Sequence record: MN013077.1 | Origin: Klebsiella phage vB_KaeM_KaOmega | Strand: one strand, 5' to 3' | Length of the DNA: 64,000 nt | Shown: piece by piece, positions 1 through 64,000 of the stretch | Layout of the letters: each line of letters opens with the position of its first letter | Position numbering within the stretch: position 1 is the first letter of the stretch | Program-made: the position numbers and the translations under genes | Notes under the pieces: generated by a model | What the model was told of the DNA's origin: nothing | The model's database searches: none | What the model saw: the letters and a program-made list of their open reading frames with translations, nothing else

Positions 1-656
1 GATGCCTCTATCTCCGCATTGGCACGGGCCATGACCGTCTCTGAGTGCTCAGTGAAGGTCTGTAAAGCATAGGCTGTCACTTCTGGCAGCTTGGCATGGA
101 TGGTCTGGAACTTCTCCATCGCCGCCTGCAACTCACCCTTGTTGGCCTTTCCCTTGGCAATCAGCGCCGACAGGGCTTCAAGACCCTCTGCGTGGCGTTT
201 CATCATGATCTTGAGAGATGCCTCAATCTCACGGTTAGCCTGCTCGGTACTGGTGTTCTGTCCATCAATAAGTGGAAGATTACCCTGTCCATGTGGGGTA
301 ATGTAACGCAAAGTGCATGGTACACCATTACCACTGTGGGATGCAACCAGGCCAGCCCATTGGTATGCCGTCAGTTCCAGTTCCAGCACACGGCCTCCAC
401 GGCTCTGCGGCTGGCTGCGGTAGTTAGGGATACCGTAGGCCGTCTCTTCATACGCCAGGTCGATACGGAGCGCTATGCGCTCGTTATGGATGATGTCTGA
501 ACCAAACATCTCGGTATTGCCACCTGACGGGTGGGTCAGTGTGATTCGACCATACGCCGGGTGCTCTTGAATAATACGATCACAACCCGAACCTGTCATT
601 TCTGAACGGATCGTTGGTCGCTCCTTCGGATAAGGTTTGCTTTGTTCTTTACTCAT
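1..656 (-). CDS. hypothetical protein (C-terminus beyond window start)
   Basis: Open minus frame from ATG at 656..654 (MSKEQSKPYPKER...), GAAGGTGG SD upstream, ATGA overlap with upstream stop. Absent from ORF track because it has no stop inside the window. Confidence 0.5.
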   Translation of the reverse strand, partial: MSKEQSKPYPKERPTIRSEMTGSGCDRIIQEHPAYGRITLTHPSGGNTEMFGSDIIHNERIALRIDLAYEETAYGIPNYRSQPQSRGGRVLELELTAYQWAGLVASHSGNGVPCTLRYITPHGQGNLPLIDGQNTSTEQANREIEASLKIMMKRHAEGLEALSALIAKGKANKGELQAAMEKFQTIHAKLPEVTAYALQTFTEHSETVMARANAEIEA

Positions 657-877
657 TTCACCACCTTCACCACGTACCCCGAAGTTTTCTTTGTCTTGCG
701 AACAGAACCACCATCGGTGATGTACTCAATGCTCGCCATATTCAAAGCCTTCGAGAAGCCGATAATCTTGCCACGAGACATCCCGTGACGGTTATACTCA
801 GTAAACACCACTTCATCACCGATTGCAAGTGGGTTTCCGACAAAATCATTCATTTCCATTCGCTCGCTGCTCCTCAA
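653..877 (-). CDS. hypothetical protein
   Basis: 74-aa track ORF in a co-directional minus gene string; start may be an internal Met. Confidence 0.4.
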   Translation of the reverse strand: MRSSERMEMNDFVGNPLAIGDEVVFTEYNRHGMSRGKIIGFSKALNMASIEYITDGGSVRKTKKTSGYVVKVVK

Positions 878-1082
878 AAAACAGTTCGTCTGCCATGTCG
901 TTTAAGACTTGGGCCAGTTCCCGGGCCTTCTCACGGGTGAGGAACATATACTCCTCTCCAAGACAACATGGACCACCTGTCCGGCGGACAGACAATACAA
1001 TCTGGCGATACCCGCGAGGCTCGACCACCGCTGTGGTGGAAGAGTATTTGTCTTCACGTTCACCATCAATAAACTTTTTCAT
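846..1082 (-). CDS. hypothetical protein
   Basis: 78-aa track ORF (MKKFIDGERED...); start overlaps stop of the upstream 327-aa gene. Confidence 0.4.
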   Translation of the reverse strand: MKKFIDGEREDKYSSTTAVVEPRGYRQIVLSVRRTGGPCCLGEEYMFLTREKARELAQVLNDMADELFFEEQRANGNE

Positions 1083-2062
1083 TTCTTCCCCTTACGCTTA
1101 AATTTGTTGTGGCCTTTACCACGGCGCAGTTTGCCCTGCTCCCAGTCACGTGCTGGCTTGTCCAGCTTGGCAATGGCAGCGAAGTCTTTGAAGTTCCATG
1201 TGTCGAAAGAGTCAAGACAAACTGTCTCTTCGCTGTAGTGTTCAGCCAAGAGCTTTGCCATCTTTCCAAAGCCCAACCCTCCACCACCAATAATAGCGAC
1301 TTTCCGGAGCTTGCTTTCGTACATCTCGATTGCCTTTTCCACAGAGATCTCGTCAAGCTGCGACATGTCCAAGTCTTTCTTCTTTCCGCCGTACATTAAG
1401 GTGTACAATGCAGTCTTCAATGCGGGTTTGGTGCCAAAGTAGATCTCCACCTTATATTCTTTTGCCAAGGCTGTCAACTGTGACATCAAGTCTGTACAGG
1501 CACGGGCCACAATGTTGGCATCCGGGATGGCCTCGATGAACATCGGTGGCGCGGGCCAACCCAGAGATTTTTCAGTCTCTCGGTTACGTTCCAAGGTAGC
1601 CTTCAGGCGAGATAACTCCCCCTCGTCATCCACCAGGTCCGTGACCTTGAAGATCATCGGGTGCTTACGGATCTTCAGTGCCGGGTCCTCGCCAGAGATA
1701 TTCAGATCTGGACGGTGAACATCGGCTTTGCAGAGTGTCTCCAAGCGAGACCAATCAATATCGCTTTCCATACGGATGAAGACATCGCCATCTTTTGGCG
1801 GCACATATGTCTTGTTGAGGCGCGGCAGGTGGTCCATATCCAGAATTACTCGGCGGACATCGCTTGGTGAGTCGCTCCCAAAATCACAGGCCCAACCGAC
1901 AATTTCCTTCACCTTATCCATATCAAATTCCAAGTCCAACTCACGCTGCTTACGGATATTCTCCAAGTGTTGCTTGAAGAAAGGGTCCTCGACAAAGACA
2001 CCTTCATCCATGTTTGCACGGGCTTCTTCGAAAGTCTGACCTTGGGATTTGAAATTGTTCAT
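1079..2062 (-). CDS. hypothetical protein with C-terminal Gly-rich GGGGLGFGK motif
   Basis: 327-aa ORF with AGGAAG SD before ATG at 2062. Motif VAIIGGGGLGFGKMAKLL followed by acidic CLDSFD resembles a dinucleotide-binding turn. No confident family. Confidence 0.65.
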   Translation of the reverse strand: MNNFKSQGQTFEEARANMDEGVFVEDPFFKQHLENIRKQRELDLEFDMDKVKEIVGWACDFGSDSPSDVRRVILDMDHLPRLNKTYVPPKDGDVFIRMESDIDWSRLETLCKADVHRPDLNISGEDPALKIRKHPMIFKVTDLVDDEGELSRLKATLERNRETEKSLGWPAPPMFIEAIPDANIVARACTDLMSQLTALAKEYKVEIYFGTKPALKTALYTLMYGGKKKDLDMSQLDEISVEKAIEMYESKLRKVAIIGGGGLGFGKMAKLLAEHYSEETVCLDSFDTWNFKDFAAIAKLDKPARDWEQGKLRRGKGHNKFKRKGKK

Positions 2063-2119
2063 GTTTACTTCCTCATTTGTGTTGGTATGGGGCCATATTA
2101 CAGGCCCCGATCTCTACTG

Positions 2120-2383
2120 TCAACTGAATTTTAATACTTCAGTGAAAAACTGGAAGAGAACCTGTGGAAGGATGATGATGACGAACAGGCGCACAGGCAT
2201 CCAGACCGCAGTGTGCCAAGTGAACAACCCACGGGTAGCCGGGCTGAACAGATAGCGAATACGACGGGCGGTCGCAAACACTTCGTTAACCCAACCATAG
2301 ATGATCCAGAACACACCAAAGAACAGCACAAAAATCAGAGCTTCCGGTGGGGTTACGGTGAAGAAATTAATTAGCGCTTGCAT
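2120..2383 (-). CDS. small membrane protein
   Basis: 87-aa ORF with two hydrophobic stretches (IFVLFFGVFWIIYGW; VWMPVRLFVIIILP). Confidence 0.4.
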   Translation of the reverse strand: MQALINFFTVTPPEALIFVLFFGVFWIIYGWVNEVFATARRIRYLFSPATRGLFTWHTAVWMPVRLFVIIILPQVLFQFFTEVLKFS

Positions 2384-2696
2384 AAGTCTCCCTTAAATCA
2401 GATTCACATTGATAGAAATTATATGTCGGAACATAGTACACCCAAGAGTGCAATAAATCCGACCAGAACATCCCTTGCACTACAAACTCATGACCCTCTG
2501 TTGAAGAGTCCCCGCCACAGATAGCCACTGGCGTACCGCAACGGTATTTCGGCATCCCGAAATTCTTTATCGCCCAACGGTCATGCTGGCACAAATCTTT
2601 ACCGAAGTAAAGCCCCAATGTGTCCAGTTCGACTTCATTAGTACCCATAGTCTTTACCCTCGTCGATTGTGGTAACGGTATCCCGGTGTTTACCAT
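2367..2696 (-). CDS. hypothetical protein (start uncertain)
   Basis: 109-aa track ORF. Internal Met MGTNEVELD near 2648 is more likely because it avoids overlap with the lipoprotein gene. Confidence 0.3.
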   Translation of the reverse strand: MVNTGIPLPQSTRVKTMGTNEVELDTLGLYFGKDLCQHDRWAIKNFGMPKYRCGTPVAICGGDSSTEGHEFVVQGMFWSDLLHSWVYYVPTYNFYQCESDLRETYASAN

Positions 2697-2907
2697 GAGG
2701 GTATTCTGTTGTTACTTGGGCATTAGGACAATAGACAACCTTCAAGTTGCTAACCCCAGAACCCTTGACCTTGAAGATCTCACAGTCCATCTCCTTCAGT
2801 TTTTGAGGGAGGATGTACTCTTCAGTCATATTCTGCGGCGTGTTGTCACAGCCTGCCAAGGCAAACCCCATCAATGCCGCCATTAATATTAGCCGTGTAC
2901 GCTTCAT
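2638..2907 (-). CDS. putative lipoprotein
   Basis: N-terminal signal peptide MKRTRLILMAALMGFALAG followed by Cys (lipobox LAGC); 89 aa. Confidence 0.6.
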   Translation of the reverse strand: MKRTRLILMAALMGFALAGCDNTPQNMTEEYILPQKLKEMDCEIFKVKGSGVSNLKVVYCPNAQVTTEYPHGKHRDTVTTIDEGKDYGY

Positions 2908-3092
2908 TCTTTCTCCTTCTTAACGGTATATCCACGACCTTGTAAGAACAGGACGCAGTATTTTTCAAGAACATGAGAGAATATTCCCATGTCATGTAAC
3001 TCATTTTTGTCAATAACAAAGCCCACGAGGCGTTTGTCATCCTCATTCATTTTTGGTGTGTTGCACAACCGCAGATTAAGACTATCCATCAT
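2904..3092 (-). CDS. hypothetical protein
   Basis: 62-aa ORF abutting neighbours in the same strand. Confidence 0.3.
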   Translation of the reverse strand: MMDSLNLRLCNTPKMNEDDKRLVGFVIDKNELHDMGIFSHVLEKYCVLFLQGRGYTVKKEKE

Positions 3093-3415
3093 ACCTCCGA
3101 GTATGAATAAAAGGCCCTTATAATCACGATCTCCAGTTTAAGGCCGGGATTATCTCTTGTCAACGAATTTTTCTTTCTCTGTGCATTCTCCAAATCACAA
3201 AAGACTTGAAATTTTTTATTAATATCGGGAAGGGTATCGCACCCTTTTATTTTTACAGCATAGTAAACGTCACCGCCCTTCAGTTGCTGCCCCAGCTTAT
3301 GCTGGAACCAAGCGTTAAAGTGGTCGGGTGTTGTGTCAATTGGTTCCGGGAACAGCCTCAGCCACCAACCTTTTAGCATCTTTTTCATCCGTGGCACTCC
3401 ACGCGATAGTGCCAT
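3089..3415 (-). CDS. hypothetical protein
   Basis: 108-aa track ORF with gene-packing overlaps. Confidence 0.45.
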   Translation of the reverse strand: MALSRGVPRMKKMLKGWWLRLFPEPIDTTPDHFNAWFQHKLGQQLKGGDVYYAVKIKGCDTLPDINKKFQVFCDLENAQRKKNSLTRDNPGLKLEIVIIRAFYSYSEV

Positions 3416-3615
3416 TCTTCAGACCAATGGCGTGTCTCATCGGAAGAGTACACATACAAAACCGAATTTTTGCTCGTCGAAAAGAATTTCTGGATCGATT
3501 TTTCATTTACCGGGGTCCCATCTTCAAGAAAGAAACCATCCAGAAGAATTGCCAAGCCTTTTCTGGTCTTGGATACAGAAACGTTGTAACCTTCATCAAC
3601 GGTGGTGTAGATCAT
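3385..3615 (-). CDS. hypothetical protein
   Basis: 76-aa ORF; overlaps the 3089..3415 start by 31 nt, so its start or the neighbour's start may be internal. Confidence 0.35.
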   Translation of the reverse strand: MIYTTVDEGYNVSVSKTRKGLAILLDGFFLEDGTPVNEKSIQKFFSTSKNSVLYVYSSDETRHWSEEWHYRVECHG

Positions 3616-4142
3616 TAGTCGTCATCCTCATTTTTGTATCGGCTACCCTTGACATTAAAACCAACATCAGCCAAGGCATGAGCAGGCAGTCTGCCATCAT
3701 CTGTCCAAAAACTCAAGGACTTTTTCTTCTCTTCCAATTCCTTATCCATCAGGGCCAATAAGACTGCCGGATTAGTCTTCGGCATAGCCTGCTGGCATTT
3801 GGAAAGCGCGGCATTGAACTGGCGGGTAATGATATCGATCTGGTCCACCATGTCAAGTTCATCCATCGCTTCTTTACACACACAGCAGTGACCAATGTTT
3901 TTGTATTCATCCTGCCCGGTGCGGTGGCTGTACTGCTTCTTCTGGATAGGGAGCGCCCGGCGACCACAGTAAGCACACGCCCGCATTCGATCACCCTTGC
4001 CGAGGGTGGCTGTTGGGCGGAGACCTTCTTTGGTGCTGTCCCAACCTTTATGGTTTCCATTACGCCCGTACATCCAAGAGAAGAACTTTTGTGCTCTCTC
4101 ATCGACATGATCTTCGCCTGCGTGTTCTGTGTGTTCAAACAT
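3615..4142 (-). CDS. zinc-ribbon-like hypothetical protein
   Basis: 175-aa ORF with CxxC...CCxC cluster (CAYCGRR...GHCCVCKE). Confidence 0.55.
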   Translation of the reverse strand: MFEHTEHAGEDHVDERAQKFFSWMYGRNGNHKGWDSTKEGLRPTATLGKGDRMRACAYCGRRALPIQKKQYSHRTGQDEYKNIGHCCVCKEAMDELDMVDQIDIITRQFNAALSKCQQAMPKTNPAVLLALMDKELEEKKKSLSFWTDDGRLPAHALADVGFNVKGSRYKNEDDD

Positions 4143-4341
4143 TCCCCTCTCCTTTCATAAATTGAGCGAATGCCAACAAGTCCGCCGGAGACATGTGCTT
4201 TACATACGCCCCGTACTCACCATACAAGTTCTCCAAGACTTCCGGGCATTTGCCGGGGTGGAAGCCGAGGTTCTGGAGATTCTCGATAGTGGTGGCGATC
4301 AGCAGTAATTTTTTGAAGTCTTCTTCTTTCATTCTTAACAT
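4135..4341 (-). CDS. hypothetical protein
   Basis: 68-aa ORF; first gene of the leftward block next to the divergent promoter region 4342-4464. Confidence 0.4.
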   Translation of the reverse strand: MLRMKEEDFKKLLLIATTIENLQNLGFHPGKCPEVLENLYGEYGAYVKHMSPADLLAFAQFMKGEGNV

Positions 4342-4380
4342 TTATCGTTCCTCGTCTGTGTTTGATGAGAGTAATATACA

Positions 4381-4426
4381 GGGTCTCGATCGAGAAATCA
4401 ATACTTGAATCGTATTTTTGTTCATG
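4381..4426 (+). repeat. bipartite repeat element GGGTCTCGATCG-N16-AATCGTATTTTT (copy 1 of 4)
   Basis: Exact 12-mer GGGTCTCGATCG at 4381 with ATCGTATT exactly 28 nt downstream. Same architecture as the three copies at 15713-15905. Lies in the divergent intergenic region just upstream of the HD-hydrolase gene. Confidence 0.6.
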
Positions 4427-4464
4427 CTACCTTATTGTTCACTAAACATGAACAGGAGAGCACC

Positions 4465-5028
4465 ATGAACAAAGTCTTATCCCCGGCAGAGCAGCTTGCC
4501 ATGATGATCAAGCTGGCAGCAACCCACCATATGAAGCAATTCGATAAGGGTGGTCGCCCTTACGTCCTGCACGTCCTGAAGGTGATGCATTACCTTAAAG
4601 ACAAGGATGATGACGAACTCAACTGTATCGCGGTTGGTCACGATCTGATTGAAGACACCCCGGTTCAACAGTGCGATCTGGAACGCTTAGGTATCTCAGA
4701 TCGTGTTATCGACGGGATCACTCGATTGACCAAAATTCCGTTCCAGTCACATGATGAATACCTGAAGGACATTCTGAAGAGCCATGACGCCTGCCGTGTT
4801 AAACTCGCAGACCTGCGCCACAACACAGATATCCGCCGTCTGAAAGGTTTGCGTCAAAAAGACTTGCAGAGAATCCAAAAGTACCATAAAATGCACATGC
4901 AGATTAAGGACATGATTGCATGGTACGAAGACAACCATTTGAGCATGTTCTCTTTCCCGGGTGATTACTTTGATGCCCGCAACGAGCAGGTAAAATCAAT
5001 CATGGAGAAAGAATACGATGCGAATTAA
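4465..5028 (+). CDS. HD-domain (p)ppGpp hydrolase, small alarmone hydrolase (Mesh1/SpoT-HD-like)
   Basis: ATG at 4465 with AGGAGAG SD (track ORF starts 4405). Motifs HHMKQFDKGGRPYVLHVLKV and IAVGHDLIEDTP...IDGITRLTK match the RelA/SpoT HD hydrolase signature (HD...HDxxED...GxTKL). Confidence 0.8.
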   Translation: MNKVLSPAEQLAMMIKLAATHHMKQFDKGGRPYVLHVLKVMHYLKDKDDDELNCIAVGHDLIEDTPVQQCDLERLGISDRVIDGITRLTKIPFQSHDEYLKDILKSHDACRVKLADLRHNTDIRRLKGLRQKDLQRIQKYHKMHMQIKDMIAWYEDNHLSMFSFPGDYFDARNEQVKSIMEKEYDAN

Positions 5029-5185
5029 AGTTTTAGATGCCCCGCTGGGGCATAAGTTTGACCCGGACACTCACTATCGGGTGTTCCGTCCGACAGAACC
5101 AGGCAAGGCTTTCGTTGTTGATGATGACTGCGAGGCTTGCTTCTTGAACGATATGGAATGGGAGGAGGTGACAAGTGAAAGTTGA
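5018..5185 (+). CDS. hypothetical small protein
   Basis: 55-aa ORF (MRIKVLDAPLGHKFDPD...); overlaps the previous stop; below the track length cutoff. Confidence 0.3.
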   Translation: MRIKVLDAPLGHKFDPDTHYRVFRPTEPGKAFVVDDDCEACFLNDMEWEEVTSES

Positions 5186-5378
5186 AATCATTGAGCGCGG
5201 TACGGATGTATTGTTAGCCAGTCGTGATACTTGCATGGGTGGGTTTGTTTGTCCACGTAAGAATGAGCTGATCTACGCAGGCGGTGGTACGTATGTTGTC
5301 CGAGAAGTAAAGTTCTTTTATTATGACGCCATTGGCGGCAATGATGACTTCGTAGAAGTCTTGGTGGATGCAGAATGA
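5175..5378 (+). CDS. hypothetical protein
   Basis: GTG start preceded by GGAGGAGG SD; 67 aa. Confidence 0.45.
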   Translation: MKVEIIERGTDVLLASRDTCMGGFVCPRKNELIYAGGGTYVVREVKFFYYDAIGGNDDFVEVLVDAE

Positions 5379-5905
5379 AAAAGACCCTGAGCATTGAACC
5401 AGTTGTTTCTACGTACCTCGGTCGCCCCTATGGTATGGGTGACGATTCTGTACTTGACGATGGTGACTGGCTGGATCTGGAAGATGACAAGCAGTATACG
5501 ATCACACGCCTTGGGTGCCGGATCAACGGCAAAGAGCCGGAGGAAGTGTACTGTCTCTATTACTTCCTTCACGCCATGAAGCCGGGTTGGAAGGGTGATT
5601 ACCAAAAAGGTTGGACGTGGGATTCTTTCTTCACCTGTTCCTGTGGACACGGCGGCTGTGCCGGGTATCACGAGAACGTTCGTATCCACCGTAAGAAGGC
5701 CACAGTCCGGGTGATGGGTAAGGTGTCAGACGGATACAAAGACGGGGTTGTGGGGACCGGACAGGACGTTGTATACTTCGACAAGAAGCAATGGGACGGT
5801 GTACGGGAATATTATCTCGACCTGTTCCGCAATAACCCGGAAGGTATCTTCCAAGATAACGAAATGTTCTTCACCGGGCGATTTGGCCTGGCAACATGGG
5901 GTTGA
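5375..5905 (+). CDS. hypothetical protein
   Basis: 176-aa ORF; ATGA overlap with previous gene. Confidence 0.55.
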   Translation: MKKTLSIEPVVSTYLGRPYGMGDDSVLDDGDWLDLEDDKQYTITRLGCRINGKEPEEVYCLYYFLHAMKPGWKGDYQKGWTWDSFFTCSCGHGGCAGYHENVRIHRKKATVRVMGKVSDGYKDGVVGTGQDVVYFDKKQWDGVREYYLDLFRNNPEGIFQDNEMFFTGRFGLATWG

Positions 5906-5907
5906 GA

Positions 5908-6522
5908 ATGAAGCGTACCAAAGTAATGAACAAAGCGCGATTCCGCAAATCCTTTTTGGGCTTTGCTGTCGCGGCTGTTGTAACCTTCACCCTGTCCGGC
6001 TGTGAGCAGGCTGACGAAACGGTGAAGCTGTACATGAACTCTGAGCAGTGTGCCAAAGAAAGTGGCAATACTCTCGAACAGTGCCAAACTGCGGAGAAAG
6101 AAGCCCAAAAGGTTGCCGCAGAAACGGCACCGAAGTTTGGGACGTATGCGGAGTGCTACGAAGAGTTTGGCAGTATGTGTCAGCACAACACAGCGGCTGC
6201 TGCCAGCACGGGCGGAGAATCGCCGTGGATGCCTCTGATGATGGGTTACATGCTGGGCAATATGATGGGGTCAAGTAACTCTTATCACGCAGCCCCGATG
6301 TACCAGAGCCGTTCTGGTAAGTGGGTTGACAACAAGGCCCGATCTTACGACATCAAACCTGGAAAGTCGTTCAAGGTTACGAAGTCTGCGATCAAACCAA
6401 AGGTTGAGGCTCCGCGATCCACTTGGTCAGGTTCCAAATCCGGCTTTTCTTCGTCCAAGACAACCACCCGTGGCGGGTTCGGTTCCTCTGTGGGGCGTAG
6501 CAGCAGTTCTTTTGGTGGATAA
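5908..6522 (+). CDS. YgiB-like (DUF1190/UPF0441) outer-membrane lipoprotein homolog
   Basis: MKRTKVMNKARFRKSFLGFAVAAVVTFTLSGCEQADETVKLY... has a signal peptide and lipobox LSGC. From memory it resembles E. coli YgiB (MKRTK..FRK..LAGCE.DETV.LY...TAPK...WMPLM.GYM.G); the Ser/Gly-rich C-terminus also fits. Confidence 0.65.
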   Translation: MKRTKVMNKARFRKSFLGFAVAAVVTFTLSGCEQADETVKLYMNSEQCAKESGNTLEQCQTAEKEAQKVAAETAPKFGTYAECYEEFGSMCQHNTAAAASTGGESPWMPLMMGYMLGNMMGSSNSYHAAPMYQSRSGKWVDNKARSYDIKPGKSFKVTKSAIKPKVEAPRSTWSGSKSGFSSSKTTTRGGFGSSVGRSSSSFGG

Positions 6523-6527
6523 AAGTA

Positions 6528-6555
6528 TTGACTTATCAGATGGCCCATATATAAT
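6528..6555 (+). promoter_or_regulatory. sigma70-like promoter (TTGACT-N16-TATAAT) for MoxR gene
   Basis: TTGACT at ~6528 and TATAAT at ~6550 upstream of SD AAAGAGGAG and ATG 6588. Confidence 0.55.
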
Positions 6556-6587
6556 GGGCCTCATTGACAACAAAGAGGAGAAATTCA

Positions 6588-7826
6588 ATGCAGCAGACTT
6601 ACAAACGTACTGACCAGACCATGTTTAAGAAACGAATCAGTATCCGACAGATGGAAGATCTGATCCGCCTTGGTGCCCGTATCGGTAAAACCACCTTCTT
6701 CTTCGGTGGAGCAGGTCTCGGTAAGTCCCAAAAAGTGTTGCAGGTAGCCAACAACATGTTCCCCCACCGCATCGGGGACAACCTGTGTGACGTTCGTCTG
6801 TCTGACAAAGAACCGCAGGATATCGCAGGCATCCCGGTTCCGGTGACCTATTTCGACCAAGTTCAGGGTAAAGAAGTAACCCGTACCGTGTACGCATGTC
6901 CGAGTTTCTGGCCCACCGACCCAAACTGGGAAGGTATTGTATTCTTGGATGAACTGCCGAACGCAATGCTGGGCACTCAGCACTCTGCGTATCAGGTTAT
7001 TCTCGACCACGTTGCAGGTGACCACCGCTTCCCAAAAGGTTGTGTGTTCGTTGGGGCAGGTAACCGTGATACCGACAACGCTGGCACTACCGAAATGCCG
7101 GGTCCGCTGGTTAACCGTATGATCATGGCGGAAGTTGAATACAACCTGGATGTGTGGATCGAGGACTTTGCAGTCCCATTCAAACTGCACCCGCACGTAA
7201 TCGGCTTCCTGAAGCAGTTCCCGGAACATTTCTACACTGGTGACGTAGAGAAGCGCTCTACTCCTGTGTTTGCATCACCTCGTCAGTGGAAAACTGTATC
7301 TGACATCCTGTACGATTACGAGGTGCAGAAGGACGAATACATCACCGAGATCGCGATCGCAGGTTCTGTCGGAGAGGGTCTGGAAACTGCTGTTCTGGCA
7401 TACCATTTACGTGCCGCCGAACTTCCAAAGGTAGAAGACATCTTCTCTGGAAAGACTAAGAAACACGAACTGTCTCGTGAGAAGAATGACCTGGTTTACG
7501 TACTGGCGCAGACCTGCTTACGTCAACTGGAAAAAGAAGTGATGGACAACAGCATGAATGATGACGAGTTTATCGAACGTGCGAGCAACTTCCTGAACTT
7601 CATGTTTAATAACTACTACAAGGCGAATAAAGATACACTCATCGCACTGATGATCGGTATCTTCCGTGCATCTAATACGGAGCAACAGGCTGTCTTGAGC
7701 CTGAACCCGAAACGTACCAAGATGATCCCGGCGCTACGTAAGAACTGCGAAGCTGTTATGACGATCGTGATGGAATACCAGACCCGTTACGGTAAAATCA
7801 TGGAAGATTTCAACGTTAAGGCTTGA
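6588..7826 (+). CDS. MoxR/CbbQ-like AAA+ ATPase
   Basis: ATG at 6588 after AAAGAGGAG SD. Walker A FGGAGLGKSQ, Walker B IVFLDELPNA, sensor-like GAGNRDTD. Classic partner of a downstream VWA protein. Confidence 0.8.
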   Translation: MQQTYKRTDQTMFKKRISIRQMEDLIRLGARIGKTTFFFGGAGLGKSQKVLQVANNMFPHRIGDNLCDVRLSDKEPQDIAGIPVPVTYFDQVQGKEVTRTVYACPSFWPTDPNWEGIVFLDELPNAMLGTQHSAYQVILDHVAGDHRFPKGCVFVGAGNRDTDNAGTTEMPGPLVNRMIMAEVEYNLDVWIEDFAVPFKLHPHVIGFLKQFPEHFYTGDVEKRSTPVFASPRQWKTVSDILYDYEVQKDEYITEIAIAGSVGEGLETAVLAYHLRAAELPKVEDIFSGKTKKHELSREKNDLVYVLAQTCLRQLEKEVMDNSMNDDEFIERASNFLNFMFNNYYKANKDTLIALMIGIFRASNTEQQAVLSLNPKRTKMIPALRKNCEAVMTIVMEYQTRYGKIMEDFNVKA

Positions 7827-7850
7827 CATCACAATGTGAACTGATAAAAT
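7823..7850 (+). promoter_or_regulatory. sigma70-like promoter (TTGACA-N16-TAAAAT)
   Basis: TTGACA at ~7823, TAAAAT at ~7845, then GGAGGAAATATG (start 7893). Confidence 0.5.
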
Positions 7851-7892
7851 TGGGTCATCTTTCGAGATGGCCCTTTTTCTTTTGGAGGAAAT

Positions 7893-9449
7893 ATGTTCGA
7901 TAATATCATGAGTGCCGAGGAGCTTGAGCTTGCCAACGCAAATACAGAAGAGGCAGAGAAACTCCTTGAGGCTGCAAGTCTTCAACTGATGCGCTACAAG
8001 CCCTTCTACGGGGTAATGTTGGCATCAATGCCGATCACCCGTGCCACGGAGACCATCAACACGATGGCTACCAACGGGCGTGACTTGTTTTATTCCCCAG
8101 AGTTCGTTGCGGGGATGTGTGACAAGCGTAAGGCGCTGGTAAAACAGCGTATTGACCAGCAGGTCAAGGACAAGAAAAAGAACGCAGAGATGAAGTTAAT
8201 GATCGATGTGTTTTATCGTCGCAAGACTGCCCGTGAGGTGGCCTTGGTTCTGGAGCACGAATGCGATCACGTGGTTTCTGAGCACATGTACCGTGGGAAA
8301 GGATACAACTTCGCGCTGTTCAACATCGCAGCCGACCATCGTATCAACACGAACGCTGTTCTGAACCACACAACGAATAATGAAATGGGTACAGCCTGGT
8401 TCCCTCTGGGTGCCAAAACGGTGTTCGACCCAGACAAAGAGTTTGGCTTCATGAAGTGGGCATACTGTGATTTCCAGTACGCAGATATGTATGCCGAGCA
8501 GATCTATGAACTTCTCGTTAAGCAGACTCCTCCCCCTCCACCGAGCGGTGGTGGCAGCGGTGCATCGGGTAGCGGGGAAGAGGGCAAAGGTGATTCCGGT
8601 GATCAGGGGAATGGCCCGATGGGTACTGATCAACACCCAAATGCAGACGGGACCTTCAGCGAACAAGATGGGGAGGACGACCTGTCCAAAGCAATGGGTA
8701 CTGATCCGGGGGCGATGAAGCCACTCACTCAGGAACAGAAGAATTATAACGATACGGTAATGCGCCGGGCAATCGAAAACGCTGTTCAGGCAGCAGGCAA
8801 GGGAGCGCCAGCAGATGCTCGTAAGTTTGTGGAAGAAGCCGGAAAACCGAAGGTTAACTACCTGCGACTGTTACGTCGGACAATTGAGCGATTGTTCAAA
8901 GACAACGTTTCATACCGTCGTTTAAACCGCCGTAGTTACTCCCTGACGCGATCTTTGCGTCAAGCAGGGTATCTTACTTCCCGGCAGACGATCGGCCTTC
9001 CTTCGTACACTAAGGCCAAGACAATCCGTGCCCACGTGTTCTTCGACGTGTCTGGATCGTTCACCGATGATCTTTTGGGGCCAACTAAACGTGAGATCAA
9101 GGGATTGTGCAATCAATATGAGGACTTTGAGGTCACAATGGCGGCTTGGTCCACAAAGGTTGGTAACATTTGCACGTACACGAAGAAGAACCTGAAGGAG
9201 ATTGATAACTATAAGATCCAAACGACTTACGGGACGGACGTGAAGTGCGTGTTCGAATGTCTTGATGAGCTTGACAAAGAGCCGGACCAGATTGTAATCT
9301 ATACAGATGGTTACTTCTCTGATGTATCTCAGACCAAAAACTGGGCGGAGAAGTATGGCAAGAAGACTCTGTGGATCATTTTGGGCCGTCATGGGCCTGA
9401 ATGGACTCCACCGTTTGGAACTGCAATTGACTTTGACAAATACCTGTAA
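7893..9449 (+). CDS. VWA-domain protein with N-terminal putative metallopeptidase (HExxH) module (DUF2201-type partner of AAA+ ATPase)
   Basis: 518 aa. HECDH (HExxH) in LVLEHECDHVVSEH. Pro/Gly/Ser-rich linker. C-terminal VWA with MIDAS-like DVSGSFTDD. Gene pair with upstream MoxR ATPase. Confidence 0.7.
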   Translation: MFDNIMSAEELELANANTEEAEKLLEAASLQLMRYKPFYGVMLASMPITRATETINTMATNGRDLFYSPEFVAGMCDKRKALVKQRIDQQVKDKKKNAEMKLMIDVFYRRKTAREVALVLEHECDHVVSEHMYRGKGYNFALFNIAADHRINTNAVLNHTTNNEMGTAWFPLGAKTVFDPDKEFGFMKWAYCDFQYADMYAEQIYELLVKQTPPPPPSGGGSGASGSGEEGKGDSGDQGNGPMGTDQHPNADGTFSEQDGEDDLSKAMGTDPGAMKPLTQEQKNYNDTVMRRAIENAVQAAGKGAPADARKFVEEAGKPKVNYLRLLRRTIERLFKDNVSYRRLNRRSYSLTRSLRQAGYLTSRQTIGLPSYTKAKTIRAHVFFDVSGSFTDDLLGPTKREIKGLCNQYEDFEVTMAAWSTKVGNICTYTKKNLKEIDNYKIQTTYGTDVKCVFECLDELDKEPDQIVIYTDGYFSDVSQTKNWAEKYGKKTLWIILGRHGPEWTPPFGTAIDFDKYL

Positions 9450-9457
9450 GGAGAATT

Positions 9458-9835
9458 ATGTCACAGTACGGTTATCAATTGGAGTGTGGTCGCCGGGGGG
9501 CGACCCTCTCTGTCTTCCGCTTGGATGCATCCGGCGGCGTGGAGTACACCTGGAGAGCGATTTTCAACAGCCGGGGTATGGAAGTGGTAAGGTCTACAGG
9601 GGAGGGTATTGAAACTCAACTGGCGCACTTTGAGACATTCCTGTACCCAGACTGTGTTGAAGAGGATGAACTGGCATTCGTGGATCTTCTTTCGATGTCT
9701 CCTGTGGAGGAGGACCATGATTTTATCCGGTTGTGTTCCTTCTTGGTTGCCAAGTGGGCAGCGGGCCACAATGAAGAAATGTTGCACGATGTAATTCGTC
9801 CCACACTCAAAAAGTGGTCGGAAGTGACAACATGA
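9458..9835 (+). CDS. hypothetical protein (possible third gene of MoxR-VWA operon)
   Basis: 125-aa ORF with TAAGGAGAATTATG SD; immediately follows the VWA gene. Confidence 0.55.
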   Translation: MSQYGYQLECGRRGATLSVFRLDASGGVEYTWRAIFNSRGMEVVRSTGEGIETQLAHFETFLYPDCVEEDELAFVDLLSMSPVEEDHDFIRLCSFLVAKWAAGHNEEMLHDVIRPTLKKWSEVTT

Positions 9836-10075
9836 CCATGTAGCCCTACGGGACACACGAAGTAATAATAGATCTAACACCTTCGCTACGCTCACCCATC
9901 CGGGCCTACGGGGTGTTGATCTGATCTTATAATAAAACTTCCCCACTCACATTCGTTCGGGGTCAGTTTTATTAAATTTCTTCGAAATTGTCATTGACAA
10001 CAACATTCCCTTCATGTATCTTTGTGTTCAAGGGAGATGACTCCCACACAACAAATAACATGAAGGAGAGACAAT

Positions 10076-10318
10076 ATGAGAGTACGTCAGCATCGTGGTT
10101 CACTGGTGGAAAGCCTGAAGACAGTTAAGCAGATCCCTGCCACCAAAGAAGCGTTGGCAGATCACATCAACATGGTGATGGATTTCCCTGTTAAGTTTGG
10201 ACCTGGCTCCATCAGCCTGATCCATCAGGGTATGGATGATCGAATCGGTTGGGATACTTATCTCATCACGGTTTCAGGTTTGGGTGTGTTTGGTTATTGT
10301 GATGAGGAGGTCAAATGA
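10076..10318 (+). CDS. hypothetical protein
   Basis: 80-aa ORF with GAAGGAGAG SD. Confidence 0.5.
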   Translation: MRVRQHRGSLVESLKTVKQIPATKEALADHINMVMDFPVKFGPGSISLIHQGMDDRIGWDTYLITVSGLGVFGYCDEEVK

Positions 10319-10407
10319 ACGTCCTGTTCGCAGGTATTGTATTGATCCTCGTTGTGGATTTCTTCTATTCAAAATATCGAAGGAATCCATATGGAACTTG
10401 GGGATAA
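10315..10407 (+). CDS. putative 30-aa membrane peptide
   Basis: ATGA overlap with previous stop; MNVLFAGIVLILVVDFFYSKY is hydrophobic. Very short, so low confidence. Confidence 0.25.
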   Translation: MNVLFAGIVLILVVDFFYSKYRRNPYGTWG

Positions 10408-10513
10408 GATCTCAATAGGTCTTGTGCTCCTTGGTGGATCTATGCTACTGTTTGGACTGATCGGAAAGATCATTATGTTCTTCATAACACTCTGTGGAGG
10501 TTTCAGTGGGTAA
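10391..10513 (+). CDS. putative 40-aa membrane peptide
   Basis: AAGGA SD; MELGDKISIGLVLLGGSMLLFGLIGKIIMFFITLCGG forms a single TM. Confidence 0.3.
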   Translation: MELGDKISIGLVLLGGSMLLFGLIGKIIMFFITLCGGFSG

Positions 10514-10627
10514 TATTAAATGGTGGGCACTAATGCCTGCGGCAAATGAGGACGAAGGTGGCGACGGGAAACGTGCGGCTGCACAGCAGTATTTTTGGTG
10601 GCCTTCTAACGTACAACCGGGGGCGTA

Positions 10628-10978
10628 ATGGAAAACATCGTATTTTATTCCCTTTGGGCACTGGCTTCAGTTGTCGGGGTATGGCGTATGATCAACCTGA
10701 TGTCCATGTCCGGTCGCGTGGGTAACGACGATCGTGTGATGGTCCTCTTCATCCTCACGCCAGCCAGTCTCCTGATGACTCCGGTCATACTGGTTGTGGA
10801 ACTTCTGTTCTGGGTAGGGAAGAAGATTGACAACTTCCGGGAATCTCCCCGCTACGTGACTTGGAAGATCCAACGTCAGATTCGTAAACGTCGCCGGGGG
10901 CCTCTGGTTCGTGTTGTTGAGCATCTGTACAATAAGCGTAAGGAGAAGGCACGTGAAAAAGGCGTATCTGAAGTATAA
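10628..10978 (+). CDS. membrane protein with basic C-terminal tail
   Basis: 116 aa with two TM segments then RKRRRGPLVR...KRKEKAREKG. Confidence 0.5.
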   Translation: MENIVFYSLWALASVVGVWRMINLMSMSGRVGNDDRVMVLFILTPASLLMTPVILVVELLFWVGKKIDNFRESPRYVTWKIQRQIRKRRRGPLVRVVEHLYNKRKEKAREKGVSEV

Positions 10979-11111
10979 ATGGCGCTTCTGGGAGCATACT
11001 TTGGTTTTTACTGGGTGGCTCTTCGGATACGGTCATGATGTGTACTACGGTGTGAAGGATAGCCGCAACAAGGCATACTTCGCCTATACTTTCCACAAGG
11101 GGCGAGCATGA
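10953..11111 (+). CDS. hypothetical small protein
   Basis: GTG at 10953 after AAGGAGAAGG SD (track ORF 10911..11111); 52 aa. Confidence 0.35.
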   Translation: MKKAYLKYKWRFWEHTLVFTGWLFGYGHDVYYGVKDSRNKAYFAYTFHKGRA

Positions 11112-11350
11112 ACCTCGGGAAAAACCAAATCGGGGTATTGAAGTGTCTCGGAGATGGGCGTTACGGGTATATCGCTTTTCCTTGGGGCTGCGGGTGGGTG
11201 TGGAACACCCGACAAGGGACGATCAAGATCCTTGAAACTCTGGTCAAAAAGGGCCTGGTTGATAAGGGTACATATACAACCGAAGAGGGTAAGTCTTACC
11301 CTCAATATACCATCTCTCACGCCGGGGAAGTGTACCTCCTCGGAAGATAA
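11108..11350 (+). CDS. hypothetical protein, winged-helix-like
   Basis: 80 aa. GTIKILETLVKKGLV resembles a recognition helix/wing. Likely paralog of the next gene. Confidence 0.45.
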   Translation: MNLGKNQIGVLKCLGDGRYGYIAFPWGCGWVWNTRQGTIKILETLVKKGLVDKGTYTTEEGKSYPQYTISHAGEVYLLGR

Positions 11351-11381
11351 CAGCACAATCCTATTGATAAAGGAACAGATA

Positions 11382-11579
11382 ATGGCTAAACTAACTAAAC
11401 CCCAGCAAAAATTCCTGCTGGCTGCGCTCGGCGGTGACCACAATCGTGACCTGAAGGGAAAGGTCCAAGATAACTTGGCTTCCCAAGGACTGATCCGTTA
11501 TCTTCCGCCGTTTGGCTGGGTTCTCACCGCAGAGGGCGGGGAAATTGCCCGTGAACTGGAGGCCCGTCGTGCAGATTAA
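11382..11579 (+). CDS. hypothetical protein, winged-helix-like (paralog of 11108..11350)
   Basis: ATG at 11382 after AAGGAACAGAT. 65 aa; QQKFLLAALGGD...LASQGLIRYL...GWVLTAEGGEIA parallels the previous protein. Confidence 0.45.
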   Translation: MAKLTKPQQKFLLAALGGDHNRDLKGKVQDNLASQGLIRYLPPFGWVLTAEGGEIARELEARRAD

Positions 11580-12108
11580 GCGTTCCACAATCGAGAAGAT
11601 CCGTATCGAAGACATTCAGGATTCACATCGCCTTGACCCAGTTGAGGTTATTGTGGAGAATTTTGAACCGGGTGCTGGCAAGATTACTATCTCTTGCTAC
11701 GGTCAGGTCTGGACAGGCTTTTGGGGAAGCATGGGCGGCACAGTGGAGGAGTTCTTCCAACGTGTCTCCAATGACTATCTGATCGATAAGATGTCTGACT
11801 ACCGGGCAACAGAGCCGGACCCGGATAAAGACCCAGAGTATCTGAAGTCTTTGATCCTGAAACACCGACGTTCCCGAGACATCACCAAAGACCAGGCGAA
11901 GCAGGCGTGGTACTACGTTGATAGCTACGGGCCGGATCGTAACTCTCTTTGTTACGGCTACGTTCCGGAGGAGTTGCAGGTTATCGAGGGTATGTGTGAA
12001 CCTTGGTACTTTGACTGGCCTCAAATCCCAAGCACTAACTACGCATACCTGGGGCGTATTCTTGATCTCGTTCGTGAAGTTATAAAACCCGGAGGAAACA
12101 ATGAATAA
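11569..12108 (+). CDS. hypothetical protein
   Basis: Track ORF 11512..12108. GTG at 11569 preceded by GGAGG avoids a long overlap with the previous gene. About 179 aa. Confidence 0.5.
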   Translation: MQIKRSTIEKIRIEDIQDSHRLDPVEVIVENFEPGAGKITISCYGQVWTGFWGSMGGTVEEFFQRVSNDYLIDKMSDYRATEPDPDKDPEYLKSLILKHRRSRDITKDQAKQAWYYVDSYGPDRNSLCYGYVPEELQVIEGMCEPWYFDWPQIPSTNYAYLGRILDLVREVIKPGGNNE

Positions 12109-12310
12109 GGTACGCTGTACGTATGTCGAAGAGGATATGGAATGCCACTTCACCGTCGGTAAAGAATATACCTGTAAGGTTGACGAGTCGGCAGCAGATC
12201 CTGACTCAATGATTGTCATTGGCGAGGATAAGGAGACGTGGTACGCCGAACGCTTAGATGACAATAACGTATCTCTGTTGGGCATTTTCGTAAAATTTGA
12301 GTTTATTTAA
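12101..12310 (+). CDS. hypothetical protein
   Basis: 69-aa ORF followed directly by an intrinsic terminator. Confidence 0.45.
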   Translation: MNKVRCTYVEEDMECHFTVGKEYTCKVDESAADPDSMIVIGEDKETWYAERLDDNNVSLLGIFVKFEFI

Positions 12311-12313
12311 TGA

Positions 12314-12345
12314 AAAGGGGTTGACTTCGGTCAGCCCCTTTTGTT
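12314..12345 (+). terminator. rho-independent terminator
   Basis: AAAAGGGGTTGAC-TTCG-GTCAGCCCC stem-loop followed by TTTTGTTATT. Confidence 0.65.
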
Positions 12346-12388
12346 ATTCTTACTTCATCGAAACGAAACAGACAAAAGGAACGACAAA

Positions 12389-12613
12389 ATGAGCATGAAG
12401 AAAAAAGCAAATGACCTGGCGCGTATCGCCAAACAGAAAGGCCACATCGAGGCAGTACGTCGCCTGCAACTGGCTCTTGAACTGGAAATGCGTGACGCTG
12501 GCATCAAAGGTGTTGACGCTGAACTGGCAAAGCTGAACGCGACAATCGGGTTCTACGAGGACTCAATCGGTGGTCAGTACGACAATGCCCTATTCGAACT
12601 GGAGGATATGTAA
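12389..12613 (+). CDS. hypothetical coiled-coil protein
   Basis: ATG at 12389 after AAAGGAACGAC (track ORF begins with TTG at 12341); 74 aa. Confidence 0.45.
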   Translation: MSMKKKANDLARIAKQKGHIEAVRRLQLALELEMRDAGIKGVDAELAKLNATIGFYEDSIGGQYDNALFELEDM

Positions 12614-12801
12614 TGGCTAAGATTGTCCTGTCAGAAGGTGCAAGCTGGGTAGTTGAGCGCCTGCCCAATTCTGTGTACGATAAGGTTAAAAAAGAGATCG
12701 AGGACTTTCTCGAACTGAAGATGTTACAGGTTGGATATGACCAAGGCATTCGTATGTCATTCAACGAAGAAAAACCTGCACGTTTGGAGCGTAAACCATG
12801 A
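12613..12801 (+). CDS. hypothetical protein
   Basis: 62 aa; ATGG/TAATGG junction with previous gene. Confidence 0.4.
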   Translation: MAKIVLSEGASWVVERLPNSVYDKVKKEIEDFLELKMLQVGYDQGIRMSFNEEKPARLERKP

Positions 12802-13160
12802 ACATTAAGACAATCGTCCCGCAGTACATGGTTCGTCAAGGTCTGGGTGACTGTGAGTGCCACATTAACGACTCCTGTGACTGTATGCCGGAGTTGATTC
12901 TGACCAAGAACGGCCTGTCCGGGTTTGGTGTTGGGTACTGGACCTACACCGATGAAACCTGCCCGAAGTCGATTGACTCGTGGGGCAAGGCGTACTGGTG
13001 CGAGTTCCTCGGACTGCCGGGCTTCTGGGCAATGGGTGAAGATGACGCAGCAGAAACTTTGCTCAAACAGCTTGACCTGATGGGTCAGTGTGCTACAATC
13101 AATTTCAGAAACACGAAGGCGGCATCCGCCGCTATCAATGAACTGGAGAAAAATAAATGA
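12798..13160 (+). CDS. hypothetical Cys-rich protein
   Basis: 120 aa; ATGA overlap; 8 Cys including CECHINDSCDC. Confidence 0.5.
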   Translation: MNIKTIVPQYMVRQGLGDCECHINDSCDCMPELILTKNGLSGFGVGYWTYTDETCPKSIDSWGKAYWCEFLGLPGFWAMGEDDAAETLLKQLDLMGQCATINFRNTKAASAAINELEKNK

Positions 13161-13501
13161 ACCACATCTTCGATAACATCAAGAACTTAGAGGCCCTGGC
13201 AGATCTTTGCCAGAAAGATATTCGCCAATACCAAGCTATGCGTACTGGCGGTGCCGAGCGATGGGAGATGGATGCATTCATTCCCCAAATGGATGACAAC
13301 AACTACGCATTCACCGAAGCCGTGCGTAAGCTGAACCTGGACAACCAAGACGAGATGATTAAATTCATCAAGGCCATCAAGGCGCTCGGCGCGGTTGAGA
13401 CACTGGAGCGTATGCAGGAGAGCGAGGAGTTTTCCACATTCGTAAACATCCGCCTTGAAGGCTGGGTAAACCGTATCACTTCGGAGGTTACTGATGACTA
13501 A
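13157..13501 (+). CDS. hypothetical acidic protein
   Basis: 114 aa; ATGA overlap. Confidence 0.5.
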   Translation: MNHIFDNIKNLEALADLCQKDIRQYQAMRTGGAERWEMDAFIPQMDDNNYAFTEAVRKLNLDNQDEMIKFIKAIKALGAVETLERMQESEEFSTFVNIRLEGWVNRITSEVTDD

Positions 13502-13721
13502 GTTGATCCCGCAGAAAGAAGCTGCTAAACTTATCAACCGGGCCTATGAGTTGACCAAGGCACACCCTCAGTTACGTGTGGGCCAGAACCTCTGGAACTA
13601 CGTCAACGAGGACTACCCGGACGTGGCAGCACTGTTTCATGGTGGGGAGCATGATTTCTTCTACCAACCGAATGCGGCAGTATCCGTGGAAACATTCCTT
13701 ATCTATTATGTGGAGAAATAA
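13494..13721 (+). CDS. hypothetical protein
   Basis: 75 aa; overlapping start with previous gene. Confidence 0.45.
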   Translation: MTKLIPQKEAAKLINRAYELTKAHPQLRVGQNLWNYVNEDYPDVAALFHGGEHDFFYQPNAAVSVETFLIYYVEK

Positions 13722-13722
13722 T

Positions 13723-13995
13723 ATGAAAGACCTGAAAATCACACGCACCATCAGCACCGGGGTTATGTTCTTCGTCCCTCATGATGAAGACCGTTATGAC
13801 GAAATTGAAACCACGATCCTGAATGAGTTCATCGACCTCGATTGTGGATCTGTCGCGCTCCATGCTGACGATGCCGAGTTCTGCCAGTATTACCTGACTG
13901 CCGACATCGAGGATGAAGAAGAGTTCCACAAAGTGTGCCAGTGGCTTCTGAAGCGCATGGAAGAACTGGGGACCACACTGGATTTCGTATCATGA
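13723..13995 (+). CDS. hypothetical protein
   Basis: ATG at 13723 (MKDLKITRT...) immediately after previous stop; track ORF 13576 is an over-extended frame. Confidence 0.45.
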   Translation: MKDLKITRTISTGVMFFVPHDEDRYDEIETTILNEFIDLDCGSVALHADDAEFCQYYLTADIEDEEEFHKVCQWLLKRMEELGTTLDFVS

Positions 13996-14219
13996 CAAAG
14001 TACGTTTTCTTGTCCAACATCATGTACAACAGCATGGCTATCCGCCGGGTTCGTTGGTGGCATAAGCTGTTCGGTCATGCAGGGGAAGTTGTCCTTGATT
14101 ACGTATATGTAAATCAGGTTGACAATGAGGACGGGTTCCGCAAGGCGGTTATCTACTTCCGTAATCGGGGCCTGGAGGCCCAGGTTATGGGTATGAAAAT
14201 GCACAAGGGTATCGTATGA
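13992..14219 (+). CDS. hypothetical protein
   Basis: ATG 13992 (MTKYVFLSN...); ATGA overlap. Confidence 0.45.
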   Translation: MTKYVFLSNIMYNSMAIRRVRWWHKLFGHAGEVVLDYVYVNQVDNEDGFRKAVIYFRNRGLEAQVMGMKMHKGIV

Positions 14220-14488
14220 TCTGCTACGACAAATATGGTAAGATGACACCCGAGTTTCAGGCTTACCAACAAGAGGCTTGGGACAAGCTGCGGGCCATTG
14301 CCGGACAACTGACGAAGCAAGCTATTGCCAGTGGCGTTTGTCCCAATGCGATGCGGGATACAATGACCAAGGCCATCGAGTGCGGGTGTGTTGTTGCCAG
14401 TGCGGAGGTCTTCGTTGAAGATAACAAGAAGGATGTGCCCAAGAAAGGCTCTCCTGACTGGCACATGGGGTTCGTGAACGGACTTTGA
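14216..14488 (+). CDS. hypothetical protein
   Basis: 90 aa; ATGA overlap. Confidence 0.45.
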   Translation: MICYDKYGKMTPEFQAYQQEAWDKLRAIAGQLTKQAIASGVCPNAMRDTMTKAIECGCVVASAEVFVEDNKKDVPKKGSPDWHMGFVNGL

Positions 14489-14546
14489 TAAATCATACCG
14501 GGAGAGGCTTGCGCCTCTCCTGATGCGTTACAGGAGCAAATAGAGC

Positions 14547-15407
14547 ATGTCCTCATTTGATGCGGTTTTCTTACACGGTGTTGCTGACTATTCCAAGGGC
14601 ACCAGCCCAACACCCGAGATCCCGGACTGGAAAAATTTACAGCGCCGCCTAGCCGATGTGGAAAAGACTGCCAAGACTGAATGGCAGAACAACGATGCAA
14701 TAGCGTCAGACATTAGCGACATTGCCAGTGACTTTGATTTCGACTCTTCCCTTGAGGATTTCGTAATCAGGGCAAATGATAAGATAGACCATCTGCACCA
14801 AGGTATCCGCGATGCCAGCTATGATCTCAATACCAACTGGGACCCAGATGGGATGACACGTGATCAGATGGTGACTTTTGTCGAGAACCTTAAAGATCAC
14901 CTCCAAGAATACCTTCCAAACTCCCAGAAAATGAGGGAGGTTGCTATCGGTTGGTACGGCTACGAGGTGGCCCGATTTGTTCAGGAGTATCATCCACTGG
15001 GCCAAGCATGGCTCTGCTACACACATGACGACACATATATGGGTGATTTGCACGACTCCAAGCTGGGTGACCTTGCTATCAAGGCTTGTGCCAATGGAAT
15101 CCTGAGATTCACAACCCAATGGGTTCCTGGTTACCTGCACTTTACCAGTGACAATAGGATTGTCATGGGTGACAGGGAAGGTCAGGGCGGTCTCGTGATG
15201 AAGGTGGATGAGTTCAGGACATACTTCGAAGACTGGAGGCGACCAACAGAAGAGGAGATTGGCCTGTTTGATGTTCTCCACCCGGGGGCAAACTGGTCGG
15301 TATTCCGATACCTGCGTGACTACGAAGGGAAGAACTATATATCGAACAAAAAGATCATTACCACCATCCCAACAAACAGTTTGATTTCTGTGAGCACAGC
15401 CCTGTGA
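14547..15407 (+). CDS. hypothetical protein
   Basis: 286-aa ORF; last gene before the 15.4-16.3 kb noncoding repeat region. Confidence 0.55.
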   Translation: MSSFDAVFLHGVADYSKGTSPTPEIPDWKNLQRRLADVEKTAKTEWQNNDAIASDISDIASDFDFDSSLEDFVIRANDKIDHLHQGIRDASYDLNTNWDPDGMTRDQMVTFVENLKDHLQEYLPNSQKMREVAIGWYGYEVARFVQEYHPLGQAWLCYTHDDTYMGDLHDSKLGDLAIKACANGILRFTTQWVPGYLHFTSDNRIVMGDREGQGGLVMKVDEFRTYFEDWRRPTEEEIGLFDVLHPGANWSVFRYLRDYEGKNYISNKKIITTIPTNSLISVSTAL

Positions 15408-15712
15408 TATTTGTGAGCCAAGGACGGCTCAGATTTCAGATCGGTTTTCGATTTGATATTTGTACCTGATATTTGTGTAGATATTTGAAATCAGATTTCA
15501 ACTCGAAATTCAATTTGAGATTTTATTTGGTATGGCCCGGCGGGCCGGAACCCAGATCTGATTTCTTTTTCAGATTTACTGACCAATGTACCAAACTGAC
15601 TGACCTTTGGTCAATACCTATTGCATCATAAATGTTACATTAAGGGGCTTATGACTCGTTAATGACACATAAACGTTACATAGTGAGAGTTATCCTCTGT
15701 CAGAAAATTTGA

Positions 15713-15758
15713 GGGTCTCGATCGACTTTTCATTTTGCCGATCGTATTTTCTGTACAG
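15713..15758 (+). repeat. bipartite repeat element GGGTCTCGATCG-N16-GATCGTATTTTC (copy 2)
   Basis: Exact 12-mer at 15713; ATCGTATT starts 28 nt downstream (15741). Confidence 0.6.
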
Positions 15759-15770
15759 CCCGGCTGTCCG

Positions 15771-15782
15771 GGGTCTCGATAG
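15771..15782 (+). repeat. degenerate half-copy GGGTCTCGATAG
   Basis: 11/12 match to the 12-mer; no downstream ATCGTATT partner. Confidence 0.4.
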
Positions 15783-15790
15783 AAAAATCG

Positions 15791-15836
15791 GGGTCTCGAT
15801 CGGTTTTTCGATTTCCAGATCGTATTCTCGATACAG
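15791..15836 (+). repeat. bipartite repeat element (copy 3)
   Basis: GGGTCTCGATCG at 15791; ATCGTATT at 15819 (offset 28). Confidence 0.6.
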
Positions 15837-15853
15837 GTACAGGTCTCACGCCG

Positions 15854-15905
15854 GGGTCTCGATCGAAAGTTCAAAACCCAAAACGTATTCTCAAAATCTA
15901 TACAG
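15854..15905 (+). repeat. bipartite repeat element (copy 4, second half AACGTATTCTC)
   Basis: GGGTCTCGATCG at 15854; AACGTATT at 15882 (offset 28). Confidence 0.55.
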
Positions 15906-15957
15906 AGGTGAAAATCGAAATGCAAATCGTTATCATTATCACGTCGCCCGGGTCGGA

Positions 15958-15974
15958 ATGAGAATCGTTCTCAT
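15958..15974. promoter_or_regulatory. operator-like palindrome ATGAGAA-TCG-TTCTCAT
   Basis: 7-bp perfect inverted arms with 3-nt centre. A sister site lies 58 bp downstream. Confidence 0.5.
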
Positions 15975-16015
15975 TTGCAAATGTAACTGATAATCATTCG
16001 CATTTAGGTTGTTGA

Positions 16016-16032
16016 ATGAGAATCATTCTCAT
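16016..16032. promoter_or_regulatory. operator-like perfect palindrome ATGAGAAT-C-ATTCTCAT
   Basis: 8+1+8 perfect palindrome. The half-site ATTCTCAT recurs 4 times at 29158-29241. Confidence 0.55.
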
Positions 16033-16308
16033 CTCCAGAATAGCGGGCAGGTCCGGTGATTGTCTCCGGGTCAATTCTCCCCGCTATGTGTATAATATAA
16101 CCCAGGCCCGGCCCGGTGGCAAGCGTCTTTACAGTTCTTTACAAAACTATTTTAGGCGAACTACCGGCGATCCACCTTCCGACCTGGCCCCGGTGCCCGG
16201 TACGTTAGCCCCGCCTTTTCGCCGTGGGGTGGCGTCTCCTCTCCTGTATGTGTACATTATGCACCAGGCCAGCCGGGCCGTCAATACCAAAATCAAAATA
16301 AATTTTTC

Positions 16309-16337
16309 TTGACCCACCAGGCCAGCCGGGCCACAAT
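16309..16337 (+). promoter_or_regulatory. sigma70-like promoter TTGACC-N17-CACAAT with GC-rich spacer (GGCCAGCCGGGCC)
   Basis: Precedes SD AAAAGGAGA and ATG 16368; the spacer motif CACCAGGCCAGCCGGGCC also occurs at 16262. Confidence 0.45.
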
Positions 16338-16367
16338 GCAGGCACACCAACAAAAGGAGATCGACCC

Positions 16368-16700
16368 ATGCAACAGACGAAATATTTTATTGAAGGAACA
16401 GCCGCCGCCCACGCCGGGCAGATCCGCGCCTGCCGCTACAATAAAGAAGAGAACCGCCGGGAATGGTTCGCCGGGTTCGATAGTGTGGATCGTGGCTATG
16501 CCGTGTTTAAGATCCTCCCTGGTCCCGGCGCTGTTAAGCTGGCTGACCTGGACCCCGTTTATATTGGTGGCGTTAAACAATGCCAAGATCGCGCCGTTAC
16601 CCTGCAACAGGCAGACCGCGCCGGGCGCTATGTCATTTATGATATGGCAACGGGCAAGCCGTACCAGGAAAGCACAAAATTAAATTACAAAAATATTTAA
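16368..16700 (+). CDS. cassette ORF, hypothetical protein
   Basis: 110 aa; strong SD; first ORF of the plus-strand array. Confidence 0.55.
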   Translation: MQQTKYFIEGTAAAHAGQIRACRYNKEENRREWFAGFDSVDRGYAVFKILPGPGAVKLADLDPVYIGGVKQCQDRAVTLQQADRAGRYVIYDMATGKPYQESTKLNYKNI

Positions 16701-16708
16701 AATAATGC

Positions 16709-16737
16709 TTGACGGGGCCGACGATAGGCCCCATAAT
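16709..16737 (+). promoter_or_regulatory. hairpin-spacer sigma70 promoter (TTGACG-GGGGCC gacgat GGCCCC-ATAAT)
   Basis: -35 TTGACG and -10 CATAAT 17 nt apart; spacer folds as a 6-bp GC hairpin. Archetype of about 20 copies. Confidence 0.65.
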
Positions 16738-16789
16738 TAACCACATAGCGACGCACACCGCGCCGCACTAACAAAGAGAGACCGTCATC

Positions 16790-17227
16790 ATGTTACATTC
16801 AATCAATAAAGAGCAAAAACTGTACGTCCTGAAGTGTGGCAACGGCTTTACCTGCTATGGGTTCGAAGTGCTGGACACAAACGCCCGCAAGGTTAAACAG
16901 TGGTTAGAATCTGAAGGTGCAACAGTCGAGGATCTCCCATATCGCAAGGGCACAAAGAAGCATTATAAAGCCTGTCAAGATATGATCGCCGCTGGTTGTG
17001 CTTATCATGCCAGAACGGGCAAACGCTGCCTTGCTGGACTCACCAAACAATTAAAGGGCCTGGAGGGTCGCCGGGTAGAGGTTGTCACCATGTACGGCGA
17101 AAAACGCCGCTTTATTGTGGGCCGTTCTACTGGCTGGATGCCTGCCCACTTAGAGATCGCCCGCGTCAACAGTAGCGGCGGCATGAGTGCAGAGCAGGAA
17201 TATAAATCTGTAACTATCGTAAAATAA
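16790..17227 (+). CDS. cassette ORF, hypothetical protein
   Basis: 145 aa; conserved TIR AAAGAGAGACCGTCATCATG. Confidence 0.55.
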   Translation: MLHSINKEQKLYVLKCGNGFTCYGFEVLDTNARKVKQWLESEGATVEDLPYRKGTKKHYKACQDMIAAGCAYHARTGKRCLAGLTKQLKGLEGRRVEVVTMYGEKRRFIVGRSTGWMPAHLEIARVNSSGGMSAEQEYKSVTIVK

Positions 17228-17230
17228 ACG

Positions 17231-17259
17231 TTGACACCGGGGCCACCTAGCCCCATAAT
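17231..17259 (+). promoter_or_regulatory. hairpin-spacer sigma70 promoter
   Basis: TTGACA-CCGGGGCC acctag CCCC-ATAAT. Confidence 0.6.
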
Positions 17260-17309
17260 ACAAACAAGCCCGGCAAATGGTGCCCGGCAAAATCAGAGAG
17301 TAAAAGAAA

Positions 17310-17531
17310 ATGGCTAAAGTAACCTATAAAAAATCACGTGGCGTTTCCTCTGTTAACCTGGCGGCGGTTGTAACCCTGCCCGCATACCGTACCCGTGACG
17401 AGGCGCGCGCCGTTGCCAGTAAGATCCGCGCCGCTGGCGTGACCCCGACAACGCCAACCAAAACGGCGGACGGCTGGCGAGTTACCGCAAAGCATAACGG
17501 CGGCACACTTTCCCGCAACACTCACCGCTAA
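17310..17531 (+). CDS. cassette ORF, hypothetical protein
   Basis: 73 aa; Ala/Thr-rich. Confidence 0.5.
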   Translation: MAKVTYKKSRGVSSVNLAAVVTLPAYRTRDEARAVASKIRAAGVTPTTPTKTADGWRVTAKHNGGTLSRNTHR

Positions 17532-17540
17532 CCAATTGCA

Positions 17541-17560
17541 GGCCCCCGGCGGGGGCCTTT
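17541..17560 (+). terminator. GC hairpin terminator (weak U-tract)
   Basis: GGCCCCC-GGC-GGGGGCC followed by TTTC. Confidence 0.45.
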
Positions 17561-17577
17561 CGTGTGGAGTCAGTAAC

Positions 17578-17922
17578 ATGACCAAACAGATCTACCATGT
17601 ACCGATCACGCCGCTTTTCCGTTGTCATATCTTTTATGACTGTAATGATCTTGCGGGGCAATGGATCGGCGATACCGATCAACAATATGATTTCCCGGAA
17701 TGGGACGAACTAAACCGCCGTGTAAGCAACGCCGCACACAATGCCGATCCTGATAGCCTGGCGGACGTGGAACACTTCCCCGGCGGGGCCGCTTGTTTTC
17801 CTTATATTGAGATCACCGCGCCAACGTGGGCGCTATGTAAAGCGATGGGCGACGCCGTGATCCGTTGCATCCTGGACAATGGCGGGATCGTCGAACCAAA
17901 AGACAACGGAATAAATATTTAA
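17578..17922 (+). CDS. cassette ORF, hypothetical protein
   Basis: ATG 17578 after GGAG (track ORF starts with TTG at 17536); 114 aa. Confidence 0.5.
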   Translation: MTKQIYHVPITPLFRCHIFYDCNDLAGQWIGDTDQQYDFPEWDELNRRVSNAAHNADPDSLADVEHFPGGAACFPYIEITAPTWALCKAMGDAVIRCILDNGGIVEPKDNGINI

Positions 17923-17941
17923 ATTATTTTCGTTTTAGGGG

Positions 17942-17970
17942 TTGACGCCCGGCGGCGTTACCCTCATAAT
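17942..17970 (+). promoter_or_regulatory. hairpin-spacer sigma70 promoter
   Basis: TTGACG-CCCGGCGGCG ttaccct-CATAAT. Confidence 0.55.
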
Positions 17971-18022
17971 GTATCACATAGGGCGACGGAATAACCCGCC
18001 GCCAAAACCAAAAGGTAACAGT

Positions 18023-18262
18023 ATGCAAACCGTAATGATTAGCCACCCGGATCACGCTTCAGACTTCTACGCCCCGATTTACGCGCCGCTTGAATGGCAA
18101 CGCGCCGGACTGCAAAAAACCGCCACGGGCTACGGCACAAAGATCCCGACGTCCTACATGTTGGACTATCAAGGCAAGCGCCGCCGGATCTACGTTGACC
18201 AGTACAGCAACAGCGGCCACACTTACATAATGATCAAAGGCGAAAAAATTACGGTCTGCTAA
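18023..18262 (+). CDS. cassette ORF, hypothetical protein
   Basis: ATG 18023 after AAAAGGTAACAGT (track ORF 17942 runs through the promoter); 79 aa. Confidence 0.5.
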   Translation: MQTVMISHPDHASDFYAPIYAPLEWQRAGLQKTATGYGTKIPTSYMLDYQGKRRRIYVDQYSNSGHTYIMIKGEKITVC

Positions 18263-18271
18263 AAATAATTG

Positions 18272-18301
18272 TTGACCAGGGGCCGGGTTAGGCCCCATAA
18301 T
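18272..18301 (+). promoter_or_regulatory. hairpin-spacer sigma70 promoter
   Basis: TTGACC-AGGGGCC gggtta GGCCCC-ATAAT. Confidence 0.6.
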
Positions 18302-18333
18302 ACCAGACATACCAAACAAACGAGGCTTTAAAA

Positions 18334-18564
18334 ATGAATCTGACTACTATCGGCGCTAACCAAACTATGATCACCCTGGCAAATGGCGCACAGGTTTTCT
18401 TTTCCTACAATACCCCGGTTGCGGCATACCTGCCCGGCGAGGGCTACTTGGTGACCGCCACAAAGCACAGCGCCACCACCTCAAAGCATGTTAACGCTTG
18501 GGCTGGCAAAGGTTGCGAGACCCGCCCACAGGAATTTTTTGATAATCTGATTAAATCCGCTTGA
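18334..18564 (+). CDS. cassette ORF, hypothetical protein
   Basis: 76 aa. Confidence 0.5.
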   Translation: MNLTTIGANQTMITLANGAQVFFSYNTPVAAYLPGEGYLVTATKHSATTSKHVNAWAGKGCETRPQEFFDNLIKSA

Positions 18565-18590
18565 CGTTGGTTTATGCTGGGGTATATAAT
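18561..18590 (+). promoter_or_regulatory. sigma70 promoter TTGACG-N18-TATAAT
   Basis: TTGACGTTGGTTTATGCTGGGGTATATAAT. Confidence 0.55.
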
Positions 18591-18642
18591 CCCCGGCATA
18601 GGCAAGCGAAAGCAAACAACCAAACCGAAAGGATAGTAAACG

Positions 18643-19023
18643 ATGAACATTATCAACACTGTAAACGCTAACGAAATCAAAGAAATTTCCGTAACTGGTA
18701 AACGTTGGTTCCAACGTAGCGCCGGGAACACTTACCACAGTGTAAGCCTGGCGGCGCTGGTATCCGTAGAAGTGGCGGACCGTTTAGGCGCTAACCAATA
18801 CGGAAACAAGTCCGGCGACGTGTGGATCGACCTGGCTTATGTTGGTTTCGCTTATGGGTATGAGCGCGGATTTGAACAAACCGCATTAAGTGCAATGATC
18901 GAGGCGGTGAAGGATTCCCCGGCGGCGTGGCGTAAAATGGTTTACGCTTGCCAGGCGGCGGCGGATCTGGGGGTTGTTTACACTGATAACGTTTACGACG
19001 TAAGCCGCAAAAAAGATTTATAA
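18643..19023 (+). CDS. cassette ORF, hypothetical protein
   Basis: 126 aa; SD AAAGGATAG. Confidence 0.55.
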   Translation: MNIINTVNANEIKEISVTGKRWFQRSAGNTYHSVSLAALVSVEVADRLGANQYGNKSGDVWIDLAYVGFAYGYERGFEQTALSAMIEAVKDSPAAWRKMVYACQAAADLGVVYTDNVYDVSRKKDL

Positions 19024-19029
19024 TTGTGG

Positions 19030-19059
19030 TTGACACGGGGCCGGGTTAGGCCCCATAAT
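19030..19059 (+). promoter_or_regulatory. hairpin-spacer sigma70 promoter
   Basis: TTGACA-CGGGGCC gggtta GGCCCC-ATAAT. Confidence 0.6.
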
Positions 19060-19091
19060 ACCCGCACACCAACAGAAAAGAGATTCACACC

Positions 19092-19301
19092 ATGATCAAC
19101 GAACAGCAAGTAAACGACGTTAAACATGAGGCTTACCAGGTGGCGATCCGTAGCGGTTCCCGCGCCGCCTTTAATCTGGTTGTTGAGTTGTACCCAGAGC
19201 AGGCGCAAAATATCTTGATGCAGGTATCCGTTTTACTGGAGGCGACAAAGCACACCAAATTAAGCGCCGGGATCGACCGCCTCGCAAATAGTTTAAAATA
19301 G
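19092..19301 (+). CDS. cassette ORF, hypothetical protein
   Basis: 69 aa. Confidence 0.5.
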   Translation: MINEQQVNDVKHEAYQVAIRSGSRAAFNLVVELYPEQAQNILMQVSVLLEATKHTKLSAGIDRLANSLK

Positions 19302-19304
19302 TTG

Positions 19305-19333
19305 TTGACATCGGGGCCACCCGGCCCCATAAT
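19305..19333 (+). promoter_or_regulatory. hairpin-spacer sigma70 promoter
   Basis: TTGACA-TCGGGGCC accc GGCCCC-ATAAT. Confidence 0.6.
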
Positions 19334-19383
19334 CTGATACATAGCGACGCACAACGCGCCGCACAAAATAGAGAGACCGTAAA

Positions 19384-19749
19384 ATGACTACTTCCACCAA
19401 AAACACCGCCGCTACTGCCGCCGTTCGCGCTTACGTTGTATCTGTTATCGACTTTGAAGGCACCGACGCCGAAAAGCTGAAATTTTTCTTTGATACCCTG
19501 CAATCTGAATACGGGCACGAGGTTAGCCGCTTGGGTCCACAACGCGCCATCACGGAATATCTTCGCGGCCTGCCGTCGTCAATCAATCATGCTTTTATGA
19601 ATCATGAGATCCTTGATCTTTTGTCTGAATGGGGTTACATTCATTTCCACACCACAGCAGCCCAGGAAGAATGGGAGTTAGATCAGTATTGGACACGTTT
19701 GGCGGGTTCTCTGATTATTCAGGCACGTAAGCACGGGGTGATTGAATGA
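19384..19749 (+). CDS. cassette ORF, hypothetical protein
   Basis: 121 aa; TIR AGAGAGACCGTAAAATG. Confidence 0.55.
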   Translation: MTTSTKNTAATAAVRAYVVSVIDFEGTDAEKLKFFFDTLQSEYGHEVSRLGPQRAITEYLRGLPSSINHAFMNHEILDLLSEWGYIHFHTTAAQEEWELDQYWTRLAGSLIIQARKHGVIE

Positions 19750-20060
19750 TTACAGTTCTAACCTTGATCGGGTTAGCGGCGGCGGCGCTGTACTGCGTCG
19801 CCACTTACAAGGCGTCAGTTTGGCGGAAGGGTCAAAAAATGTACGGCTATTTTGAATATGAGTACAAAGGGGAGAAGGGATCAAGCCGGGACTATGGCGC
19901 GATGTTAGAGATCGATATGGTTGGCGCTATGAATTATCGCCAGGAGTTAGGCGCGGCGATCACTTATGAAGTTTATGATCCCTCAGAAGAGAAGATCGGG
20001 GAGATAATTGATCAACGTTACTATATGGAACAGCAACAAAACAAACGCCGGAGAAAATGA
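19746..20060 (+). CDS. hypothetical protein with N-terminal TM helix
   Basis: 104 aa; ATGA overlap; MITVLTLIGLAAAALYCVATY is hydrophobic. Confidence 0.5.
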   Translation: MITVLTLIGLAAAALYCVATYKASVWRKGQKMYGYFEYEYKGEKGSSRDYGAMLEIDMVGAMNYRQELGAAITYEVYDPSEEKIGEIIDQRYYMEQQQNKRRRK

Positions 20061-20197
20061 GAATGATTCACACTAATATTAACCGCGATAAACAACCGCG
20101 CCGCGCCCGTCTCTCATATGCTGAAGCAGGCGAGCGCCTGCAACGTGAGAAGGCCAACAAACAACAGCGCCGTAAAACGCGCTATAACTGGGAGTAA
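20057..20197 (+). CDS. putative 46-aa basic peptide
   Basis: ATGA overlap; Arg/Lys-rich (QPRRARLSYAEAGERLQREKANKQQRRKTRYNWE); precedes a terminator. Confidence 0.3.
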   Translation: MRMIHTNINRDKQPRRARLSYAEAGERLQREKANKQQRRKTRYNWE

Positions 20198-20243
20198 CCG
20201 CCCCCGGCATGGAAACACCAGGCCAAACCGTTTAAACCGCACA

Positions 20244-20269
20244 GGGGGCCGCTTAGGCCCCTTATTTTT
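20244..20269 (+). terminator. rho-independent terminator
   Basis: GGGGCC-gctta-GGCCCC followed by TTATTTTTG. Confidence 0.65.
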
Positions 20270-20286
20270 GATCTACGGGGTACACA

Positions 20287-20514
20287 ATGCAAAACCTTTA
20301 CAGCATGACCGAATTTATCCGATTGTTAGCAGGTCGCCCGATGGGGTTTACCTGCCTTTACCTGGTAACCGACGGCAAAGGCTATCGTATAACGTCCAAA
20401 TCATTAGCCGCCATTGCAGCGCGGGAAGGGGTGAAGATCTCCACCTCCCAGGCGCTGATTGTGGACCCGGCGACCGTGGCGACGATTGAGGCGATCCGGG
20501 TTACCGTAAAATAA
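20287..20514 (+). CDS. hypothetical protein
   Basis: 75 aa; no cassette promoter directly upstream. Confidence 0.4.
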   Translation: MQNLYSMTEFIRLLAGRPMGFTCLYLVTDGKGYRITSKSLAAIAAREGVKISTSQALIVDPATVATIEAIRVTVK

Positions 20515-20538
20515 TTTAAAATATTTTCATCCTGGGGC

Positions 20539-20567
20539 TTGACGTCCGGCCCCGGTTCCCCCATAAT
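20539..20567 (+). promoter_or_regulatory. hairpin-spacer sigma70 promoter
   Basis: TTGACG-TCCGGCCCCGGTTCCCC-CATAAT. Confidence 0.55.
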
Positions 20568-20617
20568 CTAACCCATAGCGACGCACACCGCGCCGCACAA
20601 ACAAAAGAGAGACCGTT

Positions 20618-21034
20618 ATGACTTCCCCAATTTTCCGTATCAAATCAGGCTTATCGGCTTACGCATTATCTTGCGGTTACTTCCAGCGTATCGAGTCAGA
20701 GATCACCGGGGAAGATATCCGGGTTGACCTTTGGCATGAGTCGGGCCACTTCCACGCCCGCGCCCACAATTTTACAACCTCCACTCGGATCGAATGGGTA
20801 ACAGAAAGTAACCTTGACGACGCCCGCACACAATGGGCCGCGCTTGTCAAACAAATTTTTGGCGACGTGATCCGCACCATTAAAAAGGATAAGCGCTACA
20901 CCGTAAACCGTGAGTTTGCCGGAGAGTCATCACCCGCTTATGTGACCCGCTTTTGTGGCGAATGGGTATCAAACAGCGATACCGCGCCCGGCGCATGGGT
21001 AAAAGCCGCCGAACACAACGCCGAAAGAATTTAA
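20618..21034 (+). CDS. cassette ORF, hypothetical protein
   Basis: 138 aa; TIR AAAAGAGAGACCGTTATG. Confidence 0.55.
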   Translation: MTSPIFRIKSGLSAYALSCGYFQRIESEITGEDIRVDLWHESGHFHARAHNFTTSTRIEWVTESNLDDARTQWAALVKQIFGDVIRTIKKDKRYTVNREFAGESSPAYVTRFCGEWVSNSDTAPGAWVKAAEHNAERI

Positions 21035-21043
21035 AAATAATTG

Positions 21044-21072
21044 TTGACGGGGCCGACGATAGGCCCCATAAT
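21044..21072 (+). promoter_or_regulatory. hairpin-spacer sigma70 promoter (identical core to 16709)
   Basis: TTGACG-GGGCC gacgat AGGCCCC-ATAAT. Confidence 0.65.
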
Positions 21073-21103
21073 ACCCACAGATAAGCAAACCGGAGTTAGA
21101 CCA

Positions 21104-21256
21104 ATGAAACATTATCTTGTAAACATTCCTGGCGTGGCTGGCCCGCTTAAAGTTTTCGGCTATGATGAACAGGACGCAAGAAAGCGCCTACGTGATCGGG
21201 AAGGTTTCGGATCACGCCTCCCACGGGGCACAAAATTTTATTTGCAAAACGCTTGA
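21104..21256 (+). CDS. cassette ORF, 50-aa hypothetical protein
   Basis: ATG 21104 (MKHYLVNIPG...) after GGAG; track ORF 21041 starts inside the promoter. Confidence 0.45.
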   Translation: MKHYLVNIPGVAGPLKVFGYDEQDARKRLRDREGFGSRLPRGTKFYLQNA

Positions 21257-21282
21257 CGTGTGGTTATGCCGTCCCTTACAAT
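21253..21282 (+). promoter_or_regulatory. sigma70 promoter TTGACG-N18-TACAAT with hairpin GCCGTC..GACGGC
   Basis: TTGACGTGTGGTTATGCCGTCCCTTACAATGACGGCAT. Confidence 0.5.
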
Positions 21283-21334
21283 GACGGCATAGACAAACGA
21301 AAGCAAACCAGACAACCAAACGAGGGTTACAATT

Positions 21335-21586
21335 ATGTTTGAAGTATTCGCCGGAATGTGTTTTTATGCTGCCGCCGCTTTAAAACAGTGTGATGATTAC
21401 ACCGTTGAAGCATACGATGATCAATTAACGTGTGAGATCGTCGCCAATGGCTACCGTCAGGACCCGCGCTGGATTAACCCGGCTTGCATACCGGGGCCGG
21501 AAGTGGAAGCAATGCCGGAGGGTGATCCGTGGCTTGAACCTGTACCGCCTGCCGATCATTTCAATGTTAACCCGGCACAAAAATAA
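21335..21586 (+). CDS. cassette ORF, hypothetical protein
   Basis: 83 aa. Confidence 0.5.
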   Translation: MFEVFAGMCFYAAAALKQCDDYTVEAYDDQLTCEIVANGYRQDPRWINPACIPGPEVEAMPEGDPWLEPVPPADHFNVNPAQK

Positions 21587-21589
21587 TTG

Positions 21590-21617
21590 TTGACGTGTGG
21601 TTATAGGTCTGTATAAT
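21590..21617 (+). promoter_or_regulatory. sigma70 promoter TTGACG-N16-TATAAT
   Basis: TTGACGTGTGGTTATAGGTCTGTATAAT. Confidence 0.55.
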
Positions 21618-21660
21618 GCGGACCTATAGACAAACGAAACGCCACCAAACGAGGCACAAA

Positions 21661-22020
21661 ATGAAATCATACGCTGAAGCTATCGCCACCCGTCCCGATC
21701 TCCTGGTAAAGGGTGATCTATTCCTTACGCTGGAGACTTTCGATTTTTCCCGTGATATCAACGGCAATACGATCAACAAATATCGCGCCGCGCTTGTCTC
21801 AGGCGACGAACAAAGCGTTTTAAACTGGTACGCCGCCGCCAATGAGCTGGAGATCCTCAAATCACCTTATCGCCGTGAACAGTCCCATAATGACGGCGCA
21901 AGCGCCGCCCTTTATCGCTTGGGCTTGCTGGGGTACGAACTGGAATACATTACCACACAATACGGCCCCGGCAAGCGCCGCGCCTATCGAATTTTCTACC
22001 GTGTAAAGAATGCAAAATAA
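21661..22020 (+). CDS. cassette ORF, hypothetical protein
   Basis: ATG 21661 after AACGAGGCACAAA (track ORF 21616 over-extended); 119 aa. Confidence 0.5.
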   Translation: MKSYAEAIATRPDLLVKGDLFLTLETFDFSRDINGNTINKYRAALVSGDEQSVLNWYAAANELEILKSPYRREQSHNDGASAALYRLGLLGYELEYITTQYGPGKRRAYRIFYRVKNAK

Positions 22021-22023
22021 GTA

Positions 22024-22052
22024 TTGACCAGGGGCCGGAAAGGCCCCATAAT
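22024..22052 (+). promoter_or_regulatory. hairpin-spacer sigma70 promoter
   Basis: TTGACC-AGGGGCC ggaa AGGCCCC-ATAAT. Confidence 0.6.
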
Positions 22053-22088
22053 ACCAGACATACCCAAACAGGCATAAGAGGCCACAAA

Positions 22089-22268
22089 ATGAAATCATCT
22101 TTACTTTTCGCCCTGGTTGACATCGTGATCGGCAACGGTTGCGGGCAACATACTTTCATAGCTAACCGCCCCTATCCGCTGAAGTCATTGCAGGCCGACG
22201 CCCGCCTAACCGCCGGGCAGATCCGCCGCTACTTTCGTGAACCACACCCGGCAAAAAGTGCAAAATAA
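22089..22268 (+). CDS. cassette ORF, 59-aa hypothetical protein
   Basis: ATG 22089 after TAAGAGGCCACAAA; below the track cutoff. Confidence 0.4.
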   Translation: MKSSLLFALVDIVIGNGCGQHTFIANRPYPLKSLQADARLTAGQIRRYFREPHPAKSAK

Positions 22269-22271
22269 TTG

Positions 22272-22301
22272 TTGACGCCGGGCACCGTCCCGGCTTACAA
22301 T
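22272..22301 (+). promoter_or_regulatory. hairpin-spacer sigma70 promoter (TACAAT -10)
   Basis: TTGACG-CCGGGCACCGTCCCGGCT-TACAAT. Confidence 0.55.
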
Positions 22302-22330
22302 GACCTCACACAAACAAACGAGGCTATAAC

Positions 22331-22627
22331 ATGCAACAGGCTAACACTCTTTTCATTCTGGCAAACGTAGCGGATCACGTCGTGGCTTCATTGTCTAACG
22401 TGGCGGGCACCGTCCAGATCATTTGCCGCCATATGGATGACAAAGCGCCGAACCGCTTACAAATCAACGTAGACCGCGCCGGGAAAGAATTTGTGATCTC
22501 TTATGACGCTATCTACAACGGCAAGCGGATCACGCAAGCAAAAAGCCAGCCTATCCCCGGCGATTTTGTCCAGGACGTGATCGCCGATATCGTAAACGAC
22601 ACGATCCCAGCGGGGGCCGCTGTATGA
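22331..22627 (+). CDS. cassette ORF, hypothetical protein
   Basis: 98 aa. Confidence 0.5.
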   Translation: MQQANTLFILANVADHVVASLSNVAGTVQIICRHMDDKAPNRLQINVDRAGKEFVISYDAIYNGKRITQAKSQPIPGDFVQDVIADIVNDTIPAGAAV

Positions 22628-22779
22628 ATCCGCATAAACTTTTAATCACCAGCTACACCAGCAAGGCGGATCGCCGTGAAACTTTGGACCGCTTAACCCG
22701 CTATTATCAGGAGGCCGGGCACAATAAGACAACCGCCCGCGCCCTGGCTAAAAAACGTTTACGTTTTGGTAAAAATTAG
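22624..22779 (+). CDS. putative 51-aa basic protein
   Basis: ATGA overlap; MNPHKLLITSYTSKADRRETLDRLTRYY... Confidence 0.3.
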   Translation: MNPHKLLITSYTSKADRRETLDRLTRYYQEAGHNKTTARALAKKRLRFGKN

Positions 22780-22780
22780 C

Positions 22781-22809
22781 TTGACGCCCGGCCCGAAAGG
22801 GCCGATAAT
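22781..22809 (+). promoter_or_regulatory. hairpin-spacer sigma70 promoter (GATAAT -10)
   Basis: TTGACG-CCCGGCCC gaaa GGGCC-GATAAT. Confidence 0.6.
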
Positions 22810-22861
22810 CTCTCACATAGGGCGGGGAATGGTTCCCCGCATTATCTAAGAGGTTATGAAC

Positions 22862-23014
22862 ATGTTTACTTTGATGACTTGGGAACACGAATCAAGCGCC
22901 CCGATCCGCCGGACCTTTGAAAACTTATGCGCTGCTTATCGCCTGGCGCAAGGCGGTTACTATAAAGCCCAAATCATCGACGAAAACAATATTGTAATGT
23001 ACGAATTTAAATGA
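22862..23014 (+). CDS. cassette ORF, 50-aa hypothetical protein
   Basis: ATG 22862 with TAAGAGG SD 8 nt upstream; the leader holds the CATAGGGCGGGGAATGGTTCCCCGC hairpin. Confidence 0.4.
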   Translation: MFTLMTWEHESSAPIRRTFENLCAAYRLAQGGYYKAQIIDENNIVMYEFK

Positions 23015-23043
23015 TTGACATCCGGCCCGAAAGGGCCGATAAT
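23015..23043 (+). promoter_or_regulatory. hairpin-spacer sigma70 promoter (GATAAT -10)
   Basis: TTGACA-TCCGGCCC gaaa GGGCC-GATAAT. Confidence 0.6.
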
Positions 23044-23076
23044 GACCCCCACACCAAACAAAAGAGAGACCGTAAA

Positions 23077-23283
23077 ATGATTACTATGATTCTGCAAAAG
23101 TCCCGCCTGATTGATGTTACCGTCACCCTGTCCGCTTGCGGTGAATCATCCCGCCGGGCCGATCATTACCAGGTTACCGCTGTAAGCGACAACGGCGCGA
23201 TCCTGCTGTCTGAGGCGACCCCCGCGCTACATGAGGCATTTTTGACTTATTCGAAGTGGAAAGGGCCGGAAGAAATAAAATAA
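23077..23283 (+). CDS. cassette ORF, hypothetical protein
   Basis: ATG 23077 after AAAAGAGAGACCGTAAA; 68 aa. Confidence 0.5.
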   Translation: MITMILQKSRLIDVTVTLSACGESSRRADHYQVTAVSDNGAILLSEATPALHEAFLTYSKWKGPEEIK

Positions 23284-23290
23284 AAAGTAG

Positions 23291-23319
23291 TTGACGGCGG
23301 GGCCGATAGGCCCCATAAT
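23291..23319 (+). promoter_or_regulatory. hairpin-spacer sigma70 promoter
   Basis: TTGACG-GCGGGGCC gat AGGCCCC-ATAAT. Confidence 0.6.
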
Positions 23320-23353
23320 ACCACCACACCAAACGAATAAAGAGAATCACAAA

Positions 23354-23608
23354 ATGTTAAAATTCATCAAATCACTTTTCACCCGTACCGCCCCGGCTTG
23401 CAAGTTGCCACCCCTGGAGGCGAAAGGTGTGATCGCTCGCAAAGTCTCAGAATTGTTTATCATTTCATTGGTTCACAATGGCGGCGACTGTTACGAAATC
23501 ATCGAAATGGGCCGCTACACTAAAACAGGATCAAGCCGTGTCCGCTACGGTGAACACCGCGCCCGGAATCATTTTGATTCTGTATGCTGTATGGTCGGTG
23601 CAAAATAA
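23354..23608 (+). CDS. cassette ORF, hypothetical protein
   Basis: ATG 23354 (MLKFIKSLF...); 84 aa. Confidence 0.5.
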   Translation: MLKFIKSLFTRTAPACKLPPLEAKGVIARKVSELFIISLVHNGGDCYEIIEMGRYTKTGSSRVRYGEHRARNHFDSVCCMVGAK

Positions 23609-23611
23609 ACC

Positions 23612-23640
23612 TTGACGGGGCCAACGTTAGGCCCCATAAT
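23612..23640 (+). promoter_or_regulatory. hairpin-spacer sigma70 promoter
   Basis: TTGACG-GGGCC aacgtt AGGCCCC-ATAAT. Confidence 0.6.
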
Positions 23641-23690
23641 GTATCACACAGGGCGACACAACGCCGCCCACAAACAAAAGGCAGACCGTT

Positions 23691-24053
23691 ATGATCTTCA
23701 ATATCACCGAACTGAAAAAGAAAATGTCAGAGATGCTCTTCAATATTAGTGAATACGGGCACCCGTCCTACACTATCTTTGAGGCTGTTTTGTCAAAGTG
23801 CCAAAAGTTCGAATTAGTGATCGAGGTTGTACCGGGTCGCCTCCTGAAGTTGGGATCTGGCAAGTGGGGTTATAAACTTGATGCCTACGTCCAACAGTTA
23901 GCCGCCGGGGCCGATCCTATGGCAGATGATTATTGCGATGATGCCGACACTATCGCAAGCGTGGACGGTGAATATTGCCGGACAAAGGCGGCGCTTTTTG
24001 AAGCGATCAGCGAAGTTATCAACGAAGCAAAAGAAAACGTAATAACACGATAA
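23691..24053 (+). CDS. cassette ORF, hypothetical acidic protein
   Basis: 120 aa; TIR AAAAGGCAGACCGTTATG. Confidence 0.55.
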   Translation: MIFNITELKKKMSEMLFNISEYGHPSYTIFEAVLSKCQKFELVIEVVPGRLLKLGSGKWGYKLDAYVQQLAAGADPMADDYCDDADTIASVDGEYCRTKAALFEAISEVINEAKENVITR

Positions 24054-24067
24054 GCTAAAAAGAATTG

Positions 24068-24097
24068 TTGACGCCGGGAAGCGTTACGGGTTATACT
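24068..24097 (+). promoter_or_regulatory. sigma70 promoter TTGACG-N18-TATACT
   Basis: TTGACGCCGGGAAGCGTTACGGGTTATACT. Confidence 0.45.
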
Positions 24098-24145
24098 CTT
24101 TTCATCGGGTCACAACAGACCACAACAAACAAAGAGAGAAACAAA

Positions 24146-24223
24146 ATGAGCGTAATCTTCCTAGTATCTGTTTTCGTAGCTATTGCATCTTCTACCGCAA
24201 TTTGTATCAAACTGGGATACTAA
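24146..24223 (+). CDS. putative 25-aa hydrophobic peptide
   Basis: Own promoter and AAAGAGAGAAACAAA SD; MSVIFLVSVFVAIASSTAICIKLGY. Confidence 0.3.
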   Translation: MSVIFLVSVFVAIASSTAICIKLGY

Positions 24224-24227
24224 TTAA

Positions 24228-24620
24228 ATGACTACTTTCAACGTTTTACACTTAAACGCTTTTATCGCGGGTTACATTGAGGCAATGTTTTTTGCAGAGT
24301 CCGCCACCGATAGCGACGGCGAAGAGATCGAAAGTTTAGCCGGGTATGAGTTAAGCGCTGAAGCCCTGGACGCTGCCCGCATGGATTGTGCCCGCTTTAT
24401 GGACGTTGCGCCTCTGTTACTCAAAGGGGCAATGCTGGCAGGGGTTGACTATGACCACACCCAGGCGGGCCGGGATCTATGGTTTAGCCGTCAAGGGCAC
24501 GGCGTAGGATTCTGGGATCGCGGACTTGGGGCGATCGGTGATAAACTCCACGACGTGGCGAAGACTTTCGGATCAAAAAATCTGTTTATCAATGATGCCG
24601 GATTTATTGAGGTAGAATAA
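24228..24620 (+). CDS. hypothetical protein
   Basis: 130 aa. Confidence 0.5.
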   Translation: MTTFNVLHLNAFIAGYIEAMFFAESATDSDGEEIESLAGYELSAEALDAARMDCARFMDVAPLLLKGAMLAGVDYDHTQAGRDLWFSRQGHGVGFWDRGLGAIGDKLHDVAKTFGSKNLFINDAGFIEVE

Positions 24621-25081
24621 TGAACCTTACAGATCTGAAGTATTACGACGAATTGACCCCAGCGGCGCAAGCTGAAGCCCGGCGCAACGTTGCCGCTAGT
24701 GTGCAGACTCACCACGGGCGGGAAATCGGAAAGGCGTTTTTTAAATTCCAGCGGGACCCAAACAAGGCGATCAATGACCCGCTGCACATCCGCCGGATCA
24801 TCAATGGCGGCGAAGCGTGGCGCAAGATCCGCCAGGAGGGCGACGCCTATCTAATCCGCTTTATCCGGTCCAATAAAGTGATCTTTACTGATTGCGGGGC
24901 GTATGTAGCGTATGTGGACGCCTTCACAATGTTTATTGATGGGTTGGAATACATACCCACAGCCGAACAGCAAAAGACTCTTAGAACGCCTTACATCGAC
25001 GTTAACGGGCGGGGGCCTGCGTTTCATGATTGGCTATACCGTATGCACCACAAAATAAAGTTTTTCATGATCCGGGGTTGA
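24620..25081 (+). CDS. hypothetical protein
   Basis: 153 aa; TAATG junction. Confidence 0.5.
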   Translation: MNLTDLKYYDELTPAAQAEARRNVAASVQTHHGREIGKAFFKFQRDPNKAINDPLHIRRIINGGEAWRKIRQEGDAYLIRFIRSNKVIFTDCGAYVAYVDAFTMFIDGLEYIPTAEQQKTLRTPYIDVNGRGPAFHDWLYRMHHKIKFFMIRG

Positions 25082-25106
25082 CACCCGGCGGAATAGGGCC
25101 GATAAT
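25078..25106 (+). promoter_or_regulatory. hairpin-spacer sigma70 promoter (GATAAT -10)
   Basis: TTGACA-CCCGGCGGAATAGGGCC-GATAAT, followed by leader CATAGGGCGGGGAATGGTCCCCG. Confidence 0.55.
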
Positions 25107-25159
25107 GTCTCTCATAGGGCGGGGAATGGTCCCCGGCCCAATGAACTGGAGTCAGTACA

Positions 25160-25411
25160 ATGGAAATCAAACACGTAATTTCTGCAAACGTCGCCGTTTT
25201 AGGTTCTGTAAGTGAAACCCGTGTGAGTCTGGCGAAATGGTGCGCCGCTCAAACTTTCGGGAGTTACGGCGAAAAGGTAACAGAGGTTAAGCGCTTGCTT
25301 TCCTTTGGCAACGTGGGCCGCAAGTTGTTAACAGAGGATATCGCCCGCCGGGTTGAGATCCATTATTCACTTGCTCAAATCATCGTAAAAGAGATCGAAA
25401 GCGCAATTTAA
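25160..25411 (+). CDS. cassette ORF, hypothetical protein
   Basis: 83 aa; SD GGAG. Confidence 0.5.
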   Translation: MEIKHVISANVAVLGSVSETRVSLAKWCAAQTFGSYGEKVTEVKRLLSFGNVGRKLLTEDIARRVEIHYSLAQIIVKEIESAI

Positions 25412-25449
25412 CCCGGCCCGGCCCCGAAAGGGGCCAAAAGGAAAATAAA

Positions 25450-25629
25450 ATGACTTATTTCAGAAACTTAGAAAACGGGCATTATTACACCATATCCGCC
25501 GGGCGGGTTCGTTGGTGGCTGGATCATTCTGCCGTGTGGGTCCGTAGTGAACATCTAAAGCCGTGTGACCTTGCCCACTATCCGTATATTGGAACCACCA
25601 CCGGACCAGGGGCCGAAAATGGGCGCTAA
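25450..25629 (+). CDS. putative 59-aa protein
   Basis: AAAAGGAAAATAAA SD; follows the GGCCCCGAAAGGGGCC hairpin. Confidence 0.35.
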   Translation: MTYFRNLENGHYYTISAGRVRWWLDHSAVWVRSEHLKPCDLAHYPYIGTTTGPGAENGR

Positions 25630-25843
25630 TACCCGCAACCGCTACGGCATAACGCGCCGTTTCGGGGTCTGCTATATGCTGGCAGATGATCCACAATACA
25701 GGGCATTGCTGGAGGCTTACCAGGTCACCAAACTGGACGCCCAAAAGGGCCGGGCCGAACATGCCGCCCACGTAGCGAACATCAAAGCGTTACACGAATT
25801 TTTAGCCGTCGCTGAAAAGCGCCACGACATCCGCCACCGTTGA
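25619..25843 (+). CDS. hypothetical protein
   Basis: ATG 25619 (MGANTRNRYG...); track ORF 25565 over-extended. Confidence 0.45.
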   Translation: MGANTRNRYGITRRFGVCYMLADDPQYRALLEAYQVTKLDAQKGRAEHAAHVANIKALHEFLAVAEKRHDIRHR

Positions 25844-25854
25844 GAGTGCAAACC

Positions 25855-26049
25855 ATGATCACAGAATCCGAGATCCGCCAAACGTTAGCCGCCTTGCGTT
25901 ACCTCCACGCCTTGCGCCGGGCAAGTGATCCGACTTATGCCGGGTCATGCCTGGCTAACGATGCCGAAAACGGGATCGCCACACTGAAAGAATTAAACGA
26001 CCGCATGAGCGACAGCGACCGATCCGACTTCATAGGGGGCGAAATATGA
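25855..26049 (+). CDS. hypothetical protein
   Basis: ATG 25855 after GAGAG; 64 aa. Confidence 0.45.
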   Translation: MITESEIRQTLAALRYLHALRRASDPTYAGSCLANDAENGIATLKELNDRMSDSDRSDFIGGEI

Positions 26050-26246
26050 TCGACTTATCCGGCGTGAAGCCTGGCGATCTGGTCTGGGCCTTTGACTATC
26101 CGACCGATCCACCGTATGACGTTTGCAACGCTTGCAAACTGGAGTATTTGAACACCGGGAAAAATGAGTACCAGTTACGCCGCCCGGATAACGGCGTGAT
26201 CGTTTACTTTCGCTACATCGCACCAATTGAAGGGGCCAAACCATGA
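26046..26246 (+). CDS. hypothetical protein
   Basis: 66 aa; ATGA overlap. Confidence 0.45.
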   Translation: MIDLSGVKPGDLVWAFDYPTDPPYDVCNACKLEYLNTGKNEYQLRRPDNGVIVYFRYIAPIEGAKP

Positions 26247-26557
26247 TCGCCATTACGCCAACCGTTTTAGATTGGTATCGCCAACAGATCGCGCCGCCGC
26301 TGGCTATCTTCAAACAGGCAGAAAGCAAACAGCGCCGGATCTCCATTCATGAGATCATCACCCTTAACGCCGGGGCGGTCCCGTTCAATCCTGGGGCGGG
26401 TCGCAACATGGGCAACACGTTAGCGCTTTTGAGTTTACGCCGGAAACGGTCCGCCCTTACCTTGGATTCACTCCGCATGATGGGAGATCCGCACCGGGTA
26501 ACAGGTCGCCGGATCGCCAGGGCCTGGGAACGGGCAAACGGTCGAAAGGTTGTATAA
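26243..26557 (+). CDS. hypothetical protein
   Basis: 104 aa; ATGA overlap; followed by a terminator. Confidence 0.5.
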   Translation: MIAITPTVLDWYRQQIAPPLAIFKQAESKQRRISIHEIITLNAGAVPFNPGAGRNMGNTLALLSLRRKRSALTLDSLRMMGDPHRVTGRRIARAWERANGRKVV

Positions 26558-26572
26558 AATAACAGTGTTTAC

Positions 26573-26606
26573 AGGGGTTGAATTGTTCGCCCCTTTTTGT
26601 TATCCT
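26573..26606 (+). terminator. rho-independent terminator (imperfect stem, strong U-tract)
   Basis: GGGGTTGAA-ttg-TTCGCCCC followed by TTTTTGTTATCCTTTTTT. Confidence 0.55.
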
Positions 26607-26699
26607 TTTTTCATGCGATGGCACCTGATGCAGGGGGAGACAAACACCGGACCTGCCCGCTATTCAGGAAGGCGGACCGGACCTGGGTCTCTCCGGATA

Positions 26700-26722
26700 G
26701 ATGAGAATGGTTATCATTCCCA
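26700..26722. promoter_or_regulatory. operator-like site GATGAGAATGGTTATCATTCCC
   Basis: Contains the ATGAGAAT half-site plus ATCATTCCC; related to the sites at 15958, 16016 and 29276. Confidence 0.35.
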
Positions 26723-26975
26723 ATCAAATCAAATACATACTTTCAAACCGTTGTCAAATTTATTTCGTACTCCTGTATAAATGTACATGGTTCTAAAACG
26801 TCCTGAATCGCGTTTTAAGCCGTTTTCCCCTTACCCGGTATCCTACATCATAAAAATATAGATCTCTCGAAATCGGACTTTCGCACTTTTTGCCCTTGCA
26901 AACGTAAAAATTTTATGTTAGACCTGAAGGGCTGAAAGCCGGGTTTACGTTGACAAAACTTTACAATTCTCCCTA

Positions 26976-27003
26976 TTGCATCGATCCGCCATTGTGCTAT
27001 TAT
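26976..27003 (+). promoter_or_regulatory. sigma70-like promoter TTGCAT-N16-TATTAT
   Basis: Upstream of leader CACGTAGGGCGGC...AGAGGAGACAGTAAAAATG (start 27057). Confidence 0.4.
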
Positions 27004-27056
27004 TTATCACGTAGGGCGGCAATGACGCGACGGCCCGCAGAGAGGAGACAGTAAAA

Positions 27057-27428
27057 ATGAACCTGACCAACTTCAACCGCTACTACATCCGCGACGAACA
27101 GGCAAACGCTTTTGGGTACGATCGTTCGTTCGAAATGCAACAGCACGTAGGCGGCGCAAAGTTACACGTTGAAACTGTTACCTTTGAAAACTATTTTATG
27201 GCGACCTTTGACAATGGTTTACAGATCTCCATTGAGTACAAAGGCGGCGTGATGACTCTCGCCACTGAGGATAAATTCCGCAAAAAAGATCTTTTGAATC
27301 ATCCAGGTTTTGCCAGCAACAAAGAATTATTGATTAAAATTTATATCCGCTGGGTAGTGGGCCGCATCGCAACAGAAGAGCAGATCGCCGCCCTGGTGGA
27401 TCTGGCTCTGAATCTGGATTTAAATTAA
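27057..27428 (+). CDS. cassette ORF, hypothetical protein
   Basis: 123 aa; SD AGAGGAGA. Confidence 0.55.
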   Translation: MNLTNFNRYYIRDEQANAFGYDRSFEMQQHVGGAKLHVETVTFENYFMATFDNGLQISIEYKGGVMTLATEDKFRKKDLLNHPGFASNKELLIKIYIRWVVGRIATEEQIAALVDLALNLDLN

Positions 27429-27431
27429 TAG

Positions 27432-27460
27432 TTGACAAGGGGCCGGAAAGGCCCCATAAT
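27432..27460 (+). promoter_or_regulatory. hairpin-spacer sigma70 promoter
   Basis: TTGACA-AGGGGCC ggaa AGGCCCC-ATAAT (identical to the core at 22024). Confidence 0.6.
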
Positions 27461-27505
27461 ACCCACTCAAGCAACAAACCACTAAGAACACTGGAGACCG
27501 TAAAA

Positions 27506-27820
27506 ATGACCAAATCTAAATTTTTCGAAATGCTGGATCGCTACCTGTCAAGCCATAACGAGTGGGCCAAACTTGGCAACGGTTACGACTCATACAAGGC
27601 CGAACAGTTAAAACCTTATGTTTTCCATGAGGACCCGGCGAACCTGGAGAAATGGAAAGCTAAAGATCCGTCCTATCCTTGGACCGCTCACGCTTCAGGT
27701 TTTACCCTGGCTGATTGTTGGCATGTTGAGGTAATGCAACATAAAACCGCTGAAGCGGCAGAAAAGCAAAACAAAATTTTCACCCGCTGGATCGCAGACT
27801 ATCAAAAGGCCCGCGCTTAA
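27506..27820 (+). CDS. cassette ORF, hypothetical protein
   Basis: 104 aa; TIR CTGGAGACCGTAAAAATG. Confidence 0.55.
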   Translation: MTKSKFFEMLDRYLSSHNEWAKLGNGYDSYKAEQLKPYVFHEDPANLEKWKAKDPSYPWTAHASGFTLADCWHVEVMQHKTAEAAEKQNKIFTRWIADYQKARA

Positions 27821-28065
27821 TGTCCCGGCTTTTTAAAATCAATCTTCCATTGTGGGCCGCTTTAGCGGTCCTCATTGCCTTTTTTGGCGATACGGTCAAC
27901 AATTGGATTTTGTCCGCTGTACTTGGACCGGATCAACTGGTCACAACATTTTTAAACGCTTTCGGCGCTACACTGGCAACGGCCCGCCTTGCCTATCGTG
28001 GCAAATCAATAAACCGTTATGATCTGGCGCTATCACTGCCCGCCCTGGTTACCTGCCTAAACTGA
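27820..28065 (+). CDS. small membrane protein
   Basis: 81 aa; two hydrophobic helices (LPLWAALAVLIAFFG; LVTTFLNAFGATLATARLAY). Confidence 0.5.
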   Translation: MSRLFKINLPLWAALAVLIAFFGDTVNNWILSAVLGPDQLVTTFLNAFGATLATARLAYRGKSINRYDLALSLPALVTCLN

Positions 28066-28069
28066 AGAG

Positions 28070-28094
28070 GCCCGCCACCCCGGCGGGCTTTTTG
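28070..28094 (+). terminator. rho-independent terminator
   Basis: GCCCGCC-acccc-GGCGGGC followed by TTTTTG. Confidence 0.7.
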
Positions 28095-28123
28095 TTGCAT
28101 CCAGATCCGTGACCTGTTATAAT
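28095..28123 (+). promoter_or_regulatory. sigma70 promoter TTGCAT-N17-TATAAT
   Basis: TTGCATCCAGATCCGTGACCTGTTATAAT; TIR CTGGAGACCGTAAAACATG. Confidence 0.5.
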
Positions 28124-28169
28124 ACTTACTCACCCGGCAACCGGGCCAAACAACTGGAGACCGTAAAAC

Positions 28170-28370
28170 ATGACAACCGCCAACCGCCTGATCGATGTTC
28201 TGAATGATGCAAAGGCAAACCGTTTAGCCGTGGCAATCAAAGAAGAGGCAAACGGGCTGATCCTGGCAAGTGTTACCGATGGCTGTTACACTGAATCATT
28301 CCATGCTGATACACTGGAGTATCTCGCCCACAGATTAGAAATGATCGTTGACGATTGGCGGCTATTGTGA
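28170..28370 (+). CDS. cassette ORF, hypothetical protein
   Basis: 66 aa; last ORF of the plus-strand array. Confidence 0.5.
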   Translation: MTTANRLIDVLNDAKANRLAVAIKEEANGLILASVTDGCYTESFHADTLEYLAHRLEMIVDDWRLL

Positions 28371-28386
28371 TCCGACCAAACCAAAC

Positions 28387-28412
28387 AGGCCCGGCATAGT
28401 CCGGGCTTTTTA
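28387..28412 (+). terminator. rho-independent terminator
   Basis: GCCCGG-catagt-CCGGGC followed by TTTTT. Confidence 0.7.
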
Positions 28413-28762
28413 GTGCCTGCAATCCGGCCCGGTATTGGTCCGACTCCCCCAGCCTATAAGCCCTTATCATTTAACATTGTGGAAATCAACATCTAATTTT
28501 ATTCATAAAAACATGCATAATTGAATACAGGAGGCGCTAACCCACTAGCCAGGGTTGAGAGTAGCGGGCCGCATAGGGCCTTACAGCGCGTTTTAGCCCC
28601 TATTGACTTCTATCTGCAAACGTGTATCAGGCCACAACTGACTAAATCACCTTTTCTTTACATAACTTGACACTATTTATTCATTTATCTGCATAATGCG
28701 AGAATGATTATCATTTACAATCAATAACTTAACTTTTTATTGACTTCTGACAAAACACGGTT

Positions 28763-28785
28763 TTACGTTCCCACGGATCAAGGGA
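28763..28785 (+). repeat. direct repeat TTACGTTCCCACGG(A)TCAAGGGA, copy 1
   Basis: 14-nt exact core repeated at 28861; both copies preceded by ACGGTTT. Confidence 0.55.
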
Positions 28786-28802
28786 GGGCGCGCCGGAGGC
28801 GC

Positions 28803-28820
28803 GACCAATAGAAAACAGGT
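28803..28820. repeat. left arm of 18-bp perfect inverted repeat GACCAATAGAAAACAGGT
   Basis: Exact reverse complement at 28894-28911. The 73-nt interval contains hairpin CCGTTGC-tagctc-GCAACGG and direct-repeat copy 2. Flanked by GC hairpin GCGCGCC-gga-GGCGCGA. Confidence 0.6.
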
Positions 28821-28860
28821 AACGAACCCTCCCCCGTTGCTAGCTCGCAACGGTTTAGGC

Positions 28861-28883
28861 TTACGTTCCCACGGTCAAGGGAT
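28861..28883 (+). repeat. direct repeat TTACGTTCCCACGGTCAAGGGAT, copy 2
   Basis: See copy 1. Confidence 0.55.
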
Positions 28884-28893
28884 GACCGCTATC

Positions 28894-28911
28894 ACCTGTT
28901 TTCTATTGGTC
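28894..28911. repeat. right arm of 18-bp perfect inverted repeat ACCTGTTTTCTATTGGTC
   Basis: Perfect complement of 28803-28820. Confidence 0.6.
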
Positions 28912-28963
28912 ATTTGTGATTGAAAATCACGTAAAGTCAAGTTTTATTTTACAAATGAGAGTT

Positions 28964-29001
28964 ATTCTTATCTGCATAAAGATTGGTTTTATCTGCATAA
29001 A
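28964..29001 (+). repeat. iteron-like direct repeats TTATCTGCATAAA x2 (21-bp spacing), with further copies at 28688 and 28608
   Basis: CTTATCTGCATAAAGATTGGTTTTATCTGCATAAATACG; related TTTATCTGCATAATG at ~28688 and TTCTATCTGCAAACG at ~28608. The region is AT-rich. Confidence 0.45.
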
Positions 29002-29157
29002 TACGTAAACAGGCGGACCCGGTACGGGCCGGAGGGCCTGAGAGGAGAGGGCCTTTATTGCTCACAAAACAGCCGAAAGCGTAGCTTTTGCCTGGCAAAA
29101 TTCACTCTTCGTGTCAAGCGAAAAATAATTTTTTTTCTTTTTTCGTAAACGATAATG

Positions 29158-29241
29158 ATTCTCATCCGAGAACCATTCTCAAAGGGCGAATGCGAGTCAT
29201 TCTCATTGGCATTCCACAACGTGAGTGAGACTCATTCTCAT
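29158..29241 (+). promoter_or_regulatory. cluster of four ATTCTCA(T) half-sites with GAGAA/TGAGA partners (operator-like array)
   Basis: ATTCTCAT at 29158, 29175 (within palindrome GAGAA-CCA-TTCTC), 29199 and 29234 (within TGAGA-CTCAT-TCTCA). Same half-site as the 16016 palindrome. Confidence 0.5.
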
Positions 29242-29275
29242 CTAGGCCACGGCTGGCGGGCCTCTCCACGTGTTG

Positions 29276-29296
29276 GGAATGATTATCATTATCCCG
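29276..29296. promoter_or_regulatory. near-palindrome GGGAATGATTATCATTATCCC
   Basis: Inner ATGAT-T-ATCAT is perfect; resembles the site at 26700. Confidence 0.35.
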
Positions 29297-29899
29297 AGTG
29301 CGTATAAGGTGTATTATGTTAAATGGGGAAATGTTGGGGGAGGCACACCACAGCCCGGCTGTCAATAAGAGAAGTGTAAAGATGGGCAAGATGGTAGACA
29401 TTTTGTGACTTTGATCGCGTAAAGTTAGGGGCTACCGATCGGGATTCAAGATTGGGAGGGAGAGGCTAAGTAATTGATTATTAAGGATATTTGGGAAAAA
29501 TAACAGGTGCCCCTCCCCACCCCTGTTCGCCATGCCTGGCAGCTATATCCATACGCTGAGATATTTTTCTGGTTTCTGGGCAAGAAGGGCCACCCCTGAT
29601 CGCGTTCTAAAAATTTTGGCGGGAGGGTATTTTGACATAAAAAGAGGGTACACCCAACGGGAGCGCCTCTTCAGGCGTCCCTTGATATTTGGGCAATGTG
29701 GGAATACAGACGGGTACGTCTCTGTGGGAACAGGTATACCCGGCGGGAGAGGGCCTCCCGGACGGGGTATGGCGCTCGCAGAGTTATCAACAGGACAGAA
29801 CACACGTTCGCCTCTTCAGGCAGTGGGTTAGACTCAAGTGGGACTCTTTAGGCCCTGTCAGGTCTACCAGTGTGGGAAACAAAATCCCGGAGGGAAGAT

Positions 29900-29923
29900 A
29901 CAAAAAAGGCCCGCAAAGGGCCT
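29900..29923 (-). terminator. rho-independent terminator ending the leftward gene block
   Basis: Plus strand AAAAAA-GGCCC-gcaaa-GGGCC, so the minus-strand transcript ends GGCCC..GGGCC-UUUUUU just downstream of the stop of gene 29931..30260. Confidence 0.7.
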
Positions 29924-29930
29924 ATGTGGA

Positions 29931-30260
29931 TCACCGGATAGGGAAGTGGGCTTCCTTCAGGTTGCAATTGACGTGTCTGCGGATAGCCATCCACCCGATG
30001 TGACCAAATCCGTTCAGTTCTTCCTCGAACTGCTTCAGCTTCGCCCGGAGGACTGGGTACTCAACCCCAACCTGACCGGAAGATGTTCTGGTCATACATA
30101 TAGTGTGGCACAGATCCATTAGGGCCTCGGACCTGCGCTTATTGTTCCGGGTAACCTGACGAATGGCGTTGGCCTTCCTCAGTTCTTTGATATCTTTGTT
30201 CCAACGGTGGGCAATGGCAGGTCTACAAGGGCAGGTTTGACTCTTCAGGTGTGGTTTCAT
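29931..30260 (-). CDS. basic Cys/His-containing small protein (possible zinc-binding/HNH-like)
   Basis: 109 aa; CPCRP..AHRWNKD...LCHTIC pattern. Weak HNH resemblance only. Confidence 0.45.
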   Translation of the reverse strand: MKPHLKSQTCPCRPAIAHRWNKDIKELRKANAIRQVTRNNKRRSEALMDLCHTICMTRTSSGQVGVEYPVLRAKLKQFEEELNGFGHIGWMAIRRHVNCNLKEAHFPIR

Positions 30261-30324
30261 AGGTGTTCCTCTTTGGCATGTTTGGAATATGTGGGAAGTA
30301 TACTGGTGTTTTGGGAAGGAGTCA

Positions 30325-30345
30325 AGGGCCTTTCGGCCCTTTTAT
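30325..30345 (+). terminator. plus-orientation terminator-like hairpin inside the minus-strand block
   Basis: AGGGCC-tttc-GGCCCT followed by TTTTATA. No plus-strand gene nearby, so it may block convergent readthrough from the cassette array. Confidence 0.4.
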
Positions 30346-30632
30346 ACGATTTCGAAGGATTTGCGAAACAGGTTCATGTGGTCATTGAGGAAGACCCATG
30401 TGGCACTGTCTCCCTGCTCATAATCGTCGTTGTACACAACCACGATATCATATGGTGGGAATTTGTCAGCATATGTGGTGGTCCGGAACCTGTAGGCCTG
30501 CCCAACCTGGAATCCATGCCCGTTGTGCTCAAGGCACCGGGCAACCCCGAACTCCGGAACAGGGAAGTATAACTGCGTCCATGTGGGTCGTGGCGGGCGC
30601 GTAGGGACGTTCCAACGATATGCCTTAGACAT
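30342..30632 (-). CDS. hypothetical protein
   Basis: 96-aa track ORF. Confidence 0.45.
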   Translation of the reverse strand: MSKAYRWNVPTRPPRPTWTQLYFPVPEFGVARCLEHNGHGFQVGQAYRFRTTTYADKFPPYDIVVVYNDDYEQGDSATWVFLNDHMNLFRKSFEIV

Positions 30633-30837
30633 TCACTTTCTCCAGCCAAAAGCCGCTCAGATCGGGCCGCAGGGGGTTAATCGGACCATCATCACGGATG
30701 ATGTATTCCGGATTTCCATCGTTGTCGTAGAGCATACGTGCGCCCTCGTCAACGTAGATGTACCGAAGCTCTTTCTGGGTATACCCATACTGCGGGTACT
30801 GTTCCACAACCTTGACTTCCCGTGATGCATTAGTCAT
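30625..30837 (-). CDS. hypothetical protein
   Basis: 70 aa. Confidence 0.45.
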   Translation of the reverse strand: MTNASREVKVVEQYPQYGYTQKELRYIYVDEGARMLYDNDGNPEYIIRDDGPINPLRPDLSGFWLEKVNV

Positions 30838-30846
30838 GCTACCTCC

Positions 30847-31062
30847 TCAGTAAATGGTCTTTGCCGCTTCCATTCCGGCGTCAGTGATCTTCCAGAATGT
30901 CCCCTGAATATCTTTACAATACCCCAGCTTTTCAAGGCCCCGCATAGTTCTTGTCGGGGGCTTATCATACACAACCGTCAAATATCCCGGTCCGTACTGA
31001 TGTGCAGTCCACAACCTCAGTAACCAATCTTTCTGTGATGGTGTCATGACGAAGCCTTCCAC
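30847..31062 (-). CDS. hypothetical protein
   Basis: 71-aa track ORF; probable start at internal MTPSQKDW. Confidence 0.4.
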   Translation of the reverse strand: MEGFVMTPSQKDWLLRLWTAHQYGPGYLTVVYDKPPTRTMRGLEKLGYCKDIQGTFWKITDAGMEAAKTIY

Positions 31063-31382
31063 CCGGCGTTCCAGCCGAAGTCATAGTCAGTGACGGGTTT
31101 TGCGTTCGGTCCTTTATATCCGCCCGGCGGGCAGTCGCCCTCGAAGTGCTTCAAAGCATCAACGTAGCCAACATACCAGTCTCGTGGCTTATCGTTTGTC
31201 GGATACCATGCCTCACGCAAGACGAATTGACGCCACAGTTCCTGGATAGTGGCTACGTGTTCACGGTGGTAATATCCCGAGTTGTAGAGGTTATGCTCTC
31301 CATTATACAGCGCGTCGAAGACGCGCTTCTCCAGCACTACCTCTTCGTCGCTGTCGGGGAGAATTGGCTCGATATTATCCAC
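31044..31382 (-). CDS. hypothetical protein
   Basis: 112 aa. Confidence 0.5.
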   Translation of the reverse strand: MDNIEPILPDSDEEVVLEKRVFDALYNGEHNLYNSGYYHREHVATIQELWRQFVLREAWYPTNDKPRDWYVGYVDALKHFEGDCPPGGYKGPNAKPVTDYDFGWNAGWKASS

Positions 31383-31391
31383 AGAAACTCC

Positions 31392-31667
31392 TTAGTTATC
31401 AACAGGTTCGCCACTATGGCGGGTTGTTGGAATCAGCACCGCTTGTTGACCTACGCCTACCACAATTTGGAAACGTGGATCACGCCGTGGGTCTGGTTTC
31501 GCCAACATTTCCCGCAACTCGTCCGGGTTAGCTTCCCGGTACGTGTAGTTCAAGTCGGTTATGATGCAGAACGTTTCGGCAATCTCTCTTGCTATTTCCT
31601 TGTCCGGGCAAACTGCAAGCAGCTTTCCTGACGGGTCCAGTATGCTGTGTGCTGCGAGATCCATCAC
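31392..31667 (-). CDS. hypothetical protein
   Basis: 91 aa. Confidence 0.5.
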   Translation of the reverse strand: MMDLAAHSILDPSGKLLAVCPDKEIAREIAETFCIITDLNYTYREANPDELREMLAKPDPRRDPRFQIVVGVGQQAVLIPTTRHSGEPVDN

Positions 31668-31855
31668 AAAACCTCCGGGGGTGTGTAGTCACACTCCAGC
31701 AGGGCCAGAAGCTGATTCAGCTTCAGGTGCCCGGTGATCACGTGCTTCTCTTCCGACAGGTCTTCTTTTGAAGTCAGGAAGACGACGGTAATCGGCAGCG
31801 AACGCTCACAAGACTGATAGAAGTGAGTCAGAACTTTGTCATTTCTCATCAGCAA
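31664..31855 (-). CDS. hypothetical protein
   Basis: 63 aa; ATGA overlap. Confidence 0.4.
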   Translation of the reverse strand: MLMRNDKVLTHFYQSCERSLPITVVFLTSKEDLSEEKHVITGHLKLNQLLALLECDYTPPEVL

Positions 31856-32049
31856 TCTCCCAGACGCCGCATGAAGCTGGCTACGTCATCTTCGTTCGCC
31901 GGGCGGATAATGACCACGAGATGACCACGATACTTCCGGGCCACGAACTCTGCCTGACCCCAGTTGTACGTCATGGCACGGATGTTCCCGTTGATGTCCT
32001 CGATAACGTGAGGGACGTTCAGTGTTTCTTCAGTTGGTGTATAACTCAT
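31849..32049 (-). CDS. hypothetical protein
   Basis: 66 aa. Confidence 0.4.
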   Translation of the reverse strand: MSYTPTEETLNVPHVIEDINGNIRAMTYNWGQAEFVARKYRGHLVVIIRPANEDDVASFMRRLGDC

Positions 32050-32258
32050 TGTTTATCCTCCAATTCCGCCAATCGGGCGGTGTCTCGTGCGATACGTTCT
32101 TTGAGCAGGGCAATCTCCCGATCGCGGTGCTCTTCGTCTGTTGCCAGGGGGTACTCCACAACCAGTCCGGTAGACAGGATCTTCAGTTCGGTACGGTGCC
32201 CGTTGGCATAGTGAATGATACGGGTCCCGGCCTTGTACATCTTCTCCAAATCCTTCAT
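32046..32258 (-). CDS. hypothetical protein
   Basis: ATG at 32258 (MKDLEKMYKAG...) after GGAGGG; track ORF 32046..32369 over-extended. Confidence 0.45.
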   Translation of the reverse strand: MKDLEKMYKAGTRIIHYANGHRTELKILSTGLVVEYPLATDEEHRDREIALLKERIARDTARLAELEDKQ

Positions 32259-32392
32259 AGTCCCTCCACAATCGTGCAGTACCCGGCGAAGGCGAAGATC
32301 GCCGCCAGTAGGCCCCAAGACAGCCATGCGTACCACGCAGGCCATAGTAGATAGTCGCAGTTCTCCCATGCGGCGTTAGGGTTGTCATTCAT
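32255..32392 (-). CDS. putative 45-aa membrane peptide
   Basis: GAGGAAG SD; MNDNPNAAWENCDYLLWPAWYAWLSWGLLAAIFAFAGYCTIVEGL; ATGA coupling on both sides. Confidence 0.35.
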   Translation of the reverse strand: MNDNPNAAWENCDYLLWPAWYAWLSWGLLAAIFAFAGYCTIVEGL

Positions 32393-32568
32393 ACCAGCTT
32401 CCTCTTCTTCGCCTGATCCTGGAGGGTTTCAAACAGGTACATGACCTTCTCATCACGCTCCCAAGCCTCGCCCCGGCGAGCGCTGAGATGGTTCAAGGTC
32501 TCCATCAGGTGTGCGTCGCCCATGCGATCTACGCGACCTGAGATACCCTTCTTATAGTCTTCTGTCAT
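32389..32568 (-). CDS. putative 59-aa protein
   Basis: MTEDYKKGISGRVDRMGDAH...; ATGA overlaps with both neighbours. Confidence 0.35.
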   Translation of the reverse strand: MTEDYKKGISGRVDRMGDAHLMETLNHLSARRGEAWERDEKVMYLFETLQDQAKKRKLV

Positions 32569-32780
32569 TCCACGAGTCCCCTTTTCCCAGCTTCACGCAG
32601 AAGCTCTGCCAGTACCCCCTCCGGCTTACCGTCGGAGTCTTTCCGTTGCCAAGTAACGCTCACCTTGGCAAGCTGAACGTACAGGCTAAGTTTTTCGTCA
32701 GACAGGGCCTTGATTCTGACCTTTAGTAGTTCCAGTTCTTCCTCTGTCACAATCTTCTCCTCTTCAGTTGATATGCCCAA
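32565..32780 (-). CDS. hypothetical coiled-coil protein
   Basis: 71 aa. Confidence 0.45.
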   Translation of the reverse strand: MGISTEEEKIVTEEELELLKVRIKALSDEKLSLYVQLAKVSVTWQRKDSDGKPEGVLAELLREAGKRGLVE

Positions 32781-32852
32781 TATACACCCATATGTTTACG
32801 CTGTAAACATGTTTCGAAGTATTTGTCGAAAAAAGTGTATTTCTTAAACATG

Positions 32853-32876
32853 AAAACCGCCCGGAAGGGGCGGTTG
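32853..32876. terminator. bidirectional rho-independent terminator
   Basis: AAAA-CCGCCC-ggaa-GGGCGG-TTGCGGTTTATTT; immediately downstream of the stop of minus gene 32881..33084. Confidence 0.65.
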
Positions 32877-32880
32877 CGGT

Positions 32881-33084
32881 TTATTTGCGGAAGATTTCCA
32901 CCTGTACCGGGTCGTATGCCCCTTCAGGATTGAACGGGTGTCTCCAGCACGAGAACAGGTTTTGGTCATCCTTGCTGTCCTTGATGCGTTTCCGAACCTC
33001 TTTGAGACTGGTGAAGTACCCGATGTGGACGATGTAGTCTTCTTCCAGGATAAGATACTCAAGCTCATACAGATATGCTTTCAT
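32881..33084 (-). CDS. hypothetical protein
   Basis: 67 aa. Confidence 0.45.
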   Translation of the reverse strand: MKAYLYELEYLILEEDYIVHIGYFTSLKEVRKRIKDSKDDQNLFSCWRHPFNPEGAYDPVQVEIFRK

Positions 33085-33085
33085 G

Positions 33086-33577
33086 TCATTCTCCGTATTT
33101 TGCTTTCAGGCGGGCCAACTGGGCGCGTTCCTCGATCTCCCGACGTTCAGCCGCCTGCTGTTCTGCCTTTTCTGCACGGAGGCGCTGTGCCTCCCGATGG
33201 TCCACCAAACGAGCATCGTACTTGCGCTTGGCGATGATCTCTGCATCCTCCAGCATCAACTGCCGCTCGGCAGAATATTTCTCATAATCTTCGTCAGAGA
33301 TTTCATCAACCGCATAAGAAGATCCGAAGTAGCCGTTAATTCCCAGAGTGATGTCCGCCCCGGCGGTAAACTCGTAGTCCTTGTTCAGGCTACGATCCTG
33401 GGCCACAGTGTCCAGATAGATGGCATGAGCCAGTAACTCAATTGCCTGTTCCCGAGACTGAGTTGACTGAAGGGTCATATCGCTGTCAGTGCGACCTTCG
33501 CAGTAGCCTCCACGGTAAACGGCATCATTCTCACGATAAGAAATAATTGTGTACATTAGAACCCCTGTTTTGTCCAA
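33086..33577 (-). CDS. hypothetical protein with Glu/Arg-rich C-terminal coiled coil
   Basis: 163-aa track ORF; likely start at MYTIISYREN. Confidence 0.5.
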   Translation of the reverse strand: MDKTGVLMYTIISYRENDAVYRGGYCEGRTDSDMTLQSTQSREQAIELLAHAIYLDTVAQDRSLNKDYEFTAGADITLGINGYFGSSYAVDEISDEDYEKYSAERQLMLEDAEIIAKRKYDARLVDHREAQRLRAEKAEQQAAERREIEERAQLARLKAKYGE

Positions 33578-33804
33578 GGCAGTATCATATGGAACTGCCT
33601 GATTGTAAATTCTACGCCGGGGTTAGCCTTAGCCAAGGCCCCGAGGTTATGTGCTGCCACGTGCATGGAGGTGTAGACACAAAACTGCCCATCGATCTGG
33701 ACAACTGCATCATGACCTTTTCGAGTTATGGCAAAAGATTCATGGTAACCGCCCATCGGCAACCTCCACATAATCGGCATCAGGGGCGGCAAGCACATCT
33801 GCAA
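33556..33804 (-). CDS. hypothetical protein (start uncertain)
   Basis: 82-aa ORF overlapping its upstream neighbour by 65 nt. Confidence 0.3.
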   Translation of the reverse strand: MQMCLPPLMPIMWRLPMGGYHESFAITRKGHDAVVQIDGQFCVYTSMHVAAHNLGALAKANPGVEFTIRQFHMILPWTKQGF

Positions 33805-34024
33805 GTTCTTGATTTCTCAGGTCAAGCTCTCTCTGACACTCATCGCCCCAGCGGCGAACATAACTTTTCCCACGGACTGCCGCAGGCTCAGGGTTACGAC
33901 GCAGGTAACCTTTCACAAAGTCAACCTCTTCTTTCAGTCGCTCATCGGTGAGCGCCTTAACGTCCTTACGGATACCGAAACCTGCCATATCACCCTCCGC
34001 AGTATTTGTTGACTGGTTCACCAT
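33740..34024 (-). CDS. hypothetical protein
   Basis: 94-aa track ORF. Confidence 0.4.
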   Translation of the reverse strand: MVNQSTNTAEGDMAGFGIRKDVKALTDERLKEEVDFVKGYLRRNPEPAAVRGKSYVRRWGDECQRELDLRNQELADVLAAPDADYVEVADGRLP

Positions 34025-34265
34025 TGATGTCTAAATCGGTGATTACGTGTTGAGGGCCAGTATAGTCCTCCGCCAGTTTCTTTGCAACCCTTTTCGCTTC
34101 GTCCAAGGTTTCAAAATCCTTGATGTCGGGGTCGCCGTGGGAGTAATGCTGCTGGACATACTGCCAGAAGGGCCACCAGAAGCCTCTGTTATACTTCACC
34201 CGGTAATACTCGACCACCCGCCCGTTGGCGAAGGTCTTTACGTTCTTCTCAATCAGAATTTTCAT
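33990..34265 (-). CDS. hypothetical protein
   Basis: 91 aa. Confidence 0.5.
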   Translation of the reverse strand: MKILIEKNVKTFANGRVVEYYRVKYNRGFWWPFWQYVQQHYSHGDPDIKDFETLDEAKRVAKKLAEDYTGPQHVITDLDINGEPVNKYCGG

Positions 34266-34268
34266 TTG

Positions 34269-34586
34269 TCACCACGATATTTTCACGTTATGCCCCAGAT
34301 TTCCTACTTGGACGTCATAACCCGCATCGAAAAACCTCTTCGACACGTACCTCATTTCTTCCAAACTCTCCGCAGAGTGCATGATCGATCTTTTGGCGTC
34401 CCGATCTCCACACTTGGCGTTCTCAACGAGAGAATTTATCATAATGACCGTCCCGAAAATCTTCTCCTCCCACTTGGAGGGTACGCCCGTAGGATACTTT
34501 TTCCGGATATCCTTTGCAGGAGGTATGTTAACTTGAATGTTATCCGGGTTCAATCCCTCGTCCTTTGCTGTTTTCCACCACGCCAT
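34269..34586 (-). CDS. hypothetical protein
   Basis: 105 aa; SD GGAGGAAAAA before ATG. Confidence 0.5.
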   Translation of the reverse strand: MAWWKTAKDEGLNPDNIQVNIPPAKDIRKKYPTGVPSKWEEKIFGTVIMINSLVENAKCGDRDAKRSIMHSAESLEEMRYVSKRFFDAGYDVQVGNLGHNVKISW

Positions 34587-34599
34587 TTTTTCCTCCGAG

Positions 34600-34676
34600 T
34601 GCCATTATTTTGAAGTTTTCTGTAGAAAAGTGCCAGAATTTTGACTTTTACGTGCAAAAATGGCACCTTTTTACAT
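34600..34676. repeat. three copies of GTGCCA-N-AATTTT (two plus, one minus)
   Basis: AGTGCCATTATTTT, AGTGCCAGAATTTT, and (rc) GGTGCCATTTTTGC in the intergenic region upstream of 34269..34586. Confidence 0.35.
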
Positions 34677-34710
34677 GATTTGTGCAGGATACCTGAAAAT
34701 AAGCCCAAAA

Positions 34711-34938
34711 TCAACGATTTTTGATAAATTGATAGCCCGGAACCTTCAAAAAGGCAATTTGCTTTTCCACCTGCTCCATGACGAACTTTGCCCACTCCGG
34801 ATAGACTGTTTCGAAGAAAGCCATCTCTTCCTTGTCGTACAGGAAGCTGTCACTCAGTTGGTGGACAAAATCTATCACCTCTTCAGGGCAAAATATTGCC
34901 ACAGTCCCCTCTTTTACCTCCAATTCAAGTATTTTCAT
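34711..34938 (-). CDS. hypothetical protein
   Basis: 75 aa. Confidence 0.45.
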   Translation of the reverse strand: MKILELEVKEGTVAIFCPEEVIDFVHQLSDSFLYDKEEMAFFETVYPEWAKFVMEQVEKQIAFLKVPGYQFIKNR

Positions 34939-35216
34939 ACGGCTACGAATCCATCCTCGTTCATGAGTACGTGGTTCGGTGCCCAGAAATTGTGCCGGGA
35001 CTCAAGCCACAGGTAGAATCGACGCTTGCGGGACAACGGGTGTGGCTCTGTCTCGTAGGAAACGAGGGCCGTTCGGCCCTTATTCTTCCCACGCAGGATA
35101 CGCACACGCTGATCCTTTTTCCACTGGCACGGCACCCGTGGAGAGTCGTAGCATTTAGGCAGACATTCCATGATATGGCCCCTTTCCGCAGAACCTTTCC
35201 CAGAGCGCAGAGTCAA
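34935..35216 (-). CDS. hypothetical protein
   Basis: 93-aa track ORF; start may be internal. Confidence 0.4.
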   Translation of the reverse strand: MTLRSGKGSAERGHIMECLPKCYDSPRVPCQWKKDQRVRILRGKNKGRTALVSYETEPHPLSRKRRFYLWLESRHNFWAPNHVLMNEDGFVAV

Positions 35217-35703
35217 TACCGTGTAGCCCCGGCAGCAGTTCTGTGAGTTGTGGTGTTATGCCGGGATACAGAAACTCCAGCATCTCCAGTTCTTCGTTCT
35301 GAATGTCTCGACAATCCAAGAAGAACTCTGTCATCTTTATCGGCGGTTGCCACACCTTTCCGATCCTGCGTTTCAGGAACACATCCCCGCCGGGCATAGC
35401 CATCCAGGCTATCCTGTCCAGCTTCCCCGTTGTGGAAATACTGAAATGTGTTGGCACCGATGTGACTGTACCACCCAAGTATGGGCCGATATCGAAACGG
35501 AACTTAATGGCGGGTTTGCCGACGTTCTGCACGACACGGTTATCCTTGCGGTAGCCTCCGTTTCCTGTGAAGATCAAGTTCCCGACGTATTTACGCCGGG
35601 TCAGATCGCGCCATGTCCACTCCTTGAACAGCTTGTGCAGAGTGGTTTTAGTCATCCGTGGAATCATTACTTTCCTCCGGTAGGATCTCAAATTTGGCAA
35701 CAC
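35155..35703 (-). CDS. hypothetical protein, distant member of the EL-x-FE-x-Y C-terminal-module paralog family
   Basis: 182-aa track ORF (probable start MIPRMTKTT or MTKTT). C-terminus TEFFLDCRDIQNEELEMLEFLYPG matches the family motif. Confidence 0.5.
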   Translation of the reverse strand: MLPNLRSYRRKVMIPRMTKTTLHKLFKEWTWRDLTRRKYVGNLIFTGNGGYRKDNRVVQNVGKPAIKFRFDIGPYLGGTVTSVPTHFSISTTGKLDRIAWMAMPGGDVFLKRRIGKVWQPPIKMTEFFLDCRDIQNEELEMLEFLYPGITPQLTELLPGLHGIDSALWERFCGKGPYHGMSA

Positions 35704-35878
35704 CCAGCACCACTACGTGGCCCAAAGACAGGACTCCTGTCCAAGGTGTACCGTTACGTTTGGGTCGGGTCCCTTCAACGTCACAGAAGCCGTTTTTAAG
35801 CTCCGTGGATGTGAAAATCTGACCCTTTGGAAACACCTTGTTGAAATCCGTAATTACGTTCGTACATCTCAGCTTCAC
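35648..35878 (-). CDS. hypothetical protein
   Basis: 76-aa ORF; overlaps its downstream neighbour by 83 nt. Confidence 0.3.
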   Translation of the reverse strand: MKLRCTNVITDFNKVFPKGQIFTSTELKNGFCDVEGTRPKRNGTPWTGVLSLGHVVVLGVAKFEILPEESNDSTDD

Positions 35879-36128
35879 GATTCATCTCCTCGTACTCAAT
35901 AGCCACGGCTTTCTGCCACTCTTTCACGTGCGGGCTAATAGCATCTACCACGAGGCAGGCCCGCTGCCGAAGGGTTTCAGAGAAGCGCCCGGAGTTCTGG
36001 GTTTCCTGCGTGATCGCTGACACCTCAATATCCAAATCTTTGCCGACAAACCCCTTACGGTACATGTCGTGGGCCTCCACGGCAATGGCTTCCCACAGGT
36101 GCCAGTGCATATCTTCTACTTGCATCAA
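35796..36128 (-). CDS. hypothetical protein
   Basis: 110 aa. Confidence 0.45.
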   Translation of the reverse strand: MMQVEDMHWHLWEAIAVEAHDMYRKGFVGKDLDIEVSAITQETQNSGRFSETLRQRACLVVDAISPHVKEWQKAVAIEYEEMNREAEMYERNYGFQQGVSKGSDFHIHGA

Positions 36129-36391
36129 TAAACCCTCCTTCCGGTTTCCAAAGACATTTCAATCGCCTCGATATCATGAGACGCCGCTGTGATATTTGCC
36201 GAATGTTCAACACGTTGCCAAGGTGTGTACTCATCCGTGTAAACGTCAGTTCTGTTCAGCTTGTCCAGCCAATCCTTCAGGAGCGAAAGCTCCACCTTCA
36301 ATTGTTGCCGCTCATAACTATCAAGCACCTTCCCCGCAGGGATATTACTGTTCGACATAACCCTCCCGTATCCCCTCCAGAGGATAATCAA
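36125..36391 (-). CDS. hypothetical protein
   Basis: 88-aa track ORF; alternative start MSNSNIPAG at 36358. Confidence 0.45.
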   Translation of the reverse strand: MIILWRGYGRVMSNSNIPAGKVLDSYERQQLKVELSLLKDWLDKLNRTDVYTDEYTPWQRVEHSANITAASHDIEAIEMSLETGRRVY

Positions 36392-36458
36392 TTACTTATC
36401 CCGTAAAAGGGATAACCGACATGACTAGTATACACGACTGAATCTGGATTGCAAGCAA

Positions 36459-36480
36459 TAAAAAACCGCCCGAAGGCGGT
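36459..36480 (-). terminator. rho-independent terminator
   Basis: Plus strand AAAAAA-CCGCC-cgaa-GGCGG-TTT, directly downstream of the stop of 36481..37668. Confidence 0.7.
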
Positions 36481-37668
36481 TTAAAGAAGGGAGGAAGTGT
36501 CCAGCAGAGTCCAGTCTCTAACGATGCCGCTCTCAATCCCCGGCAAGAGTCCGTTTGTGGCGTTCCCTGCACCGTAGAGGTTGCCGTTTTCCAAATAATA
36601 GCTCTGGTAAACGTTAGCTCTCGACATATACCAATTTCTGGACGGGTTCATGGTCGCCGATGGCATTTCTACAAAGGTCCCCTTGTAAGCGCCGTTTGTC
36701 CAAGTTGGGTCTCCGGAACTACCTACAGCATTCGATGGCGGGTTGTTCCCTGTACACCACCACTTACCATCGGCATTTAGGAACTTAGCCATGTAAGATC
36801 CAACAGCGAAAGTGGAGTCCTCTATCGAGATATTTGGGGCTGCAACAATCGCCGGGGTCGGATAGTTTGCGTTTGCCCCTATCCCCCTCCCGATGGAACC
36901 GGACGATTGGAAACCGTTTGACCAAATTTGGTGGTAATTCGGCATCGTCGCGTGCGCTCTCAATGTGAACAACGCCTGGTTTCCGCCAACAATTTTCTTG
37001 TTAAGGTTGTTCGTCAAAGAGGGTATAAAGGTCAGAGCCGTGTTGGCATTTGTTGATCCACCAAGCTGACCACCCGCACCGAATCCCCATCCACCAACCC
37101 TACCGTCACTCAACAAGACCCATGTTGTGTCTGAAACATCGAATGGAAACGCAACCTGGAGTATTTCAACGCCAACTGTTGGAGATCCCACATTTACCCA
37201 TGCGTTTTTCTGACTCAATGTGTTTCCTGAGCCACAAGCCCCGTACTGATTTGTCCCTCTCAGCTTCAGTAGTGTGCCACCATTATGCAGGAGAGCAAAC
37301 GTGAAGTTAGAAATTTGCCAGTCTTTAAGTCCGGCAGCAGAAATATCAATCTGGCTAGTGATATCTGTTGCTGTGATAAGTTGTGCGGCAAGAGATCCAA
37401 AGTAATTGTTTACTCCGACCATCTTCCACCGTTCAGTATTAGTCCTCCAGACAACCGTCCTGTAGGCGCATCTGAACTCTTTCACATCGGACCCAAGAAG
37501 GGTCCAAGTAGTGACCGCAGCACCAGTTCCGCTCGTATAGGCATCTGTTATTACGTATAAGTTACCGGATGATGTTAGCGCGGCAATTCCGTTGCCGATC
37601 ATCCCCATTTCTACAATCTTCCCGGCGGGAGGTGGGACTTTACCTCCGGACATCATCAATTCAAGCAT
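36481..37668 (-). CDS. RCC1-repeat (beta-propeller) protein
   Basis: 395 aa; CAGGAGGA SD. Repeated motifs GTNQYGACGSGNT, GGWGFGAGGQLGGST and WKMVGVNNYFGSLAAQ match the RCC1/ATS1 blade signature (G.N..GQLG). Confidence 0.5.
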   Translation of the reverse strand: MLELMMSGGKVPPPAGKIVEMGMIGNGIAALTSSGNLYVITDAYTSGTGAAVTTWTLLGSDVKEFRCAYRTVVWRTNTERWKMVGVNNYFGSLAAQLITATDITSQIDISAAGLKDWQISNFTFALLHNGGTLLKLRGTNQYGACGSGNTLSQKNAWVNVGSPTVGVEILQVAFPFDVSDTTWVLLSDGRVGGWGFGAGGQLGGSTNANTALTFIPSLTNNLNKKIVGGNQALFTLRAHATMPNYHQIWSNGFQSSGSIGRGIGANANYPTPAIVAAPNISIEDSTFAVGSYMAKFLNADGKWWCTGNNPPSNAVGSSGDPTWTNGAYKGTFVEMPSATMNPSRNWYMSRANVYQSYYLENGNLYGAGNATNGLLPGIESGIVRDWTLLDTSSLL

Positions 37669-37832
37669 AAATCCTCCTGTGAAAAGGTAATTTTATCACA
37701 CATCCCTGTGAAATTCACCTTACAGGGGTGCGATATCCGCTCCCGGGACTTCCTGAACTACCGGGCGTCCGCCGATATTGACTTCAACGTACCAGTTCTC
37801 TGTATCAACAACCGGAGAAAGAGTCTTCCCGG

Positions 37833-38342
37833 TCAGACCTTCAAATGGGCCGGAGATGAATCGGATTTGTTGATATTCACTAAGTGGCATTTATCTTCCT
37901 CGTTAATAAACAAAGACATATCTGTCTTAAAGTCGTATTCTCTACGCCAAAAGACAGCCATAGTTTCGATGATTTGCGTCCCGTACATCGTACTGATGAA
38001 CGAAATATCACCGTAGGTTAATTCCTTGCCGACAGGCAAGGCATCATAGAAGTGCCTCGGGACCGGAGACCAGAACTCAATACCCTTCCAGAAGAACTGG
38101 GCCTTTCGGTGCGTTCGCTCGTCGAAGGCATATTTATCCCAAGCATCCCTCCCAGCCATCCCGTCTCGTCCAGTCATGCCCATAGGACCAGTCGGGCCGG
38201 GGTTCTTCTGGGTTGCCCGATAGGCCGACATGTCAGAGATCTCTTCGATGCATCTATACACATCACCAAGGGAGCACTCAACCCCCCGATCTTCAAGAAC
38301 CTTATGGAGGGCCTCAAGGATATTTGGTCTCTCAACTGCCAA
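37833..38342 (-). CDS. hypothetical protein with short collagen-like G-x-y tract
   Basis: 169 aa; NPGPTGPMGMTGRDGMAGRD. Confidence 0.5.
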   Translation of the reverse strand: MAVERPNILEALHKVLEDRGVECSLGDVYRCIEEISDMSAYRATQKNPGPTGPMGMTGRDGMAGRDAWDKYAFDERTHRKAQFFWKGIEFWSPVPRHFYDALPVGKELTYGDISFISTMYGTQIIETMAVFWRREYDFKTDMSLFINEEDKCHLVNINKSDSSPAHLKV

Positions 38343-38354
38343 GGGATACCTCCA

Positions 38355-38741
38355 TCATTTGATGCCCTTAACACCATCGAGGCGGTCGATCTCCTCGCGG
38401 ATCGCATCGGCGTAGTCCTTGTCAACAGTGACTACGATCACCTCAGTGGTTTGGGTCTTCTTCCATCGGCGGAAGAACGTTACCAAGGACAGGTCATGGC
38501 GGCTTGACGGGAAGTCGTCATCGGTCTTGTACACATAACCAGACTCAACCTTCACCTCTGCATCATCTGCCGGGTCATCGTAGTCTTCTTGCTCAACGCC
38601 GTCGAACGTGATCAGGACATCATCGTGATAATGACCTTTCCAGTATTCTTCGTCGTTATAAAACTGCTTCCAGAGGGCACCTTGTACTTTCATTTGAGTT
38701 CTCCGATAAAGTTTGCGACGGGAATGCCCGTCAGGATTCAC
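38355..38741 (-). CDS. hypothetical acidic protein
   Basis: 128-aa track ORF; probable start MKVQGALW. Confidence 0.45.
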   Translation of the reverse strand: MNPDGHSRRKLYRRTQMKVQGALWKQFYNDEEYWKGHYHDDVLITFDGVEQEDYDDPADDAEVKVESGYVYKTDDDFPSSRHDLSLVTFFRRWKKTQTTEVIVVTVDKDYADAIREEIDRLDGVKGIK

Positions 38742-38828
38742 CAGTGCGATTCTGAGAGATTTTCTGGGAGAAGATGATAAATCACCTTGCCTCGGTGCAA
38801 AACCTCTTAGAATGCGTTACAGAGCGTT

Positions 38829-39035
38829 TTACGGAACCTGTGTGCAACTGGCATTGGGACTGCCTTGCATCAATCGGCAGATCATTGTCTTTTCAGATGT
38901 CTTCGTGACGATGTAATCCGGACAGGCAATGATCGTTGCACCACCACCGTGGTCATGTATGGTACACTTATTCAGGTCTTCTTCCGCATTGACCCCGAAG
39001 GCCAGAACTGCCAACAAAATAATCAACTTTTTCAT
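38829..39035 (-). CDS. secreted small Cys-containing protein
   Basis: Signal peptide MKKLIILLAVLAFGVNA|EEDL; 4 Cys in the mature part. Confidence 0.5.
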   Translation of the reverse strand: MKKLIILLAVLAFGVNAEEDLNKCTIHDHGGGATIIACPDYIVTKTSEKTMICRLMQGSPNASCTQVP

Positions 39036-39084
39036 AGCTTTTTACCCAACATGCATCCGATCCAAAAACAACACCCGATCCAAA

Positions 39085-39387
39085 CTACTGAGAAGATTGC
39101 TGCTGCGATGTACGGTCCAACCATTCATCATACTCCTTCTGCAAACCCTCAAGGGTTGAGTTCATGATGAGAGGATTGCCCTCCACCGGCTCAATAACAT
39201 ACAGGGCACCCGACACGTTGTCAACCTCTGACATCATCTTTTTGATGTCTTCTCGGTCAAAAACTTCCCGAGGCATCCCCGGAAAGGCTGTCAGAATCAT
39301 GCTCTTGCAGTTTCTGGCAAAGCCGCAGTTGGAGGGTTGCCCACCGACAACCGCCATGTATGCAACACTTCCGAAACGTGAACGCAT
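39085..39387 (-). CDS. hypothetical protein
   Basis: 100 aa. Confidence 0.45.
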   Translation of the reverse strand: MRSRFGSVAYMAVVGGQPSNCGFARNCKSMILTAFPGMPREVFDREDIKKMMSEVDNVSGALYVIEPVEGNPLIMNSTLEGLQKEYDEWLDRTSQQQSSQ

Positions 39388-39647
39388 CAGTTTAAACTCC
39401 CAAATGAGCCTTCTGCAACTACGGAAAGGCTTTTGTAGTCAACAACTTGGTAGTCGCCATAGGTGATCCCGGAGTTGTGGATCATTTCCTTAGCGCTATC
39501 CACAGACAGAGCCACACCCAAGAAGTCTTTCCATCCGCCAACGGCGTGGTGGTGACTGTTTGCGAATACCAGAAGCATCCGGCCCGGGGTGTATCCCGCT
39601 GCGGCAGTCAGTGCTTCAATTGTAGGTTCTTTGTTCATTTCCAGCAT
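39387..39647 (-). CDS. hypothetical protein
   Basis: 86 aa. Confidence 0.45.
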   Translation of the reverse strand: MLEMNKEPTIEALTAAAGYTPGRMLLVFANSHHHAVGGWKDFLGVALSVDSAKEMIHNSGITYGDYQVVDYKSLSVVAEGSFGSLN

Positions 39648-39649
39648 GG

Positions 39650-39949
39650 TTAATCCTCATCCCAATTGATTTTACTGGCCCGGTGGCAAATCATTAACCG
39701 GGTCGCCTCTGTTTGTTTACCCTGTCCGAGGAGTGTATTGTAATCCCGGCGGAACTGCAACTCTTTTATTGTGTCATCCAGCATCGGCTGGAGAACCTCC
39801 ATCAGCATCTCTGCCTTTTCCGGATGCAAGGTCTCAAAAAGATCCCACCCACCGTCGGTATCCTCCTCCTCATCACCGAAGAACTCTTCACGGAGTTCTG
39901 GAGACATCACATGAACGAGGAGATTAGAGTATCTGGTGTATTTCCCCAT
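39650..39949 (-). CDS. hypothetical acidic protein
   Basis: 99 aa. Confidence 0.45.
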   Translation of the reverse strand: MGKYTRYSNLLVHVMSPELREEFFGDEEEDTDGGWDLFETLHPEKAEMLMEVLQPMLDDTIKELQFRRDYNTLLGQGKQTEATRLMICHRASKINWDED

Positions 39950-40122
39950 CAGCTACGCACCTTGTGCAAGACGCCAATGATAAAAGCGCCAACAAGGCCA
40001 AAGAACAGGCCGTTAACTGCTGCCTGCGGCGTAGTCATTTGGCCCAAATACGCACCAAGCCCGCCAATCAAGGACACTACACCAATGATGAATGCTTTCT
40101 CTGCGGTGGATACCTTTTTCAT
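39949..40122 (-). CDS. putative 57-aa two-TM membrane protein
   Basis: CAGGAGA SD; MKKVSTAEKAFIIGVVSLIGGLGAYLGQMTTPQAAVNGLFFGLVGAFIIGVLHKVRS; ATGA overlap with the next gene. Coordinates +/-1. Confidence 0.4.
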   Translation of the reverse strand: MKKVSTAEKAFIIGVVSLIGGLGAYLGQMTTPQAAVNGLFFGLVGAFIIGVLHKVRS

Positions 40123-40176
40123 TTCTATCTCCTGTTTCGTTTGATAGGACCCATCATACAGGGTCCTGAGTGGATG

Positions 40177-40635
40177 TCAATCTTTTTCGAAAGCATTTAA
40201 TGCCTGAAGCTCTTTCCAGGCTGTCATCCATGCCTGCTTGACCCGGGAATACTCTTTAGGGTGTGCGACCTCCAACAGACGAAGCTCATCCCGGGTAATA
40301 TTCCGCTCATCCTCAAAGAACTCCATAGCCTCGTCAGGAAGGTAAGCCGTAAAGACGATCTCTTTGAACTTGAGCGTCCTGTTTCTCGACGTTGGTGGAT
40401 CGATTATCACCCTTTCGGTAGTGACTGCCGGGCCTGTGATAGTGTTGTTATTCATCTCCCTTATCAACCTTTCCCATTCCCGGGCCTTGATGTCAGAAGG
40501 TGTTGGAGTCCAAGGTTGATGAATATTCGGAGATGTGTACCCATCCCCAATTCTCCACGGTCCGCTAATCCCCGTTGTCTCGCTACCCATCAATGAAGAA
40601 TTGATGTGGTCCTTCAGGCTCTTATGTTCACTCAT
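40177..40635 (-). CDS. paralog-family protein (C-terminal EL-x-FE-x-Y module)
   Basis: 152 aa; FKEIVFTAYLPDEAMEFFEDERNITRDELRLLEVAHPKEY; N-terminus has GSETTGISGPWRIGDG. Confidence 0.5.
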   Translation of the reverse strand: MSEHKSLKDHINSSLMGSETTGISGPWRIGDGYTSPNIHQPWTPTPSDIKAREWERLIREMNNNTITGPAVTTERVIIDPPTSRNRTLKFKEIVFTAYLPDEAMEFFEDERNITRDELRLLEVAHPKEYSRVKQAWMTAWKELQALNAFEKD

Positions 40636-41032
40636 CTGGCATCATCTCCCCCAAGTCAAAGGCCCTATAAGCTCGGCGCTTATTCCACTCGTTCGCCCAA
40701 GCCTCCCGGATCGATTTCCACTCGTACTCATCCACCACCTTGATAAAAGAAAGTTCGTCACCGTTCAATTGGGTAGCATCCTCAATCATGGCAAAGGTTT
40801 CTGGTTTCAACCGTACCTTAAATGGAAGCCCCGCATACGATAAAACATAAAGCTCCGTGCTGATACCCATAGGCCCGGGAGTCCCGGACACCCCTATATC
40901 CCCTCTCGGTCCGGATAGCCCGTCTATCCCCATCACAACCCCTGTTGTCGCATCGTAGCGAAGGTGAGCCGCCTGTAATTCCCGACGAACTCTATCCGCT
41001 GCACTGGGACTAATATTTCGCTTTTGGCCCAT
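40628..41032 (-). CDS. paralog-family protein with collagen-like tract
   Basis: Start moved to MGQKRNIS at 41032 (GGAG SD); the track N-terminus is W/C-rich junk. GLSGPRGDIGVSGTPGPMG; C-terminus GDELSFIKVVDEYEW. Confidence 0.5.
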   Translation of the reverse strand: MGQKRNISPSAADRVRRELQAAHLRYDATTGVVMGIDGLSGPRGDIGVSGTPGPMGISTELYVLSYAGLPFKVRLKPETFAMIEDATQLNGDELSFIKVVDEYEWKSIREAWANEWNKRRAYRAFDLGEMMPDE

Positions 41033-41483
41033 TGTATTTCTCCAGTAAAAGACGATCAGCTTCATCCAAAGCCCCGGCAAACAGGGGCACCATAGGGGCA
41101 AGATCTGCGTACAGAACCTCGAACATTGCCACCTCGCCCTCGTCAACATTGTGAGTATCTAAGAAGATCTCCTCGATCGATAGTCGCTCCGTGTCGTTCC
41201 GTCCAAAGGCATGATAAACCAAACGATCTCCTTTCTCCGGGCAGGTCCGCCATTGTAGAAGACCACTCATGCTTTTGGTCCACAGACGGAGATCTCCATT
41301 CTTCATCTCGTGGCGCATGGTAAACTCACGAGTGGTGTTGGGTCCGGTAGGGACTTCCAAGGACAATCCCCGGAATTTACCTTCCAACTTGGTTACGATC
41401 TGCCGTCTGACCGGATCGCCCATGACCGCCTTCCAACTCCAGTCTCGGGCCAGCCTCTCGATTACATCTTTGATTTCACTCAT
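41010..41483 (-). CDS. paralog-family protein
   Basis: ATG at 41483 (MSEIKDV..., GAAGGA SD); the track starts at TTG 41489. C-terminus IEEIFLDTHNVDEGEVAMFEVLYADL. Confidence 0.5.
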   Translation of the reverse strand: MSEIKDVIERLARDWSWKAVMGDPVRRQIVTKLEGKFRGLSLEVPTGPNTTREFTMRHEMKNGDLRLWTKSMSGLLQWRTCPEKGDRLVYHAFGRNDTERLSIEEIFLDTHNVDEGEVAMFEVLYADLAPMVPLFAGALDEADRLLLEKYNGPKAKY

Positions 41484-41485
41484 TA

Positions 41486-42001
41486 TCAATCCTTCAGTGG
41501 GAAAAATACAGACAGGGTATTAGAACCCGCCGCCTTGTCGAGTTTCCGGATAACACCGAAAAACTCTCGGTTCATATCTATCAACATCTGCTCGTCACCA
41601 TAAAGCATCTGGAACATATCCAACTCTTCAAATGTTGGACGCCAAGGATCGTCAAACATCTCCGTCAGGTGGGTTTTCAATCCTGCACCGTTATCGTAGA
41701 TGCAGGAGTTTCCCGTCACTGTCAAACGAGATCGGGATAGCATCAGTCCGGGAATCTCCAAGCTCACCAAGTCACCCGATTCTGGGTCGATGTTCGCCTT
41801 TACCATCTTCTCGATATCCCAAGAGGAGTCGGTTTTGGTCTTCAGGTAGAACGATGCTCGGCTATCTACATCTATTCCTCGCTCCACCCGGTACTCCAAG
41901 AACTTGAAGAAGACCTGGTGCTTCAACCAGTGGTTCCAACCGATCCAACGGGCACCCTGCCCGAACACCTCACGGGTTATCTCCTCTGAAGTCTTTCTCA
42001 T
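41486..42001 (-). CDS. paralog-family protein
   Basis: Start moved to MRKTSEEI at 42001 (GGAGAG SD). C-terminus LTEMFDDPWRPTFEELDMFQMLYGDE. Confidence 0.5.
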   Translation of the reverse strand: MRKTSEEITREVFGQGARWIGWNHWLKHQVFFKFLEYRVERGIDVDSRASFYLKTKTDSSWDIEKMVKANIDPESGDLVSLEIPGLMLSRSRLTVTGNSCIYDNGAGLKTHLTEMFDDPWRPTFEELDMFQMLYGDEQMLIDMNREFFGVIRKLDKAAGSNTLSVFFPLKD

Positions 42002-42395
42002 ATTTGTCTCTCCACTCGTTAAGTTCATCTTTTGCCAGTTGTTTTGCACGAAGATCCGACCACAGTGCCTCAAAGGCTTTATACTCCTCGGGGTAAGTGG
42101 TTTCGAAGATCGCTAAGTCATCCATGTCCAAATTGTCAGGATCAAGGAACAACTCTGTTATATCATACTCTGACCACAGTGTAACCTTCACACCCTCGTA
42201 AGTCAACTCTTGTTCTGCCTTTCTGATGAAAGGTCCCTGCGGGCCTGTCATAGAACCCAATCCATTCCACTGCCGACCGTCCCATGCGTACAAATCAGAT
42301 CCCACTATGTAGGTATCTCCAGCGGTAACTTTTTGGGGCGGGCACGGCAGTTCATGAACCCCGTTCAGATAACCCTTTATGGATAAACTGTTCAT
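41970..42395 (-). CDS. paralog-family protein with collagen-like tract
   Basis: Start moved to MNSLSIKG at 42395. GLGSMTGPQGP; C-terminus ITELFLDPDNLDMDDLAIFETTYPEEY. Confidence 0.5.
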   Translation of the reverse strand: MNSLSIKGYLNGVHELPCPPQKVTAGDTYIVGSDLYAWDGRQWNGLGSMTGPQGPFIRKAEQELTYEGVKVTLWSEYDITELFLDPDNLDMDDLAIFETTYPEEYKAFEALWSDLRAKQLAKDELNEWRDKYEKDFRGDNP

Positions 42396-42441
42396 AAACC
42401 TCCAAAAGAAAAGGTCGATCGTCTTTCGACGATCGACCCGA

Positions 42442-42885
42442 TTATCCAAAGAACAGTACGATTACTGTTACGATGGCGTATACCGCCGCCCCGGCAATGA
42501 GAATCATCCCGAAGGGCTTGCGTGTGAAGCGCTTGAGGCGAGCAAACAAGGAGTTCCTTTTCTTATGCTCCGCAACAAAATTATTGCAGAGTGTCAGGAA
42601 AGCGTTGATCTCCCCAGCATGTCCCGTCATAGCGAATGGAGTGTGCTTCAACTCTCCGGGGTTCGGGACTGCAATCGGCCCGGAAGGTGTTTCTACCACC
42701 ATTCCGTGCTGATTTACCCGGTAAGTAACCCCTCGGACCTTATCTTCAAGAACATAAGCCCTGAATCCCCGAGCGTCCGCCTTGGCCCTGCGGATAGATC
42801 CGCAAGAGTATTCCAGACGATCCCCTCGGATCAGGTCGAGGTTACCCTCTACCATCGGAAGTTGACGAACGTATGCGTAAAACAT
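42442..42885 (-). CDS. tail-anchored membrane protein
   Basis: 147 aa; C-terminal TM helix FGMILIAGAAVYAIVTVIVLFFG. Confidence 0.5.
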   Translation of the reverse strand: MFYAYVRQLPMVEGNLDLIRGDRLEYSCGSIRRAKADARGFRAYVLEDKVRGVTYRVNQHGMVVETPSGPIAVPNPGELKHTPFAMTGHAGEINAFLTLCNNFVAEHKKRNSLFARLKRFTRKPFGMILIAGAAVYAIVTVIVLFFG

Positions 42886-42934
42886 AGCCTTCCTCCCGTT
42901 GTAAGATTCCGCACACCCATTTTACCATGTTATG

Positions 42935-42965
42935 CAAAAATACAACAGGAGACTCTTGACAAAGT
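42935..42965. promoter_or_regulatory. palindrome TGACA-TGT-TGTCA overlapping TTGACA-like promoter elements
   Basis: TTGACAAAGTTGACATGTTGTCATTTTACAC lies in the intergenic region upstream of minus gene 42442..42885. Confidence 0.3.
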
Positions 42966-43090
42966 TGACATGTTGTCATTTTACACAACAAATTATCCGC
43001 TTCACATTTAAATCGCTAAAATACATTTTAATACATCGAAAATGCCTATCGTCGGGATCTGGTCAATAGGCATAACCTTGCAGTGAATTT

Positions 43091-43684
43091 TTAGTCAAAA
43101 GTTCTTTCACATCTCTGTTGGAATCTCTCCAGTGCGATCGACGTCCTTGGTTCTGCCAATCCGGTGCCGTAAACATAGGAATTTCCCCTCATCGTTTTAC
43201 GAACACCATACGATCCCAACTCCAAGTCTTCGTACATAACGTCGAACCCGTCTTCGGTCTCAATCACCTCTGTTGGAAGAGCATAAAACTCCATCAGGAA
43301 CTTCTTCATCTTTCCGGCGATCCATAGCGCGTCAGTCCGGGTGTAGAAGTTTCTTTCATCACTGAGCTTTATCAGTTCCAGCTTGAGGAACACAGGAAGA
43401 TGTGTCTCATCAAGGATCGGCTCATCCCGGTAGCAAGGGGTCAAAGCCATCCAACGTCCCGGCTTGAGTTTACCTTCTTTCTCCAACTGGAGGAAAGACT
43501 GCTCCGCAGATGCCACGACGGTATCATCACCTGCGCCATACAATCGGCTGTCGTGTACGCCCGCCGGGCAGGTGTGAGACATTACGTCCGGGTCCACAAG
43601 TGCCGGGACCTTCTTGGTCTCGAACCAAAGTCCCCACCAATTGGTGGCGTCCTTGATTAATTGCAGGTTCATAGGATATTTCAT
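43091..43684 (-). CDS. hypothetical protein
   Basis: 197 aa; the C-terminal TEVIETEDGFDVMYEDLELG may be a divergent copy of the family module. Confidence 0.5.
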   Translation of the reverse strand: MKYPMNLQLIKDATNWWGLWFETKKVPALVDPDVMSHTCPAGVHDSRLYGAGDDTVVASAEQSFLQLEKEGKLKPGRWMALTPCYRDEPILDETHLPVFLKLELIKLSDERNFYTRTDALWIAGKMKKFLMEFYALPTEVIETEDGFDVMYEDLELGSYGVRKTMRGNSYVYGTGLAEPRTSIALERFQQRCERTFD

Positions 43685-43685
43685 A

Positions 43686-43946
43686 TCACCCCCGGTGACC
43701 GTTTTTGAATGCCCGTTGAGTAATACCGGAGAACTTTTTCAGATCCTCCATCTTGAACCCCGGGTAGTTTTCTTCCAAGAAGCCCTGCATGGCCCCATAT
43801 AGATCAGACATCTCGACAAGAATCATGACGTGGCTACCCTGACGGTGTGCATCCAGCAGTTCCTCGACCTCTTCTTGAATCTTGCCGAGAGATCCGAAAC
43901 GGCGTTTTTCTATTTTGTCCAAGTGATAACCTGGTTTACTTTCCAC
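43686..43946 (-). CDS. MazG-like nucleotide pyrophosphohydrolase (all-alpha NTP-PPase)
   Basis: 86 aa; LGKIQEEVEELLDA...VMILVEMSDLYGAM matches the MazG E-x-x-E...E-x-x-D metal-binding pattern. Confidence 0.55.
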   Translation of the reverse strand: MESKPGYHLDKIEKRRFGSLGKIQEEVEELLDAHRQGSHVMILVEMSDLYGAMQGFLEENYPGFKMEDLKKFSGITQRAFKNGHRG

Positions 43947-43958
43947 AATGTGCCCTCC

Positions 43959-44450
43959 TCACGGACAACAGCGGTCTGACCCGCCGCAGTAATATGACCA
44001 GTTCTTACCGTTATAGTAATTTACTGATCCGACTCTTTCACATCTCTCGCAGCGTTCCTCTCTTACGTAGTAGTCTATGCTGCACGAGTGTGGCCTGTTG
44101 AAAGCCTCGATTATGTCAAAGCATAAGGTTCTTAACCACTGCATCTGATTATGGTCACAAACCTCCAGCAAGTCAATCTCTTCTTTTCTGGGTCGGGCAG
44201 GATCTTCGAAATATGGTGTCACAACCCACCCAAGTGCGAGACTGGTTACCTCACCGTCCACCACGTTGTACACAATATCCTCTATGTGGCGGACAGTAAC
44301 TTCTTCGATTACTTCCTTGCAGGCTTTTCCACCAATGCTTACTTTCCCGTTACGGATGTTGTCCTCAATCCAACGAATCACCGGGAATTTCTCCCGGTGT
44401 GTTTTCATTGACAACAGGTAAGCCATTCGCCCGTTGTTCATTGTTACCAT
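43959..44450 (-). CDS. hypothetical Cys-rich protein
   Basis: 163 aa; C-terminal cluster CERCERVGSVNYYNGKNWSYYCGGSDRCC. Confidence 0.5.
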   Translation of the reverse strand: MVTMNNGRMAYLLSMKTHREKFPVIRWIEDNIRNGKVSIGGKACKEVIEEVTVRHIEDIVYNVVDGEVTSLALGWVVTPYFEDPARPRKEEIDLLEVCDHNQMQWLRTLCFDIIEAFNRPHSCSIDYYVREERCERCERVGSVNYYNGKNWSYYCGGSDRCCP

Positions 44451-45595
44451 ACAGAATCCTGTACATTGAGGATCAGTTCTTCAGCCAATCGCTTGTTGCT
44501 GTTCTTCGGCAACTTACTCTCGTGGTAAAGAACTTCACGGATCAGTTTGTCCTTGTCTTCTGCCCACTCAACGATATCCTCATAGCTGTGGGTTCCGTTA
44601 CGGATGCCGAGCAATTCCTCTGCGTCCGGTCGGCGAACGATAACCTGACCAGTTTCCAGGATTTCCTGTCCCATACGGAGCAGGCGCACCAAGTGCATGG
44701 CATGTTTGGTGTCGTAACCGAACTTCTCTTCCAGTTCGTGCCGGGCGGCGTTACGGTTCTTCACCCACTGCCAGTAGTTGTGGTGCTTATCTTTCGCCGT
44801 CATGTGATCCTGACGGAGATACTTCACGATGAACAGCGGCGGTTGCTTCTTCACAGATTCCGGGATCTCGTCGTACTGCAACTTACGGATCGAGCCGTCT
44901 GGGTTGAACATTGGCCCAACGTCCGCTCGGTGATCCGGCACAACGCCGTAGATGTCAGCACCGAATGGCACCAAGGTGCATAGACCTTCCATGTTGTTCA
45001 GTTTACGCATGAAGTCTTCGTGCTTCAACACCTTCACGTCAAGGTAGCTCTGCACCAAGCGGAAGAACTCCAGTTGGGTCGGCTTGGCTTCGGGCATCGG
45101 GTTGTTGATATGCTTGTTGTGACCCTTGATGCGTTTCAACTGCGCCATCGCATACCCGCCGAAGCGGTAAGCAACGTTTTTGTTCAGCAGTTCTGGCAAG
45201 AACGACTTCAAGTAGTCCCACGCCGGATGCTTGTACAGGGTCGCTTGGTCATCGGTGAATCCAAGCTCGATGATGTTGGGGTTCATGTCGCAGAACAATT
45301 CCATGAAGTTGTTCAGTTCGTAAACCTTACCATCCTCTTCGTCCTCAATCCCCATTTCACGGAGAGTGCGGAACGGTGCCCGGATGACTCCCGGGCGGGC
45401 AACGATGATGCCACGGATATCGGTATCGCTAGTCGGAGTCGCCGTACCATACGCATGAGATCCGGCGAGACATAACATCAGCACCTTCGACACGTCTTTG
45501 TGACTTTCCAGTTTCTCGACGATGCTTTTTACCCTTCCATTTGTCACAATGGTATTTTCCATTAATCCTCCAGTCGTGCAAATCACAGAGACCAA
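44444..45595 (-). CDS. Pol-beta-superfamily nucleotidyltransferase (GS-x10-DxD class; RlaP-like or CD-NTase-like)
   Basis: 383-aa track ORF (likely start MENTIVTNGR). Core motif LAGSHAYGTATPTSDTDIRGIIV; C-terminal helical domain. The family cannot be resolved by eye. Confidence 0.55.
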   Translation of the reverse strand: MVSVICTTGGLMENTIVTNGRVKSIVEKLESHKDVSKVLMLCLAGSHAYGTATPTSDTDIRGIIVARPGVIRAPFRTLREMGIEDEEDGKVYELNNFMELFCDMNPNIIELGFTDDQATLYKHPAWDYLKSFLPELLNKNVAYRFGGYAMAQLKRIKGHNKHINNPMPEAKPTQLEFFRLVQSYLDVKVLKHEDFMRKLNNMEGLCTLVPFGADIYGVVPDHRADVGPMFNPDGSIRKLQYDEIPESVKKQPPLFIVKYLRQDHMTAKDKHHNYWQWVKNRNAARHELEEKFGYDTKHAMHLVRLLRMGQEILETGQVIVRRPDAEELLGIRNGTHSYEDIVEWAEDKDKLIREVLYHESKLPKNSNKRLAEELILNVQDSVW

Positions 45596-45649
45596 CCCAC
45601 CCGGGCTTCTTCACCCGGATGAAATTGTTGCAGTTCGTACAGTCTTTGG

Positions 45650-46051
45650 TTAGAGACATTTTACCCCGTAAACAATTAGCGCGATCACCATACCACTTGT
45701 GTAGATTGCACCGAAGACATGTTGACCGTAAGTGAACGTTTTGGTCTTGCCTGCATTGGCGATGCCCAAAATGTATCCAACAATGATCGATGCCCAGTGA
45801 ACAATCAGGATGCCGAGGCTCAGTGCGCCAGGAGACCAAATGTACAGCGAGTAAGAAAGGTACGCTGCAAAGATACCCATCAAGGTCTTGAAGAGAAGAG
45901 ACCCGGCACCCAGCGTCCGCTGTTCGAACTTCAATGCTTCCGGCTTAATGCTTTCTAAGAAGAGCATCAGGCCCAAGCTGATTACATTCAGGCTCGCGCC
46001 CAAGCAGAAGATTACCATAAGAACGATGTACTGCCAAGTTGGTGCCAACAT
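45650..46051 (-). CDS. integral membrane protein (about 4 TM)
   Basis: 133 aa, highly hydrophobic. Confidence 0.5.
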   Translation of the reverse strand: MLAPTWQYIVLMVIFCLGASLNVISLGLMLFLESIKPEALKFEQRTLGAGSLLFKTLMGIFAAYLSYSLYIWSPGALSLGILIVHWASIIVGYILGIANAGKTKTFTYGQHVFGAIYTSGMVIALIVYGVKCL

Positions 46052-46452
46052 TATAATTTCTCCTCATAAATATCAGTGATGAGGTCAGAGACCTCGAAAG
46101 GTTCTAACTCTTCGACGTTGATCAGGCGCTTCAAACGCTCAATAACGAAGTCCTTCTTCACAAACACATCCGACAGGTGTGCAATGTCCTGCTTCCCACG
46201 CACCCCACTGACCAACTGCTTGTACCGGATATGCTCATAATACTCTTCCCGGGTGATGTCTGTCAACATCTTTCCATCTGCGAGTTTCAAAAAGACAGTG
46301 CCGTGGTCCCAGTCGAATCCGCTGTGGGCAGAGTCTACACTGACACGGGGTGTTCCGCCAATGGTCACGAAACCTTTGTCGATCTGTACCGCCACTTTGT
46401 CTTCCGGGTTGCATTTCTGCAACTGCTCAATCAACTCTTTAACTTTTATCAT
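46051..46452 (-). CDS. hypothetical protein
   Basis: 133 aa. Confidence 0.5.
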   Translation of the reverse strand: MIKVKELIEQLQKCNPEDKVAVQIDKGFVTIGGTPRVSVDSAHSGFDWDHGTVFLKLADGKMLTDITREEYYEHIRYKQLVSGVRGKQDIAHLSDVFVKKDFVIERLKRLINVEELEPFEVSDLITDIYEEKL

Positions 46453-46748
46453 TTGCCGACCTTACAGAAATGTGCCAGAGCCAACCCGATCAGGGACAGA
46501 ACTGCCGCCGCCAAGATGAAAGGTAAAAAGAACGGCAGTATTGTCAGCAGTACCGGGGTGATGAAGCCAAGAACAGCGCCAACCAATGATCCCAGCATCG
46601 CCCCATTTTCACGATTGTAACTCGGTTCCCCGGCAAGGGCCAAGAGTACCACCCCTAACCACACCAAGACGCCGATTATCGCCCATACCCACCCTATCAT
46701 CACGACACTTCCGATAGCGTTCGAAGCCGCAACCATTAAATCAAACAT
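46449..46748 (-). CDS. integral membrane protein (about 3 TM)
   Basis: 99 aa, hydrophobic. Confidence 0.5.
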   Translation of the reverse strand: MFDLMVAASNAIGSVVMIGWVWAIIGVLVWLGVVLLALAGEPSYNRENGAMLGSLVGAVLGFITPVLLTILPFFLPFILAAAVLSLIGLALAHFCKVGK

Positions 46749-46750
46749 GA

Positions 46751-47206
46751 TTAACCCCTTTTCAGATGGAACTTTTTGAGTTCAACTATGAAATTGCGTT
46801 CTGTTTCCGTAAAGTCTACCCACTGGCAGAAATCACCTTCCTCGAAGTACCCCGCCGGGGCCTCGCCGTCCTCGTCCAGCTTCACGTCGTAAAAGTAATC
46901 TGGCAGAACGAAGGCAATAGCCGTCAGTGCTCCGTTCAGTGCATCTTCTTCCTCGTGGAAGTAGGCATACGGGATGGAATTTGGAATCTTGTCCGCAAAT
47001 TCATACATACGCTGCTGGTATCCTCCATCGAGTACGATGAAGGTCTTGTCCTTCTTCAGCCACTGGTCGATCAGTTTTACCTTCGGATTGTCCCGAGGCT
47101 CATCGGAGTAATCCGCAATCAGTTCGCAGGCGGCGTGTCCGGCTTGGATTCCTGCCTGGATACCCATGATATACTGATTCACCAAGAAATACATGCGAGT
47201 CTTCAC
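46751..47206 (-). CDS. possible PTH2-like peptidyl-tRNA hydrolase
   Basis: 151 aa; LVNQYIMGIQAGIQAGHAA resembles the PTH2 motif (MGKGKIAAQCSHAA). Tentative. Confidence 0.3.
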   Translation of the reverse strand: MKTRMYFLVNQYIMGIQAGIQAGHAACELIADYSDEPRDNPKVKLIDQWLKKDKTFIVLDGGYQQRMYEFADKIPNSIPYAYFHEEEDALNGALTAIAFVLPDYFYDVKLDEDGEAPAGYFEEGDFCQWVDFTETERNFIVELKKFHLKRG

Positions 47207-47526
47207 TCTTTACCTCCGAAAATTTTACGGGCCAATTCCTCATTGCCGATCGTGTGGTTCCAAATCCAGCAGACGATTTCGATAATCCAAGCCACAACAT
47301 AAAACAGGACCAGCAGGCTCCAACCAAGAGGCCACAACACCGCCATCAGGAACCACCCAAGCATCAGTAGGCTCCAGTCCACATTTTTGTGGTTCAACGG
47401 ATCAAGCAGATTACCGTCAAATTTACGAGGCATCTGGATATACCACCCGCACTGGCGTAGCTTAATGCCTAAAAACCAAAGCACGGCACTAATACAGACG
47501 CCAAGTAGGTAAATTTGAATCGTCAT
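47203..47526 (-). CDS. membrane protein
   Basis: 107 aa; Trp-rich TM segments. Confidence 0.45.
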   Translation of the reverse strand: MTIQIYLLGVCISAVLWFLGIKLRQCGWYIQMPRKFDGNLLDPLNHKNVDWSLLMLGWFLMAVLWPLGWSLLVLFYVVAWIIEIVCWIWNHTIGNEELARKIFGGKE

Positions 47527-48811
47527 ATCCTTCCTCCTCTCTTAATTTTTTGATTTCTGCCTTAACCCGGGTCAGGGCACGGGCAACGTATTTTACTTTC
47601 ATCGCTCGGATCTCAGAAGAGATTAATTCACGGCGACCTGCGAGCCTTGTGGAGATCTCTTTGCTTTTCTCGGAGATTTCCAGTCGGTTCTTATGCAACT
47701 CAACAGCACAGGCCCATAATACATGAGGCTGGTCGTAGATGTCAAACATTTTCTCCGGGCCACGGCCCCGGGCATCACACAGACAAGCCTCGATGAATTT
47801 CAGTGCGAACTGATTTTCCTGCGGCTTATGAGCCTTTATGCGTTCAATCAGGTCAAACACCTTTCGAGGCTTCAGGTCCATGATCCTGTGCAGCCGAGTA
47901 TGGTCAGCACAAACACGGTGAGCCAGGTCAGCCCATTTGTTCGGTACGCCGAATCGATCACCCAGTTGTGCAACCAACCCGAGACCGAACTCTTCGTGCC
48001 CGTGCAGGTTCCCGTACTCAAAATACTGGACCTTTCCTAAGTCGTGGCACAGGACTGCCCATTTCACCTCCGGTGACGAAATGATGCGCTGGGCATAGTC
48101 CAAACACAGCAGCGTGTGAACGTATGCGTCACCCTCGGGGTGGTGAGCTTTCGGCTGCAATGCACCCCGCAGGTTAGCCACCTCTGGCATTTCTCCAAGG
48201 TTGCAGAGCATGTCGATCATTAATGATGGTCGGTTATCATTACTCTGGTCCTCGAAGCATTTGCGGATCTCTGCCATCTTACGCTCTTTCGGCAGCGCTG
48301 CCAAGGTCGCCTTTGCACTCTCACAAATGAACATCGTTGAGTGGTCCACGACGAACTTGCCGCCGAAGCGGGCTAAGAAGCGGGCCAGTCGGTAGATGCG
48401 GAGAGGGTCTTCACGCATCGCTGCCGCTGACACGTTCCGAAGTACACCCTTCTGGATATCACGGATACCGCCGTATGGGTCGATGTATTCCCCGGTATCG
48501 AGATCCTTTGCGATCGCATTAATGGTCAGGTCCCGGCGGGCCAAGTCCTCTTGGATCGTCACGTCTGGACTGAACATTACCTCAAAGTCATGGTATCCGT
48601 CACCCGTGGAACTCTCAGTACGGGCCAGGGCATACTCTTCCTTCGTTTCCGGGTGCAGGTAGACTGGGAAAGCCGCCCCGACTTGTTCAAAACCGGAGGC
48701 GATCATGTCTTCGTGGGTGGAGCCGACCACGACGTAATCACGGTCCTTACTCTCAACACCCATCAGTTCATCGCGGACCGCCCCGCCAACTAAATAAACT
48801 TTCATAGCCAT
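47489..48811 (-). CDS. cca: CCA tRNA nucleotidyltransferase with HD domain
   Basis: MKVYLVGGAVRDELMG...RDLTINA head domain plus an HD motif (AVLCHDLGK). Confidence 0.8.
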   Translation of the reverse strand: MAMKVYLVGGAVRDELMGVESKDRDYVVVGSTHEDMIASGFEQVGAAFPVYLHPETKEEYALARTESSTGDGYHDFEVMFSPDVTIQEDLARRDLTINAIAKDLDTGEYIDPYGGIRDIQKGVLRNVSAAAMREDPLRIYRLARFLARFGGKFVVDHSTMFICESAKATLAALPKERKMAEIRKCFEDQSNDNRPSLMIDMLCNLGEMPEVANLRGALQPKAHHPEGDAYVHTLLCLDYAQRIISSPEVKWAVLCHDLGKVQYFEYGNLHGHEEFGLGLVAQLGDRFGVPNKWADLAHRVCADHTRLHRIMDLKPRKVFDLIERIKAHKPQENQFALKFIEACLCDARGRGPEKMFDIYDQPHVLWACAVELHKNRLEISEKSKEISTRLAGRRELISSEIRAMKVKYVARALTRVKAEIKKLREEEGYDDSNLPTWRLY

Positions 48812-48944
48812 TCCCTCTGTTGATAGCCTTTCTTAAACCCGGTCTCCCAGTCTTCAAACTGCACAGTCCCGGGGCGATATGGATTTTTGTTCTCAAACAT
48901 TCCGTTCTTGAATCCCCAGTCGTGGCCCTCCATGTACTCTTTTG

Positions 48945-49343
48945 TCATACTCGCTCTCCTCGTAAGTTTACTGACCAGCGCTCAATATCCTTTTCCCAAT
49001 CCATCGTGCGCTTTGGCATCTCTTTCTCACCACGCAGGTATCTTAGAATATTCAGCGGGTGCTTGTCAACAAAAGAAATGTCACTGAACGGGTCGTACTC
49101 TCCACGAAGCATGTTCTCGAATCGAGTGAACTCGTTATCGGCCTTCGGTTCAATAGTCATCACGTCGAAATCATCGTGTGGGCGAGAAGGATCATGAGGG
49201 TACACGATCATTTCATACCCGGACAGGGTTCTGGCTTTCTTTGTAAACACCGGGCGGTAAAAAATGTCGTATTTCATGATTGTCTCCTCTTCAATGACTG
49301 CCATTATACACATCGCTGAACGCAATGCAACAAAAAAGGCCAC
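48945..49343 (-). CDS. hypothetical protein
   Basis: 132-aa track ORF; likely start MKYDIFYRP. Confidence 0.45.
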   Translation of the reverse strand: MAFFVALRSAMCIMAVIEEETIMKYDIFYRPVFTKKARTLSGYEMIVYPHDPSRPHDDFDVMTIEPKADNEFTRFENMLRGEYDPFSDISFVDKHPLNILRYLRGEKEMPKRTMDWEKDIERWSVNLRGERV

Positions 49344-49369
49344 CTTCGGGTGGCCTTTTTATTATTTTG
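49332..49369. terminator. bidirectional rho-independent terminator
   Basis: AAAAAA-GGCCACC-ttcg-GGTGGCC-TTTTTATTATTTT. Confidence 0.7.
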
Positions 49370-49874
49370 GGGATATCCAGTAGAAGGGTTTCGGAAGATC
49401 CAGTTTTTTCTTCGGGTCCCAAATGAAATACCCGTATCCGGCACCATCTGTTTTACCGTCTTCCGTGAAGGAAGGGCGTTTGGAAAGAGTCACCAAATGA
49501 TCAAGAGGGTACTGTTTCCAGAAATCCTCTCGACGCATACTCTCCAAGAACCCCAAGCGAAGAAGCATGATTACAACATCTGCATCCTTGTGGGCCTTCT
49601 CCACGAACTCCTGTGCCAGCGAGTAAGGCGGGTTGGTTATAATGCAATCCACACGATCGTAAGAAGTATTAAGATAATCAACACCGTCCCTGATCTCTCC
49701 CCACGCCGAACCGATCGGCAGTTCGTTGTAAAAGCGCCCGGAGGCGCGACACGGTTCCATGTAGGTCCAGCCCTTTCGGATTGGAATCAGGTCGAACAGA
49801 CATTTAACAGCCCACTCCGGGGTTTCGTACACGTCGAAAGCCTTACGTTCGCCCTTTGGCTTCAATGCCGCCAT
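49362..49874 (-). CDS. small NPPY-motif methyltransferase (N6-adenine/N4-cytosine MTase-like)
   Basis: 170 aa; motif I-like EPCRASGRF and motif IV DCIITNPPY. No room for a target-recognition domain. Confidence 0.5.
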   Translation of the reverse strand: MAALKPKGERKAFDVYETPEWAVKCLFDLIPIRKGWTYMEPCRASGRFYNELPIGSAWGEIRDGVDYLNTSYDRVDCIITNPPYSLAQEFVEKAHKDADVVIMLLRLGFLESMRREDFWKQYPLDHLVTLSKRPSFTEDGKTDGAGYGYFIWDPKKKLDLPKPFYWISPK

Positions 49875-50887
49875 TAATCTTCCTCTCCAACATAGAACTG
49901 ACTGCCTGCCAGGATTTCTTCAATCAAGCACTCCAGTGCCTGCTGACGAGTATTCTGCGAAGGATCGAGGTCAAGACCAAAGGCAACACCAATCTCCTCG
50001 ATCTCGTCCATATTGTACTCATCGAAATCTTTCGGGCACAAGGTGCTCAGGCGGAACACTTTTTTGTAACCGTCGTCCAGAGTGATGTCGAACTCGTCTC
50101 CCTGCGGGAAGTCTTCCGCTGACTTCACTTTTGTTTCTGGGAACGGCATGGATACAACCTCCGTGGTTGGCTTACCTTGCCCTTTGACCACCAAATCCCA
50201 CCACTCTTTTGGTGATAAATCACCACGTGCCTCTTCACAAGTGGTTGCGCCATATCCCACCAACCCTCCGTCGGGGGTCTTCATCAAAACCCCAGGCTTT
50301 CCATTATCATTGACAATGGCGATTTCAGGTTGATTAGGTGCAGCCTTCTCCAGCCTTTCACGCATCTCTTCTGCGGTCAGGTAGATTTCCCCTGCACGTT
50401 CGAACAACTCAGCCAGTTCAATAGGTGTCAGGACCTCAGCCATCATCCCGTAGAACTTCTCTTTGAAGAGACGTTCATAAAACTTGCTACGGGCGATCAC
50501 GTGGGCACTATCACCACCAGACCCCAACTGAACGTTGTGGAACATGAAATAACAACCGTCTTCGCAAATACGCTCGTCCCCTGCCAGGAAGATCGTGGTT
50601 GCTGCACTGGCGCATTCACCGATAGCACGAGTAATGATCTTCGCCTTGCTGTCACGGAAAGCAGCGAGGTACATGTCGGCAATGTCTACGCGCCCGCCCG
50701 GGGACGTAATCAGGATTTCAATAACATCCTCTTCCTCTGCGGTCCGAATCATGTCCAAACCCTCGAAGTGGTTTCGCGGATCGTTGTCCAGTTCGGTCAC
50801 ATAGAGACGCCAGTCACGGCGCTCTTGAGGGGTACACCACAGATTACCACGGTAAGTCTGGTCAACGGTATCAAATTGCTCTTCCAT
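49874..50887 (-). CDS. ClpP-family serine protease with ~150-aa C-terminal extension
   Basis: ILITSPGGRV, GECASAAT (Ser) and FMFHNVQLGSGG (His) match the ClpP catalytic motifs. Confidence 0.7.
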   Translation of the reverse strand: MEEQFDTVDQTYRGNLWCTPQERRDWRLYVTELDNDPRNHFEGLDMIRTAEEEDVIEILITSPGGRVDIADMYLAAFRDSKAKIITRAIGECASAATTIFLAGDERICEDGCYFMFHNVQLGSGGDSAHVIARSKFYERLFKEKFYGMMAEVLTPIELAELFERAGEIYLTAEEMRERLEKAAPNQPEIAIVNDNGKPGVLMKTPDGGLVGYGATTCEEARGDLSPKEWWDLVVKGQGKPTTEVVSMPFPETKVKSAEDFPQGDEFDITLDDGYKKVFRLSTLCPKDFDEYNMDEIEEIGVAFGLDLDPSQNTRQQALECLIEEILAGSQFYVGEED

Positions 50888-51363
50888 CAGGCCCCCTTGT
50901 TCAGTTCAGTACGGACACGAATGTGGTTCTGGAGAATCCACTCGATAACCTGCGAGCGGTCAGAGTCCACGATCACTTCATGGTGACGCTTAAACATATC
51001 GAGAATCTTCTGTGCCTCTACGGCGTATCGCGCCGCCCGGTCGATAAACAGCAAACGATCCTTTGCTTCGCTGGTCACCGGACAGAGTTCACTCGGAACC
51101 TCGATGTCCGACAGGTGGTCAACAATTTCCTGGCGTTCAGAGAACATCAGGTTCACCTCTTGGTCGATCGGCATAGAGAGGTTGAACAGTTTGTACCAAA
51201 AGCCTGTTTTAACATTCTGCTTACGGATGGCGATGATCTCTTCCTTCATGTTGAGAAAGAGGAGTTCTGCCAGATCCTCAAGGCGTTCGGCATCCACCGC
51301 GCCACAGTTTTTAAGCTCCATCAGCTTACGATGTTCAACCGTAGCGAAAATACCCTTATCCAT
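50887..51363 (-). CDS. hypothetical protein
   Basis: Start moved to MDKGIFATVEH at 51363 (AGGGAGAG SD) to avoid a 70-nt overlap. Confidence 0.45.
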   Translation of the reverse strand: MDKGIFATVEHRKLMELKNCGAVDAERLEDLAELLFLNMKEEIIAIRKQNVKTGFWYKLFNLSMPIDQEVNLMFSERQEIVDHLSDIEVPSELCPVTSEAKDRLLFIDRAARYAVEAQKILDMFKRHHEVIVDSDRSQVIEWILQNHIRVRTELNKGA

Positions 51364-51373
51364 AAACTCTCCC

Positions 51374-51721
51374 TTAGATACCGACGAGGTAGTGAAATTT
51401 TCCGTCATCTGACGTAATTTTGTCAATAACGTAGTACCACTCATTGATACCTCGCTTAACAGGAATGCTTACCCGGTCCCCCGGTGACAACTGCACGTCC
51501 GACACGTGCTCAATCGCCTCTCGGAAATAACGCCAGTGTGTCATCTCCTTGAAAGCACAGATCCGCTTGTTGGACCCATCCACGGTCCAAAGCGCTTGGT
51601 TGGCCCACTGGCCTACCGACCACTTCCCGGTCTTCTTATCCTTACCCAGTGCATAGGCGCTGTTAAGGTTATTCCGATTTAATGCCACGCTTGTTCTCCA
51701 TACTGACCAAAAACTTCTCAA
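51374..51721 (-). CDS. hypothetical protein
   Basis: 115-aa track ORF. Confidence 0.45.
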   Translation of the reverse strand: MRSFWSVWRTSVALNRNNLNSAYALGKDKKTGKWSVGQWANQALWTVDGSNKRICAFKEMTHWRYFREAIEHVSDVQLSPGDRVSIPVKRGINEWYYVIDKITSDDGKFHYLVGI

Positions 51722-52265
51722 GGACTTCGTGGTTTTTATCGTGCAGAAGGTTCAAGGTACGGATACCCTGCTTCTTCGCCAGATTTACCGCCGTCGCCGT
51801 TCCACCTTTCGGGTCTCCCTTCTTGGTTTCGAGGGCGTAATATAGCACAAATTTACTCTGGTTCAAGTACGCATTGCCAAGATCGGCACCGAACAACTGG
51901 TGTACGTTCCGTTCATGGAGCTTGCGAGCACCTTGGGATAACCTCTCCCACCCACCATGCACTTCCTTCACCCAATCCCAACGCATCTCTGCGTGTTCCG
52001 GGAACTGTCTGTCCACAGCGTCCAAAGTGATGTCCCACGTATTGACAAGGCCATCACCACCTGTGAAACCTCTCCAAGGAATGAAGATCTCACATTTTGC
52101 ACCTTCAAATCTCTGCGCTCCACGTTGGAACGCCGCATCTGCCCCGGCAGCTTTACCGGAACGCAAAACAAACCCCATGCGGGCCAGTCGGTAAGCGGCG
52201 TCCTCCATGACGCCTACGACTTCAGCCGGGGTTTCACGGGAACCAATCCCGGTGTATGCCGTCAT
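51669..52265 (-). CDS. SLOG-superfamily Rossmann protein (DprA/Smf-like, DUF2493-like)
   Basis: GIGSRETP...RSGKAAGADAAFQRGA...GGTATAVNLAKKQG matches the DprA/SLOG nucleotide-binding pattern. Confidence 0.55.
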   Translation of the reverse strand: MTAYTGIGSRETPAEVVGVMEDAAYRLARMGFVLRSGKAAGADAAFQRGAQRFEGAKCEIFIPWRGFTGGDGLVNTWDITLDAVDRQFPEHAEMRWDWVKEVHGGWERLSQGARKLHERNVHQLFGADLGNAYLNQSKFVLYYALETKKGDPKGGTATAVNLAKKQGIRTLNLLHDKNHEVLEKFLVSMENKRGIKSE

Positions 52266-52267
52266 TA

Positions 52268-53014
52268 TTACTCCTGATTTAAGTCACGCTCCCGCGCCTT
52301 AACCACTGCCTTACAGAACGGGCTACGGACGATATCGTCACTGGAACCTTCAACAAACTCTGCCAGATGGAAGAGATTGTGACGATCGATAAACTCAATC
52401 GCCCAGTCCAGCCCGGATTCACGGCCCTTCATGTCGTTCTGAGTGACATCCCCCAGGCAGAACATTTTGGAACCCTCACCCAGTCGTGTCATGATCGTGT
52501 ATGCAGTCTCTTCGTCCGTGTTCTGGAACTCGTCGATGATAACCACAGAATCCTCAAAGGATCGACCACGCACGTACTCCAGAGGAACGAACTCAATGTT
52601 CTTGTTGTTCAACTGGGTCTCGTAGTAGTTCGCTCCGTAGCGATCCTTGACCACCTGAACCAGCGCCGCGAGGTACGGTTCAAATTTCTCTCGGATATCG
52701 CCCGGCAGCAGGCCCAAACTGTTACCCATGCCCACGGTTGGGCGGGACAGGACGATCTTTTTAATCTTCCCAGATTTGAGCCAGTCAATGACGGTACTCA
52801 TCACAACGAAAGTCTTACCAGTGCCAGCGGGGCCGTTGACAAACACGGCATCCTTCTGGTTTACCGCGCTCAAAAGGCTTTTCTGGAAGTGGGTACGGGT
52901 TTGGATAGCCTTAGCCAGTTCCACCTCTTCCTTGGCACGTGGTGTTACCACACGCTCACGGCTTGCCTTCTTCTCACGGCGAGATTGACGCTCTTGACGA
53001 TTGTTATGACGCAT
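52268..53014 (-). CDS. phoH: PhoH-like ATPase
   Basis: Walker A VNGPAGTGKTFV; conserved PhoH C-terminal region. Confidence 0.8.
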   Translation of the reverse strand: MRHNNRQERQSRREKKASRERVVTPRAKEEVELAKAIQTRTHFQKSLLSAVNQKDAVFVNGPAGTGKTFVVMSTVIDWLKSGKIKKIVLSRPTVGMGNSLGLLPGDIREKFEPYLAALVQVVKDRYGANYYETQLNNKNIEFVPLEYVRGRSFEDSVVIIDEFQNTDEETAYTIMTRLGEGSKMFCLGDVTQNDMKGRESGLDWAIEFIDRHNLFHLAEFVEGSSDDIVRSPFCKAVVKARERDLNQE

Positions 53015-53029
53015 AGTACCTCCTAACGA

Positions 53030-53413
53030 TTAGGGATATTGCTTAAATGGAAGCTGGAAGTGTGGACCATCCTTAAAGGTGGTCCAGTCACCGCCCCATT
53101 CAAGCGGTACGCCGAGTTCCTTCGCTGCTGCCTTCATAGCATCCGCCAGAGGATAGTAATACTTCCAATCCCAACTGACTTTGCCATCAACCAGAGGCCA
53201 AAGATCCACTGCGTGGCCTGTCAAGTGACGACTATTCATCGTCTTGCTCTTGCCCTCGGCAACGTACTTACGCTGGGTTTCGATGGTCCGAAGACCCTCC
53301 CCAACGGTGAAGTCCCGGTCTACCTTAGTCAGTGCAAGTTTGACAACCTTAACGAGGTCCGGATGGACCCCTTTCAGGCGCTCAAGGCTACGTTTGCCCA
53401 GTACAAATGCCAT
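53030..53413 (-). CDS. endolysin, L-alanyl-D-glutamate peptidase (peptidase M15)
   Basis: SRHLTGHAVDL and the overall sequence resemble T5 Lys (SKHITGDAIDF). Confidence 0.8.
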   Translation of the reverse strand: MAFVLGKRSLERLKGVHPDLVKVVKLALTKVDRDFTVGEGLRTIETQRKYVAEGKSKTMNSRHLTGHAVDLWPLVDGKVSWDWKYYYPLADAMKAAAKELGVPLEWGGDWTTFKDGPHFQLPFKQYP

Positions 53414-53421
53414 ATTACTCC

Positions 53422-53835
53422 TTATTGCAGGGTTGGCTTACTTACGACGCCATAAAGAAGCTCCTGCTGCACTTCCTCAAGCGCCGGGATGATCTGGAGA
53501 TTCATCTCCGAGATCGCATCCTGATACAGAAGATCAGAATGATATTGCTTCAGATAAACCGGATTCAGCGCCGCCAAATGCTCGGTGAAGATGTTCCGCA
53601 GTTTATTGTGATAATCTTCCCCGGCAAGAAGATTGACCAGCTTTTCTTGGTCACGAATGCGGCGAACATCATCTGCCGTCTTGTCTTCGATATCCTGAAG
53701 AAACTCCAGAGTCTCCTCAGCCACCTCAAGCTGCGGGTCGATATTCATTGCCGCCAGTCGGTCCGCCACGATGTGTACCAGATCCAGATGCGCTGCGTCC
53801 GGAGAAACTACGGTATTCTCAGCCAGTTCACTCAT
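53422..53835 (-). CDS. hypothetical acidic protein (no TM, so not an obvious holin)
   Basis: Start moved to MSELAENTVV at 53835 (AAGGAGA SD). Confidence 0.45.
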   Translation of the reverse strand: MSELAENTVVSPDAAHLDLVHIVADRLAAMNIDPQLEVAEETLEFLQDIEDKTADDVRRIRDQEKLVNLLAGEDYHNKLRNIFTEHLAALNPVYLKQYHSDLLYQDAISEMNLQIIPALEEVQQELLYGVVSKPTLQ

Positions 53836-53845
53836 TCCCTTCTCC

Positions 53846-54136
53846 TTACAGTTCGCCAATGTCGAAATCGCCAGCTTTGACGACTTCTTTTTCAGACTCA
53901 AAGTGAGCCACTAACTCAGTGTACCCGCCGATGTAACGATCGTCAAGGAAAATCTGCGGCACTGTGGCAGCAGGTCGCCCCGTCGCATCTTTCACCCAAG
54001 CGTTCATTTGCATGAAGAACACTTCGTCCTCCAGAACATCCTTGTACGTGAACTCCAACAGTTTGGACTGAAGCAGTTCCTTGGCCCGCACACAGTACGG
54101 GCAGTTTTCCTTACCGAACACTGTAAAGTACATCAA
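53846..54136 (-). CDS. glutaredoxin
   Basis: CPYC active site (GKENCPYCVRAKELL); 96 aa. Confidence 0.75.
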   Translation of the reverse strand: MMYFTVFGKENCPYCVRAKELLQSKLLEFTYKDVLEDEVFFMQMNAWVKDATGRPAATVPQIFLDDRYIGGYTELVAHFESEKEVVKAGDFDIGEL

Positions 54137-54357
54137 ACCTCCACGAACATAGCCAATACGGGCGACTTGGCATCGAAGTAATCTACGTGCGCCTCCAGCG
54201 GACCGTGGTTCTCAAAAGTCCCCAACGTGTGAGGGATGCCGTCAGCGTCATAGACCAAGTTCAGGTCTTTGCTGTATTTGTACACAGAACCCGGCTTAAA
54301 CGGGTTATCCATACTCTTTGCTGCCACTTTGCAATAGACATCCTGCAAATCTTCCAT
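54133..54357 (-). CDS. hypothetical protein
   Basis: 74 aa. Confidence 0.45.
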   Translation of the reverse strand: MEDLQDVYCKVAAKSMDNPFKPGSVYKYSKDLNLVYDADGIPHTLGTFENHGPLEAHVDYFDAKSPVLAMFVEV

Positions 54358-54578
54358 TATTCCTCCACGATTTCAAAAGTTGCCACAATCGCGCTGTCTT
54401 CATCGCAACAAGCGGCACGAACCGTAACCCCATCAGGTTCTAATTCCCAGTTGTGATCAGTTTCGTCGATGGAATCGTTGTCAGCAACGCCATACTCCAA
54501 GTCTGCCCCGTACACCTTTCCGATGGTGAAGAATTTTCCATACCCATTACCAACGGTCTTACATTTCAGCTTTGCCAT
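54357..54578 (-). CDS. hypothetical protein
   Basis: Start moved to MAKLKCK at 54578 (AAGGAGG SD). Confidence 0.45.
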   Translation of the reverse strand: MAKLKCKTVGNGYGKFFTIGKVYGADLEYGVADNDSIDETDHNWELEPDGVTVRAACCDEDSAIVATFEIVEE

Positions 54579-54588
54579 AAAAACCTCC

Positions 54589-55686
54589 TTACAGGTCCAT
54601 ATTGAAGTCGGACGCACTCATTGAAGAATCAACCTGACCGGACAGATACTGACCGTTCTCGGTTTCCTGTGGTGTTACTTGGACGTTCCCGGTGTTCAGG
54701 TGGCTGTTGATCCACGGGATGGGGTTCTTGGTCGGCTTGCCGATCAGTTCACCCAGGCCAACTGCTCGCATACGCTGGTCGGTGATGTAGTCGATATAAC
54801 CGTCCAGCATACCTTTGTTCAGACCGATCATAGAACCGTCTTTGAACAGGAAGCTGCCCCAGTCTTTCTCCTGCACCGATGCGTCGATAAAGCCCTGTCG
54901 TGCCTCTTCGTAGCAATCTTCTGCCACACGTGCAAACAGGTCACCTTCGTTACCGTTCTGCATTTCTTTCAGCATATACTGAGTTCCAGACAAATGCAAG
55001 GCTTCATCACGTGCAATCAGTTCGATAATGTTGGTATTGCCCAGCATCACTCCGCGCTCACCAAAAGCAAACGAGCAGGCAAAGCTCACGTAGAAGCGGA
55101 TCGCTTCCAGTGCGTTGATATTGTGCAGGCACAGGTACAGCGCACGGGCATGGGTGTACGGATCAACCGGAAGGTTCAGGGCCTTGCGGCAGTTCAGTTC
55201 GTACAGATCATCATACATCTTCGTCACCGCTTCAGCGCGGGCGATAATCTCCGGAGACTTCATGATATCGTCAAAGACGATCGATGGGTCAGCCAAGATG
55301 TTGCGGATGATGTGGGTGTATGAGCGAGAGTGGATTGTCTCACTAAACGCCCAAGTCTCAACCCAAGTTTCCAGGGTGGTGTCGGATACGATCGGCAGAA
55401 GGACTGCGTTCGGCCCACGGCCCTGTACAGAATCCAGAAGGATCTGGTACTTCAGGTTACTGATGAAGATGTGCTTCTCGTGATCCGGCAGGTTCATGTA
55501 GTCGATTCGGTCACGAGTGACGTTCACCTCTTCAGGACGCCAGAAGAACGCCAGTTGCTTCTCAATCAGCTTCTCGAACTTGGCATGTTTCTGCTGGTCA
55601 TAACGAGAAACGTTCGGTGTCTCGCCGAGGAACATCGGCTGAGTCAGGAAGTCGAATTTGTTCTGGTTGAAAGTGCTGTAAGACAT
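54589..55686 (-). CDS. nrdB: ribonucleotide reductase class Ia beta subunit
   Basis: [22 protein letters not shown]...[26 protein letters not shown] is near-collinear with E. coli NrdB; ATG at 55686 with AAAGGAGA SD. Confidence 0.85.
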
Positions 55687-55717
55687 TGTTTTCTCCTTTT
55701 CTCTAAACTTGTGGTCC

Positions 55718-55745
55718 ATTATACAGATGCCGGACCAAGTGTCAA
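55718..55745 (-). promoter_or_regulatory. sigma70 promoter TTGACA-N16-TATAAT for nrdB
   Basis: The minus strand reads GTGTTGACACTTGGTCCGGCATCTGTATAATGG upstream of the nrdB SD. Confidence 0.6.
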
Positions 55746-55757
55746 CACCCTAAGACA

Positions 55758-55785
55758 GAAAAACCGCCCCGAAGGGCGGTTTACT
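55758..55785. terminator. bidirectional terminator between nrdA and nrdB
   Basis: GAAAAA-CCGCCC-cgaa-GGGCGG-TTTACTATTT. Confidence 0.6.
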
Positions 55786-55954
55786 ATTTCAGGATTCTCT
55801 GCATATCCCGGTATATCGCCCGGTGATCCCTACAGGAGCACAAGTTTACACGATACCCGTTGTTGAGGACATCCTTTTTCATCCCTGCGTCGTAATCCTT
55901 GGTCCAACTAATCATCCGCCAGCGGCGGTAGATGAACCACCATAACACAGTCAT
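55784..55954 (-). CDS. putative 56-aa protein between nrdA and nrdB
   Basis: MTVLWWFIYRRWRMISWTKDY...; AAGGGG SD; the stop abuts the terminator. Confidence 0.3.
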   Translation of the reverse strand: MTVLWWFIYRRWRMISWTKDYDAGMKKDVLNNGYRVNLCSCRDHRAIYRDMQRILK

Positions 55955-55962
55955 ACGGCCCC

Positions 55963-58221
55963 TTACAGTTTGCAAGCACCACCGCCGCAACCATCATCAT
56001 CCTGATCGTTGCCGTCTTTGGTCTCTTGGTAGTACAGAGTCTTCAGCCCATGCTTATACGCCCACATGATGTCACGCAGCACGACCTTAATCGGCAGCTT
56101 ACCGCCCGGGAAATCCCAAGGCTTGTAGAAGGTGTTCGCCGACGCAGCTTGGTCGATGAACTTCTGCATGATTGCCACGAGGCCCAAATAAGGGAGCGGA
56201 GAATCCATGTCCCACTTGTACTCGTAGACCACGCTTGGGTCTTCTACCCCCGGCACCAACACTGGCAGCATCCCTGCGGAGGATTTCTTGAAGGAAATCG
56301 CATCACGAGGAGGCTCGAACCCGTTGGTGGAGTTGGTGATTTGGCTGGAGGTCTCACAAGGCATCATCGTGGACAGCGTAGAGTTACGCAGGCCATGAAG
56401 CGCGATGTCGAGGCGCAGCTTTTCCCAATCCATCTTCAGTTCCGCAGTGTGGAGGGCATCCACTTCTTTCTTGTAACGGTCGATCGGCAGAATGCCTTGG
56501 GAGTACGTGGTCTCATGGAAGAGATCACATTTACCCAGTTCTTTCGCCAGGTCAACCGACGCTTCCAGCAGGTAATACTGGAATGCTTCAGCCAGTTCGT
56601 GAACAGCGTTTGCTGCACGAGGATCGCTGTACTTCAGCCCGCGCTTCGCCAGGTAGTACGCCAAGTTGGTCCAGCCGATACCCAGTGTACGGCGCAGTTT
56701 AGTCTTCTCCGCAGCCAGTACCGGATAGTTCTGGTAGTCCAGCAGACGATCCAGAGCACGAACCAGTGTACGGACAGGCTCACGCATGTCTTCCAGGTTC
56801 TCAATCTTACCAAGGTTAATGGCAGACAGAGTACACAGGGCCACTTCACCCGGGTCTTTCGGGTCGTTAATGTCATTGATCGGGTGCGTCGGCAGCGCGA
56901 TCTCCATGCACAGGTTGGACTGTTTCACCGGGGCCTGTTTAGGGTCAAACGGGCTGTTGGTGTTGCAGTGGTCAACGTGCTGAACATAAATACGACCAGT
57001 TTGTGAACGCTCCTGCCCAAAGACAGAGAATGCGTCCGCCGCAGAGATAGACTTCTTCGCCACGGAAGGATCTGCTTCCAGTTCCTCGTAAAGCTGTTGG
57101 AATTTCTCCTGGTCAGAGAAGAAATACTCATACAGCTTACCACCTGCCACGTTAGGATGGAACAACGTGATGTTTTTGCCATGCTGAAGACGAGTGTACA
57201 GCAGCTTGTTGATCTGGAGGCCATAATCCACATGGCGAGCACGGGTGCTCTCGGTGCCACGGTTGTTCTTCAGAACGATCAGGCTCTCAAAATCCCAGTG
57301 CCACATCGGGTAGAAATAGTTAGCCGATGCCTTACGGACGCCGCCCTGAGAGGTCCACCCAAGAGACTCTTGGTACATACGGACAATCGGCACGGTGCCT
57401 GCGTGTTTAACCTCACCACCACGGATGGCTGCATCCTGACCACGAATCATACCGAAGTTCAGGCCGATCCCTGCACGTTGCGCCGCATACTTACCTTGTG
57501 CGGTGTTGGCATTAAAGATCTGGTTGATGTCGTCACCAGACTCGATCAGTACGCAAGAGCTAAACTGACGGGTCGGGGTACGAACACCTGCCATGATCGG
57601 GGTCGGTAAGGACACCTTCATCAGGGACACGTTCTCGTACAGATCAACAATTCGATCCAGACGGGTCTTTTTATCTTCCTTAGACAAGAGACCCATAGCG
57701 ATCAACATCAGCGCCATCTGAGGAGATTCGTAAATCTCCCCGGTAACACGGTTCTTGACCAGATACTTGTCTTCGTACTGGCGCATGGCGGCATAGGTGT
57801 AATCGAAGTCGCGGTCGTGAACGATCTTATCATTCAGGAAAGCAATCTCATCACGGGCGTAATCGTCCAGCAGGTGACGATCGTACTTGCCGTTGCCCAC
57901 GTTCAGATAAATCTGATGGAACAGGTCGAACGGCTGGAAATCACCATATGCCTCTTTACGGATCTTGAACAGCAGCAGTCGTGCAGCAGCGTACTGATAA
58001 TCCGGGTTCTGAACACTAATCAGGTCGGATGCCGCCTTAATCAGGGTTTCGTGAATGGCCTTTGTTGTTACGCCATCGAACATTTGGATCTGGGCTTTCA
58101 TAAGGATCTCTGATGCACAAACATCGAGACCCTCACATGCCCACTCTACCACACGGTTAGCCTTCTCGGCATCGAACTTCTCTGTCGAACCGGAATTTTT
58201 TACAACATTAATGCTGGTCAA
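55963..58221 (-). CDS. nrdA: ribonucleotide reductase class Ia alpha subunit
   Basis: 752 aa, collinear with E. coli NrdA (ATP-cone, ...GGGACKL C-terminus). TTG start at 58221 with AAGGAGA SD, and an in-frame stop 18 nt upstream. Confidence 0.85.
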   Translation of the reverse strand: MTSINVVKNSGSTEKFDAEKANRVVEWACEGLDVCASEILMKAQIQMFDGVTTKAIHETLIKAASDLISVQNPDYQYAAARLLLFKIRKEAYGDFQPFDLFHQIYLNVGNGKYDRHLLDDYARDEIAFLNDKIVHDRDFDYTYAAMRQYEDKYLVKNRVTGEIYESPQMALMLIAMGLLSKEDKKTRLDRIVDLYENVSLMKVSLPTPIMAGVRTPTRQFSSCVLIESGDDINQIFNANTAQGKYAAQRAGIGLNFGMIRGQDAAIRGGEVKHAGTVPIVRMYQESLGWTSQGGVRKASANYFYPMWHWDFESLIVLKNNRGTESTRARHVDYGLQINKLLYTRLQHGKNITLFHPNVAGGKLYEYFFSDQEKFQQLYEELEADPSVAKKSISAADAFSVFGQERSQTGRIYVQHVDHCNTNSPFDPKQAPVKQSNLCMEIALPTHPINDINDPKDPGEVALCTLSAINLGKIENLEDMREPVRTLVRALDRLLDYQNYPVLAAEKTKLRRTLGIGWTNLAYYLAKRGLKYSDPRAANAVHELAEAFQYYLLEASVDLAKELGKCDLFHETTYSQGILPIDRYKKEVDALHTAELKMDWEKLRLDIALHGLRNSTLSTMMPCETSSQITNSTNGFEPPRDAISFKKSSAGMLPVLVPGVEDPSVVYEYKWDMDSPLPYLGLVAIMQKFIDQAASANTFYKPWDFPGGKLPIKVVLRDIMWAYKHGLKTLYYQETKDGNDQDDDGCGGGACKL

Positions 58222-58239
58222 GCGGATCTCCTTATTGAA

Positions 58240-58470
58240 TTACTTAGCTTCAGGCTTTTTGACTTCGTACTGCTCAACATCTTCCTCGGAAGCCGCACCG
58301 AGGCGGATTGTTTTACCGGAGTACGGGTCGTGGTACGTGTCGTCGTAACCCATCGACTCATCACACAGGTCGTTGAACTGCAACCAGCCAATATACTCGG
58401 CTTTGCTTTGGAAGCCACGTTTGAACCACTTAGTCTGCTCATCCGGAACAGCATTGTTTTTCTTCGCCAT
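58240..58470 (-). CDS. hypothetical protein
   Basis: 76 aa; AAAGGAG SD. Confidence 0.5.
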   Translation of the reverse strand: MAKKNNAVPDEQTKWFKRGFQSKAEYIGWLQFNDLCDESMGYDDTYHDPYSGKTIRLGAASEEDVEQYEVKKPEAK

Positions 58471-58472
58471 GA

Positions 58473-58967
58473 TTATGCTCCTTTCACCAGGTTGAAAATG
58501 TCATCCATGTCATCGAACTCTGGCAAGTCCATGACGATCACGTCGCTACGATCCTCGCGTTTGGTGTACTTGCGAGTGTTGACCTTTTCCACAGACGGAA
58601 TGTCGAACGACAAGGAGTTCACCAGTGCAGCACCAACGGCACTGTTCACGTCGAGGACATCTACTTTATCATAAATTCCCACGAACGGGAAGTCACGTTC
58701 ATCACGCAGACGACCTGAGAAAATGGTTGTCGTGCGGAACATGTAAGGCTTATCAGCACATCGGACATTTACGCCGTCCATGCGGTCAATCTTGCATGGG
58801 ACGTACAGACCAGTCTCTTCATTCAGGACAGAGACCTCAAATCCGATCAGGTGCAACACTTGGCGAAGAGTTTCCTTTTTCTTCATGTCCTTTCCAAGAA
58901 ACTTTGCACACTCGACGATGAAATCCAGAGTCACAGAGCCATATTTAATATTTTTACCGAAAGCCAT
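58473..58967 (-). CDS. hypothetical protein
   Basis: Start moved to MAFGKNIKYG at 58967 (GAGGAGA SD); 164 aa. Confidence 0.5.
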   Translation of the reverse strand: MAFGKNIKYGSVTLDFIVECAKFLGKDMKKKETLRQVLHLIGFEVSVLNEETGLYVPCKIDRMDGVNVRCADKPYMFRTTTIFSGRLRDERDFPFVGIYDKVDVLDVNSAVGAALVNSLSFDIPSVEKVNTRKYTKREDRSDVIVMDLPEFDDMDDIFNLVKGA

Positions 58968-59048
58968 TCTACATCTCCTCGTACACAAATTCCGGGGCCA
59001 ATGCCCCGGTCATAACAGAATAGGGTAAGGTTACTTCTTTGTCAAACT

Positions 59049-60071
59049 TTATTTTGCAACATGGCCCGGAATTAACTGACGGTGCTGGATGAACCCCTTG
59101 AAGTTACCCGACCAGAAGTTACCGTCACGATCAACATGAGTGATCCCCTCTTCCCATGTCTCAACACACCAGAATACGTTTACTTGCTGCTGTCCATACT
59201 CGACGTCATCCCAAGTCTCTTCGATCTCTCGCGCCTGATGTTCGAAAGGAGAAGCATGGACCTTCTTCCCAGCAACCAGTCGGGTGTAGATGTCCAGAGC
59301 CTTGTCCTTGGTGCTATCCAGGCGGCGGTAGCTCACCTGACCACAACAAGAGGCAGAAATACGTAGCGCTTCTTCTTCGGTCAGCATTACCGGGCGATCA
59401 TTCTCGTCCAGAACGCAGTAACCTTCGAAGATATAGGCGTCACCCTCTGGACCGAAGCCGTACACGTGGTCAACATACGGTGTGTGCCATACACCCGCAG
59501 GAAGCAACTCCGGCTCAGAGTTCTCCAGTGCCTCCTTCATGAGGTTAGCCAGAACCTCGATCGTTGGGTCGGCGTCAGCATCGACACGAAGCCACAGGAA
59601 GTTTTCCATTTCCGTTGTGGTCATGACCGTCTTCATCATCTGGAACGGTTCGATCAGGCGATTAGCGATCTGTTTGTGATACCCCGCCTTATCCATCGCC
59701 AGTGCCACACGACCCATGACGGTTGCGGCATATTGCCAAGCCTCTCTTCCAAGTACCGGACCTGGAGCCTTAAACTCCTCTGGCATGATAACACGACCAT
59801 CATGCTCAAAACCTTTGTCCTGCATACCTGACTGATTGGCACCGAAACGAACTGGCATCGCCAAGTTGTTCTGCATCAATTCAACCATCTTTTTGATCGG
59901 CACGGCGCGGGATGACATCGCGTTGCGGCTGAACAGTCGGTGAGTCATAAACTCACTGTGGATGATACGGGGGTACGTCAGTTCAAACGTCGTGATACGC
60001 CCGCCACGCTGACCCACCGAATCCGCAATGATCTGAACTTCGATGTTTCCCTTGCTAAATACCTGACCCAT
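59049..60071 (-). CDS. thyX: flavin-dependent thymidylate synthase
   Basis: ThyX signature RHRxxSxNxxSxR present as THRLFSRNAMSSRA. Confidence 0.8.
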   Translation of the reverse strand: MGQVFSKGNIEVQIIADSVGQRGGRITTFELTYPRIIHSEFMTHRLFSRNAMSSRAVPIKKMVELMQNNLAMPVRFGANQSGMQDKGFEHDGRVIMPEEFKAPGPVLGREAWQYAATVMGRVALAMDKAGYHKQIANRLIEPFQMMKTVMTTTEMENFLWLRVDADADPTIEVLANLMKEALENSEPELLPAGVWHTPYVDHVYGFGPEGDAYIFEGYCVLDENDRPVMLTEEEALRISASCCGQVSYRRLDSTKDKALDIYTRLVAGKKVHASPFEHQAREIEETWDDVEYGQQQVNVFWCVETWEEGITHVDRDGNFWSGNFKGFIQHRQLIPGHVAK

Positions 60072-60086
60072 TAAAATCTCCTCTAA

Positions 60087-60308
60087 TTACTTCAACTTAC
60101 GCAATCGGTAAGGACCAACAATATTGTGCCGGACAGCAAGGTAGATGTCAAACATCTCCTTACACATGTCCTGAGTTACCCGGAAAGAGGTGAGGAGGTC
60201 TCCCTCCTCAGACCTCACCTCAACATGCTCGTCATAGCGAACGATGTATCGACCTTTTCCGCACCGCATTACAGGGTTTCCAGCAGCCACTCGGCAATCA
60301 CGTTCCAA
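60087..60308 (-). CDS. hypothetical protein
   Basis: 73 aa. Confidence 0.4.
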   Translation of the reverse strand: MERDCRVAAGNPVMRCGKGRYIVRYDEHVEVRSEEGDLLTSFRVTQDMCKEMFDIYLAVRHNIVGPYRLRKLK

Positions 60309-60880
60309 TCACTGGATACTAAATCGTATTGGGTACGAGGGGCCTCTTCCTGAGTGAACGGGGTGTCAAATTTTACCTTGATCACCTCGTCCGGGAACTG
60401 GTTCAGGAACTGGTGACGATCGTCGATGATTACGCCACCAGCCACGCCTGCTTTTACTTTTGTCGCATAAAACCCGCTGCCGTCAGAACCACCGTCCAGA
60501 TCCAAAAATGGGCACTGGCGCTTCAGGAAGCGTACTTTGCTGCTGAAGTGGCCCTTCTTGCAGTAAGATACGAACCTAATCGGGTGACCTGCCTCATGGA
60601 GGCGACGGACGGCATCAACTGCCCCCGGCAAAGGCTTCAATTTGTCGTAAAGATGCGGATCTTCCCAGAACTCATAAGGTTCAATGGCTTCCTTGCAGCG
60701 ATTAGGGAAATACTTGGACAGGTTGTAATTATACAATCCATTCTCGTAACGATCGCGCTGCATAGCGTCGCTATCTGGGTCACACTGATACACATCCGTC
60801 ATCCAGTCAAGCCAAGGCCAGCCGGAATCGACAAAGGTCAGGTCCACATCGATCAGGATCGGGGTCTTAGTGAATGACAT
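60269..60880 (-). CDS. HAD-family 5'(3')-deoxyribonucleotidase-like
   Basis: Start moved to MSFTKTPILIDVDLT at 60880 (AAGGGAG SD). Motif I DVDLT and motif IV VIIDDRHQ, as in NT5C/T5 Dmp-type nucleotidases. Confidence 0.55.
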   Translation of the reverse strand: MSFTKTPILIDVDLTFVDSGWPWLDWMTDVYQCDPDSDAMQRDRYENGLYNYNLSKYFPNRCKEAIEPYEFWEDPHLYDKLKPLPGAVDAVRRLHEAGHPIRFVSYCKKGHFSSKVRFLKRQCPFLDLDGGSDGSGFYATKVKAGVAGGVIIDDRHQFLNQFPDEVIKVKFDTPFTQEEAPRTQYDLVSSDWNVIAEWLLETL

Positions 60881-61526
60881 ACAGGTCGCTCCCTTTACAG
60901 TCTTGCACAAACTCACAAATCTTACGGACCGTTCCGTTAAGATCGCCTTCTTCGTTCAGAATATCAGTCTCGTACATCCGGAGATGTTCAGGAAACTCTT
61001 TCGCATAGATATATCGGCGAGAATCCCCATCGAAGTTGTACTCCGTACCATCTTTCTTGAGTCGGTGGATTCGGACAAGGAAATAATTGTCCGGGCCGAC
61101 CACATTCACAACCGGAATGGATTCCTCCAGAAACCCTCCGTCGCTAACCACAACTACCAGTTGCACACCTGCCGGGGTTTCATCCTTCAGCTTTTGCAAC
61201 TTGGCAGCGAAAGCCTTGCCAAACACATCGTTTCCGAAGGTTGGCTTCATGATATTCTCGGAGCAGTGGATCATCCAGTCACGAGGACTGACGTTCACGC
61301 CGTTGACCTGGAGATATGGGCACGGCTTCTCTTTGTACTCACGCTCGTAAAGAGCGAACCACAGCTTCCGGCTCAGGCCCGATGCCCGGATGGCGATATC
61401 GAACAGAAGCTCCTTGAACTCCATGTGGACGACCTCAAACCCCGGCGTATTGATGTAACTGTGGAGACCTTCGCACAATGCATCTTTGCCAGCGCCCGCC
61501 GGGGCGTTCAAATTAATCAGGATCAT
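60867..61526 (-). CDS. deoxynucleoside monophosphate kinase
   Basis: P-loop NLNAPAGAGKD at the N-terminus; size and architecture as T4 gp1/T5 Dnk. Confidence 0.55.
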   Translation of the reverse strand: MILINLNAPAGAGKDALCEGLHSYINTPGFEVVHMEFKELLFDIAIRASGLSRKLWFALYEREYKEKPCPYLQVNGVNVSPRDWMIHCSENIMKPTFGNDVFGKAFAAKLQKLKDETPAGVQLVVVVSDGGFLEESIPVVNVVGPDNYFLVRIHRLKKDGTEYNFDGDSRRYIYAKEFPEHLRMYETDILNEEGDLNGTVRKICEFVQDCKGSDLYVIH

Positions 61527-61831
61527 TAGTTCTCAAACTCCTCTCTGTACCAAGATGGCTTTTTAGCCAAATAACCATTAATCCGCTCAAGTTCATCAAG
61601 GACCGCACGGGCCTTACCTTCACTGGTGAATTTTCGGATTGTTTTCCAACCCTTCCTGTGAAGAGGACTACCAACATAAGGTTCACTTTCCACATACCGG
61701 AACTCCTGAACCTTATACTTAAAGAAGTAGGAAGTTGGGTCATAGAAGACACGATACTTGAACTGGTCCCCATTTTCCCTGTGCGCCTGCTTCTTGTCAA
61801 GCGCAGCTTTCATCTCTGCCGTAATAAACAT
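61526..61831 (-). CDS. hypothetical protein
   Basis: 101 aa. Confidence 0.45.
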   Translation of the reverse strand: MFITAEMKAALDKKQAHRENGDQFKYRVFYDPTSYFFKYKVQEFRYVESEPYVGSPLHRKGWKTIRKFTSEGKARAVLDELERINGYLAKKPSWYREEFEN

Positions 61832-61849
61832 GATCGTTTCTCCCTTTCC

Positions 61850-61878
61850 AAAAATAAAACCGCCCCGAAGGGCGGCTT
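61850..61878. terminator. bidirectional rho-independent terminator
   Basis: AAAATAAAA-CCGCCC-cgaa-GGGCGG-CTTT; downstream of the stop of 61882..62964. Confidence 0.65.
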
Positions 61879-61881
61879 TGA

Positions 61882-62964
61882 TTACAGAATGTTCGCCAGC
61901 GTTTTCTTCATCGCTGCCTTCTCACGAACGTTCTGTCGGTCACGGGCACAAGACCCGCATTCCTGACAACGGTACACCTTAAATTTGGACAGGAAGGTGT
62001 GGGCAGATTTGCCTTTTTCTTCCACCAAATCGTCGGAACCGCAGCGTACACATCGCATCACAGACTGATCCGGGTGGAACAGGGCAATGTTGGGGTGCTT
62101 ACGCATAAACGGACGAACGGTCAGGTACAGTTCTTCCAGTGTCGGGATATCCCCGATGTTGTACTCTTCCATTTCGTCGAATGCCGTAGGATCACCTTCC
62201 ACACAGCGACGCCACAGACCGAATCCTTCGTGAGACAACTTACGGCTGTCCAGTTCGAAGTAGTTACACGCCGCTTCCAGTGCATTGGAAGGCAGAGAAA
62301 ACGACTCCTTCAGTGCCGCCAGTGTGTCGATCGTGATGTATGGGCTTGGTGGTTGCATACCGTAATATGCGAAACGCTGGTTGGCCCAACCACGGTCGAA
62401 ACGGGCGTTGTGTGCAATGAAGATATCACACTCGTCAAGGACTTGCCAGAGATCCTGAATCAGTTTTTTATCTGATTGATGATCTCGTGCAAACTCTTCC
62501 GGGTAGTCGGTCAGTTTACGACTGAAGATGGACGGGTTGTGCAGCCACTTCCCGGCGAACGTCAGCATGTACGGCTCTTGAATAACCTGCTTCGGCGCGA
62601 TGAATTGCTTGAAGCGACCAAACGAATAGGCGATGCTCGGAGAGGTCTCGACATCACCAAGAAACACTTTGGCACCCGGGTTATTTTCCTTCACCTTTTC
62701 AATGAAGGTCTTTTGGATCTCAGCGACAGTCTTGCCGCTATTGACCTGTTGCTGCATGAAATCCGCATACTCGTCCGGAGTTGGGATGCTGTCGATCAGT
62801 TCCTGAACAGTGTCCAGATTACGTGCTTCCAGTTCACGCTTCAGCATGTTGCGTACAGTTGACTCTTGAGATTCCTTGCCCAGTTGACGGGCCACCTCAC
62901 GTTGGGACAACCCACCCTTCATCAGAGCCATAACCTGTTCAACAGTAAAAGTCACATTAGCCAA
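61882..62964 (-). CDS. DnaQ-like (DEDDh) 3'-5' exonuclease with N-terminal HTH and C-terminal zinc ribbon
   Basis: Exo motifs FLGDVETSP and IAHNARFD; N-terminal GLSQREVARQLG; C-terminal CVRCGSDD...CQECGSC. Confidence 0.55.
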   Translation of the reverse strand: MANVTFTVEQVMALMKGGLSQREVARQLGKESQESTVRNMLKRELEARNLDTVQELIDSIPTPDEYADFMQQQVNSGKTVAEIQKTFIEKVKENNPGAKVFLGDVETSPSIAYSFGRFKQFIAPKQVIQEPYMLTFAGKWLHNPSIFSRKLTDYPEEFARDHQSDKKLIQDLWQVLDECDIFIAHNARFDRGWANQRFAYYGMQPPSPYITIDTLAALKESFSLPSNALEAACNYFELDSRKLSHEGFGLWRRCVEGDPTAFDEMEEYNIGDIPTLEELYLTVRPFMRKHPNIALFHPDQSVMRCVRCGSDDLVEEKGKSAHTFLSKFKVYRCQECGSCARDRQNVREKAAMKKTLANIL

Positions 62965-62978
62965 AATTAATCTCCCGA

Positions 62979-63242
62979 TTACTTACAAAATTCGATAATG
63001 TCTACCACGGCGAAGTCACGAACATCGTCTTTATCGACATCGTGCGCCTTGATGAACCACTGAGCGCCTTTATGGTACTCACTTTCCCCGTACCAGAACA
63101 TTGGGGCACCCTTGATGGTTCGATAACCGCATTCACCTCTCCAGTTACGGTAGAAGAACCGAATGTTCGGGGCATCCAACCCCGCATACAGACTTCGATC
63201 GATCTTACTCATAAAGATAGTCTTCCTCCAATTTCCGGACAA
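62979..63242 (-). CDS. hypothetical protein
   Basis: 87 aa. Confidence 0.45.
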   Translation of the reverse strand: MSGNWRKTIFMSKIDRSLYAGLDAPNIRFFYRNWRGECGYRTIKGAPMFWYGESEYHKGAQWFIKAHDVDKDDVRDFAVVDIIEFCK

Positions 63243-63774
63243 ACTCAGTGACGTAGATGGTGATCATTACGCCCTTGTCCAGGTTCTCGTCAATAACGAT
63301 ACCGAAGTTCAGGTAGGCGTTACGGGCGATAGTTTCCTTTGTCCACCTCTTGAGTGACTTCTTCAAGTCGGCGACAATCTCTCCGTGGAACTTATGGTGG
63401 AGATAGTCCCTTTCAAGATAGTCTGCCAGTCTACGCAGAGTTTCACTCATTGTCAACCCTGTTTTTCCTTCCATGTGCTTAGACCACAACTTCTGGACTC
63501 CGCCCTCGAAAAGATTAAGAGTTGACCCAATGACCCCACGGCATTTTCCGTCGTAATGGTCATGGTCCAAACATGGGTCTGTCATCGGCTCCCGCAGGAT
63601 AGCACAAAGGCCACCCTGCTCCAAAAGGAGTTGATCCCTATAGGCCGCAATACTCTTCGACCCAGACACCCACTTATCCTTGCTCAAAGGTACACGAATC
63701 GGCGTTGTAGCCTTCACTTTAGCAGTGAAGCTGGGCTTCCTCGATCGCCTTCTTCTCCCTGTCCGTATTGCCAC
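63205..63774 (-). CDS. endonuclease VII-family Holliday junction resolvase
   Basis: GGLCAIL...PCLDHDHYDGKCRGVIGSTLN matches the EndoVII C..C...DHDH..G..RG signature. Confidence 0.7.
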   Translation of the reverse strand: MAIRTGRRRRSRKPSFTAKVKATTPIRVPLSKDKWVSGSKSIAAYRDQLLLEQGGLCAILREPMTDPCLDHDHYDGKCRGVIGSTLNLFEGGVQKLWSKHMEGKTGLTMSETLRRLADYLERDYLHHKFHGEIVADLKKSLKRWTKETIARNAYLNFGIVIDENLDKGVMITIYVTEFVRKLEEDYLYE

Positions 63775-63997
63775 TAATACCCTCCATCGTCAGAGCGAAA
63801 AGGAACTCCTCCCGGGTCGGGTTTTTGAAGTCCTCAAAATATCCCAGCATGGTCCGGCGGAACAGAGTAACAGGAAAGTCAAACTTATCCGACAGTGATC
63901 CGACATTTGTACCGACGCCTGTACTGGTCAGGGCAATATCTGAACCCAGCCCGTTCCTTATCCTCTCGTCGTTTTGCGTTAAGAGGAACATAGCCAT
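63719..63997 (-). CDS. hypothetical protein
   Basis: 92-aa track ORF starting 3 nt from the window end. Confidence 0.4.
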   Translation of the reverse strand: MAMFLLTQNDERIRNGLGSDIALTSTGVGTNVGSLSDKFDFPVTLFRRTMLGYFEDFKNPTREEFLFALTMEGISGNTDREKKAIEEAQLHC

Positions 63998-64000
63998 GCC

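Follow-up and report, generated by a model that had tools for sequence, protein, structure and literature searches.

A conserved inverted-repeat element in the gene-free gap of Vequintavirinae phages: a candidate replication origin near a dif-like site

The Vequintavirinae are considered to be myoviruses with a strictly lytic life cycle and headful packaging. A gene-free gap of 2–2.6 kb in the rV5-like phages has been noted, without explanation, since the first rV5 genome, in which a box of 2,604 bp, flanked by genes 163 and 164, is labelled "non-coding" and the replication origin is left undefined. In Bas54 (MaxBurger), no transposon insertions were recovered in the ~2-kb gap between bas54_0134 and bas54_0135 (2025). 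In the literature that we found, gaps of the rV5/Bas54 type are called non-coding or important without being dissected.

The window analysed here, 64,000 nucleotides of Klebsiella phage vB_KaeM_KaOmega (MN013077.1), contains the syntenic counterpart of the rV5 box and of the bas54_0134/0135 gap. Sequence similarity searches assign it to Certrevirus, that is, to a phiTE/CR3/CR8-like myophage of the Vequintavirinae, and not to the T5-like kinship implied by the initial annotation. Rightward genes stop at 28370 and leftward genes begin past ~29930, heading inward. The two blocks therefore converge on a noncoding gap of ~28.41–29.9 kb, as they do around the gap in every lineage examined, and the earlier statement that they diverge is wrong. 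The region studied corresponds to 48.9–50.4 kb of phiTE. In alignments with CR3 and phiTE the gap runs through without a break, whereas the flanking early genes align just in patches, and the core element is the best-conserved block of its neighbourhood. As previously described, AT-rich flanks (26–27% GC at 28650–28749 and 28900–28999) border a core of 58% GC; the GC content is 36–37% at 29050–29199 and 47–50% in the whole window. The shift in GC and AT skew at the gap is accounted for by the change in gene orientation, an explanation also given in the rV5 paper, and skew was therefore dropped as an origin marker. No tRNA or tmRNA was found in the window. Likewise, no initiator or DNA-binding gene was recognised beside the gap: of the ten small proteins flanking it, each hits PHROGs of unknown function or has no hit at all, and none stands out as an initiator candidate. 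The features of the gap are compiled in Table 1.

Table 1. Features in and around the noncoding gap (positions in the window; a full stop marks features given no strand)
Feature	Position	Strand	Remarks
Terminator-like GC hairpin GCCCGG-CATAGT-CCGGGC, then TTTTT	28389–28412	+	Closes the rightward block (last ORF end 28370)
−35-like box TTGACT, followed by TATCTGCA	28603–28608	+	Conserved in relatives
Promoter-like pair TTGACA (28668–28673) and CATAAT (28693–28698)	28668–28698	+	19-nt spacer, non-canonical spacing
Fur-box-like palindrome GAGAATGATTATCATTTAC	28700–28718	.	3 mismatches to GATAATGATAATCATTATC; 0 expected in 64 kb
−35-like TTGACT aimed into the core	28741–28746	+	Weak as a sigma-70 promoter (consensus scan)
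Direct-repeat copy 1, TTACGTTCCCACGGATCAAGGGA	28763–28785	+	Can fold as hairpin TCCC-ACGGATCAA-GGGA
GGCGCG box/GC hairpin GCGCGCC-GGA-GGCGCGA	28788–28804	+	Abuts the left arm
Left arm of perfect 18-bp inverted repeat, GACCAATAGAAAACAGGT	28803–28820	.	Conserved TAAC directly after
Inter-arm segment	28821–28893	.	Helix AACGAA/TTACGTT, helix CCT/AGG, inner hairpin, direct-repeat copy 2, CGGTCA hairpin
Direct-repeat copy 2	28861–28882		Within the inter-arm segment
Hairpin CGGTCA-AGGGA-TGACCG	28872–28888	.	Within the inter-arm segment
Right arm, ACCTGTTTTCTATTGGTC	28894–28911	.	73 nt separate the arms
Leftward promoter-like element	28912–28941	−	A-rich upstream tract, CTTGACTTT (−35 at 28940–28935), 17-nt spacer, weak −10
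TTATCTGCATAA copies 2 and 3	28968–28979, 28989–29000	+	21 bp apart, iteron-like
Fur-box-like palindrome array, consensus GAgAATGAnnnTCATTcTC	29148–29293	.	From repeat families and Fur consensus matching
dif/cer-like XerCD site AGTGCGTATAA-GGTGTA-TTATGTTAAAT	29297–29324	+	Consensus match; 0 expected by chance

Every repeat of the initial annotation is present, at a level far above chance. The most prominent element of the gap, the perfect inverted repeat with its short interior, was confirmed as initially annotated; by our estimate, a perfect 18-mer inverted repeat spanning no more than a few hundred bp has an expectation of ~1e-5 by chance in 1 kb of sequence. The GC hairpin next to the left arm, the inner hairpin CCGTTGC-TAGCTC-GCAACGG (28833–28852) and the palindrome GTGAT-TGAAA-ATCAC (28916–28930) were recovered as well. 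Folding of the core gave z = −7.0 for DNA and z = −6.1 for RNA on either strand. The stretch 28518–28602, considered as a second small RNA, was rejected because it folds no better than shuffled sequences (z = −0.5). Across 16 Certrevirus-type sequences, 97.8% of the cells pair, compared with 38–45% in slid controls, and nine pairs and 34 cells have changed on both sides. The covariation score was matched by none of 500 shuffles, and helices 4 and 5 comprise seven pairs with changes on both sides. Only 2 wobble cells face the 34 doubly compensated ones, and all 11 arm variants, ~200 bp of Watson–Crick pairing, are perfect. Insertions before the right arm are tolerated (34–36 nt in phiTE/CB7 and 19 nt in L016). 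As judged from the folding and these alignments, the folded structure of the core is real and under selection. The perfection of the arms could alternatively be caused by template-switch correction of quasi-palindromes instead of selection.

The architecture is shared across the genera of Vequintavirinae checked, without sequence identity. A single perfect inverted repeat of 16–19 bp occupies the same gap in Certrevirus, Vequintavirus (rV5, Bas54), Seunavirus (GAP31, PVP-SE1), Mydovirus, Avunavirus and A5-4. In each genus checked, the GGCGCG box stands before it and TAAC (TATAC in A5-4) after it, 71–188 nt lie inside it, and the distal arm positions of relatives co-vary left and right (CAGG/CCTG, GGGG/CCCC, GGG/CCC). 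The box, GGCGCG..CG(G/T)AG..GCGAC, stands ahead of the left arm in every genus and is hairpin-forming only in Certrevirus and Vequintavirus. In Bas54, which belongs to a genus other than that of the window, the homologous element lies between bas54_0134 and bas54_0135. Here and in rV5, the GC hairpin with its GGA loop, an 18-bp perfect arm and TAAC..ATCACCCCC recur together with the dif-like site and Fur-like boxes, but the inter-arm segment is longer (116–149 nt) and, for rV5, the similarity to the window is not detectable by BLAST.

The direct-repeat motif ACGTTCCCACGG(A)TCAAGG starts at 28765 and 28863, 98 bp apart, and its two copies in 64 kb compare with 0.06 expected. The initial annotation was correct about this repeat and about the ACGGTTT ahead of both copies, although the distance is unequal (0 versus 4 nt). 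Copy 1 is unchanged across 16 relatives, and both copies are invariant in sequence although their structural contexts would differ; being kept as sequence and not as structure, they resemble protein-binding sites. The invariant 23-24-mer was found in only four viral and two metagenome contigs of public collections. A host counterpart was discarded, since the seven exact matches all come from unrelated taxa, with none from Enterobacterales, and are attributable to chance. The second motif, TTATCTGCATAA, has three exact copies at 28685, 28968 and 28989 and no other exact copy in the window, plus a fourth, partial one at 28610–28617 (TATCTGCA). Copy number and 21-bp spacing thus agree with the earlier description, whose positions were off by 2–3 nt. 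At least one TTATCTGCATAA copy is retained in all Certreviruses, whereas in rV5 this slot, located between the element and the dif-like site, has ~10 GTAAACAGT iterons, which together with AAGGCAACTAT repeats replace TTATCTGCATAA and ACGTTCCCACGG. In the same slots, Seuna- and Mydoviruses carry CGTTCGCGTTATCGTGG (two direct copies and one inverted) and Vequintavirus carries AAGGCAACTAT four times. Genus-specific motifs in shared slots are the pattern expected of sites that co-evolve with a DNA-binding protein. Along with the few wobbles and the perfect arms, the invariant repeats and genus-specific motifs are signs that the element works as DNA.

On the basis of these features, we propose that the gap is a cis-acting DNA module, most plausibly a replication origin, joined to a plasmid-style multimer-resolution site; we assign this reading a probability of roughly 45%. 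It draws on repeats of initiator type, a hairpin that could extrude, the AT-rich flanks and promoter boxes facing inward. A phage initiator or regulator would first bind the invariant repeats as double-stranded DNA (ACGTTCCCACGG(A)TCAAGG twice, TTATCTGCATAA three to four times). The 18-bp inverted repeat with its nested hairpins could then extrude into a cruciform or three-way hairpin, driven by host RNA polymerase which, entering from the inward −35 boxes on both sides, might supply negative supercoiling or an R-loop primer. Melting of the flanks with 26–27% GC would allow the T7-gp4-type primase-helicase of the phage to load. With the Fur-like palindromes and the dif-like XerCD site added, the gap would be organised like that of a plasmid, with an origin beside a multimer-resolution site. 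What the analysis shows is the anatomy of the gap, its conservation, its compensatory changes and its synteny with an essential gap in a relative; binding by proteins, extrusion of the hairpin, activity of the promoters and the start of replication at the gap are what we infer. If the origin is unique, a Bas54 gap free of insertions is what one would expect, and the matching block of the window is consequently most likely the origin. On the other hand, intolerance to insertions over the whole 2 kb exceeds the need of a compact origin, and essential RNAs fit equally well; the converging transcription and the dif-like site look like a bacterial terminus. The iteron-like repeats, AT-rich flanks and inward promoter boxes, in turn, suggest origin-type accessories. 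The lack of DnaA boxes and of a recognised initiator gene at the flanks also counts against an origin, as do the poor −10 hexamers of the inward boxes; DnaA boxes are not obligatory in phage origins. A search for TTWTNCACA yielded no match in the gap of the window and single, non-conserved matches in rV5, Av-05 and A5-4; conserved IHF sites were absent from the gap comparison. The "replication initiation protein" of rV5, gp075, is annotated 40 kb from the gap. The initial annotation had also favoured a DNA-level site, with an origin as first choice; this still outperforms any rival, while its argument from diverging transcription falls.

Among the alternatives, a structured noncoding RNA gene, or a sense/antisense pair transcribed from the converging boxes, is improbable, though the likeliest of them. 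In the manner of ColE1 RNA I/RNA II or of phage immunity RNAs, it would act in trans or as antisense control, with the hairpins as helices of the RNA. The strong folding of both strands and the clear covariation agree with this explanation, and an essential RNA would account for the insertion-free Bas54 gap just as well. The −35 boxes face inward from both sides. The pair at 28668–28698 is invariant in phiTE and in IMG/VR and metagenome relatives, its CATAAT overlapping TTATCTGCATAA copy 1 (28685–28696). The −10 position of the 28741 box (TACGTT, 18-nt spacing) coincides with the beginning of direct-repeat copy 1, and the same layout of A-rich tract, TTGTCA and a repeat copy 1 of their own is seen in Seuna- and Mydoviruses. 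The leftward element has a hairpin, GTGATTTTCAATCAC, in its spacer, a −10 of ACAAAT (28917–28912) and a predicted start at the right arm. The hairpin varies in sequence among relatives and is nevertheless retained, and early promoters of the phage itself are built in the same way, as is the CB7 consensus. In SSBI34 this leftward promoter is canonical (TTGACT-16-TATAAA), and A5-4 is similar. However, the −10 hexamers of the inward boxes are poor, and none of these boxes passed the consensus promoter scan, the TTGACT at 28603 and the leftward element included. Although several Certreviruses have a T-rich stretch after the right arm (GGTC-TTTT/ATTT), no terminator after the element is consistent on either strand across genera. 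Rfam gave no match at gathering thresholds in the whole window; between 28350 and 29500 all hits at E ≤ 10 were sub-threshold noise, and within 28.60–29.01 kb only RsmY appeared, with 11.1 bits against a gathering threshold of 57 (E = 6.6). A CsrA/RsmA sponge, suggested by the loop CACGGAUCAA and the GGA loops, was rejected: GGA is lost in CR3, F1M1E and SSBI34 (GTA) and absent in other genera. The near absence of wobbles, the arms intact in 11 of 11 variants and direct repeats conserved in sequence rather than structure likewise speak against an RNA. Two further candidates were dismissed. The pseudo-ToxI of phiTE, with ToxI-like repeats of 36–37 nt, belongs to an escape locus elsewhere (phiTE 106,714–106,772), and a type I-E CRISPR repeat mimic was a loose resemblance by eye with no match to a CRISPR-DR family.

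The right part of the gap contains the recombination site that had been listed among the earlier alternatives: a predicted dif-like site, 390 bp rightward of the element and beyond the region initially annotated. Compared with Escherichia coli dif, whose consensus string was confirmed against the literature, it has two arm mismatches, a perfect XerD arm and an 11-6-11 core. The site recurs with 0–3 mismatches in other genera and, in all lineages checked, lies 390–680 bp right of the element in an orientation fixed relative to it. The only plasmid BLAST matches of the whole gap, on Acinetobacter plasmids, cover this site; plasmid relatives beyond the dif-like core of 26–40 nt were not found. 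KOPS motifs around it are too few to judge their polarity. The constant presence and fixed orientation of the site would suit a terminus or boundary, where the dif-like site resolves dimers at the meeting point of forks and the inverted repeat with its hairpins is a bidirectional terminator, insulator or fork barrier between the converging blocks. We consider this explanation less probable than an RNA. The authors of the rV5 genome anticipated that a terminator acting in both directions would separate genes 163 and 164, the blocks converge in every lineage, and terminator-like hairpins occur at both gap edges. That at 28389–28412, also listed on the minus strand, has an annotated equivalent in phiTE and P7_Pc; a second ordinary terminator at 29907–29923 closes the leftward block. 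Yet both blocks are already closed in this way, and a stem with an interior of 71–188 nt and no U-tract does not correspond to an intrinsic terminator. In addition, a terminator or dimer-resolution site should be dispensable in the laboratory, in conflict with the insertion-free gap of Bas54, and the invariant direct repeats and lineage-specific repeats would be left unexplained.

The Fur-like palindromes bear on a further explanation, in which the gap is an operator region only: the direct repeats, arms and TTATCTGCATAA would bind a phage regulator and the Fur-like boxes host Fur, controlling converging promoters without any role in replication. Scored against the 19-bp palindromic consensus GATAATGATAATCATTATC, a string confirmed in the literature, the boxes at 28700–28718 and 29275–29293 have two to three mismatches where none is expected in 64 kb, and are putative Fur boxes; the latter, GGGAATGATTATCATTATC on the minus strand, is the best member of the array with two. 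A phiTE copy, GATAATGAGAATCATTATC, matches at 18 of 19 positions, and most lineages have Fur-box-like palindromes as well as repeated motifs of their own. The promoter-like site at 28668 has a Fur-like box just downstream, repeat copy 1 covers the −10 of the inward plus-strand box in Certrevirus, Seunavirus and Mydovirus, and the repeat motifs are lineage-specific. Nevertheless, we regard a purely regulatory function as less likely still: there is no gene downstream of the promoters inside the gap, operators do not need compensatory changes in inner hairpins, and the essentiality of the whole gap in Bas54 is hard to reconcile with regulating nothing.

A packaging (pac) site or other DNA-end signal, also raised in the initial annotation, is very unlikely. 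It would be essential in cis, and several GenBank records open inside the gap, that of PBES 02 beginning exactly at the right arm and finishing in the left arm. However, phiTE is terminally redundant and circularly permuted, PhageTerm called the Vequintavirus bov10K2 "circular permutated" with no pac call, and the terminase genes are distant (58–61 kb in rV5, with the gap at 104–106 kb), pac sites usually being located at or close to the small terminase gene. The break points vary between records and sit on repeats and hairpins, a pattern of assembly artefacts, so the record starts were rejected as physical ends. For an injection-stop signal, a T5 concept, nothing supportive was found here. 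Least credible of all is an invertible switch with the arms as recombination sites flipping the 73-bp segment: perfect inverted repeats around a short segment are an inverton signature and it is exactly the segment between the arms that is missing from the PBES 02 record, but 73 bp is very short for inversion, the segment has a single orientation in 16 of 16 Certrevirus sequences, 118 of 120 Vequintavirus records align over both arms in one same-strand piece, and no invertase is annotated in the rV5 stretches examined.

The outcome is an anatomy of the gap common to the genera checked: the inverted-repeat element with lineage-specific repeats, then iterons or Fur-like palindromes in most genera, then the dif-like site. 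With it, the putative origin of phages in wide use for therapy and biocontrol can be tested directly. Conservation of a dimer-resolution site of host type and the presence of a Fur-box cluster are unexpected in a lytic myovirus; they suggest host factors (XerCD/FtsK and Fur) that could influence infection, engineering and safety assessment, and the dif-like site poses the question of integration. A more far-reaching scheme, which we hold to be rather unlikely, is a chromosome- or plasmid-like maintenance hub in Vequintavirinae, in which a single cruciform-type origin under the control of lineage-specific repeats is linked to host Fur by the array of Fur boxes and physically joined to a functional XerCD/dif site. 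If true, the machinery by which the host resolves chromosome dimers would be needed for productive infection, or for a carrier or integrated state that has stayed hidden.

Comparison of the proposed origin with known systems gives partial likenesses. The single-strand origins ssoA/ssoU, the F plasmid Frpo and the G4/phiX ssi are folded, imperfect hairpins of 110–220 nt that need intrastrand DNA pairing to function, which the core may resemble by analogy, and in several genera strings similar to a −10, TATAA(A/C) or CATAAT, occur in the arms. In contrast to the gap, these elements operate on one particular single strand, in DNA that is transferred or replicates by rolling circle, and we know of no such stage for these phages. 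The HSV oriS/oriL and SV40/polyomavirus core origins surround a central segment with inverted initiator sites and have the potential to form hairpins or cruciforms; they belong to eukaryotic systems in which SF3 or UL9 helicases are the initiators. The nested inverted repeats of Seunavirus, which flank an AT-rich centre, appear analogous, whereas the AT-rich DNA of Certrevirus lies outside the arms and not between them.

The iteron theta origins (lambda ori, P1 oriR, pSC101, R6K, P4 ori/crr) lack a long perfect inverted repeat, the dominant feature here, and the Certrevirus gap differs from them in having no DnaA boxes, no recognised adjoining initiator gene and few iterons. Shared with them are short repeats at about two-turn spacing, here three copies of TTATCTGCATAA and two of the direct repeat as putative binding sites, with AT-rich DNA adjacent and a promoter −10 overlapping a repeat. 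ColE1-type plasmids, which combine an origin primed by a structured transcript with cer, differ from this lytic, headful-packaging 150-kb myovirus; moreover, the palindromes of the gap are Fur-like, unlike the ArgR, ArcA and PepA regions of cer/psi, the accessory DNA of cer has no sequence similarity to the gap, and the Fur-like boxes of rV5 lie on the XerD side. In the window, however, the palindromes at 29148–29293 occupy the accessory position of cer/psi (~180 bp, XerC side), giving ~150 bp of repeated palindromes where those sites carry their accessory sequences. The 11-6-11 XerC/XerD core is that of cer, psi and dif, and, as in ColE1-type plasmids, the Xer site has structured DNA, possibly transcribed, at a distance of a few hundred bp.

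Megablast matched the 28400-29300 segment to Certrevirus genomes (Vequintavirinae) only, the nearest being CR8 (92%), followed by CR3, CR9, the Enterobacter and Pantoea F-series, and Pectobacterium phiTE, CB7, P7_Pc and POP15; Salmonella SSBI34 is a more distant match. The window is therefore not T5-like, contrary to the affiliation assumed in the initial annotation. The listed ORFs and annotated relatives show that the plus-strand small genes end at 28370 and that the minus-strand small genes start beyond ~29930; the element, a hairpin-rich block with an 18-bp inverted repeat, lies in a 1.1-1.5-kb gene-free gap on which two gene blocks converge. Obvious early promoters, in which TTGACA is followed by a GC hairpin within the spacer and then (C/G)ATAAT, occupy the plus strand between 17.2 and 27.4 kb and the minus strand between 40 and 56 kb (compare the published Certrevirus promoter consensus); they confirm the direction of both blocks, which had been read as diverging. 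Their build, TTGACA-[GGGGCC..GGCCCC]-ATAAT with a GC-rich hairpin between -35 and -10, is unusual. Upstream of the gap, a 123-aa protein (27057-27428) is a homologue of T4 gp30.7, found in ~1000 T4-like genomes at 30-37% identity.

All repeats described initially are present in the sequence, and the observation is essentially correct apart from transcription direction, phage family and small coordinate offsets. The direct repeat ACGTTCCCACGG(A)TCAAGG occurs twice (0.06 expected), and the three exact copies of TTATCTGCATAA, at 28685, 28968 and 28989, are the only ones in 64 kb. GC content is 58% in the core versus 26-27% in the flanks, and the core folds much more stably than shuffled sequences, with z = -7.0 as DNA and z = -6.1 as RNA on either strand.

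Features of the window (coordinates) and repeated motifs of the phage lineages
Feature	Position	Strand	Remark
Hairpin-in-spacer sigma-70-type early promoters	17231, 19030, 19305, 23015, 25078, 27432	+	
Hairpin-in-spacer sigma-70-type early promoters	55745, 47745, 40180, 2123	-	
GC hairpin and T-run	28389-28412		after last plus-strand gene
Fur-box-like palindrome	28700-28718		
-35 box TTGACT	28741	+	direct-repeat copy 1 covers -10 position
GC hairpin			abuts left arm
Perfect 18-bp inverted repeat	28803-28820, 28894-28911		
Inner hairpin	28833-28852		
Small palindrome	28916-28930		
-35 box CTTGACTTT	28940	-	then spacer hairpin, weak -10
Fur-box-like palindrome array	29148-29293		best copy 29275-29293; abuts XerC arm
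dif/cer-like XerCD site AGTGCGTATAA-GGTGTA-TTATGTTAAAT	29297-29324		
Terminator	29923-29907	-	closes minus-strand block
Certrevirus motif ACGTTCCCACGG(A)TCAAGG			two copies
Seuna- and Mydovirus motif CGTTCGCGTTATCGTGG			two direct copies, one inverted
Vequintavirus motifs AAGGCAACTAT, ATGCAAACGAATGGCATGG			four and two copies

Within Certrevirus, ~28763-28911 is almost invariant in 12 GenBank relatives and three IMG/VR or metagenome contigs, and variation occurs in pairs. Distally in the long stem, CAGG/CCTG becomes GGGG/CCCC in CR9 and the JACCDR contig, and GGG/CCC is found in phiTE and CB7; the inner hairpin appears as CGTTGC/GCAACG, CGGCGC/GCGCCG, CTTTGC/GCAAAG or ATTTTGC/GCAAAAT, and a CCT/AGG helix alternates with CAC/GTG. 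In the 16-sequence alignment 97.8% of the cells pair, compared with 38-45% in slid controls; nine pairs and 34 cells are changed on both sides, and the covariation score was reached by 0 of 500 shuffles. Insertions of 19-36 nt are tolerated solely in the unpaired segment that immediately precedes the right arm, where phiTE (L002 4441-4476, the retrieved stretch) and CB7 (L010) carry 34-36 nt with internal ACCGCTTATTA repeats. The gap aligns with that of CR3 without interruption (87% over 1368 nt) and with that of phiTE in two long blocks (~80%), whereas alignment of the flanking early genes to both is patchy. phiTE and CB7 also have several hundred bp of additional gap DNA (L002 5405-5905 for phiTE) and an inserted free-standing HNH endonuclease gene (phiTE_097 and CB7_143, respectively); the gap thus tolerates insertions at some points.

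In the rV5 paper a box devoid of ORFs is labelled 'non-coding', and the authors were unable to define an origin. Within this convergent 2.6-kb gap is a perfect inverted repeat of 18 bp, GACATAATATAAAAGCAG, whose arms are 149 nt apart. On the opposite strand, the rV5 element begins CGCGAC-GGA-GTCGCG / GACATAATATAAAAGCAG / TAACCATCACCCCC, and that of CR8 reads GCGCC-GGA-GGCGCG / ACCAATAGAAAACAGG / TAACGGATCACCCCC; judged from their sequences the two are homologous, a relation missed by BLAST. In Bas54 (phage MaxBurger) the element lies inside the published insertion-free bas54_0134/0135 interval, linking it to an essential syntenic gap. With the dif-like sequence as anchor, we compared the gaps of GAP31 and PVP-SE1 (Seunavirus), VLCpiM5b (Mydovirus), Av-05 (Avunavirus) and A5-4. 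All five are convergent, gene-poor and 1.7-2.3 kb long (two small hypothetical ORFs are annotated inside those of GAP31 and A5-4), and each contains one perfect 16-19-bp inverted repeat with related arms, GACAC(A/T)ATAA(A/C)ACG..., which encloses 71-188 nt and has a GGCGCG box before it and TAAC (TATAC in A5-4) after it. Equivalent slots are occupied in each lineage by its own repeated motif. Between element and dif-like site, rV5 has about ten GTAAACAGT / ACTGTT(T/C)AC iterons (L028 5480-5640) and Certrevirus two TTATCTGCATAA copies; related to the rV5 iterons and conserved in Certrevirus are CGTAAACAGG and CGTAAACGAT (window 29004-29013 and 29144-29153). Right of the dif-like site, a small hairpin motif, CCTCTTCAGGC, has two exact copies (29666-29676 and 29811-29821) and is also present in the gaps of rV5 (CTCTTCAGG, four copies) and PVP-SE1 (CACTTCAGGC, three). 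The gene-free box itself is known and reported as important, and no dissection of it was found in the literature; the inverted-repeat element shared across the subfamily, the dif-like site and the Fur-like array seem not to have been described in the searchable literature.

The dif consensus string was confirmed in the literature, and the window site is identical to E. coli dif at 24 of 28 positions, with a perfect XerD arm. Plasmid BLAST of the whole gap gave matches only on the dif-like core, in Acinetobacter plasmids, which are known for pdif sites. This core recurs with 0-3 arm mismatches 390-680 bp right of the element in every lineage examined (rV5, Bas54, GAP31, PVP-SE1, Av-05, VLCpiM5b, A5-4, SSBI34 and all Certreviruses checked), in each case within the convergent gap and oriented like the inverted-repeat element; the searchable literature on these phages makes no mention of Xer. 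The Fur-like boxes of the window have 2-3 mismatches to GATAATGATAATCATTATC, with 0 expected in 64 kb, and phiTE has an additional copy (18/19, L002 4729-4747). Most other genera have comparable boxes in their gaps (Seuna-, Mydo-, Avuna- and Vequintavirus); those of rV5 lie on the XerD side, and A5-4 lacks them.

Both strands of the element fold, and a structured sense/antisense RNA is a rather unlikely explanation; no terminator conserved across genera and no Rfam family was found for the region. Four observations favour pairing or symmetry of the DNA itself: 11 of 11 arm variants are perfect over 16-19 bp; only 2 wobble cells were seen, versus 34 with compensation on both sides; the direct repeats keep their sequence despite differing would-be structural contexts; and each lineage has its own repeats, as would be the case for sites co-evolving with a protein. 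As a caveat, quasi-palindromes can become perfect by template-switch correction without selection. In a Vequintavirus contig (L029 3257-3409 versus L028, L031 and L037) a 1-nt insertion perfects an inner quasi-palindrome, AGATC-ATAGTTGCCTT / AAGGCAACTATAGATCT, to 17 bp, and in rV5 the hairpin tip carries a 33-nt insertion; both bear, by their sequence, the signature of such correction.

We propose, with a probability of roughly 0.45, that the region serves as the replication origin or forms the core of a module controlling replication. In this model proteins would bind the repeats and the inverted repeat would extrude; together with the AT-rich flanks and transcription directed inward, this would open the duplex for the phage primase-helicase, with a putative plasmid-style multimer-resolution site alongside. 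The DNA-level cis site or origin suggested initially is partly supported: anatomy, conservation and the essential syntenic gap speak for it; convergent blocks and the lack of DnaA boxes and of a recognisable initiator gene adjoining the gap speak against an origin, and skew is uninformative. The convergence zone with its dif-like site looks like a terminus, and a terminus or insulator is a rather improbable reading. Inward-facing -35 boxes flank the element on both sides; Seuna- and Mydovirus show the identical layout, with a repeat copy over the -10 position of the plus-strand box. The leftward promoter-like element (28941-28912) shares the hairpin-in-spacer build of the early promoters and is canonical in SSBI34; its spacer hairpin varies in sequence and is conserved as a hairpin. 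No inward-facing box passes a consensus promoter scan, and we doubt strongly that the region is purely an operator.

Several records break in the gap. That of Cronobacter phage PBES 02 (KT353109.1, L003) opens at the right arm and closes within the left arm (window 28819/28895) and hence lacks the 75-nt inter-arm segment, and the Vequintavirus records bov10K2, EdH4, Gotham, ECP2303 and Pr121LW are opened inside the gap; breaks in the assembly at hairpins or iterons are the probable cause. A pac site, disfavoured by circular permutation and the PhageTerm result, is very improbable, and an inverton even more so, since the 16 Certrevirus sequences all show one orientation, as do 118 of 120 Vequintavirus alignments. 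What is surprising for a lytic myovirus is that the inverted-repeat region is coupled to a putative XerCD site and to Fur-like boxes. The Fur-like array lies on the XerC side, the position of the accessory sequences in cer and psi.

Follow-up and report, generated by a model that had tools for sequence, protein, structure and literature searches.

An RCC1-like beta-propeller encoded by a copy-variable cassette of a Certrevirus-like phage: a candidate virion-docked binding module

Does an RCC1-like protein encoded among the small non-structural genes of a myophage act inside the infected cell, or does it travel with the particle? The question is raised by a gene in a 64,000-nucleotide stretch of Klebsiella phage vB_KaeM_KaOmega (MN013077.1), the whole of which is called the window below; the source phage is a Certrevirus-like (Vequintavirinae) myophage. 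A preliminary description, made from the letters alone, had read the gene as an RCC1-repeat beta-propeller in an early-region operon, with a role in host interaction rather than as a fibre. The features of the locus are the following.

36481..37668, minus strand: RCC1-like ORF with ATG start, 395 aa; an RCC1-like beta-propeller with seven blades in a single domain, assigned to PHROG 4219
37618..37668, minus strand: codons 1–17, MLELMMSGGKVPPPAGK; conserved N-terminal peptide, unstructured in the model, a proposed docking handle
37673..37678, minus strand: Shine-Dalgarno sequence (AGGAGG), kept in POP15 and F1M1E
37689..37710, minus strand: conserved upstream element CACAGGGATGTGTGATAAAATT, which includes TGATAAAAT; a proposed late-type promoter
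37690–37698, minus strand: TGATAAAAT within CACAGGGATGTGTGATAAAATT, an extended −10-like motif 21 nt 5′ of the ATG
36463..36482, minus strand: intrinsic terminator (AAACCGCC-UUCG-GGCGGUUU and then U6) that overlaps the TAA stop codon
36484..37716, minus strand: whole cassette inserted in comparison with phiTE and PcCB7V, made up of promoter-like element, Shine-Dalgarno sequence and ORF
36427..36454, minus strand: sigma-70-like promoter of the next transcription unit, TTGCAA-N16-TATACT with TG, just past the terminator and outside the cassette

The fold was assigned by profile searches and structure prediction. In the profile search, PHROG 4219 matched the ORF at 1.1e-34, and the Pfam matches PF25390 (6e-10) and PF00415 (1.5e-3) were both under the curated gathering cut-offs, with 39.4 bits vs 150 and 19.5 bits vs 21.7, respectively, although their E-values are significant. 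Against PDB sequences, the family profile found HERC2, UVR8, RCC1 and RPGR at 1e-9 to 6e-12, and in a representative library it matched 15,756 RCC1-repeat proteins. The AlphaFold2 (AF2) model had a pTM of 0.81, a mean pLDDT of 75.5 and seven sets of four strands. Its best Foldseek match was UVR8 (E 1.3e-17, TM 0.72 over about 398 columns), RCC1, HERC2 and RPGR were found at 1e-12 to 1e-14, and all PDB matches listed were RCC1-like propellers. The protein is a seven-bladed RCC1-like propeller of the RCC1/BLIP-II superfamily (IPR009091; Pfam PF00415, PF13540, PF25390), and the likeness is far past chance. The preliminary description had proposed this fold and had named HMM searches and structure prediction as its checks; both bore it out. 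The three repeat strings that it quoted are present at residues 84–96 (VGVNNYFGSLAAQ), 138–150 (GTNQYGACGSGNT) and 193–205 (GWGFGAGGQLGGS). The repeat signature (hydrophobic-x-G-x-N-x-x-G-Q-L-G) was recognisable in blades 3 (GTNQYGACGSGNT), 4 (GFGAGGQLGGS) and 5 (GFQSSGSIGRGIG); the remaining blades have degenerate forms of it. The family forms about 20 full-length clusters of 374–399 aa, and the window protein fits the single-domain size of about 375–400 aa. The idea that such genes are uncommon and usually unannotated in phages did not hold: beyond the existence of PHROG 4219, a related query matched 141 phage records, and the genes are often named 'regulator of chromosome condensation', 'DNA condensation protein' or 'tail protein'. 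No relatives came out of a degenerate-pattern scan of viral contigs that was based on the family alignment. In the literature searched, no phage RCC1-like protein had been tested for function, and two matches for 'RCC1' were strain or locus-tag numbers rather than the domain.

Seven blades, repeats of 50–60 residues, Gly-rich turns and use as a protein-binding platform are likewise characteristic of eukaryotic RCC1, UVR8, HERC2 RLDs and RPGR and of BLIP-II. The window protein differs from these in its low identity (13–20%) and in its extra conserved N-terminal peptide, and by inspection it is missing the signal peptide of BLIP-II. We did not file it as an RCC1-type guanine-nucleotide exchange factor: identity to RCC1 itself was 13–18%, no conserved polar set was found, and enterobacterial hosts have no Ran, nor does the host of this phage have another known partner. 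Gly, Asn, Trp and Tyr occupy the conserved positions of the family, and no catalytic set was found among them. The window protein is near-neutral (family pI 5.1–8.8) and about 40 kDa in size. Charged residues make up 11.4% of it, roughly half of the 27 ± 5% seen in other window ORFs, and G/S/T/N/A account for 47.8% of its residues vs 27.9 ± 4.2%. Near-neutral and charge-poor, the window protein is not DNA-condensing-like, and we take it to be neither a guanine-nucleotide exchange factor nor a DNA-condensing protein. A tail fibre or tailspike proper, an elongated trimer with a beta-helix, triple beta-helix or coiled-coil shaft, does not agree with the AF2 model, which is a closed globular propeller.

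The gene has a dedicated Shine-Dalgarno sequence and terminator, as had been claimed: AGGAGG lies 4 nt 5′ of the ATG, and the terminator combines an 8-bp stem, a UUCG loop and U6 (−12.7 kcal/mol, z = −2.6). A terminator is annotated at the equivalent site in the phiTE record, and it is kept after the last RCC1-like gene in POP15, F1M1E, LTH01 and W70. With the sigma-70-like promoter of the next unit at 36427..36454, the cassette is seen to close its own transcription unit. The proposed operon stands at its 3′ end; the promoter-like and terminator-like sites at 39196–39286, considered as its other boundary, fall inside ORF 39085..39387, so they were left unused and give no 5′ limit. The neighbouring genes are non-structural, in agreement with the preliminary description, and comprise small ORFs, ribonucleotide reductase, nucleotidyltransferases and a DNA polymerase exonuclease subunit. 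No structural gene was found within the 64-kb window, nor was a paralogue of the RCC1-like protein found elsewhere in it. A 'virion structural protein' annotated in the counterpart region of CR8 was set aside as an unrelated gene adjoining the nucleotidyltransferase. The RCC1-like gene runs in the same direction as sigma-70-like early promoters and may be co-transcribed from them.

The cassette, 1.2 kb in size, lies after the stop codon of the phiTE_118 homologue and before the terminator already in place, with TAAG at one junction and TAA(A/G)CCGCC at the other. It is absent from phiTE, CB7 and PcCB7V. One copy of the RCC1-like gene is present here and in POP15, two in F1M1E, three in W70 and four in LTH01, in tandem wherever there is more than one, and PVP-SE1 contains a truncated remnant of such a gene. 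The window gene lies in a variable-copy locus (0–4) outside the structural module that is closed by an intrinsic terminator. The W70 array is at a different insertion point, and strict synteny between it and the window locus was not found; they have one neighbour in common, on the other side. GC content, 0.496 in the cassette vs 0.500 in the window, did not mark the cassette as foreign. Gene-wide dN/dS was 0.045–0.093 against homologues with 88% and 82% identity, indicating a functional gene under purifying selection, and gene-wide positive selection was rejected on the same two values (0.045 and 0.093). The dS of the gene (1.3–1.7) is above that of most flanking genes, which points to probable allele replacement by recombination within a mosaic region.

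The closest known proteins, also in PHROG 4219, are W70_237, W70_238 and W70_239 of Escherichia phage W70 (Septuagintavirus, Vequintavirinae), with orthologues in LTH01, UPEC06 and A5-4. Like the window protein, they are single-domain RCC1-like propellers, of about 377–399 aa, with an MLEM(M/L)xLG/GGK N-terminal peptide, and they are encoded among small non-structural genes with the same type of terminator and in variable copy number. In contrast to the single window gene, W70/LTH01-type genes occur as three or four tandem copies, with another insertion point and another promoter-like sequence; the W70 paralogues are 26–31% identical to the window protein and are linked to it via F1M1E_16 at 44%; F1M1E_17 is 56% identical to the window protein. 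The W70 proteins also have virion mass spectrometry (MS) evidence, whereas the window protein is known from sequence. In gradient-purified W70 virions analyzed by ESI-MS/MS, the three proteins gave 233, 196, and 141 spectra, within the range of baseplate proteins, and none of the other proteins among the 28 detected is encoded outside the structural module (PMC11370258). They belong to the family of the window protein, share its N-terminal motif, and are encoded about 100 genes from the structural module. RCC1-like proteins were also detected in virions of phAPEC6 (gp003, 005, 007 and 009; PMC7247149) and GAP32 (gp001; PMC5259590), and along the whole of W70_237 its identity to the phAPEC6 and PBECO4 proteins is 36%. 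These detections might reflect contamination, if the homologues were abundant non-structural proteins that co-purify or the gene a decaying passenger, and the one to four unique peptides found for each phAPEC6 homologue (PMC7247149) and the truncated remnant in PVP-SE1 would agree with that. We consider this very improbable, given that the W70 trio, with 141–233 spectra each, were the sole products from outside the structural module, that the detections were independent in three lineages, and that the window gene is under selection (dN/dS 0.05–0.09).

Further relatives are encoded in tail modules, namely CR9 gp33, PVP-SE1 gp40 with rV5 gp28 (phrog_11922) and, more remotely, CB7_37 and W70_106. 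CR9 gp33 follows tail fiber protein 2 and matched phrog_4219 at 4.6e-85 and phrog_11922, a 'tail protein', at 8.8e-70. By hhalign, the window family aligned with CR9 gp33 and PVP-SE1 gp40 at a probability of 97.1% (E 5e-11) over 313 colinear columns that begin at the GGK motif; the profiles remain colinear from GGKxxPxP to the last blade (97% probability), and the proteins have a similarly low charge. Pairwise BLASTP between the window protein and the tail-module propellers reached only E 0.002–0.003. PVP-SE1 gp40 adjoins a tail-fibre gene, is paired with rV5 gp28, a 'putative tail fibre protein', and appears in a table of proteins that MS identified in virions of related phages; CB7_37 is likewise a reported MS-identified virion protein. 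Some tail-module propellers carry C-terminal Ig-like domains (among them gp40, 604 aa), and Pseudomonas phage PollyC combines a T7-type tail-fibre N-terminus and an RCC1-like propeller in one fusion. CB7_37 was not accepted as a full-length homologue, as its match was weak and confined to the N-terminal 78 residues or so (23% probability). Unlike the window protein, the tail-module propellers begin with M(F/Y/I)P(I/F)P and are encoded directly after a tail-fibre gene. Since the window gene has small non-structural ORFs around it and is not found directly 3′ of a tail-fibre gene where the structural module ends, it is a paralogue of these propellers and not an orthologue.

All members of the family share the N-terminal peptide MLELMMSGGKxPxP (in fuller form MLELMMSGGKxPxPxGxI), and its first eight residues are the most conserved segment of the family (conservation 0.74 vs a family mean of 0.49). 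The pattern M-[LIF]-E-[LM]-[ML]-x-x-G...P-x-P was found, with M1 and E3 invariant in 32/32 sequences. In the AF2 model of the window protein, residues 1–11 had a pLDDT < 50. No other ORF in the window begins with the motif, and a single internal match was attributed to chance. Related N-terminal motifs occur in CR9 gp33, PVP-SE1 gp40, CB7_37 and the Munch array; in the last, the motif is also present on two non-RCC1 proteins, and its carriers include Munch_540 and Munch_544, which has a Gly_rich_2 domain. Munch belongs to the jumbo phages (Rak2-like, Asteriusvirus: phAPEC6, 121Q, PBECO4, Munch, GAP32 gp001) whose arrays are annotated 'DNA condensation protein'. Like the window family, the proteins of these tandem arrays have about 375–400 aa and a conserved N-terminal peptide (MIPFARILxYGNxxPxP), and several are found in virions. 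Unlike the window, these genomes have six to thirteen copies each, and also non-RCC1 proteins with the same tag. Their likeness to the window protein is at the level of the fold (Foldseek E 1e-19 to 1e-15, 12–24% identity), and the sequence link runs only through paralogues such as W70_237.

A conserved peptide of this kind could instead be a capsid-targeting sequence, as in IPI-III and Alt of T4, and the protein would then be an internal head or ejected protein that organises DNA or is injected. The T4 internal-protein locus has a conserved N-terminal tag on divergent proteins, in variable arrays away from structural genes, and this architecture resembles the tagged, divergent proteins considered here. 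Virion MS is silent on position within the particle, and the authors of the phAPEC6 study suggested an inner-body role for the RCC1-like proteins (PMC7247149). Still, we hold an internal protein to be rather unlikely. The tag-like conserved N-terminus is shared with T4-type internal proteins, but the window family does not have their small, basic mature form (pI 5.1–8.8, about 40 kDa), and, being near-neutral to acidic with 11% charged residues, it fits DNA binding poorly. A T4-like prohead-protease site (L/I-x-E) after the tag was considered and rejected as unconserved, the residues being I18-V19-E20 here and IAK or IKK in homologues. The 'condensation' name stems from a eukaryotic cell-cycle phenotype and not from an activity. 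Moreover, homologues lie beside tail-fibre genes and come joined to Ig-like domains or to a T7 tail-fibre N-terminus, a Gly_rich_2 protein bears the same tag, and a rigid propeller with a width of about 5 nm could traverse the tail tube only by unfolding.

The timing of expression was approached through the upstream element. CACAGGGATGTGTGATAAAATT is identical in POP15 and F1M1E and unique within the window. In CR9, TGNTAAAAT has nine copies between 1 and 50 kb, vs 1.19 expected, four of them located 19–34 nt 5′ of the genes for the head protease, Neck1, a virion protein and the baseplate wedge; TGATAAAAT matches the motifs preceding CR9 structural genes in both sequence and spacing. This enrichment before the structural genes of one related phage, CR9, suggests that TGNTAAAAT may be a late motif. 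In the window, TGNTAAAAT has four copies vs 2.2 expected, which is not significant by genome-wide count. As a sequence, TGNTAAAAT is simply an extended −10 variant. The W70 and LTH01 arrays are preceded by a sigma-70-like TTGGAC-N18-TATAAT instead of TGNTAAAAT.

That sigma-70-like promoter favors a different reading, in which the gene encodes an early cytoplasmic protein that binds, inhibits or redirects a host protein, as BLIP-II or an anti-defence protein does, and never enters the particle. The small-ORF region, with its sigma-70-like promoters, is regarded as early in the CB7 paper, RCC1-like propellers such as those among the PDB matches are generic protein-binding platforms, and sporadic, copy-variable, fast-swapping genes are typical of arms races. 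Against it stand the presence of the family in purified virions of three phage lineages, the colinear homology to virion proteins of the tail module, a very low charge and a fibre-like composition that set the protein apart from the region's other ORFs, and the match of TGATAAAAT to motifs preceding structural genes; in addition, NCBIfam and PADLOC searches gave no match for the window protein. We therefore judge an early protein of this kind unlikely. Of the original proposal of host interaction rather than a fibre, one half survives: the protein is not itself a fibre, having neither beta-helix nor coiled coil. An early non-virion role is unsupported, and detection in virions, named in advance as evidence against it, has been reported for homologues in W70, phAPEC6, GAP32 and PVP-SE1 (gp40).

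We estimate a probability of roughly one half that the window gene product is a late-expressed, virion-docked accessory binding module with the form of a monomer-sized seven-bladed propeller. A late, particle-attached binding module is more likely than an early intracellular host-takeover protein, and it is plausible that it would bind a host structure from the particle exterior. The proposed sequence of events starts from the observed arrangement, a self-contained cassette that follows the last in a series of small non-structural genes and precedes an existing terminator. Judged by motif identity and spacing, transcription from TGATAAAAT would be late and in step with the structural genes. 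Conservation and homologues suggest that the protein would then enter the virion via its flexible N-terminal peptide, most likely at the tail-fibre or baseplate region; the peptide would be a portable handle common to the tail-module propellers and, in jumbo phages, to non-RCC1 proteins. Finally, the rigid glycine-framed propeller would show poorly conserved loops, mainly of blades 4–7, to a host envelope structure, with copy number (0–4) and allele identity differing among otherwise near-identical phages. When loops were split by beta-meander topology, variable loops showed no significant clustering on one face of the propeller (means 0.47 vs 0.43, p = 0.17).

In T2/S16-type gp38 tip adhesins, the N-terminal tail of the adenovirus fibre and the T4 capsid-targeting sequence, a small protein or peptide attaches a variable module to a constant site. 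The gp38 adhesins, the adenovirus tail and the T4 internal proteins are related to the window protein by analogy only, not by sequence or fold, and attachment is putative here. More tentatively, and as a possibility that we find doubtful, the RCC1-like proteins, with the Gly-rich and other proteins that bear the tag in jumbo phages, may form a plug-in repertoire of monomeric binding modules with genes outside the structural module, each docking at a single conserved site of the particle by way of a universal N-terminal peptide.

For the window alone, the outcome is mainly a corrected annotation, and the protein joins an already known phage family. This family is widespread in large enterobacterial myophages, repeatedly found in virions, and present in up to 13 copies (121Q), and 'DNA condensation protein' is a misleading name for it. 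Experimental handles are offered by the separable N-terminal peptide, the clean cassette with its late-type motif, and the structural-module relatives beside tail-fibre genes. If the plug-in repertoire is real, surface specificities would be changed or multiplied by gain, loss, and swap of 1.2-kb cassettes, with fibre genes unaltered, and this would be an undescribed mode of host-range or adhesion diversification common to Vequintavirinae and Rak2-like jumbo phages. Should the proteins be surface adhesins, they would be relevant to host-range prediction and to the engineering of therapeutic rV5-like phages.

The propeller gene encodes a 395-residue RCC1-like protein, and the motif strings quoted for it in the preliminary description are all present. 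Its main features are:

36481..37668, minus strand: propeller ORF, 395 aa
4 nt 5' of the propeller ATG, minus strand: AGGAGG, ribosome-binding site
36482..36463, minus strand: intrinsic terminator with 8-bp stem, UUCG loop and U6 tail, -12.7 kcal/mol

The terminator, which is overlapped by the propeller stop codon, is annotated at the same place in the phiTE record; a dedicated Shine-Dalgarno sequence and terminator, as described before, were thus both confirmed. The earlier assignment as an RCC1 beta-propeller was also sound, with profile matches, an AlphaFold2 model and PDB matches in agreement. The protein matched PHROG 4219 at 1.1e-34, and the HMM search that had been proposed gave the Pfam RCC1-like domain at 6e-10 and the RCC1 repeat at 1.5e-3, neither of which reaches Pfam's curated cut-offs. 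A profile built from ten family members, searched against PDB chains and a 1.8-billion-protein library, matched HERC2, UVR8, RPGR and RCC1 chains at 6e-12 to 1e-9 and 15,756 RCC1-repeat proteins, respectively. Structure prediction, likewise proposed earlier, yielded seven sets of four strands (pTM 0.81, mean pLDDT 75.5; lowest confidence at residues 1–11, 255–268 and 308–329), and the top PDB matches to the model were UVR8 (E 1e-17, TM 0.72), RPGR, HERC1/2 and RCC1. By fold the protein belongs to the RCC1/BLIP-II superfamily, and it is also a member of PHROG 4219. It is probably no Ran exchange factor, and it failed the tests for a T4-type internal protein and for a fibre proper, the last in keeping with the earlier view that it is not a fibre.

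Homologues of the propeller protein have been detected in virions. In gradient-purified particles of Escherichia phage W70, 28 proteins were identified by ESI-MS/MS, 25 of them encoded in the structural module W70_106–137; the other three are W70_237, 238 and 239, annotated as RCC1 and phrog_4219, with 40–43 kDa and 233, 196 and 141 spectra, respectively (PMC11370258). These three form the tandem array matched in our analysis, and all carry the MLEM motif. Over its full length, W70_237 shares 36% identity with RCC1-like proteins from Asteriusvirus jumbo phages (phAPEC6, PBECO4 and others). Several of the eleven phAPEC6 copies were found in virions (PMC7247149), as was gp001, the sole copy in GAP32 (PMC5259590). 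The virion papers name such proteins 'DNA condensation proteins' or suggest an inner-body role for them (PMC11370258, PMC7247149, PMC5259590), labels that rest on the domain name only.

Charged residues make up 11.4% of the propeller protein versus 27 ± 5% in 34 other window ORFs, and G/S/T/N/A residues 47.8% versus 27.9 ± 4.2%. Across the family the pI ranges from 5.1 to 8.8 and the net charge is about 0; this low charge and near-neutral pI argue against a DNA-condensing role. The composition appears to resemble that of fibres and other beta-rich proteins on the outside of phages, and the same bias was found in CR9_033 of phage CR9 and in the propeller of PVP-SE1 gp40. The only window ORF with a lower share of charged residues is:

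45650..46051, minus strand: 133-aa ORF, 7.5% charged residues

This ORF probably encodes a membrane protein, and 'membrane protein' annotations are present in the matching CR8 region.

A Foldseek search of viral models returned jumbo-phage proteins and three informative matches, namely PVP-SE1 gp40 (604 aa), a CR9 'DNA condensation protein' (388 aa) and a Pseudomonas phage PollyC protein that combines a T7-type tail-fibre N-terminus with an RCC1-like propeller. The CR9 match appears to be CR9_033, which is of equal length and is encoded by the last gene of the structural module, immediately 3' of tail fiber protein 2. CR9_033 matched phrog_4219 (4.6e-85) and phrog_11922 'tail protein' (8.8e-70), and its start, MFPIPALTLTGGKKLPLPPGIVK, is similar to LELMMSGGKVPPPAGKIV in the window protein. 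Homologues were found in 141 phage records, and many go by the name 'tail protein' or 'Ig domain-containing protein'. The gp40 gene comes after a tail-fibre gene; the W70 paper's table of related phages lists gp40 as an MS-identified virion protein with an Ig-like domain and pairs it with rV5 gp28, a 'putative tail fibre protein' (PMC11370258). Pairwise BLASTP against the tail-module relatives was weak (E 0.002–0.003), and profile–profile comparison of the window family with CR9_033 and the gp40 N-terminal region gave a probability of 97.1%, E 5e-11 and 313 colinear columns, starting at the GGK motif. CB7_37, an MS/MS-confirmed structural protein adjoining the CB7 tail fibre, begins MIPFAIIGFVGGVTPVPYAIKK...ALMTNGDLYVTGS and is detectably similar over about 78 residues only. 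The propeller protein is a paralogue, not an orthologue, of these tail-module proteins. A head protein, internal or ejected, whose targeting tag is T4-like is an unlikely reading, given the composition, the lack of a conserved protease site, the tail-module relatives, and the Ig or fibre fusions.

Full-length relatives fall into about twenty clusters at 50% identity (374–399 aa), all of which open with M-[LIF]-E-[LM]-[ML]-x-x-G; a stretch with prolines comes next and reads K-x-P-x-P in the window branch. M1 and E3 do not vary across an alignment of 32 sequences, in which residues 1–8 are the most conserved 8-mer (0.74 versus a mean of 0.49), exceeding the blade motifs. Residues 1–11 are unstructured in the AF2 model, and synonymous differences between paralogues indicate that the constraint on this peptide acts at the protein level. 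Beyond the peptide, conservation falls on Gly, Asn, Trp, Tyr and Leu residues of the propeller frame, with no catalytic-looking residue set among the conserved positions of the family alignment; conservation is lowest in loops 161–168, 217–224, 238–245, 277–284, 308–324 and 338–345. The Salmonella jumbo phage Munch has a tandem array of at least eleven RCC1-like genes, all with the start MIPFARILxYGN..P.P. Two non-RCC1 proteins within the array (7422–8225 and 11962–12663), one with a Gly_rich_2 domain and the other without a Pfam match, carry this N-terminal tag of the array as MIPF(T/S)K(M/I)LTYGN, which marks the tag as a portable, separable module. A short, flexible, conserved tag on differing C-terminal domains is what one would expect if the tag were a shared signal for docking or targeting.

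DNA similarity assigns the window to a Certrevirus-like member of the Vequintavirinae (rV5-like myophages). Among deposited genomes, Enterobacter phage vB_ExiM_F1M1E is the closest over window positions 25–49 kb (91% identity across 73% of the stretch), followed by Cronobacter phages CR8, CR3 and CR9 and Pectobacterium phages. No tRNA genes were found in the 64-kb window and no structural genes among the large ORFs scanned, which encode ribonucleotide reductase subunits, a tRNA nucleotidyltransferase, a nucleotidyltransferase, a ClpP-like protease, a DNA polymerase exonuclease subunit, an ATPase and an HNH endonuclease; the remaining ORFs are small and numerous. Two of them lie near the propeller gene:

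37833..38342, minus strand: 169-aa ORF, phiTE_119 homologue, second gene upstream of the propeller gene
38829..39035, minus strand: 68-aa ORF, signal-peptide-like at its start (MKKLIILLAVLAFGVNA), mature part with four cysteines

The 169-aa ORF contains a short collagen-like run, GPTGPMGMTGRDGMAGRD, and the homologue in PcCB7V bears the annotation 'tail fiber protein'; the 169-aa ORF overlaps ORF 37720..37890 by 58 nt, likewise in phiTE, and a 60-aa gene takes its place in the close relative L013. The 68-aa product may be a small secreted or periplasmic protein from the same gene string as the propeller.

The propeller gene is absent from phiTE, CB7 and PcCB7V, where the terminator lies directly 3' of the stop codon of the phiTE_118 homologue. 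Base-level comparison revealed a clean indel (phiTE TAAG/TAAGCCGCC... versus window TAAG/GTGAATTTCACAGGG...ORF...​/TAAACCGCC...), whose junctions place the cassette at about 36484–37716. One copy is present in POP15, two in tandem in F1M1E, three in W70 and four in E. coli phage LTH01, and in PVP-SE1 the first 88 codons of one copy remain and nothing more. This PVP-SE1 remnant is gene 179 (gp179, 100 aa; L005, 4001–4303), a truncated RCC1-like family gene whose product is 97% identical to a 387-aa protein (P0021) over residues 1–88 and whose remainder is missing; about 2.2 kb without an annotated gene follow it. The F1M1E flanks are 86–91% identical to the window, yet its propeller copies share only 56% (first) and 31% (second) protein identity. 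The nearest homologues, 88% and 82% identical, are in metagenome assemblies at the same position, with dN/dS of 0.045 and 0.093 and a saturated dS of 1.3–1.7, higher than for most neighbouring genes. By these values the gene is under purifying selection and its alleles are exchanged within a mosaic region; gene-wide positive selection was ruled out. Contamination or a passenger gene is very improbable, contradicted by both this selection and the repeated detection in virions. The surrounding region is mosaic, and several further alleles in it have been swapped. ORFs 39387..39647, 34723..34938 and 32881..33084 (all minus strand) share 49%, 34% and 48% protein identity with their L013 counterparts, and their neighbouring genes 96–99%.

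Directly 5' of the propeller gene lies CACAGGGATGTGTGATAAAATT, common to the window, POP15 and F1M1E and occurring once in the window; within it, TGATAAAAT ends 21 nt 5' of the ATG. In the first 50 kb of CR9, TGNTAAAAT occurs nine times versus 1.19 expected, a count reached in 0 of 100 shuffles. Seven of these copies lie on the strand that codes for the structural module, and four are 19–34 nt 5' of the genes for the head protease, the Neck1 protein, a virion protein and a baseplate wedge protein, whose homologues are virion components in W70 (PMC11370258). The 64-kb non-structural window has four motif copies versus 2.2 expected, one of them 5' of the RCC1-like gene. Certrevirus early promoters differ, reading AAAA-N4-TGTTGAC-N17-TATAAT (PMC7344957). 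Based on the likeness to motifs 5' of structural genes in CR9, one related genome, and the unlikeness to early promoters, we infer that the cassette brings its own late-type promoter. A sigma-70-like TTGGAC-N18-TATAAT precedes the W70 and LTH01 arrays instead, so the inference may fail for the family as a whole. Other promoter-like elements in the window are:

7842–7850, plus strand: TGATAAAAT motif, 42 nt 5' of the HNH endonuclease ORF 7893..9449 (plus strand; 518 aa, phrog_1314)
36427–36454, minus strand: TTGCAA/TATACT pair, 16-nt spacer, directly 3' of the terminator; conserved in phiTE, POP15 and F1M1E
34059–34087, minus strand: TTGCAA/TATACT pair, 17-nt spacer, the same hexamers

The latter two are probably the unit promoters of the region. 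The putative late-type motif and the homologues in W70, phAPEC6 and GAP32 virions speak against the early, non-virion host-interaction role first proposed, and an early cytoplasmic effector is now a rather improbable reading.

The propeller gene thus belongs to a known kind that is functionally uncharacterised. As far as we found, three points are new to the literature: that an N-terminal peptide is shared and also occurs on non-RCC1 proteins, that 'early-region' arrays are linked to tail-module propellers, and that the cassette carries a late-type motif. The product is probably a virion protein; its location and ligand we rate lower. At a probability of roughly 0.5, we favor an accessory virion protein that would be made late, with the N-terminal peptide docking the propeller onto a constant site, for which the tail-fibre or baseplate region is the likeliest place, and the variable loops binding a host envelope structure. 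If the motif is a late promoter, the homing-endonuclease-like gene 7893..9449 (plus strand) would be expressed late.
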